Below are positions 1-29,300 of a DNA stretch of 29,300 nt, in pieces (the first letter of the stretch is position 1; the number at the start of each line of letters is the position of its first letter). Both the position numbers and the translations under genes were made by a program. Location: contig JBGTLG010000014.1 in the NCBI GenBank assembly GCA_041744215.1, positions 1-29,300 on the forward strand, written 5' to 3'. This stretch comes from Fimbriimonadales bacterium. GTDB taxonomy: Bacteria > Armatimonadota > Fimbriimonadia > Fimbriimonadales > ATM1. Below the pieces are notes generated by a model. That model saw only the letters and a program-made list of their open reading frames with translations, had not been told where the DNA came from and made no database searches.

Positions 1-1
1 C

Positions 2-160
2 TGGGTCGGGATCATGGAGAGCGAAGAATTCGACGACGTTGGGGTCGCTTGGGAGATGACCGGAAAAGGCAGGGGCCTCTATGCCATCGAATCCGGAATG
101 AATCCTGAGACCGCCTACTTTATCGGATGCAAACTGACCACCGGCCCCGCAGCAGGTTGA
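2..160 (+). CDS. 3' end of a hypothetical protein running in from the left edge (partial)
   Basis: Frame 2 is open from the window start to TGA at 158-160 (WVGIMESEEFDDVGVAWEMTGKGRGLYAIESGMNPETAYFIGCKLTTGPAAG*). Composition is protein-like. Confidence 0.6.
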   Translation, partial: WVGIMESEEFDDVGVAWEMTGKGRGLYAIESGMNPETAYFIGCKLTTGPAAG

Positions 161-177
161 CTTCTACCCCTCCCGAG

Positions 178-354
178 GACTTAACCGACGGAGGACTTGT
201 AACCGAAGGAATGAGCCCTAAACACTCGCAACACCGAACCCAACCCAGCCGGTGAACTCGAAAACCCGCGTTAACAATAATAAACGGTGATGAGTTCGAT
301 GAGTCCAGTGAGTCCGAGGAGCCGTTAACAAATCGAGCGCGGACAGGTCAACCA
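178..354 (+). repeat. Copy A of a 177-bp dispersed non-coding element (inverted copy at 28629-28805)
   Basis: Ungapped match to the reverse complement of 28629-28805: GACTTAACCGACGGA 15/15, core 265-331 61/67, CAGGTCAACCA 11/11, with identical spacer lengths (72 and 12 nt). Confidence 0.92.
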
Positions 355-500
355 ACCGAATGCCTGCGGGCGGCTCTCGTTTTAGTAAGTGCGTTTTTGT
401 AAGCGACCCCTCATCGCCCGGGTAATCTTCCTTCGCGACGAATCTCTACTATGGAGACTGCTCAAAGTGAGTCTGAGAATCACGGCTAAGTTCAGTCGTC

Positions 501-1859
501 ATGAAACCAACTGAGGGAATTCCGGCAACGCAAGGCTGCCCGGAACGGCTTCCTCTTTCGAGGGTAGCTGTCGGTTACCTCCTCCATTGCTTGGTACATT
601 TGCTCTGCCTGCCATACCTAACCGCAAACGGAGCGATCAGAGCATTGCGAGGTCGATACAAAGGCATCGCACTCACGCGACTCGCAGGAGGAGGCAGCCC
701 CAACGGAGGAAAGGGCTCGCTGATTTTTGTTGGCACAGCGCTCGGGGAAACCCGGATAGCGGTGCGCGCCGCAACGAGGCTTCAGCAGGAGCGCAGCGTA
801 CGCACCGCCGTTTGGCTAAAGACTACGCAAGTTGTTGAAGCGGCAAAGCGGCTCGGCGCAGAAGTCCCGACCGCGGTCGCGCCATTCAACAACCCGGTCT
901 CGGCGTTGATTGGGCTGCTCCGTTGGAAACCGTCGGGGCTGGTCTTCATCGAGAGCGCGAGACCGATGCATCTCGTATTCATGGCGCGACTTCTGGGCGT
1001 CCCGACTCTGCTTTGTAACGTCAAGGTTTCGGAGTTTCGTTCGAAGCGACACGGATCGCGCTTTATGGGTGCGTGGCGGTACCGCGCGCTGGGCGTCATC
1101 GCAGTCCAAGCCGAGATCCATAGAGACCGGTTGATGGCAATGGGTGTCCCCGCCAGCATGATCGTCGTGAGCGGCCCCGAGCTGGGCTCCATGATGCCGC
1201 CCGACGTGAGGCGCTCAAAGGCCGCAATGTGGAAAGAGGCCCTCAGCGCAACCGCCGGCTCTGCGCCAGTGGTTGTCGCGGGAAGTACGCACGAGCAAGA
1301 AGAGCCAATCATCCTGAGTGCGTTCGAGTCCTTTAGGAGGACCCACCCAAGCGCCGTCCTGGTCCTCGCCCCAAGGAGTACATGGAGAAAAGGCGGGCCC
1401 GAGTCCACCCTCAAGCTTCTTAACCTGGAATACCGACGTCGCTCCGAGCTAAACGGAGAGCCGTTGCCGAGTTCGCGCATCGTGCTTCTTGACACCCAAG
1501 GCGAGCTCCAAGAGGTGTACTCGGCGGCCGCGGTCGCTTTCGTTGGTGGCACACTGGTTCATGGCGTCGGGGGGCACAGCCCGACCGAACCGCTTACATG
1601 GGGCGTCCCCGTGACCCTCGGTCCGAACTTTGACCATCAAGAGGCTGTCGTCGCCGCCCTCGCTCCGTTCGATTTCGTCTCGGTCTGCCGGACCGCCGAG
1701 GACCTTACGAACACCTGGCACCGGTGGGCTGACTGCGAGCCCGATCCTGACGTCGCGGCGCAGATCGGCGACCTTGTGAACGACCGCGCGTCCGTCTACC
1801 ACACCTGGCACGACATCGTTCGGAGACACGACGCGGGACAGGTAGCCGTCGTCAACTGA
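501..1859 (+). CDS. waaA: 3-deoxy-D-manno-octulosonic acid (Kdo) transferase-like glycosyltransferase (GT30, WaaA/KdtA family), divergent
   Basis: N-terminal hydrophobic anchor. Motifs ALGE, AGSTHEQEE, LVLAPR, LLDTQGEL..YSAA.VAFVGGTL, GGHSPTEP and GPNF match the WaaA pattern. Exact start uncertain. Confidence 0.75.
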   Translation: MKPTEGIPATQGCPERLPLSRVAVGYLLHCLVHLLCLPYLTANGAIRALRGRYKGIALTRLAGGGSPNGGKGSLIFVGTALGETRIAVRAATRLQQERSVRTAVWLKTTQVVEAAKRLGAEVPTAVAPFNNPVSALIGLLRWKPSGLVFIESARPMHLVFMARLLGVPTLLCNVKVSEFRSKRHGSRFMGAWRYRALGVIAVQAEIHRDRLMAMGVPASMIVVSGPELGSMMPPDVRRSKAAMWKEALSATAGSAPVVVAGSTHEQEEPIILSAFESFRRTHPSAVLVLAPRSTWRKGGPESTLKLLNLEYRRRSELNGEPLPSSRIVLLDTQGELQEVYSAAAVAFVGGTLVHGVGGHSPTEPLTWGVPVTLGPNFDHQEAVVAALAPFDFVSVCRTAEDLTNTWHRWADCEPDPDVAAQIGDLVNDRASVYHTWHDIVRRHDAGQVAVVN

Positions 1860-1907
1860 CCCGGTCGCCCGAGCCGCGCAATCGGCTAAACTTGTGGCTC
1901 AGCCGCA

Positions 1908-3806
1908 ATGTCCAAAATCACGTTTCTCCCTTTCAACGTGGCCGAGCCCGTTCGCCCAGCGCTTGGGCGGCAACTCGCCCACTTTCTCCACGAGACGATC
2001 AAAGTTCTGCCCGACACCGAAGCCCAGTATTTGACGGCGATGGCTCAGGTCGGCGAAGGCGAAGAGCGCGAAGCGGCTTTCGTCAATTTTAGCGATAAGC
2101 TCAACGAGCCAGATTTTCTGCGCCAGCTTCTGGGCCAAACCGGCGCCGAATACATCGTCGACGGACTTCTCATCGACAAAGAACCGGGATACGTTTTAAC
2201 CGTGCGCGTCTTCAAAGACGGTGAAAACTCAGCGCCAACTCCGTTCGAGCGCGAGTTTCGTGTTGAAGACCTCTTTGATACGGTCAAGTGGATGATCGAT
2301 AACGTCGGTCGAGAAACGGGCACCGCGCTTCCTCCCGCGACTGTTGAGGCGATGGACTTCGGGACCGACGATCCCAACGCTTTCCGTGACTTCTTAGTTG
2401 GATTCGATGCAGTCGCCTACCTGCAACAAGCAGGCGAACACGCCGCGAAGGCATTCGATGTCGGCGTCGCTTTTGACAGCTTGCTCTCGTCGTTGGACGC
2501 AGATTCGGATTTTCTCGGACCATACGAAGCTGCTCTGCAACTTTCTCGACTTTGCGCGCAGAACAACATCGGCAACTTTGCCCTCGTCGAAGAGAAATTG
2601 TCAAAGGTAATCGCTGTCCAGCCAGAAGATTGGCGCGGGCATTTCGTTCTCGGTGAGCTGTACATGGCAGCGGGCCGCATCGCGGACGCGACGACGAAGT
2701 TTGAAAAGGCTGCATTCCTGATGGAGCAAGATCATCGCAAAAGTCAGAAGGAAAAGGAGGAAGGAAAGGACACAGAAATCACGCCGTTGGAACCCGCCGT
2801 CTACTCACGCTTGGGCCTCGCACAAGTCGCGCAAAAGATGGTCGTCAACGCAGAACGCTCGTTTCGAAAAGCGGTTGACCTCGAAGGCGAGGATAAGCCC
2901 TCATTGGACCTTTTGAGCAACCTCTTGAATCAAACGGGTCGCGGGCACGAAGTTCCACCGCTTTGGAGAGACGTTCTCGATCGGCACCCTGCTTCTGGCG
3001 CAGCATGGGCGAAGTACGCGATCTCGCTCGCTCAGAATGGGAAGGAGGATGACGCGGGCAAGGCGTTCGAAGAAGGGCTGATCAAGTCGGACGGCGCGCC
3101 GATTGTAAAGCGATACCTCGCACCGTATCTTGCGGGCAAAGGTGACTTCAATCGATCGATGGACCTGTATGAGGACTGCATCGAAGCGGAGCCAACCGAC
3201 ATCGCGCTGATGATCGAGTATGCGCAGACACTCGATCGCGCAGAGCGTCGACATGAGATTCCGGACGTGTTGAATGCAGTCCTTGCTGTTGGCCCCGACC
3301 AAAACGTCAAGGCGCAGACACTCGCGTGGCTTTATGAATTGGAGCAGCCCAAACGCGCAGAAGCACTAATGCGCGCGCAAGAGAAAATGGAAAAGGAGGA
3401 TTTCGTCGGGGCAGTCGCGGACCTTGAGCCGCTTGTCGAGTGGATGCAAGACTACTGGAAGCCGTGGCTTATGCTCTCGCAACTATACAACAGACTTAGC
3501 CGCTGGACTGATGCAGAGCGAGCCGCGACGCATTTGCTAAATCTCTTCCCTGGATGCGAGCCTGGATACGCAGAACTGGGTCAAGCTTTGTCGCAGCAAG
3601 GGCGAGACGAGGATGCCTACCGAATGCTTACTTTCGCTCTTCGATCGATGCCTGGCTCACTGATGATTGCGGTGAATCTGGCGTTGGCGGCGAAGCGAGC
3701 AGGTCACGTTGACGAGGCTCGCCGCCTCGCAAGTCAGATACGCGAAGCCGTTGGCAACGACAATATTGAACTCAACAATGCGTTGGCCGAAGTCGACCGG
3801 ATCTGA
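1908..3806 (+). CDS. Tetratricopeptide repeat (TPR) protein
   Basis: 632-aa ORF with many TPR-like helical pairs (e.g. WRGHFVLGELYMAAGRIADA, AVYSRLGLAQ, GYAELGQALSQQGRDEDA). Confidence 0.85.
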   Translation: MSKITFLPFNVAEPVRPALGRQLAHFLHETIKVLPDTEAQYLTAMAQVGEGEEREAAFVNFSDKLNEPDFLRQLLGQTGAEYIVDGLLIDKEPGYVLTVRVFKDGENSAPTPFEREFRVEDLFDTVKWMIDNVGRETGTALPPATVEAMDFGTDDPNAFRDFLVGFDAVAYLQQAGEHAAKAFDVGVAFDSLLSSLDADSDFLGPYEAALQLSRLCAQNNIGNFALVEEKLSKVIAVQPEDWRGHFVLGELYMAAGRIADATTKFEKAAFLMEQDHRKSQKEKEEGKDTEITPLEPAVYSRLGLAQVAQKMVVNAERSFRKAVDLEGEDKPSLDLLSNLLNQTGRGHEVPPLWRDVLDRHPASGAAWAKYAISLAQNGKEDDAGKAFEEGLIKSDGAPIVKRYLAPYLAGKGDFNRSMDLYEDCIEAEPTDIALMIEYAQTLDRAERRHEIPDVLNAVLAVGPDQNVKAQTLAWLYELEQPKRAEALMRAQEKMEKEDFVGAVADLEPLVEWMQDYWKPWLMLSQLYNRLSRWTDAERAATHLLNLFPGCEPGYAELGQALSQQGRDEDAYRMLTFALRSMPGSLMIAVNLALAAKRAGHVDEARRLASQIREAVGNDNIELNNALAEVDRI

Positions 3807-3842
3807 CACGACCGGGTCATACGCGCAGTCATCTTTATAGAA

Positions 3843-6515
3843 ATGTTTCTTCTCGCATGGCTTGCCGTGGTGGATGCCCAGCAAGTCTCGCTCCCGGTTG
3901 AACCCATTTACGCACTGCCCTCGGCCTTCAACGCCCAGCCGGGCGAACGCATGCGGCTGGGCTCGCTCGTTCCTCCGGCGGTCGATGCCGAGGATCTCGT
4001 GCGGCTCGGGATTACCTTTTTCGTAGCCAGAACGAACGAACTGGGCTCGCCGGGCGCGGCTTCGGGGGCTCAGAACCTGGCATCACTTGCCGATCAGCGA
4101 AAAGCATTTGAGACACTCGGTACAGGTTTTGGCGTGTCGATTTTCACGACATTCCCAGACTTCGATGACAGCATGATCGTTGGAGAGGGTGCCGTGAATC
4201 TCATCGATGGTTCGCGGATGCCGACGTTCTCGCCATGGGACATCGAGCGTGTACGCTTTTCTGCAATCGGGTACGGCGCAGTCAATCGCGCATTGTCAAA
4301 ACTCGATGTAGTAACACTCAAGATTCTGAGTGAGTACGGGGACGCGAGTTTCTTCACCGGACTTGCTGCTCGAGATCGTGAACAGATTGCGATTTGGGAG
4401 CGCGTGCTGCGAACCGAACCGCCAAAAGCCGGCATCTGGTCAGGAGATCCAAAAGCGCTCGCAGCATGGCAAAGGCGCTTGGCAAGCGTGCATGGGTCGA
4501 ATGAACAAGCTTACGCAGATTGGGGAATGGAAGTCGAAGACCCGAGCAAACTGCCGCTGCCAATCACTCCTGATTATCCGTACTCGGCCCGTCTGCAGTT
4601 CATGTCCTGGTATCGCGATGCTACTCCCAGCCTTGTCGGTCAGTTAGCTGGCGTGGCTGATGAGATATTCCTTGAGACGCCACTGCTCGTGCCGCTCGGT
4701 CCGCCCAGTGACCTGCCCTATCTTGGTCTGGACATCTACTCGGTCGCGAAAGCTGCCGGCAAAGCCGACGGAATCAAAGTCACGAACTTAGGCTTCTACG
4801 ACTTCGCAGAAGACTGGGCCATGTCGCTCGGGCGAACCCGAGGAGCTGCGCGCGCGACAAACACACCAGTGTGGACAGAAGCGCCGACCGTCGGCACGCC
4901 GACAAAGTTTGATCAAAGAATCTTTGAAGCGCTATCACTTGGATCGAGAGGACACATCGACTGGGCTCAAGCCTACCGGGGGTCCGCGAGTTCCATCAAA
5001 GATTTGCTGCCGCACCTAACCTATTCGGAACCCAGGTGCGACGTAGCGGTCATCTATCCAAGTTCCTCTCATGTCTTGCGTCTTAATCAGACAGTTCCGG
5101 CACTGTTGTTCCGGAGCGCAGTTGAACTTCGCGACTACTTAGATTTTGATGTTTTAGAAGAGTCGGCTGTGATTGCGGGAGCGCTTTCGAACTATCGGGT
5201 CGCAGTTCTTTTGGAAGGAAGCATCTGGGATGTGCGGGCTCTCAATGCGCTTCGCGATTGGGTCAGATCGGGGGGGGTAATCGCAGCCTACGATTTCGGA
5301 AGAATGGCGGATCCGTTCGGAGGGACTTCAGTTTGGCAGGAACTTTTTGGCTGGTCGACGCAACTGCCCCGTGCAAGAGCGGACGAGCGATGGCAGGGCG
5401 CTATTCCCGAGGCTTACAGGATTGACTTCGGTGGCGATGGTGACGAAGAGTTTGTGCAAGGTCGGTGGGGAACCGGCGGTGAAGGCGGGCGGTTTGCAAG
5501 CAACGGCGCGACGTTGAGATTGCCTGCGCGCACCGGTCGAGAAACTGCGGTTACCGTTCACTTCGCTAGTCAAAGCACAAGGGAAGGAAACATCGAGATT
5601 TTCTTGAACGGACGGAAGCAGGCAGGATTAACGCTTGAAGGCGGCATTTCAAGGTTCCAGTTTATTGCCGGTCCTGACGAAGTATCAACGGGCACCATTA
5701 GAATCGGTTTCGACGGCATGGCTGCGGACGCATCAGTGCGCATCGCAGCGATTGAGATAGCGGACCCAAACACCGAGTCGCCACCAGGACCGTTGGTCGG
5801 GTTCTTTGAGGCTCCAGTTGATCCTGCGATCATCTCGCGAGAGTGGTCCCGACGATATGGCCAGGGGCTTACGGTCTTCATGCCCGGTCAGCGCACACTT
5901 TGGAAAACCTACATCGGCGTGGTCCGCGCACTGACTTACCGGCTCGCGGAGATTCTAGAAGGAGCGAAAGAGGCACCAGCCCTCGACGATCGTCGCGACG
6001 GAATATTCGTGACAGATCTAGGTGATCGGGTTGCGGTTTACAATCCGACATCCGCCGACGTGGTGAAGAGTATTGCGACTCCAACAGGCCGCCGCGAAAT
6101 CCGTTTAGGCGGCGGCCGGCTGGGGATCCTCTCACTAAGACCACCGGCGCACACCATTGTCATTCAGTGCGAAGATGCGCCAAATGCACGCAAATCATCC
6201 GATGGGCTATCGGCCATGGTCCAGGGGCCAGAGGGCCTCACCGTTTTTGCGCAAGTCCCCCGTGCGGGCAGGTTCCGCCTGTTCGCACGCACCACCCGGG
6301 ACGGGCGCCCCGCTCCGGTGCGGTTCACCATCGCCGGTCAGGACTTCGCCCCGATCACGGCGCATGCCGCCGGCGACCTCTACTCTGTTGGTTCGGTGCA
6401 GCTACCGGCCGGGGAGGTCAAGATCGTGCTGTCCGCAGATCGTGAGTTTGAGGCGGATCTGCTCGTGCTTACGGATGACCCGTCAGTCTCCGGCTACCGG
6501 CTGGCCAGAGAATAG
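3843..6515 (+). CDS. Large secreted protein with a beta-galactosidase trimerisation-like (class I GATase-like) central domain and C-terminal beta-sandwich domains
   Basis: 890-aa ORF with a short hydrophobic N-terminus. Segment DVAVIYP...DFDVLEE...LSNYRVAVL...LRDWVRSGGVI resembles the GH42 trimerisation domain. Function not established. Confidence 0.6.
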   Translation: MFLLAWLAVVDAQQVSLPVEPIYALPSAFNAQPGERMRLGSLVPPAVDAEDLVRLGITFFVARTNELGSPGAASGAQNLASLADQRKAFETLGTGFGVSIFTTFPDFDDSMIVGEGAVNLIDGSRMPTFSPWDIERVRFSAIGYGAVNRALSKLDVVTLKILSEYGDASFFTGLAARDREQIAIWERVLRTEPPKAGIWSGDPKALAAWQRRLASVHGSNEQAYADWGMEVEDPSKLPLPITPDYPYSARLQFMSWYRDATPSLVGQLAGVADEIFLETPLLVPLGPPSDLPYLGLDIYSVAKAAGKADGIKVTNLGFYDFAEDWAMSLGRTRGAARATNTPVWTEAPTVGTPTKFDQRIFEALSLGSRGHIDWAQAYRGSASSIKDLLPHLTYSEPRCDVAVIYPSSSHVLRLNQTVPALLFRSAVELRDYLDFDVLEESAVIAGALSNYRVAVLLEGSIWDVRALNALRDWVRSGGVIAAYDFGRMADPFGGTSVWQELFGWSTQLPRARADERWQGAIPEAYRIDFGGDGDEEFVQGRWGTGGEGGRFASNGATLRLPARTGRETAVTVHFASQSTREGNIEIFLNGRKQAGLTLEGGISRFQFIAGPDEVSTGTIRIGFDGMAADASVRIAAIEIADPNTESPPGPLVGFFEAPVDPAIISREWSRRYGQGLTVFMPGQRTLWKTYIGVVRALTYRLAEILEGAKEAPALDDRRDGIFVTDLGDRVAVYNPTSADVVKSIATPTGRREIRLGGGRLGILSLRPPAHTIVIQCEDAPNARKSSDGLSAMVQGPEGLTVFAQVPRAGRFRLFARTTRDGRPAPVRFTIAGQDFAPITAHAAGDLYSVGSVQLPAGEVKIVLSADREFEADLLVLTDDPSVSGYRLARE

Positions 6516-6651
6516 GGACAAACTCTGAACGCTTCTGCACCGATTCTCCGTCTCAAACTAATGTAGCGCGGGTATCATCGCGCTCGTTTGAGAACCCTAT
6601 GGCCGGTGCGGCTCCCCGGATCGAAGGGATTCAGACTGGAGGGCTAAGAAA

Positions 6652-8067
6652 ATGGCAACTCGGAGAGGTTACGGGCTGAAGGCAGCGCTTTCGGCCACGG
6701 CGATCATCGCAGGTGGAGCAGTTTCCGCCTCAATAAACCCGCTCGCGCCTGGTCTTTACTATGACGCGGACATCAAAATCAGCCGGGCTATCGGCAGCCC
6801 CGCGATCACCGTGGCGTACTCAGGCGCCAAGGCCGCTCGGATGCAGATCAGGCTGAACGGCGTCACTATCGCGTCTCGGGATCTGGATAAGGCGAGGTCC
6901 GCTGGCGAAGCAGGCTTCAACCTGAATCTTGAACGGCTCCAACAGGGCGACAATGTCATCGAGGCGATCCTCTTCGATGACCAAGGTAAGAAGCTGGGCA
7001 CTCATAAGATGGTCGTCGCTGTCGAGCAACGGACTGACCAGCCAATCTTCATCAGGATGCCCAAGGCCGGCGATTCTCTGCAGGGGACCGTGCTCATTGA
7101 CGTTGGGCTCGGCATACAGGCCAAAAACGCTTTTGTCTCGTTCTTCGTGAACAAAGAGTTCAAGGGAATGAAGAACTACCCGCCCTACACCCTCGCTTGG
7201 GACACGACCAAGGAGTCGAACGGCTGGCACGAGATCGAGGTCTGGCTTTATGATGAGACACAGACGACTCTCAAATCACCCGTCGCGCGAGTTTTCATTG
7301 AGAACCCCGGCGGCCGAACTGAGAGGGTCGAGCCTGCGCTGGAGCCCGTCCTCGCGGAGCCGACGCTGACACCTCCGTCTGGAGCCATCAAAGGCGTGAA
7401 GAACGCTGAAGGGGTGGCTGAGCCGCTCAAGGCGGCGCCGGTCGTGGCCGCACCCGTGGCTGCGCCAGCGCTCCCTGATCCCGCTGTCAAGAGCCCGGTC
7501 GGCACACAGCGTGGGGCAAAGACTGGCGATGGAGTGTACGTCGAAGCCATCGGCACGAGAGTATCGACCCCAAACCCGAGCCAGCCACAGGCACAGCCCC
7601 AGCAGCCGATAGCAGAAACGCACTCGCCAACTGCCACCGCGACCCCGGCAATACGAACTTTGCCTATCGACTTCGGATCAAGGATCTCGACGACTGCGCC
7701 GATCTCGATCTGGTTCAATGGCTCACCGATTGAATTTGATGTCCAGCCGAGAATTCAAGACGGAGTCCCCCTGACACCCTTCCGCTTCCTCTATGAGCGC
7801 GCTGGTGGCAAGGTCGACTGGTTCCAGAAAGAGTTCGTCGTGACCGCAACCGGCCTCGGCTACGACGTTTGGCTGAAGATCGGCAACCCGTACGCGCGGG
7901 TCAACGGACAGCAGGTTCAGCTTGAACTGGCTCCGTTCATCGACACCCGGCGGACGATCGTCCCGATGTCCTTCATCAAGGACGTGCTTGACGTAGACGT
8001 CGATTTCGACCCGGCGACGGGGCACGTCTTGATCACGCAAGCAAAGAAGGCCGAAGAGAAGAAATAG
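6652..8067 (+). CDS. Secreted protein with Ig-like domains, Pro/Ala-rich linker and C-terminal copper amine oxidase N-terminal-like (stalk) domain
   Basis: GGAGG RBS upstream and a signal peptide. PPYTLAWDTTKESNGWH is typical of bacterial Ig-like domains. FDVQPRIQDGVPLTPFRF...APFIDTRRTIVPMSFI is typical of the Cu_amine_oxidN1 domain. Confidence 0.8.
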   Translation: MATRRGYGLKAALSATAIIAGGAVSASINPLAPGLYYDADIKISRAIGSPAITVAYSGAKAARMQIRLNGVTIASRDLDKARSAGEAGFNLNLERLQQGDNVIEAILFDDQGKKLGTHKMVVAVEQRTDQPIFIRMPKAGDSLQGTVLIDVGLGIQAKNAFVSFFVNKEFKGMKNYPPYTLAWDTTKESNGWHEIEVWLYDETQTTLKSPVARVFIENPGGRTERVEPALEPVLAEPTLTPPSGAIKGVKNAEGVAEPLKAAPVVAAPVAAPALPDPAVKSPVGTQRGAKTGDGVYVEAIGTRVSTPNPSQPQAQPQQPIAETHSPTATATPAIRTLPIDFGSRISTTAPISIWFNGSPIEFDVQPRIQDGVPLTPFRFLYERAGGKVDWFQKEFVVTATGLGYDVWLKIGNPYARVNGQQVQLELAPFIDTRRTIVPMSFIKDVLDVDVDFDPATGHVLITQAKKAEEKK

Positions 8068-8083
8068 GACCGACAGACTCGGA

Positions 8084-8119
8084 GGGAAGAAAGCGGCGGC
8101 TCTGGCCGTCGCTTTTTCC
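8084..8119 (+). terminator. Rho-independent terminator
   Basis: AAAGCGGCGGC-TCTG-GCCGTCGCTTTTT hairpin with a T-tract just after the stop at 8067. Confidence 0.8.
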
Positions 8120-8161
8120 TTAAGTTTTGCTTACGCCGCGCCGAAAGTGTTAAAGGGAGTT

Positions 8162-8554
8162 ATGAGCGAACACGGCAACAATGGGGCGGAGGTAGCTTCG
8201 AAGGCAGAAATGCGTCAGCAGCAGCGGCACCCGGTCCTCGAATTCGGAATGTTATGGCGGCCGAATGGCTCCGTTCCTTGTCGCGTCGGCTCGGCTCTCA
8301 TCACAAACGTTAGCCTCGGTGGAGTTCAGTTTAAGGCGCGGCAAGACCTCCAACCGGAGGAACACCTTCTGTTGGAGTTAGCTACGGATGATGGCCCGGT
8401 ATTCCTTCCTGGAGACGTTCGCTACGTAAAGCCGGGGGAAGACGGCACCGGAACCTATGGCTTTCGGTTCCAACCGTGTTCGAAGGCAGAGCGACAGGCT
8501 GTGGCGAAGTACGTTCTCGCGATCAACGAGCGAGACTTCGCAAGCGGGGCGTAG
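8162..8554 (+). CDS. PilZ domain protein (c-di-GMP receptor)
   Basis: RxxxR (RQQQR) and NxSxGG (NVSLGG) motifs. ATG 8162 chosen over GTG 8147 because AGGGAG lies just upstream. Confidence 0.85.
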   Translation: MSEHGNNGAEVASKAEMRQQQRHPVLEFGMLWRPNGSVPCRVGSALITNVSLGGVQFKARQDLQPEEHLLLELATDDGPVFLPGDVRYVKPGEDGTGTYGFRFQPCSKAERQAVAKYVLAINERDFASGA

Positions 8555-8574
8555 CTTTCGCTGGCTGTCTGGTG

Positions 8575-10230
<1,656 letters not shown>

Positions 10231-10463
10231 TTATGGCGCGATTTCGAAGCTCGCCGTTGGGCCCAAACCCTGGAAAGCCTAACGGCTCGCAATTCTTCCA
10301 TCGGCATGCTTGCTGACAGCAAGAAAGCTAACCGCAATCCTTCCGTCGGTAAGAGAGCCTGACTTCAATCAGATTTCGCACTAATACGGGCATTTGGGGC
10401 TCACGAACACCGGACTTTGAGGAAAAAGCCTCCTGCGCCGATGCGCCGAAGGAGGAAAAGTCG

Positions 10464-10556
10464 ATGATGTACACGATCATCGCGATTGCGGTGGCAGGAG
10501 CAGCCGTGGCAGGAGCCTATAGCTTGCTAAAAGATTCGCTGGCCGATCTTTGGTAA
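10464..10556 (+). CDS. Putative small single-pass membrane peptide (30 aa), not in the ORF track
   Basis: MMYTIIAIAVAGAAVAGAYSLLKDSLADLW*. Strong SD AAGGAGG at 10449-10455, 8 nt before the ATG. Confidence 0.55.
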   Translation: MMYTIIAIAVAGAAVAGAYSLLKDSLADLW

Positions 10557-10587
10557 TCGTTTTCCTATCCGCCAGAGTGTCTCCTCC

Positions 10588-10619
10588 GTGGGCCGTTCCC
10601 TTTCTCGGGAGCGGCCCAC
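10588..10619 (+). terminator. Strong 13-bp hairpin (terminator or RNA processing/stability stem)
   Basis: GTGGGCCGTTCCC-TTTCTC-GGGAGCGGCCCAC with one G-U pair on the + strand. Only a weak, offset T-tract follows. Confidence 0.45.
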
Positions 10620-10629
10620 TCCGCATTTT

Positions 10630-10823
10630 GGCTACCGGGCAACCTCGCCAACATTTTACGAGCCGTGAACCTGGACCTCGCACCTTCAGGGGGTATCCTA
10701 ACCGTCGTATGCTTACGTTGCATCGCAGCGTTCCGGTCATGAGAAGGGCTACGGGCACCTGGTTCTACCACTCGCACCACTTAGTGATGCGGCGTAGACG
10801 TGGCGCAAATCTGCCCGGTGGCC
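10630..10823 (+). ncRNA. ssrS: Rod-shaped structured RNA of about 194 nt, probable 6S RNA
   Basis: The ends pair over 12 bp (GGCUACCGGGCA 10630-41 with UGCCCGGUGGCC 10812-23), then CGCCA/UGGCG and UUACG-CCGU/GCGG-CGUAG. An apical hairpin ACGUUGC/GCAGCGU at 10715-31 sits near the midpoint. G-U pairs work only on the + strand. Length and shape fit 6S. Not confirmed by a covariance model. Confidence 0.6.
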
Positions 10824-10882
10824 TGGCTCTGTGATGCCGGGCCTTCTTGCTTAAGGGGGCCTGAAAGCGAGAGGTTGAGCTA

Positions 10883-11413
10883 ATGGCGCAACACGACGTG
10901 CTGCTGTTGAATAACAACTACGAACCGCTGAATGTCTGTACCTTGCTTCGAGCGGTGACCTTGCTCACGCGTGGAAAAGCCGAGATCCTTCACCACAACG
11001 GATACACCATCCGGACCGGCAGCGGCGAACTTCGCGCTCCGTCGGTTCTTCGCCTCAGATACCATGTCCGGCGGCCGTTGCCGGAGCTCAGGATGAGCAA
11101 GCACTCGGTGCTCGCCCGCGATAACTACCTGTGCCAGTACTGCGGATCGCATGGGCGCGAGCTGACGCTCGATCACGTCGTCCCTCGGTGGATGGGTGGC
11201 CCCCATACTTGGGACAACGTCGTCGCTTGCTGTCGGCGCTGCAATCTGAAGAAGGGCGACAAAACGCCGGATCAGGCGCGCATGAAGCTAAGGAAGCAGC
11301 CGCGCAGGCCGAAGTACGTGCCATTCATTTCGCTGCCCAACTATCTTAGGGCGCGGGCAAACGAAGAGTGGATGCAGTATCTGCCGGTGTTCGAGATTGG
11401 CAGGGCGGATTAG
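10883..11413 (+). CDS. HNH endonuclease (McrA-like, zinc-binding)
   Basis: CQYCG...LTLDHVVPR..GG..TWDNVVACCRRCNLKKG and N-terminal LLLNNNYEPLNVC. GAGG RBS upstream. Confidence 0.92.
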   Translation: MAQHDVLLLNNNYEPLNVCTLLRAVTLLTRGKAEILHHNGYTIRTGSGELRAPSVLRLRYHVRRPLPELRMSKHSVLARDNYLCQYCGSHGRELTLDHVVPRWMGGPHTWDNVVACCRRCNLKKGDKTPDQARMKLRKQPRRPKYVPFISLPNYLRARANEEWMQYLPVFEIGRAD

Positions 11414-11420
11414 CTAGTAA

Positions 11421-12338
11421 TCAGAACACGACTCTAAGGCCGTTCTTCCCCTCCGCTTGTGCGCCGACAGGGCCCTTGCCGCTGAACAAGACCTGAAATT
11501 TTGGAGGGTCCGCTAACTCTGGCGGCGGCTGTCCCTGACGTGTCAACTGTTCGCATAACAATCGGTGTCGCTCTATGAGCAGAGATACGGTGGGTGTACC
11601 TGGTTCGGCGTCTAGCAGTACCTCCAACTCCCAGTTCATGAACAACTTTTCGAGGTTTTCGGGTCCAACACGATCCAGGACTTGAAGTTCTAGTTCAGCG
11701 CTGTTCGTCATTCTATCCGCACGTGGTGAATGTTGTGCGATCCATTCCGCCTGAATCTTACGCTTCTCAAGAATGCGCTTTCCGTCCGGCGTCACGCTGT
11801 AACCGAGGTCCGACCTCGCAATTCGGGCACCCAACAGCCACTCCAACCCGCCGATCGCGTCATCCAGCTTCGGGAACGCTCCGAAAAGCAGGAACCTGGA
11901 ACCGGTAAAACACGGGGCCACCAATCCAAGCTTGATCTTCATACGCTGTGAAAAATCTGACAGAGTCACGCTCTCGCCTCTAGCCAGCTGAAATGCTATC
12001 GCATCGGATGCGACTACCGCCCACTCGCCGACCGGGGGCTTGAACTGGCGGCTCCATATTAGAAGGTTGTCGAAGTCCCGTAAGTCCGGTCGCACTCGCT
12101 GTGGAGTCAACGCAAGCCACTCTTCGGTAAGCTCATAGTCATAGCCAGCTTGCGTTACAGTCTTCTCGATTCTCTCATCAAGCGGCAGGTCGGGATCAAC
12201 CGCCGTTCGTACGACACGATCTTCGCCAAACCACTCAATGAGCACGGGTCGCTCGGCGAGCGAACAGAGGTACTCGCCGAACGACCACGGCGTCATTGAT
12301 TGCGAAAAAACCGCTGCTGCAATTGTTGCAATCACCAT
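11421..12338 (-). CDS. Hypothetical exported protein
   Basis: 305-aa ORF with a short hydrophobic N-terminus (MVIATIAAAVFSQ). No recognisable family. Confidence 0.7.
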   Translation of the reverse strand: MVIATIAAAVFSQSMTPWSFGEYLCSLAERPVLIEWFGEDRVVRTAVDPDLPLDERIEKTVTQAGYDYELTEEWLALTPQRVRPDLRDFDNLLIWSRQFKPPVGEWAVVASDAIAFQLARGESVTLSDFSQRMKIKLGLVAPCFTGSRFLLFGAFPKLDDAIGGLEWLLGARIARSDLGYSVTPDGKRILEKRKIQAEWIAQHSPRADRMTNSAELELQVLDRVGPENLEKLFMNWELEVLLDAEPGTPTVSLLIERHRLLCEQLTRQGQPPPELADPPKFQVLFSGKGPVGAQAEGKNGLRVVF

Positions 12339-12690
12339 AGCTACTATTCTTCATCTCCAGGCGGATCGCCAGCGCCAGGCAGAGGTCTGATCACGACCGT
12401 CTGCGAGAACTGGGCGTAACCATCCCGGTAGGCTCCGTCCGCTTAACTCGTTACGAGGTAGTCGTCGTCATCGTAGACGGTACCTGTTTTCCGTTGAGCC
12501 TGCTTGAAGTGAGGCCCGTACTTGCTTTCTCGAAGTCTGACCGCGAATCCAGGTGCTCCAAGCCACAGTCGGGCCGAAGTTTCCGACGTGTAATGCCCCT
12601 TTCTAGCAAGCCATGATTTACGATGGCCGACAAGCGTCTACTTTTCAATCCAGGAGCGCGATGAACTAGTTTTCGGAAGGGAAATGCTGG

Positions 12691-13200
12691 CTAATTCATC
12701 CGCTTCTTGAGTTCTTCTTCTTCAGCTGCGGCGATCTCTTCGGCAGTGCGTCTTCGAGGAGACTCAGGAATCGTTGCATCGTCATAGAGCGCGCCCTGGA
12801 CAACTGACGTGCCGTCATAATCGTCGTCCTCGTCTTCGTCCATCCGCTTCGTTGCTGGCTTGGGAGCCGGTGGCCCCTTTTCCAAGTCCTTTGCTCCGAC
12901 CAATACAACGTAGTTTGCGTCGAATCGCTTCTCTTCAGCGGACAGCTTTCTGCGCTGCTCGTCACTAAGCGAATCGAGGAACTTTGCGCGCATTCGTTTA
13001 ACCGCTTCTTTGTGAACATCCGCGAGCACAGGATCGAACGCTTCGGGATCCACCTTCACGGCTATCTCGTCGCCATAAGCGTTGGTGACTGTGCCGGTTA
13101 ATCCTGCCATATGCCCGTAATACAAACCTGACAGGTGGTCGTCGCCGTGAACCTCTCGTTCGACCACTTTGACACGGTCGCCCGCCTTCCATTTAGCCAT
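12691..13200 (-). CDS. Hypothetical protein with an N-terminal SH3/KOW-like barrel and acidic tail
   Basis: WKAGDRVKVV...GLTGTV...EIAVKVD pattern. Last gene of the co-oriented purM-fabI-formiminotransferase run. Confidence 0.75.
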   Translation of the reverse strand: MAKWKAGDRVKVVEREVHGDDHLSGLYYGHMAGLTGTVTNAYGDEIAVKVDPEAFDPVLADVHKEAVKRMRAKFLDSLSDEQRRKLSAEEKRFDANYVVLVGAKDLEKGPPAPKPATKRMDEDEDDDYDGTSVVQGALYDDATIPESPRRRTAEEIAAAEEEELKKRMN

Positions 13201-13224
13201 GCTGTGATTCTACTTGATGGCACG

Positions 13225-14073
13225 TTACGCTTGCAGAATCTGCTCCGGCTTTGGGTCGAGTTGAGTTGCGCCGGGCAGGTCGCGCTGACGGATGACCCCA
13301 ATCAATTCAGTCGCCACCACCGGTGCGCCCTCTCCCTTAACCCATTCGAGAATTCGATCGAATGTGGTGTCGTCGGGCCGCGTCAGATTCATCGAAATCT
13401 GACTGCGGTTTCGTGAGGGCAAGGGAAGACCGAGGGCGCGAACTCCCTGGAACCGCGGATCAGAACTCCTCAATTCTCGAATGCGTTTCGCAAGTTGCTT
13501 CGCTTGGTGTGGGTCCGGGTCGGAGAGCTCGATGTTTACCGCGAGCAGCCAATCGCGAACGCCCATCACAGTTGCGCCGAGCCACGGATTAACGTCAGGT
13601 GTTCCGCAGTCTGGATCGAGAGTTCGACCGACCAGCCCCTCATATTGTCCCTTCCTAAGCGCAGGAAGATCTCTCGCGTGTTTTCCAGTTTCGCTCTTTT
13701 CGTAAAAGAAGATCGGAAGCTTGTACTTTGCTGCAATCTGCTCGGCAATTCGCGCTGCCCAGTCAAGTAGGTGATCGAGGTCTTCGGATTCCTTGAGAAT
13801 AATGAACGGGCAAACGTCGAGCGCGCCGATCCTTGGATGAACGCCTTGATGCTTTCGCATATCGATTGCGTCAAACGCGGCACTGGTAACAGCGAGCAGA
13901 GTTTTTCTTACATCGTCCGGATCACCCGAAAATGCGGTAACAATGCGATTGTGGTCGGGATCCGCTCCATCAAAGTGAACGTCGCAGTTTCCGCCGTGCA
14001 ATGCCCAGCGGATATCCCCAAGAGTGACCTCGTTCCGACCTTCTGACCAATTGGCAACGCAAAGTATGGGCAT
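13225..14073 (-). CDS. ftcD: Glutamate formiminotransferase
   Basis: CVANWSEGR, DPDHNRIV, IDMRKHQGVHPRIGALDVCPF, LRKGQYEGL, GATVMGVR, QISMNL. Confidence 0.9.
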   Translation of the reverse strand: MPILCVANWSEGRNEVTLGDIRWALHGGNCDVHFDGADPDHNRIVTAFSGDPDDVRKTLLAVTSAAFDAIDMRKHQGVHPRIGALDVCPFIILKESEDLDHLLDWAARIAEQIAAKYKLPIFFYEKSETGKHARDLPALRKGQYEGLVGRTLDPDCGTPDVNPWLGATVMGVRDWLLAVNIELSDPDPHQAKQLAKRIRELRSSDPRFQGVRALGLPLPSRNRSQISMNLTRPDDTTFDRILEWVKGEGAPVVATELIGVIRQRDLPGATQLDPKPEQILQA

Positions 14074-14096
14074 GGCGATACGCTATTCGACAGCGA

Positions 14097-14864
14097 TCAG
14101 AAACCCATGATCGAGTATCCGGAATCGACGTAGATTGTTTGCCCAGAAACGCCTTTGCTCAAGTCGCTGAGTAGCCAAACGGATGTCGTAGCGACCTCGT
14201 TCTGCTCTGCAGGTCTCTTAAGCGGAGCCCTTTCGCCGATGATGTCGAGGATCTGTGAGAAACCTTTGACGCCTCGTGCGGCGACCGTGTTAATCGGACC
14301 AGGAGAAACCGCATTGACGCGAATCCCTCGGTCCCCCAGATCATGAGCGAGATAGCGCGCACATGCTTCGAGCGCAGCCTTTGCGACACCCATTACGTTG
14401 TAACCAGGCAATACTCTTTGACTCCCGAGATACGTCATGGTAATGAGGCTCGCATCGTCTGCAAGCACGGGCTCCAGACCCCTCGCCATTGCGACGAACG
14501 TGTACGCAGATGTTTCGAGCGCAACTTTGAAACCTTCGCGACTCGTATCGATGAACTTGCCCGCAAGATCTTCTCGCAGCGCATAGGCGACGGAGTGCAC
14601 GGCGAAGTCGATCTTGCCGTGCGATTCCCCTATCTGATCGCGCACCGCTTCAATCTGTGAGTCTTCGTTGAGGTCGCACTGAACAAGCGAGAACTCATCG
14701 CGTCCATCGACCAGCTTCTGCGCTGATTCCATCATCCGCTCGTTTTGCGCGCCTACCACGACACTCGCGCCGTGCTGTGCCGCAACGTCGGCGACCGCCC
14801 ACGCTATGCTGCGCTGATTGGCAACGCCGAAGACGATTCCTTTCTTTCCATTGAGAAGCTTCAT
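14097..14864 (-). CDS. fabI: Enoyl-ACP reductase (NADH)
   Basis: GVANQRSIAWA, HSVAYA, YNVMGVAKAALE, RVNAVSPGPINT. Confidence 0.96.
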   Translation of the reverse strand: MKLLNGKKGIVFGVANQRSIAWAVADVAAQHGASVVVGAQNERMMESAQKLVDGRDEFSLVQCDLNEDSQIEAVRDQIGESHGKIDFAVHSVAYALREDLAGKFIDTSREGFKVALETSAYTFVAMARGLEPVLADDASLITMTYLGSQRVLPGYNVMGVAKAALEACARYLAHDLGDRGIRVNAVSPGPINTVAARGVKGFSQILDIIGERAPLKRPAEQNEVATTSVWLLSDLSKGVSGQTIYVDSGYSIMGF

Positions 14865-14888
14865 GTTGTTTGCCTGATTACTGAATTG

Positions 14889-15920
14889 CTACATGATGTT
14901 GACGCCACGCGCGCCTTTCGTGATTTCGCCGATGATCCACGCTCGTTCGCCAGTTTCCACAAGATGATCGACAACAGCTTGCGCGTTCTCACTCGCGAGA
15001 ATGACGACCATGCCAACGCCCATGTTGAATGCGCGGTACATCTCATCATCCCCGATGCTGCCATCTGATTGAATCAATTGAAAGATGGTGGGCACAGGCC
15101 ACGTGTTGCGTTCGATAACTGCTCGGCTCTCCGCGCCCAGAATCCTTGGAATGTTCTCTACGAAGCCCCCGCCCGTGATATGCGCCAACCCCTTGACAGC
15201 GCTGAGAATCGGAAACAGCGGCTGGAGGTAACTGCGATGCGGTGTCAAGAGCGCGTCCGCCAAAGTCTGTTCGGAGTCGGGCATCGGATTGTCAATGCTT
15301 CGTCCGCCTCGCTCGAAGAGCGCTTTCCGAGCGAGAGAGAATCCGTTGGTGTGCAGTCCGTTGCTCCCTATCCCTAAGATTAGGTCGCCGTTGCCGATAT
15401 CGCCACGCGGCAAAAGGTCGCTCCGATCAACCACGCCGACGATCGTTCCGACCAAATCGAGTTCGCCCTCAACATAAACGCCCGGCATTTCCGCTGTCTC
15501 GCCACCAATCAGCGCGCATTCCACCGCACGGCACGCCTCGGCGCAGCCTTCGACGACGTCCGCGACCATTTCCGCAGAGATTCGTGAGGAAGCGAAGTAG
15601 TCGAGAAAGAAAAGCGGGCGCGCACCTTGAACGAGAATGTCATTGACGCAATGGTTAACAATATCGTGCCCAAGCCCGCGATACTTTCCAGCCATAGCGG
15701 CAACTTTCGTTTTCGTTCCAACTCCGTCGATGCTCGAAACCAGAATGGGATCGGCCAGATTCGGAAACGACGCCGAAAACAATCCACCAAACGCTCCGAT
15801 GTCGCCGAGGACTGACGGTGTGAATGTCGAGCGGACCGCTTCCTTGAAGGCGCGAAGCGCTCGGTTAGATTCGCCAATGTCGACTCCAGCGGTTTGGTAT
15901 GAGAGCCCTTGGTCGGACAT
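14889..15920 (-). CDS. purM: Phosphoribosylformylglycinamidine cyclo-ligase (AIR synthetase)
   Basis: SYQTAGVDI, DGVGTK, GGETAEMPG, SNGLHTNGFSL, HITGGG, FNMGVGM. Start placed at ATG 15920 (MSDQGLSY) rather than the ORF-track start at 16178. Confidence 0.96.
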   Translation of the reverse strand: MSDQGLSYQTAGVDIGESNRALRAFKEAVRSTFTPSVLGDIGAFGGLFSASFPNLADPILVSSIDGVGTKTKVAAMAGKYRGLGHDIVNHCVNDILVQGARPLFFLDYFASSRISAEMVADVVEGCAEACRAVECALIGGETAEMPGVYVEGELDLVGTIVGVVDRSDLLPRGDIGNGDLILGIGSNGLHTNGFSLARKALFERGGRSIDNPMPDSEQTLADALLTPHRSYLQPLFPILSAVKGLAHITGGGFVENIPRILGAESRAVIERNTWPVPTIFQLIQSDGSIGDDEMYRAFNMGVGMVVILASENAQAVVDHLVETGERAWIIGEITKGARGVNIM

Positions 15921-16107
15921 ACCTGCGGAGCGTACCCGCCCCGCGCGCCGGCGTACCTCCAGACATAACTTTCGAATCGTCAGTGCAGGTATCTTTGCAG
16001 GCACCGGCGGAAAGGTCGGTACCGAGCCCAGAGGGATTGGTGGCGTTTCTTGCCAATGCGAGACCCCGTCTTCTTCGCCATCTTGACTCTCTCTGTAGGA
16101 GGATAAC

Positions 16108-18054
16108 GTGAAAGTGAGACAACAATGTCGTATCGGTGGCTTCGTTGCCGCCCTGACCCTCTGCCTCGGCCTTGCCATCCCGCTCTTCGCTCAGCGGACC
16201 GCAGTCGCCCCGAGGCTCACCCAGCTCCCACCCCAGTACGTGGCCAGGCACGGTTTGACCTCCGCTCAGTACCAAACAACTTTTACCCAGTTGGCAGGAC
16301 AGGGTTATCGCCTCAAGTCTGTCACTGGGTACGTCAGCAACGGCTTGCGCTTCGCCGGATTGTGGGAAAAGACCACTGGGCCGGAATACATCGCCAGACA
16401 CAACTTGACTGCCGCCCAATATCAAACGGAGTTCAACACTCACACTGCTGCTGGGTTTCGATTGACCTACATCAATGGATATGAAGTCAACGGCAACGAC
16501 CACTACGCGGCGATCTGGGTAAAGACCGGGGGTCCGGCTTGGACGGCGCGCCACGCTATGACAGCCGCCCAGTATCAAACTGCATTCAACGACTTAACTC
16601 AGCAAGGGTATCGCATGATTCACGTCTCTGGCTACACAAGAGGCGGGTCAGTTCGGTACGCAGCCATCTACGACAAATCAACTGGACCGCAGTGGGTAGC
16701 GCGGCACGGCCTAACTGCCGCTCAGTATCAAACGGCGTTCACACAGTATGCGAATCAAGGATATCGGCTCAAGTCGATCAGCGGATACCGCGTCGGAAAC
16801 GCCGACAACTATGCTGCGATCTGGGATAAGTCAGCCGGACCTGTGACATCCGCGCGTCACGGCATACCGCAAGCGTGGTACCAGAACGTGTTCGACAATC
16901 ATCACTATCAGGGGTATAGACCTGTCTTCCTTGGCGCGTTCACATCAGGCAATACGGCACGATTCAATGGGATCTGGGAAAACTCGAACATCAGCGCTGC
17001 GAATCTGAAGAAGATTTCTGACAAAGCGAACGCATACATTTCAACGCACGGCGTTCCTGGGCTGTCTTTCGCCATCACCAAGGACGGCAGGCTCGTCTAT
17101 GCTGCGGGGTTTGGCAAAGCCAACACCTCGACAGGAGAAGAAGTTGGACCGCTCAACCTATTCCGCGTTGCGAGCGTCTCAAAGCCGATCACGGCCGTTG
17201 CAATCATGCGGCTCGTCGAAACAAATCGATTGACACTTAACGACCGTGTGTTCGGCCCGAACAGCATCCTTGGGCCTGTCTTTGCTACGCCGTCTGGCAA
17301 CACGCAAATCAACAACATCACTGTTCGCCACTTGCTTCAACACACCTCGGGATTCACCACGTCGCCTAACGATCCGATGTTCCAAAACACCAGCATGACG
17401 CACGCCCAACTCATCAACTGGGTTCTCGGCGCAAGTGACCGTCGCGTAACAAGGGCGCCAGGTTCTCGTTATGAGTATTCAAACTTTGGGTACTGCATAC
17501 TGGGTCGCGTCATCGAAAGGCGAAGCGGACAAACCTACGAACAATTTGTTCGGCAGAGTGTCCTCGCGCCGACTGGTGTGACTGAGATGTTTGTCGCACA
17601 GAACGCGGCTGCGCAAAAGCGACCGCGAGAGGTCACCTACTATCCTGCTTCCGCATACAACCTGAACGTGCGGCGTTTCGATGCGCACGGCGGTTGGATT
17701 GCGTCGGCTGTCGACCTCGTGCGTTTCCTTGTTCGTGTTGATGGGCAGGCGACAAAGCCCGACATCATCACTGGAAACTCGTTCACAACGATGACCACGC
17801 CAGCAAACATCAATGATGCCAACAACAACAACCCAAACTACGGTCTGGGCTGGGCAGGCGGAACGACGACTCCAAACCACAATGGCGCAATGACTGGCAC
17901 AATCGCGATCATGTCCGTTCGCACAAATGGCTACACGTTCGCCGCGCTGGTGAACATGCGGCCGGGTAGCGACGGCGGCGCAGGCGCTCTCTCGCAAATG
18001 GTCAGAGACATCATCACAGAGATCGGCACGTGGCCATCGTACGATCTCTTCTAA
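16108..18054 (+). CDS. Secreted serine hydrolase (beta-lactamase/PBP class C fold) with five N-terminal ~52-aa tandem repeats (BTRD1 / polyglycine-hydrolase-like repeats)
   Basis: AGGAGG RBS and a signal peptide. Repeats read 'W/Y.ARHGLT.AQYQT.F......GYR....SGY.......YAAIW.K'. Catalytic SVSK, YSN and HNG motifs, plus LLQHTSG. Confidence 0.9.
   Translation: MKVRQQCRIGGFVAALTLCLGLAIPLFAQRTAVAPRLTQLPPQYVARHGLTSAQYQTTFTQLAGQGYRLKSVTGYVSNGLRFAGLWEKTTGPEYIARHNLTAAQYQTEFNTHTAAGFRLTYINGYEVNGNDHYAAIWVKTGGPAWTARHAMTAAQYQTAFNDLTQQGYRMIHVSGYTRGGSVRYAAIYDKSTGPQWVARHGLTAAQYQTAFTQYANQGYRLKSISGYRVGNADNYAAIWDKSAGPVTSARHGIPQAWYQNVFDNHHYQGYRPVFLGAFTSGNTARFNGIWENSNISAANLKKISDKANAYISTHGVPGLSFAITKDGRLVYAAGFGKANTSTGEEVGPLNLFRVASVSKPITAVAIMRLVETNRLTLNDRVFGPNSILGPVFATPSGNTQINNITVRHLLQHTSGFTTSPNDPMFQNTSMTHAQLINWVLGASDRRVTRAPGSRYEYSNFGYCILGRVIERRSGQTYEQFVRQSVLAPTGVTEMFVAQNAAAQKRPREVTYYPASAYNLNVRRFDAHGGWIASAVDLVRFLVRVDGQATKPDIITGNSFTTMTTPANINDANNNNPNYGLGWAGGTTTPNHNGAMTGTIAIMSVRTNGYTFAALVNMRPGSDGGAGALSQMVRDIITEIGTWPSYDLF
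16234..16983 (+). repeat. Five intragenic tandem repeats (~155 bp each) encoding the repeat domain
   Basis: Recurrent CAGTAYCAAAC-like and GCGATCTGGG segments. Protein repeats are visible in translation. Confidence 0.85.
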
Positions 18055-18064
18055 ACAGCGGAAC

Positions 18065-18105
18065 AACGCCCCCACGCTCTGCCTCCTAGGCGGCGTGGGG
18101 GCGTT
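18065..18105 (+). terminator. Probable terminator hairpin
   Basis: AACGCCCCCACGC...GCGTGGGGGCGTT 13-bp inverted repeat 10 nt after the stop codon. Short T-tract. Confidence 0.65.
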
Positions 18106-18214
18106 TCCCTTGACCCTGATCCAAGGCATTAACTGACTCAGAAAGCCTACTTTCGCACAAACTGTTGGCAACCTAACGCGTTCTAAACTCGCTTAAGGAC
18201 TAGGGCAACGAGCC

Positions 18215-19111
18215 ATGAGAGTTCAAACGCGCCACTCGTACTACCGCAGCGTCCTACAGATCGTGGAGCGGATCACCGCGTCACGCACTGGCATCGAGCA
18301 CGTAGGCCGGATTGCCGAAGCCGCAGGGTTCTCGCGGTTTCATCTGACCCGCGTCTTCAAGGAAGTTCTCGGCGAGGAGATGTCAGAGTTCATCCGACGA
18401 ATCAGGTTAGAGCGGGCTGCCTACCAGATACTGCACAGTCGTCGAGGAATCGGGCAGATAGCAAAGTCTTCTGGTTACAGCGGACCTGAAGCATTCGGTA
18501 GGGCGTTCCGAAAGGCCTTCGGCATGACCGCAACTCAGTTGCGCGAGACAGCAGCCTCCTGGACTATCCCCGCACCCTCGTTGGTCCACTGGAACCCAAA
18601 CTCAGAGCGAGTTGCGCTCATGAGCCCCGAAGGGGAATTCTCGGTGTCGATCCAGTCGATCCTGCCGCAGCGCTTCGCGGTAGTCAGGCACGTGGGACCT
18701 TACATGGAAAGGCTGACCACCCTGGACCGATTCCGGCGGTCGTGCCCCGGTCGCGTCTGGAAAGACTCGACCTCGAAGTTTGCGGCAATTCTCCACGACC
18801 CTGTGGGCTCCGCGAAATGCGAATCGTTTCGTGCCGACGTCGGCTTTGCGTTGGCTCCAGAAGAACCGCCTCCCCCGCGATCGCGCTTGCTTGAAATTCC
18901 AGCTGGGACATTCGCGGTCTCACCTCTTGTCGACGCAGAGAGTTTCGGTAGTGCGTGGTGCAGCATCGTCTCCGCTTGGATTCCCAGTAATGGCCGACGT
19001 CCCGCTAACATTCCCGCGATAGAGATCTACGAGGGATATCCGCTCCCGTGGAATGCGATGAGGTGCCGGATTCACCTTGGGCTTGACATGGATCTTGGGG
19101 CAATCGACTAG
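18215..19111 (+). CDS. AraC-family transcriptional regulator with GyrI-like effector-binding domain
   Basis: N-terminal AraC HTH (IAEAAGFSRFHLTRVFK...RIRLERAA...SGYSGPEAFGRAFRKAFGMT). C-terminal GyrI-like part (RHVGPY, IPAGTFA, EIY). Confidence 0.9.
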   Translation: MRVQTRHSYYRSVLQIVERITASRTGIEHVGRIAEAAGFSRFHLTRVFKEVLGEEMSEFIRRIRLERAAYQILHSRRGIGQIAKSSGYSGPEAFGRAFRKAFGMTATQLRETAASWTIPAPSLVHWNPNSERVALMSPEGEFSVSIQSILPQRFAVVRHVGPYMERLTTLDRFRRSCPGRVWKDSTSKFAAILHDPVGSAKCESFRADVGFALAPEEPPPPRSRLLEIPAGTFAVSPLVDAESFGSAWCSIVSAWIPSNGRRPANIPAIEIYEGYPLPWNAMRCRIHLGLDMDLGAID

Positions 19112-19162
19112 ACGCTGCGACCTAAGCGCCGTCCATTTCGTCGGTACCCTGAAGGTGCCGAT

Positions 19163-19264
19163 TTGAGCAATCCAGCTTTCTATCTTGCGATGGTCGTCTT
19201 GCCAATCGCGATCATCGCGGTCGCATTCATCCTCTACTTCATAACTGGGAGAAAGCGGGGGTGA
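19163..19264 (+). CDS. Putative small membrane subunit/partner of the SSS symporter (33 aa), not in the ORF track
   Basis: TTG start preceded by GAAGGTG. MSNPAFYLAMVVLPIAIIAVAFILYFITGRKRG*. The stop overlaps the symporter start (GTGA, 19261-19264). Alternative ATG start at 19190. Confidence 0.7.
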   Translation: MSNPAFYLAMVVLPIAIIAVAFILYFITGRKRG

Positions 19265-20787
19265 GTTGGGACGATCCCCGGTGGGCCGCATTTGTTGCGT
19301 ACTTCCTGATGGTCCTGGGAATCGGTGTTTACGCAACGAGATTCTCTTCGGGCGGTGTCGGCGAGTTCTTCGTTGGCGGAAGAACGATGTCGAAGTTTGT
19401 CGTCGCGCTTTCAGCTGTTGTGAGCGCGCGCAGCGCATGGGTATTCCTCGGCCTGGTTGGTGTCGCATACAAACAGGGTGCATCCGCAATCTGGTACGTA
19501 GTTGGGTTTATCGTTGCAGAGATGCTGCTGTTTTTCTTCTTCGCTCCCAGGATCCGTAGGTTTAGCGGAAAGCACGACTGCATCACCGTTCCAGACTTTC
19601 TCGCGGTTCGCTTTGGCGATAAGTACGGCGTACTGCGCACCGTCACGGTTGTCACGATGCTCATGTTTATACTGCCTTACATCGCTTCGCAGTTTGTTGG
19701 TGGCGGAAAGAGCCTCTCCGCGGCATTCCAAATGCCGGAGATAACCGGAATTCTGCTCACCGCTGGTGTCGTGATGCTGTACACGCTGCTGGGCGGATTT
19801 CTTGCAGTAAGTCTCACCGACACAATCCAAGCGTGCTTCATGATCTTTGCGCTCGTCGCGTTGCCAATCATCGTGATCATGAATGAAGGTGGTCTCACGT
19901 CGATGTTCGGAGCATTGGATCCTGGAATGATCGACCCGACAAAGATCGCAATCGGAGCCCTTTTTGGCGCGCTCGGTCTAGGATTGGGCTCAGCAGGCAA
20001 CCCCCACATCACTGCGCGGTACATGTCGATCCGAAACCCCGACGGGTTGCGTTTTGCGGGTGTTTTGGGAACTGTGTGGTGCGTGATCATGTGCTGGGGC
20101 GCTGTGTTCATTGGACTCGCAGGCCGAGTAGCAATTCCAGATGCAAGCGCACTGCCAGATGGAGACGCGGAAAAAGTGTTTCCCGTCTTGACCGAGATGT
20201 TCCTGCACCCATTGCTTGCAGGCGCAGTATTGGCTGCCATCTTCGCCGCAATAATGTCTACAGCAGATTCGCAACTGCTGGTCGCCGCATCAGCGATCGT
20301 CCGAGACATTTACCAAAAGCTGATTCGAAAGGGGGAAGAGATCTCGCAGCGCACGCTCGTACTGATGAGTCGAACCATCGTGTTCCTCATAGTGGCGATA
20401 GCAATCTACTTCGGAATGAGATTTGCTGGACAACTCCACGATCTTATCGTGCTTGCGTGGTCAGGTCCCGGTGCTGCGCTCGGTCCTGTAATGCTGCTTG
20501 CGATCTTCTGGAGCAGGACGACTCTAGCGGGAGCGATAGGAGGAATCGTCGCCGGTGTCTCGACAGTTCTGTTTTGGGCGAACTACGAGATCTTTCGCGA
20601 TGGCGCGCCCATAACGCTCAATAAGGCGTACATTGGCGAAATCGTCCCCGGTTTTGCGGCGTCGCTCCTGGTCTGTATCTTACTGAGCCTCCTGTCACGC
20701 CCTCCCCAAAGCTCGGCCGAACTGCTTGAAGATATGAGAGCACCCCAATCACCGCCCGATCCAGAAAGTAACGAAATTGCCGCGTGA
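19261..20787 (+). CDS. putP: Sodium:solute symporter, PutP (Na+/proline)-like
   Basis: FFVGGR, ALSA..S.RSAW.FLGL.G, YTLLGGFLAVSLTDTIQ, G.PHI..RYM, AAIMSTADSQLL. About 13 hydrophobic segments. Substrate not certain. Confidence 0.85.
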   Translation: MSWDDPRWAAFVAYFLMVLGIGVYATRFSSGGVGEFFVGGRTMSKFVVALSAVVSARSAWVFLGLVGVAYKQGASAIWYVVGFIVAEMLLFFFFAPRIRRFSGKHDCITVPDFLAVRFGDKYGVLRTVTVVTMLMFILPYIASQFVGGGKSLSAAFQMPEITGILLTAGVVMLYTLLGGFLAVSLTDTIQACFMIFALVALPIIVIMNEGGLTSMFGALDPGMIDPTKIAIGALFGALGLGLGSAGNPHITARYMSIRNPDGLRFAGVLGTVWCVIMCWGAVFIGLAGRVAIPDASALPDGDAEKVFPVLTEMFLHPLLAGAVLAAIFAAIMSTADSQLLVAASAIVRDIYQKLIRKGEEISQRTLVLMSRTIVFLIVAIAIYFGMRFAGQLHDLIVLAWSGPGAALGPVMLLAIFWSRTTLAGAIGGIVAGVSTVLFWANYEIFRDGAPITLNKAYIGEIVPGFAASLLVCILLSLLSRPPQSSAELLEDMRAPQSPPDPESNEIAA

Positions 20788-20826
20788 GCAAGCAGTCTCA
20801 GTGAGATTCGCGCTACAATTAACAAA

Positions 20827-22308
20827 GTGTCACGGCTGCGTGTCTTGAACCCCGATGCCGACAGGCCCAAGGAGGAGTGCGGCATCTTCGCCGTGTACGC
20901 GCCGGGCAGCGACGCAGCTCGTACCACCTTCTTCGGATTATTCGCCCTCCAGCACCGTGGACAAGAGTCATGCGGAATCGCGGTGAGTGACGGCGAGAAG
21001 ATCCGGATGCACAAGGACATGGGCTTGGTCTCCCAAGTCTTTACAGAAGACATCCTCGCAACGATGCCAGGGCACATGGCAATTGGTCACACGCGTTACA
21101 GCACGACAGGAGCGAGCGTAAAGCGAAACGCGCAACCCGTTAGCTGCACAACGATGACCGGAGACATAACCGTCGCGCACAATGGCAACCTGATCAACGC
21201 GCATGAACTCCGCGCTGAGATGGAAGCAGACGGCGAAATCTTCGACACAACCAACGACAGCGAAGTGATCGCAAAGCTGTTCGCGCGGGAAGCGAGCAAC
21301 GACTTTGTCGAAGCGATTCGCAACGTGATGAAAAAGCTGCAGGGCGCCTATTCTGTTGCGGTGCTCACGACGAAGCGAGTCGCCGCTTTTCGGGATCCGA
21401 ATGGCGTGAGGCCGTTAGTTGTTGGAAAAGTCGAAGGCGGCTGGGTGGTCAGTAGTGAAACGTGCGCTTTCAATCCCGTAGGCGCAGAGTTTTGGGGAGA
21501 CGTTCATCCAGGATGTATCGCAGTTGTCGATGAGCGCGGCGCGAGAATCGAACAGGCGGTCGAACCCAGTCGACCTGCGATGTGTATGTTCGAGTTTATC
21601 TACTTCGCACGCCCAGACAGCATCATGTATGGGACTCGGCTGTACAACGCGCGCGAAAGAATGGGCGAGCGGCTTGCCGTGGAGCATCCAATAGATGCCG
21701 ACATTGTCATTCCAGTCCCAGATACCGGAATCCCAGGTGCGTTGGGATACAGCAGGGTAAGCGACATTCCCTATGCCGAAGGGCTGATAAAAAGTCGCTA
21801 CATTCATCGCACATTCATCCAACCAGACCAAAAGATGCGCGAAATGGGAGTTCGACTCAAGCTGACTCCGCTTGAAGAGAACATTCGAGGGAAAAGGCTT
21901 ATCCTCGTCGATGATTCGATTGTTCGAGCGACGACCACCAAGCAGATAGTCAAGCTGCTTTTTGAATCTGGCGCAAAAGAAGTGCACGTTCGCATCACTG
22001 CGCCGCCGATAACGCACCCTTGTTTCTACGGAATAGACATGGCCTCGCGCGGTGAGTTGGCCGCGGCAAAGTGGTCGGTCGAAGAGATCTGTGCTCATAT
22101 TGGCGCAACCTCCCTCGGATACCTCTCAATCGCGGGAGCAGTGGAGGCGGTCGGACGCCCAAAAAATGAGTTTTGCCTCGCCTGCTTCAACGGCGACTAC
22201 CCAATTGCCGTACCTGCAGGCGTGCGAAAAGATGTCTTCGAGAAGTCGAAGACGGGTGCGTTCGCAACCGTTTCATCAGGACAGGCCCGGCTCGAGTTCG
22301 ACGACTGA
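20827..22308 (+). CDS. purF: Amidophosphoribosyltransferase (propeptide and Fe-S cluster type)
   Basis: EECGIF, LQHRGQES, GHTRYST, HNGNL, FEFIYFARPDS, LVDDSIVR, PCFYGID, CLACF. Confidence 0.97.
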   Translation: MSRLRVLNPDADRPKEECGIFAVYAPGSDAARTTFFGLFALQHRGQESCGIAVSDGEKIRMHKDMGLVSQVFTEDILATMPGHMAIGHTRYSTTGASVKRNAQPVSCTTMTGDITVAHNGNLINAHELRAEMEADGEIFDTTNDSEVIAKLFAREASNDFVEAIRNVMKKLQGAYSVAVLTTKRVAAFRDPNGVRPLVVGKVEGGWVVSSETCAFNPVGAEFWGDVHPGCIAVVDERGARIEQAVEPSRPAMCMFEFIYFARPDSIMYGTRLYNARERMGERLAVEHPIDADIVIPVPDTGIPGALGYSRVSDIPYAEGLIKSRYIHRTFIQPDQKMREMGVRLKLTPLEENIRGKRLILVDDSIVRATTTKQIVKLLFESGAKEVHVRITAPPITHPCFYGIDMASRGELAAAKWSVEEICAHIGATSLGYLSIAGAVEAVGRPKNEFCLACFNGDYPIAVPAGVRKDVFEKSKTGAFATVSSGQARLEFDD

Positions 22309-22333
22309 CCTGCTCGAAGTAAAATAGCCCCCT

Positions 22334-23065
22334 ATGGCCGGGCACAGCAAATGGGCAAACATTCGCATTCGCAAGGGTAAGCAGGACGCGCTGCGCGGAA
22401 ACCTCTTCACAAAGCTCTCACGCGAGATTATTGTCGCCGCAAAACTCGGGGGCCCCGATCAGGAGATGAACTCGAGGCTTAGGGCAGCTATATCTAAAGC
22501 AAAACTGAATCGAATGCCAAACGACACCATCAAAAAGGCGATCGACAAGGCAACCGGTGGGGGCGAAGGAACAAACCTCGAAGAAGTCACCTACGAAGGC
22601 TATGGTCCGGGAGGCACTGCGATAATCATCAAGTGTCTCACCGACAACAAGAACCGAACAGTTCCTGAGTTGCGACATGCGTTTAGCAAACACGGGGGCA
22701 ATCTCGCAGAAAACGGATCGGTCAGTTGGCAGTTTAAGCAACAAGGCGAGATCATGATCCCAGCGACCGGCGTCGACGAAGAAGAACTGACTCTCGCCGC
22801 GCTCGACGGAGGAGCGGAGGACGTGGGTCAAGATGACGGCTACTACACCGTGGTCACGCCGATCGAAACTTTTCATGCTGTTCGCGACAAACTTGAAACA
22901 GCAGGCTATTCCATCGAGGAAGCCGACCTCGCCATGAATCCGACCAATAAGGTCGAAATCTCTTCAGGCGACGCAGAGTCGCTGATGAAGTTGCTTGAAA
23001 AGCTCGACGAACTCGATGACGTTCAAGAGACGTACTTCAACGCCGATCTCCCGGAGGAAGAGTAG
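22334..23065 (+). CDS. yebC: YebC/PmpR family protein
   Basis: MAGHSKWANI, YEGYGPGG, LTDNKNRT, LDELDDVQ. Confidence 0.96.
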   Translation: MAGHSKWANIRIRKGKQDALRGNLFTKLSREIIVAAKLGGPDQEMNSRLRAAISKAKLNRMPNDTIKKAIDKATGGGEGTNLEEVTYEGYGPGGTAIIIKCLTDNKNRTVPELRHAFSKHGGNLAENGSVSWQFKQQGEIMIPATGVDEEELTLAALDGGAEDVGQDDGYYTVVTPIETFHAVRDKLETAGYSIEEADLAMNPTNKVEISSGDAESLMKLLEKLDELDDVQETYFNADLPEEE

Positions 23066-23159
23066 CCTTGCTATTCCTAGATAAGCATGAAATTGCGTGC
23101 GGCTTCAAAACGGTAACAGAGAAGCTGCTCGATAGCGACTTCGACGTTGGCTCACAATC

Positions 23160-24239
23160 ATGACCAAACGCATACCGTTCGCAACACTTCTCCTTATAGT
23201 TGCAAATCTTGTTGTTGCGGTTTTCACTCTCGGAGCCGATCGCGCGGAGTGGGCGTGGGGATTCATCCCGAGCAGCCCCGACTGGACAAAGCTTGTCGCG
23301 TCGATGTTTGCGCATACGAATCCTGTCCACCTGCTTGGCAACATGGTGTTCCTCGCCGCCGTAGGTCCGGCCGTCGAAACCGCAGCCGGTTCCATCCGAA
23401 TGCTCCTCGTCTACGTTGCAGGTGGGCTCTTGGGAGGCCTTGCGCACTTGGCGATGACGACAGCGACGCAGCCGATGACAGCGTCGAAGCCGCTCATAGG
23501 CGCAAGTGCGGCCATCGCGGCGCTCGTCGGATACTATTGGTTGCGCTTCTATCGTAAGCGAGTTCCACTCGCGCCAAAAGTGCAAGTGCCGGTTTATGCG
23601 GTGGTTATCGTATGGCTCGCGCTGCAAATCGCAGGCGCCCTCCTTTCGCAGGCGCAGTTCTACGGACCTGTCGCTTATTGGGCGCACCTCGGTGGATTCG
23701 TGGGCGGTTTCGTCCTTGCGCTCGTCTTCAAGGCTGGCAAGGCAGCTGAATCGGAAGCCTGGCAGTCCCACATCGAATCCGCAGCCGATCTAGGCCCCGC
23801 CGCCCAGGCCGAAGCAGCACGGGCATATCTCGCGCGAAAGCCCGACGACTTGCCCACGTTGCGCAATCTTTCGGCAGCGCTACAACTCTTGGGCGACAAA
23901 GGAGAAGAGGAGAAGGTTGTCGCGCGAGTATTCGAACTTAACGCCTCTTTCGAAGGCGCATTCGCAGTAGACCGCCTCGTAATACTCGATGGCCTCAAGA
24001 AGATTCCGCAAGCAAAGCGCCTCAAATGTGCGCAACAACTTGCGACAACGAACCCGCGTGCATCAGAGTCGGTGCTTATCTCTTTGGGCGACAACCCCGA
24101 TGCGCTGTCAATGCTCGTCGATCTGCTCGGCGATACCGAACCGGAGCGTGCAAAGTCTTACCTGCAGCAGCTGGAAATCATGCACGCGCTCAGCCCACAA
24201 TACGAAGCCACAAAGAAACGCTGGACGCGGTTGATGTGA
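23160..24239 (+). CDS. Rhomboid family intramembrane serine protease with C-terminal TPR-like helical extension
   Basis: SMFAH...HLLGNM.FL, GASAA (catalytic Ser), AYWAHLGG (catalytic His). Confidence 0.92.
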   Translation: MTKRIPFATLLLIVANLVVAVFTLGADRAEWAWGFIPSSPDWTKLVASMFAHTNPVHLLGNMVFLAAVGPAVETAAGSIRMLLVYVAGGLLGGLAHLAMTTATQPMTASKPLIGASAAIAALVGYYWLRFYRKRVPLAPKVQVPVYAVVIVWLALQIAGALLSQAQFYGPVAYWAHLGGFVGGFVLALVFKAGKAAESEAWQSHIESAADLGPAAQAEAARAYLARKPDDLPTLRNLSAALQLLGDKGEEEKVVARVFELNASFEGAFAVDRLVILDGLKKIPQAKRLKCAQQLATTNPRASESVLISLGDNPDALSMLVDLLGDTEPERAKSYLQQLEIMHALSPQYEATKKRWTRLM

Positions 24240-24377
24240 CTCGGCTTCGGCCGAAAACGGCAGTCGCGGGGCATCTCATCCCTCAGGATTACATGAATGC
24301 ATACTATGTCGTTAGCGTGTATGAGATCTACCTGCTGCCCAAAAATGAGTGGGCGGTAATGCGCTAAAGTCTGAAGA

Positions 24378-25277
24378 TTATTCGAGAATCACGGTGGGCG
24401 TCCACTGCAATCGCTCAAGAGCATCCAAGTAGTCCTGATCCGTCAGCTCGGTCGGTTGCTTGCCCAGCAGCGAAACGAGAACGCACTCCATCACGTTTGT
24501 TCCAAATGACTCTCCATCGATTTGCGGGGTTGACGTGATGGCCTTAGCAACACCTGCATCCCGCAAAAATGAGAGATCCTGTTTACGCAAAGTGTTCGTA
24601 ATGACGACTTTGCCTTGCATCTTGTTTGGGCAATACCTGCGTATGAATGGCCAGTCGCCGCACACGACACTCGCTTCTTCGAATGCCCAATCAAACTTCG
24701 GCGTTCGCTTTTCTTGTTTCTCTCCTGTCGGATAAAACCACTTGAACGGCAAGCGTGTGATGATCGGGAGAGCGAGCTTCCCCAGCCAGCGCACTGTCCG
24801 CAGCGAACGCAAGCGAATGGGAAGACCAACCGCAAACATCAAATCGCCATAGACGACGCTCGGACAAACTTCCGATAGGGCGTGGGCCATCCCAAAGCGG
24901 TCGACCGCGGACGTCAACAGTGCCGAACCGTTCGCAAAATCTACGGTTCCATTCTCCGCGAGCGTGTGAATCAGCTTCCGCTCCAAAGTGTGCTTGAGCC
25001 CGCTGCCATCCACCACCGGAGTCCGCTTCGCTCCTGCGATCAAACGCGCAATCTGCTTAAACGTGTAACGCTTGCTGTCGATCCACAGGTAGATGTCCGC
25101 TCCGCCAACTCCCAGCGCATCAACCTGGCCGTCCAGCTCAGAAAACTTCTGCGCAAACGCCTCCAAATCGCCATCGACGCCGATCCGGTCGATAACGAAC
25201 TCTTCGCCCAGAATAGTCACGCGGCTCGATTTATTGCGCTTGCTCGAACCCAAGCTGATGGAGGCGACACGTTTCAT
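24378..25277 (-). CDS. Conserved protein of the family usually annotated 'quinate 5-dehydrogenase'-like (function uncertain)
   Basis: MKRVASISLGSSKR, VDGSGLKHTLER, SAVDRFGMA, YGDLMF, FYPTG, SFGTNVME, recognised from memory of this family. Confidence 0.65.
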   Translation of the reverse strand: MKRVASISLGSSKRNKSSRVTILGEEFVIDRIGVDGDLEAFAQKFSELDGQVDALGVGGADIYLWIDSKRYTFKQIARLIAGAKRTPVVDGSGLKHTLERKLIHTLAENGTVDFANGSALLTSAVDRFGMAHALSEVCPSVVYGDLMFAVGLPIRLRSLRTVRWLGKLALPIITRLPFKWFYPTGEKQEKRTPKFDWAFEEASVVCGDWPFIRRYCPNKMQGKVVITNTLRKQDLSFLRDAGVAKAITSTPQIDGESFGTNVMECVLVSLLGKQPTELTDQDYLDALERLQWTPTVILE

Positions 25278-25335
25278 ATCAATTCGACCCGGCGATCATG
25301 GCACACGTACGCTGGCGTAGGCGTAGTAGAAAATC

Positions 25336-25848
25336 ATGGGAGTTATCAATCGACAGCACGCCACGGTACCGACTCAGCTCGCAACGCCAACGAGTCTCGA
25401 AGCAGAACCCACGGCGAACATCAGCAGAGCCCTCGCCGCCCTCACCGCCGACGTACTCGCGCTGTATGTCAAAACCAAGAACTATCATTGGCACGTAACC
25501 GGGCCTCACTTCCGAACACTTCACCTCTTGTTCGACGAGCAGGCCGCGGAGCTTATCGGAATGGTAGATGTTCTCGCGGAGCGCGCACGCAAAATCGGGG
25601 GCGCGTCTATCCGAAGCATCTCGGAGATTTCGCGGCTGCAGCGCATCGCAGATGACAACGATGCGATCGTGCCCGCAGAGGATATGCTCAAGCGACTTCG
25701 CAATGACAATCTGGAACTTAAAAACAGGATGTCCGAAGCAAAGTCCATTTGCGACGACGCTCGCGATGCTGCGACCTCTGCCGTGCTCGATGAATTCATC
25801 GATCAAGCAGAACGCCGCGTCTGGTTCCTCGACGCCTCGATTGAGTGA
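25336..25848 (+). CDS. dps: Dps family ferritin-like DNA protection protein
   Basis: LYVKTKNYHWHVTGPHFRTLHLLFDEQ...DVLAERARKIG...ERRVWFL. Confidence 0.95.
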   Translation: MGVINRQHATVPTQLATPTSLEAEPTANISRALAALTADVLALYVKTKNYHWHVTGPHFRTLHLLFDEQAAELIGMVDVLAERARKIGGASIRSISEISRLQRIADDNDAIVPAEDMLKRLRNDNLELKNRMSEAKSICDDARDAATSAVLDEFIDQAERRVWFLDASIE

Positions 25849-25849
25849 A

Positions 25850-26803
25850 CTAACAATTCACACAATTCTCGATCTTCCCGGTGCTCCGAAAGACGGAAAA
25901 GATCCGCACGGTTTCCTCAGCAACAGCATCCTGCGCTTCGTCAGTGCTCGCGCCAATGTGGTGCGTGCAATAAACGCCCGGCAGCGACTGCAAAGCGCCA
26001 TCATATTCGCCTTGGGCAACCGCGGGCTCTCCATCAAAGACGTCTAAACCGGCGCGAATCCCTTTATCGCTGATCGCCCTAATCAACGCCGTCTGATCAA
26101 CCACTTCCGACCGGCTGGTGTTTACGAAGATGGCTCCTGGTTTAAGAGAATCGAAAAACGACGCGCCGATACAAAGCTTCGTCTCTGCGGTAAGCGAACA
26201 ATGCACAGAAACTACGTAGCTCTTTGCCGCAAGCTCCTCTTGCGATGAGCACAACTCGACACCCAGTGCCTTCGCCTGCTCTGGCGAAGTGTGCTTGCTA
26301 AACGCGACGACACTCATACCAAATGCGTGGGCAACAGGAATCATTCCTCTGCCAATAAACCCGAGCCCGATCAATCCAAGTGTCCTTCCACGCAAACCTT
26401 TCGCCTTCGAGAACTCCTTCTTGTTCCATCTGCCCTCACGCAACTCCGACACGTTTTCAGGAATGCGCCGATCGCACGACAAAATCAATCCCCACGCCAA
26501 CTCAACCACGGCCGCCGAGTTCTTTCCAGGGCAGTTTGCAACGCCAATCCCCTTTGCGCGCGCAGCATCAATGTCGATCGTGTTGTATCCGGCGCCGGCT
26601 CTTACGATCAACTTAAGCCCGTCCACCATATGCTCCGCCTGCACCTTCGTCGATCGAACAATCAGCCCTTCAGGTCGCTCACGCTCCAGCGCAGCAACGA
26701 GCGCGTCCTCTTTCAGGTCCGGATCAGATACCACGTCAAATCCGCTCGCAGTCAGGCCGTCGAGTCCAGCCTGCTCAAATTTATCGGCAACAAGCACTTT
26801 CAT
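25850..26803 (-). CDS. D-isomer-specific 2-hydroxyacid dehydrogenase (phosphoglycerate dehydrogenase-like, no ACT domain)
   Basis: LIVRSTKV, RAGAGYNTID, GLIGLGFIG, NTSR, LDVFDGEP, HHIGAST.EAQ. Confidence 0.9.
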   Translation of the reverse strand: MKVLVADKFEQAGLDGLTASGFDVVSDPDLKEDALVAALERERPEGLIVRSTKVQAEHMVDGLKLIVRAGAGYNTIDIDAARAKGIGVANCPGKNSAAVVELAWGLILSCDRRIPENVSELREGRWNKKEFSKAKGLRGRTLGLIGLGFIGRGMIPVAHAFGMSVVAFSKHTSPEQAKALGVELCSSQEELAAKSYVVSVHCSLTAETKLCIGASFFDSLKPGAIFVNTSRSEVVDQTALIRAISDKGIRAGLDVFDGEPAVAQGEYDGALQSLPGVYCTHHIGASTDEAQDAVAEETVRIFSVFRSTGKIENCVNC

Positions 26804-26843
26804 AAGACAGGATTTTAGCCGACGGCGTAGAATAAAGATTCAG

Positions 26844-27278
26844 ATGGCAAACCCGATCCTATCCCCTGTCTTCGCGGAATCCGGCAACACCCTCAACCGA
26901 GTGATCGACGGGTTCCCAGAGTCCGCTTGGGATTCACGCCTTACGCCGTCGTCCAAATCCGCCAAAGAAATCCTCGGGCACCTGACGATGGTTTACGCAG
27001 CGTACATCGCTCTGCTCGAAACAGGGCATGTGGATTGGGCTCGTTACGATCCCGCCGGTAAGTCGGTCGACGCACTAATTGCAGATTTGGGTGAAACGCG
27101 CCGCTTCGCGGTAGACGAAGCCAACGGCTCAGAAATGCCGCTTATTCATAGAGGCGCGCTCGAATACGTCGTCATGCACGAGATGTATCACCTCGGGCAG
27201 CTTACTCTGATAAGAAGCGAAGCGGAACCGGACTGGGACGCGGAAGCGATTTTTACGGGTTGGGTAACCCACCTATAA
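26844..27278 (+). CDS. DinB/YfiT-like (DinB superfamily) protein
   Basis: C-terminal 144 aa of ORF 26289-27278, from ATG 26844. KEILGHL and HEMYHLGQL give the His triad. Confidence 0.85.
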   Translation: MANPILSPVFAESGNTLNRVIDGFPESAWDSRLTPSSKSAKEILGHLTMVYAAYIALLETGHVDWARYDPAGKSVDALIADLGETRRFAVDEANGSEMPLIHRGALEYVVMHEMYHLGQLTLIRSEAEPDWDAEAIFTGWVTHL

Positions 27279-27291
27279 GTTCTCTACAAAC

Positions 27292-28470
27292 TTAACGCCA
27301 GCCATATGCGCCAAAAAGCTCAGGCGCAAGCAAGTCAGACTGCGTGTTGCCCGCAAGCGTAAATGCAAATCCGATTGGCGATGGCGGGTCGCTGCCGCGA
27401 TAATTGTATTGTGTGCCGCCCCAACGATTACCCGCCGCGACCAATTCGAAGCGCGTGTACTTCTGCGCGTTCAGATCGAACGCAGCGCCACCCAACAAGC
27501 GCAGCGCGAGGCCGTGCGAACCCGAATCCGTTCGAGTCTCGCCGTCAAAACGAACTTCGACAACCTGACCCTTTACGGCGGTCACCGTCGATTTCAGATA
27601 CGCCATCCGAACTTCGCCCTCAGAAAACGCGCGCGACTGACCGCGCACCGTGTCGACTAAGTGCGCCCGAGCCAGTCTTCGTATTAATGGACTCGGAACA
27701 AGAGTGTGCGCTCCCGCTTCAAACTTCGACGGCAAGAACTGCACCGCTTCTTCGCGCTTGAACCAAGCGAGATCCTGGTTCCATGCTTTGCCGCGCCAAT
27801 CTCTTGGCAGACTCGCATGAGGCAAATCCCGAACGTATTGGCGCAAGATCAAACCGCCGATCGGATAGAAGCGCTCGTCTCGCTGCAGTCGGCCCGTCCA
27901 TCCGCTGGGATCTTGCGGGAGCAGGCGCCGCGCCTTCGGCAGCTTGTTCCACTCTTCTAATCCCTTTTGCAAAGTGCGCGCGACGGGAGCAGCCTCGGTC
28001 GAGTTAATCGACGCGAGCAAAACGCCGCTTGGCGCGATGCAATAGATTCCTTGTTGCGATCCGCCTTTCGCTCCATAGTGTCCCTGCTTCGCGACATATT
28101 GGAAGAGTTGACACTCAGGGTCGTCGCCGCTTTGCAGGCGATAGACTTCGTCGGCGGCCGGCACGTAGTACTGCGCAAGCCGCCTTACGTTGCTGTCAGT
28201 CCAGACAAACTGCCTGGCTTTAACCCCGTTGTTTCACGTACAGGTCAGCGGATGCCCGTTCATGACCCAAAGCAGGATCGGCGCCTCCCGCTTGTTGGCG
28301 TCGAGCACCGCCTGCCAATACGTCGGGTACCAGGGAATCGTCATGAACTGCCGCTCGGCCTGGGTGGGCATGATGAAGGCGCGGAATTTGGCGAACGTCG
28401 CGTCCGTCAATTCCTCCGCCTGGGCGCATACCCCCAAGGCCAGCACAGCCAATAGAATCCGAAGTCTCAT
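27292..28470 (-). CDS. Probable selenoprotein: secreted thioredoxin-like protein, 392 aa, Sec (UGA) at codon 79 in a CxU motif
   Basis: ORFs 28234-28491 and 27292-28164 are in the same frame, separated only by TGA at 28234-28236. Read-through gives ...PILLWVMNGHPLTCT-U-NNGVKARQFVWTDSNVRRLAQYYVPAADEV.... Signal peptide MRLRILLAVLALGVCAQA from ATG 28470. A SECIS-like hairpin follows the UGA. Confidence 0.85.
28195..28224 (-). promoter_or_regulatory. Putative bacterial SECIS element
   Basis: mRNA after the UGA reads AACAACGGG-GUUA-AAG-CCAGGCA-GUU-UGUCUGG-AC-UGAC. It has a 7-bp upper stem, a G-first apical loop starting 24 nt after the UGA, and a lower GUUA/UGAC stem. Confidence 0.7.
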
Positions 28471-28628
28471 ACAAGTTTGAAGAGCCGCCATGCCGGCGAA
28501 GCAGGCAATCGCGGGAATCCTCCCGGATCCCCATTTTATATGATCGGCGTGATCCGCCGCAGATTGAGGGCGGACCTCGCCGGCTGCCGGATTCGGGTCC
28601 CGGGTCGGCGGGGCTCCTCGGTTTGTGG

Positions 28629-28805
28629 TGGTTGACCTGGCTTGTTTCAGATTGTTAACGACTCATCGGACTCACTGCACTCATCGATCTCATCACTGTT
28701 TATTTTTGTTAACGCGGGGTTTTGAACTCGCTGGGTGAGGTAGGTGGTGCGGTGCGAGCGGTACGGACGCTTTCTTTCGTGCATGAGAGTTCCGTCGGTT
28801 AAGTC
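28629..28805 (-). repeat. Copy B of the 177-bp dispersed non-coding element (inverted relative to 178-354)
   Basis: See copy A. The reverse complement of core 28652-28718 is CCCGCGTTAACAAAAATAAACAGTGATGAGATCGATGAGTGCAGTGAGTCCGATGAGTCGTTAACAA. Confidence 0.92.
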
Positions 28806-29059
28806 TTTGGAGCGCCGAAAGTCAACCTCTTGTGAGATTGCGAGCCAGACCGACCACCGGGGATGGGATGCTGCCATGCGCAGTTCACGGACAGATTCTT
28901 TCGGAGCATTGCGTTTTAGGAGGCTGCTGAAGAATCTGTCAGTGCCGCCCGGGCGGTGCGAGTGGGGATTTTGGGTCCAAGTTGCGGGGTCTCCGTGCTC
29001 CGGCTCTTCCGTCTTCCGACCTCGTTCGGCTACCAAAGAAAAGTTTTTTTGAAACAACT

Positions 29060-29089
29060 TTGTTGATTACGATAAATCCGTGTTATATT
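29060..29089 (+). promoter_or_regulatory. Possible sigma70-type promoter (extended -10)
   Basis: AT-rich patch with TG-T-TATATT at 29081-29089 and TTGTTG/TTGATT upstream, ahead of the ORF at 29127. Confidence 0.45.
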
Positions 29090-29126
29090 GATAGGTAAGC
29101 GTATTTGCGGGGTGGGAGCTACGCGA

Positions 29127-29300
29127 ATGTTGGACGAGGAACGAAGAACCAGAGCAATACGAGTCTTTGCAGTCGTGTCGGCGATGCTGTTGGCTTTCTC
29201 AGCGTCGGCCTCGGGGATTCATGCAGCGCTGGAGGCGTTCCTTAAGGGCCAGGGCAGGTGGATCGTCGCGCCCAAGTACTCCGATCGCCCGAGGACGCCA
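29127..29300 (+). CDS. 5' end of a hypothetical secreted protein (partial, runs off the window)
   Basis: GGGAG RBS, ATG 29127, open to the window end: MLDEERRTRAIRVFAVVSAMLLAFSASASGIHAALEAFLKG... (signal-peptide-like). Confidence 0.7.
   Translation, partial: MLDEERRTRAIRVFAVVSAMLLAFSASASGIHAALEAFLKGQGRWIVAPKYSDRPRTP

Follow-up and report, generated by a model that had tools for sequence, protein, structure and literature searches.

The minus strand of the window (the entire 29,300 nt stretch of Fimbriimonadales DNA analysed here) raises the question of whether a reading frame interrupted by one TGA represents two genes, or a single gene in which the TGA specifies selenocysteine (Sec). The frame extends from ATG 28491, or from ATG 28470, to TAA 27294–27292, and its sole internal stop is the TGA at 28236–28234; it is otherwise free of stops and frameshifts. 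Read through, it encodes 399 aa from 28491, with Sec as residue 86 (U86), or 392 aa from 28470, with Sec as residue 79 (U79) between segments of 78 and 313 aa. The residues around the TGA are GHPLT-C-T-U-NNG, which places a Cys two residues ahead of it. In the ORF list made with translation table 11, the same frame is cut into an 85 aa piece (28234–28491) and a 290 aa piece that begins at GTG 28164. A preliminary description, made from the sequence alone, had proposed that the split pair is one recoded gene for a secreted selenoprotein with a thioredoxin-like fold, and the evidence set out below bears out that proposal. We consider it very probable that the frame is a single gene encoding an exported selenoprotein of approximately 43 kDa, with UGA decoded as Sec by the organism's own SelA, SelB, SelD and tRNA-Sec under the direction of a SECIS element inside the gene. 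The product would act as an extracytoplasmic thiol/selenol oxidoreductase. The features of the locus are listed in Table 1.

Table 1. Features of the selenoprotein gene, with positions numbered from the first nucleotide of the window
Feature	Position	Strand	Basis or comment
Whole selenoprotein gene	27292..28470	-	ATG 28470 (alternative in-frame ATG 28491) to TAA 27294–27292; 392 aa precursor (399 aa from 28491)
Predicted Sec-type signal peptide, MRLRILLAVLALGVCAQA	28417..28470	-	Recognised by eye: basic n-region, hydrophobic core and AxA; cleavage probably after AQA
TGA, predicted to be read as selenocysteine	28234..28236	-	TGA at the aligned column in 79/80 loci; Cys there in distant homologues
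Cys84, probable Sec partner in the C-x-U redox motif	28240..28242	-	Column at least 90% conserved in alignment A2
SECIS hairpin core	28198..28219	-	7 bp plus 2 bp past a bulged A; loop GUU; loop G at 28210
Extended SECIS region with weaker lower helix	28191..28228	-	Alignment columns 9–46
Thioredoxin-fold domain, residues 47–186	27934..28353	-	AlphaFold2 pLDDT 94.1 and structure matches
C-terminal beta-rich domain, about residues 205–399	27295..27879	-	Model of the domain alone and invariant columns

The start at 28470 is probably the correct one because in a locus that is 87% identical (L013) the six residues translated upstream of MRLRILL do not include a Met. The N-terminal sequence is that of a putative Sec-type signal peptide, via which the protein would be exported. 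In the structural model this region forms a helix (residues 2–19) followed by a low-confidence linker, and homologues also begin with hydrophobic leaders. The genes adjacent to the selenoprotein gene in the window are unrelated housekeeping genes, and a scan for promoters and terminators returned nothing relevant near the ends of the gene. As the largest cluster of flanking ORFs was found in only 5 of 80 related loci, the neighbourhood provides no operon clue and supports no particular function.

The 80 related loci, found in Planctomycetota, Armatimonadota and Verrucomicrobiales, each gave one tblastn alignment that crosses the site in one frame, and TGA is present at the aligned column in 79 of them, within the motif NGHPLxC[TV]-U-NNG. 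Such agreement goes far beyond chance. The spacing is C-x-U in 74 of the 79 and C-x-x-U in the remaining 5. Of 13 matches in a sample of 151 genomes from the phylum, 12 have a single TGA, and the 2.7 Mb genome studied here includes three TGA copies, the window gene and two further paralogues. At E ≤ 1e-30 there were 247 matching cluster representatives. Among the database proteins listed, 119 of 120 are gene calls that start after the TGA, and those that have been given a name are called ‘hypothetical protein’. A search of the ESM Atlas with one homologue (P0010) similarly returned only clusters of hypothetical proteins, mostly from Planctomycetota, with no Pfam family.

These gene calls are what would be expected if the TGA were the true stop of a secreted peptide of 78–85 aa, followed by a separate cytoplasmic protein of 290–313 aa that starts at, for example, GTG 28164. 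Table 11 calling splits the frame in this way here, and TGA ordinarily acts as a stop in this genome, where it ends 406 of 1154 long ORFs. However, in all 80 loci the two parts share one frame, and conservation of the protein continues unbroken over the TGA. The preliminary description had named homologues consistently encoded as two separate genes in different frames as a refutation. The called downstream starts also vary among homologues, falling at a V or M in NNG-V or at a later M, and homologues that lack the TGA, such as L076, are single continuous proteins.

The predicted structure points the same way. In an AlphaFold2 model of the read-through protein, built with Cys in place of Sec (pLDDT 94.1), the first strand of a thioredoxin fold, beta1 (residues 72–77), lies ahead of the TGA and the first helix, alpha1 (residues 87–96), lies after it, so that only the two ORFs together yield the complete fold. 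U86 immediately precedes the helix, at the redox-motif position of the thioredoxin fold. A Foldseek search returned a thioredoxin fold at E 8.7e-4, and in VIA-align the closest match to the domain was 3f9u_B (Z 12.8, rmsd 2.3 Å over 116 residues), with AGR3, DsbH and DsbD-gamma at Z 9–11. With one thioredoxin fold spanning the TGA, we regard two separate genes as a highly improbable reading and continue with a single recoded gene.

A nonsense mutation in a former Cys gene, or an error of sequencing or assembly, would also place a TGA within an intact frame. The window does come from a metagenome-assembled genome and, in the sequencing runs, a single contig spans the site, one that is probably the origin of the window itself, and the rest either cover fragments or derive from other organisms. 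On the other hand, the spanning contig has a depth of 17.7 with no variants, the frame has neither further stops nor frameshifts, and the TGA recurs in 79 of 80 independent assemblies from three phyla as well as in the two additional paralogues in this genome. A pseudogene or an error is therefore hardly credible, and the TGA belongs to an intact, recoded gene.

The residues that replace Sec in other members are informative. In distant full-length homologues the site is occupied by Cys, as the preliminary description had anticipated; P0231, P0236, P0178 and P0191 have CxC, while P0126 and P0161 also carry Cys at this position. A paralogue on contig C33 of this genome has CxxC, and it is the second Cys of this motif that aligns with U. 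Together with the five CxxU loci among the 79 with TGA, this CxxC makes CxxC/CxxU look like the ancestral spacing of the family. Trp, Arg or another residue at the column had been named in the preliminary description as a possible sign of a nonsense mutation or sequencing error. The Trp codon TGG is absent from all 80 loci, but several continuous homologues do have Ala (L076), Arg, Ser or Asp at the Sec column, and one database protein, P0006, has Trp. The first group are continuous non-Sec relatives with no sign of a nonsense mutation, and their existence indicates that the fold does not depend on a redox-active residue. For the Trp in P0006, the simplest explanation is a TGA called with translation table 4. 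Redox-dead copies of the module appear to have taken on a sensor role, as where one is fused on the outside of a transmembrane Ser/Thr kinase.

Elsewhere in the genome we found the genes needed for Sec decoding, none of which had been seen in the window. Profile matches above the curated cut-offs identified selA, selB and selD, the last of which has a TGA of its own, and aragorn found a tRNA-SeC with anticodon tca on contig C41. A search with TIGR01553 for a Sec-type FdhA in this genome returned none, only a molybdopterin enzyme that scored below the cut-off and contains no stops. Global reassignment of TGA was considered and rejected, as TGA ends 406 of the 1154 long ORFs. Of 49 genomes with the gene, 46 also have SelA. 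In the phylum sample SelA was found in all 9 of the gene-carrying genomes, compared with 86 of the 151 genomes as a whole. Among genomes of the same order, the gene was present in 4 of 5 SelA-positive and 0 of 7 SelA-negative ones.

This association bears on the idea that the TGA is read through without selenium, either by near-cognate insertion of Trp, Cys or Arg or in response to a recoding signal that is not a SECIS. The Trp in P0006 would fit such a reading. Against it are the co-occurrence of the gene with SelA, the lack of TGG at the column in any of the 80 DNA loci, the use of Cys rather than Trp as the replacement in distant homologues, and a hairpin downstream of the TGA that fits the SelB-type SECIS model. 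We therefore judge selenium-free read-through to be very unlikely, and the presence of Sec at the TGA is strongly supported by comparative sequence evidence.

The hairpin (28219–28198) had been noted in the preliminary description as a G-loop structure 24 nt downstream, and this is where it was found, with the loop G at 28210, 24 nt past the A of the UGA, and 23 nt separating the UGA from the loop. The constraints for bacterial SECIS elements given in the legend to Fig. 2 of PMC13188914 are a loop of 3–9 nt, a stem of 4–16 bp, a G in loop position 1 or 2, a spacing of 16–37 nt and a minimum free energy of −7.5 kcal/mol or lower. The hairpin described here agrees with every one of these published values, with a 3 nt GUU loop, a stem of 7–9 bp, 23 nt spacing and −11.0 kcal/mol for the 38 nt hairpin core. 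Like the bacterial elements described by the bSECISearch model and those of the Escherichia coli fdh genes, it is a stem–loop in the coding sequence just past the UGA with a small apical loop that starts G[U/G]. It differs from them in its family-specific sequence, GCCAGRCRG-GUC-CGUCUGG, which encodes A-R-R/Q-S-V-W and has no Rfam match; a scan of 28100–28300 returned three chance rows only (E 2.6–7.6).

The loop G is invariant in all 80 sequences and the loop begins G[U/G] in 78 of them. The position of the hairpin in the alignment is the same in every TGA sequence, the 66 columns being free of indels, and 88.5% of cells are paired in the core helix and 68.2% in the lower helix. Codon choice in the stem is strongly biased relative to the rest of the same genes. 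For the first Arg, AGA or AGG is used in 61 of 80 sequences, whereas these codons account for 7.0% of the 2825 Arg codons outside the stem. The corresponding figures are 75 of 78 for GTC as the Val codon (44.7% elsewhere), 52 of 53 for GCC as the Ala codon (38% elsewhere) and 54 of 54 for CGG as the codon of the second Arg (25% elsewhere). The closing pair covaries, being G-C in 37 and A-U in 21 of the 80 sequences, and the Ser codon undergoes a synonymous compensatory change, as it is TCT in 17 of 17 cases after CAG, and TCC (25), TCT (8) or TCG (8) after CGG. The covariation score exceeded that of all 500 shuffles, a result that, like the Fisher figures, overstates independence because the sequences are related. 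Overall, 79.8% of cells are paired, whereas sliding the partner leaves no more than 42.7% paired; as the columns are nearly invariant, the value of 79.8% is barely above the 79.1% obtained in shuffles and was reached by 29 of the 500. Codon choice and compensatory change together reveal selection acting on the RNA.

The hairpin is missing from two natural controls, L076, a homologue with Ala at the site, and the C33 paralogue with CxxC (−0.9 kcal/mol), and in the paralogues on contigs C24 and C2 it is weaker, with 5 bp. Single-sequence folding of the 81 nt around the TGA gave −22.8 kcal/mol (z = −0.18), a stability matched by 79 of 200 shuffles. As this single-sequence energy is not unusual, the case for the hairpin rests on the comparative evidence.

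The second domain was also confidently modelled. Folded alone, the C-terminal domain has a pLDDT of 94.5 and consists of long antiparallel strands, in agreement with the large beta-rich domain predicted at the outset, and it contains the invariant polar and aromatic motifs WNxDxAWF, DxVRG and GxRxG..N.R. The best VIA-align match was NspA (Z 6.7, rmsd 3.7 Å, 126 aligned residues), which is within the background of the tool, and Foldseek returned no match at E ≤ 0.001. This lack of a structural match is not proof of a new fold. At the sequence level, no family in Pfam or in NCBIfam (release 20.0) matched the read-through protein at E ≤ 1, and the same was true in Pfam for seven other homologues that lack added domains. 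A profile search of PDB sequences with alignment A2 gave one chance row (MarR, E 1.2).

The closest known counterparts of the N-terminal domain are proteins of the Thioredoxin_7/DsbD-gamma/DsbH/AGR type (3f9u, 2ju5, 1vrs and 3ph9), with which it shares the fold over residues 47–186 and the placement of the redox motif between beta1 and alpha1. As there is no Pfam sequence match, the likeness to Thioredoxin_7 (e.g. PF13899) is structural only. DsbD-gamma and DsbH are extracytoplasmic, and the same location is predicted for the protein described here. It differs from this type in having C-x-U in place of CxxC and in its fused C-terminal beta domain of approximately 195 residues. The C-x-U spacing, with Sec second in a thioredoxin-like fold, is a feature of Sep15/SelM, and PF13192 is similar in this respect. 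The SECIS of Sep15 is in a eukaryotic 3'-UTR. There is no Pfam match to either Sep15/SelM or PF13192, and the architecture and the taxa are different. The likeness to Sep15/SelM is confined to the spacing of the motif.

Among bacterial selenoproteins, the Trx7/PDZ domain-containing selenoprotein NF041199, listed in Table 1 of PMC13188914, takes its name from a Thioredoxin_7-type domain and has CxxU. It resembles the protein described here in having Sec as the C-terminal residue of the motif. However, our protein matches neither that model nor PDZ, most members of its family have C-x-U, and the second domain is a different one. The preliminary description had called the C-x-U motif unusual. The motif itself stands, being present in 74 of the 79 TGA loci, with the refinement that Table 1 of PMC13188914 includes CxU families, so that CxU is not unprecedented in selenoproteins. 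None of the 119 selenoprotein families and subfamilies in that table of the 2026 review fits, the scan covering all but the few families defined only in CDD or PANTHER. We found no description of the family by full-text search or in the consulted portions of PMC13188914 (Table 1), PMC12013277, PMC2398784 and PMC4807772 (including Table S9), where the entries ‘Unknown’ and ‘hypothetical protein GOS_A’ in PMC2398784 and one ‘hypothetical’ in Table S9 of PMC4807772 were compared by name only. We read the protein as a member of a widespread and so far unnamed selenoprotein family, which would be a new one.

A mechanism can be proposed for this protein. SelA, SelB, SelD and tRNA-Sec would decode UGA 28236–28234 as Sec, directed by the hairpin whose G-led apical loop lies 23 nt past the UGA. 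The mature, presumably exported protein has two domains, one Thioredoxin_7/DsbD-gamma-like and the other the C-terminal beta-rich domain. Sec sits at the N-terminus of alpha1, in the place of the second Cys of CxxC, with Cys84 two residues upstream. The recoded gene, its SECIS, the decoding machinery and the fold are established by the evidence above, whereas export, redox chemistry and the part played by the C-terminal domain are inferred. The U86 selenolate may then attack an oxidised or electrophilic substrate that is held by the C-terminal domain, and a selenenylsulfide formed between U86 and Cys84 would be re-reduced by an extracytoplasmic reductant. Because no clear structural relative of the C-terminal domain was found, identifying its substrate would establish a new activity.

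Standard annotation leaves the gene split or truncated, such that 119 of the 120 listed homologues lack the signal peptide and the active site. Recognition of the family would mend the annotation of hundreds of genes and enlarge the prokaryotic selenoproteome by one family. With a SECIS contained within the conserved A-R-R/Q-S-V-W codons, it also provides a clean natural case of joint protein and RNA constraint. More speculatively, and less likely than not, the family may be a major overlooked client of the Sec machinery in Planctomycetota, Fimbriimonadia and Verrucomicrobiales, and its two-domain module an extracytoplasmic device that binds a specific ligand and attacks it with a selenolate, with redox-dead copies that appear to serve as sensors. 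As it is often multi-copy, with three TGA copies here, and no Sec-type formate dehydrogenase was found in this genome, it could help to maintain the Sec-decoding trait. Recognition of the family would likewise suggest that PVC bacteria and Armatimonadota, whose selenoproteins have received little study, carry out selenium-dependent redox chemistry outside the cytoplasm.

One frame on the minus strand, interrupted only by a single internal TGA, was translated into a 399 aa read-through product (P0001), which reads NGHPLT-C-T-U-NNGV around the TGA. Table 11 gene calling cuts this frame into an 85 aa ORF and a 290 aa ORF starting at GTG 28164. The preliminary description had placed here a single frame with one internal TGA, and frame translation showed both its coordinates and its account of the frame to be correct. 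Its interpretation as a recoded selenocysteine (Sec) gene is supported by TGA in 79 of 80 related loci, a SECIS hairpin, Sec machinery and a thioredoxin fold formed across the join. This is a recoded single gene, and its TGA very probably encodes Sec.

Coordinates of the gene, its hairpin, its paralogues and the associated sel genes (window coordinates unless a contig of the window's own genome, G000, is named)
Feature	Position	Strand	Details
Selenoprotein gene, whole frame	ATG 28491 (second in-frame ATG 28470) to TAA 27294-27292	minus	frame translation
Sole internal stop, TGA (U86)	28236-28234	minus	frame translation
SECIS hairpin	28219-28198	minus	columns 19-26 paired to 30-37, 3 nt loop at 27-29 (column 1 = T of TGA)
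DinB-family gene	26820-27278	plus	
D-2-hydroxyacid dehydrogenase gene	25850-26803	minus	
Paralogue, one in-frame TGA	G000:C24:11745-12938	minus	46% identity to window's gene
Paralogue, one in-frame TGA	G000:C2:33814-34923	minus	34% identity to window's gene
Paralogue, no stop, no hairpin	G000:C33:8629-9609	minus	25% identity to window's gene
selD, one in-frame TGA	G000:C16:75837-76805	minus	profile match
selA	G000:C16:82726-83784		about 6 kb from selD, same contig

The DinB-family and selenoprotein genes are convergent at their 3' ends, their stops 13 nt apart, and the 2-hydroxyacid dehydrogenase gene lies on the far side of the former. A 329 aa ORF at 26289-27278 in the mechanical ORF list is mostly antisense overlap. 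Other neighbours in the window encode rhomboid, YebC, PurF and a sodium:solute symporter family (SSF) transporter. No conserved gene neighbourhood was found, any one flanking gene family being common to at most 5 of the 80 loci.

Word-indexed searching of proteins yielded 309 relatives. Among the 120 listed, 119 start downstream of the TGA position; 118 of these are 290-347 aa long with query coverage of 68-78%, and many begin at the Val or Met of 'NNG-V/M...'. The only listed protein that spans the site, P0006 (404 aa), has Trp there. An exhaustive search of cluster representatives gave 1585 with E <= 0.001, of which 247 reached E <= 1e-30. When one genome per species was scanned, 154 relatives were found, and the best 80 (L013-L092) were retained. 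Their records name them as MAGs of Verrucomicrobiales, Planctomycetota and Armatimonadota (Fimbriimonadia among others), the nearest (87%) being in a Fimbriimonadales MAG. Homologues had been expected to align across the site, and when the read-through protein was run in tblastn, each of the 80 loci yielded a single alignment covering residue 86. The codon aligned to U86 is TGA in every one except L076, which has GCC (Ala). The C-x-U motif originally reported for the window's gene is indeed present there and is shared by 74 of the 79 TGA loci; the other five (Verrucomicrobiales-type) have C-x-x-U. As TGG is absent from the Sec column of all 80 loci, the Trp of P0006 would most simply be a table 4 gene call of TGA.

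The record of the genome carrying L080 bears the title of a Glaciecola sp. (Gammaproteobacteria) MAG, in which SelA was not found; the contig may have been mis-binned, or the locus transferred. Many short hot-spring metagenome contigs from other organisms, with 4-7 differences each, pile up at positions 28226-28300, which encode LLW.MNGHPL.C.U, showing that this motif is conserved and common in those communities.

Over 66 nt counted from the TGA, the 80 sequences align without any gap. A hairpin 3' of the TGA, noted in the preliminary description, was confirmed, and it satisfies each of the four constraints that the Fig. 2 legend of PMC13188914 gives for a bacterial SECIS. The span listed takes in two additional pairs past a bulged A, the UGA-to-loop spacing is 23 nt, the loop is GUU and the 38 nt core has an energy of -11.0 kcal/mol. 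The first loop position is G in 80/80 sequences and the second is U or G in 78/80. The window's 81 nt, folded as a single sequence, gave an ordinary energy (z = -0.18), and there was no Rfam match to the region.

Because the stem codes for a conserved peptide, A-R-R/Q-S-V-W, its conservation is by itself weak proof of an RNA function. Pairs were formed in 79.8% of cells versus a shuffled mean of 79.1% (29/500 shuffles as high) and in at most 42.7% when the partner strand was slid, while the covariation score exceeded all 500 shuffles. Synonymous codon choice in the stem is stronger evidence than the pair count. The first Arg is AGA/AGG in 61/80 (compared with 7.0% of the 2825 Arg codons in the rest of these genes), the second is CGG in 54/54 (25% elsewhere), Val is GTC in 75/78 (44.7%) and Ala is GCC in 52/53 (38%). 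With CAG (Gln) replacing CGG, the next Ser codon is TCT in 17/17; with CGG it is TCC (25), TCT (8) or TCG (8). The closing pair, which is G-C in 37, A-U in 21 and G-U in 8 of the 80, evolves by compensatory change (nominal p = 2e-7, inflated by the relatedness of the sequences). The hairpin is absent from two natural controls, L076 and the C33 paralogue (-0.9 kcal/mol). The SECIS is specific to this family.

The Sec machinery of G000 (2.68 Mb, 42 contigs, 93% complete), which the preliminary description had proposed looking for, is complete: selA (413 bits), selB (356 bits), selD (339 bits) and tRNA-Sec (anticodon tca) are all present, and the in-frame TGA in selD makes SelD a Sec-type selenophosphate synthetase. 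Global reassignment of TGA was ruled out, as TGA terminates 406 of 1154 long ORFs. In the window, 15477-15653 (minus strand) scores a weak 19.6 bits against the selD family, below threshold, and is presumably an AIR-synthase-like relative, not a sel gene. SelA was found in 46 of 49 genomes carrying the family. In an even phylum sample of 151 genomes, 86 have SelA and nine the family gene, all nine with SelA, and within the same order the gene is in 4/5 SelA-positive versus 0/7 SelA-negative genomes, though the genomes in these counts are related and not independent samples. A Sec-type formate dehydrogenase alpha subunit was not found in G000 with TIGR01553, the lone match being a molybdopterin enzyme on contig C26 that is below the cut-off and without stops. 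To date, therefore, the known Sec users of G000 are SelD and three TGA copies of the family.

An AlphaFold2 model, built from a 52-sequence alignment of read-through proteins with Cys substituted for Sec (pLDDT 94.1, pTM 0.89), has the thioredoxin fold that had been predicted, at residues 47-186. The best structural match to this region is 3f9u_B (Z 12.8, rmsd 2.3 Å, 116 residues), the C-terminal domain of an exported cytochrome-c-biogenesis-related (DsbD-like) protein, followed by AGR3 (Z 11.3), DsbH (Z 10.1) and DsbD-gamma (Z 9.2); the Foldseek E value is 8.7e-4. As strand beta1 (72-77) lies upstream of the TGA and helix alpha1 (87-96) downstream, the fold exists only in the joined protein, and the model places Sec at the start of alpha1. 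The N-terminus, MRLRILLAVLALGVCAQA, looks like a Sec signal peptide. The beta-rich C-terminal domain that had been claimed was also recovered, residues 196-399 folding alone into long antiparallel strands (pLDDT 94.5). No convincing structural relative of it was found (best Z 6.7, within background; nothing in Foldseek at E <= 0.001). Its many invariant polar and aromatic residues, e.g. WNxDxAWF, DxVRG and GxRxG..N.R, suggest a binding or catalytic surface.

G000 holds four family copies. The two further TGA copies have the motifs ACT-U-NNG and GCT-U-NNG and a weaker 5 bp hairpin. The stop-free C33 copy has a canonical C-D-D-C, with its second Cys aligned to U, and Sec appears to stand where an ancestral CxxC had its second Cys. 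Among stop-free full-length homologues, P0231, P0236, P0178 and P0191 have CxC. The Sec site is taken by a lone Cys in P0126 and P0161, and by Ala, Arg, Ser or Asp in P0122, P0129, P0164, P0240 and P0182. The Cys forms and the C33 paralogue show the Sec/Cys alternation typical of selenoproteins. The subgroup of L076 and P0122 has Ala for Sec (ACT-A-GNG), with the rest of the motif kept and the hairpin lost; the genome carrying L076 retains SelA. Fusions join the module to a Ser/Thr kinase, transmembrane segment and Kelch repeats (P0124, 1541 aa; Asp at the Sec column, no Cys) or to a SecDF-P1-head-like addition (P0178, 738 aa), and the post-TGA part to a PQQ/BamB-like beta-propeller (P0152, 720 aa). 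The existence of redox-dead relatives and of a kinase fusion suggests that the module also serves as a ligand-binding unit.

No Pfam or NCBIfam (release 20.0) model matched the read-through protein at E <= 1. A 2026 review lists 119 prokaryotic selenoprotein families in its Table 1, nearly all with Pfam/NCBIfam ids, and no row fits (PMC13188914). A recognisably identical protein is not described in passages of the deep-Sep (PMC12013277), GOS (PMC2398784) or Planctomycetes genome (PMC4807772, with its Table S9) papers. A full-text literature search found no description of the family, and Atlas clusters near a homologue are named 'hypothetical protein' throughout. By sequence, the protein is a member of none of the named selenoprotein families tested. 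It works as do other selenoproteins of thioredoxin fold whose bSECIS lies within the coding sequence. Among the well-known bacterial thioredoxin-fold selenoproteins, both the family and its architecture are new, and its motif spacing is mostly C-x-U. Three literature entries shown without sequences ('Unknown', 'GOS_A' and one 'hypothetical' candidate) could belong to the same family.

We propose, with moderate confidence, that the window's protein is an oxidoreductase. It would be exported, with U86 and C84 forming a selenenylsulfide redox couple and the substrate held by the C-terminal domain, and may be recycled via an extracytoplasmic reductant.
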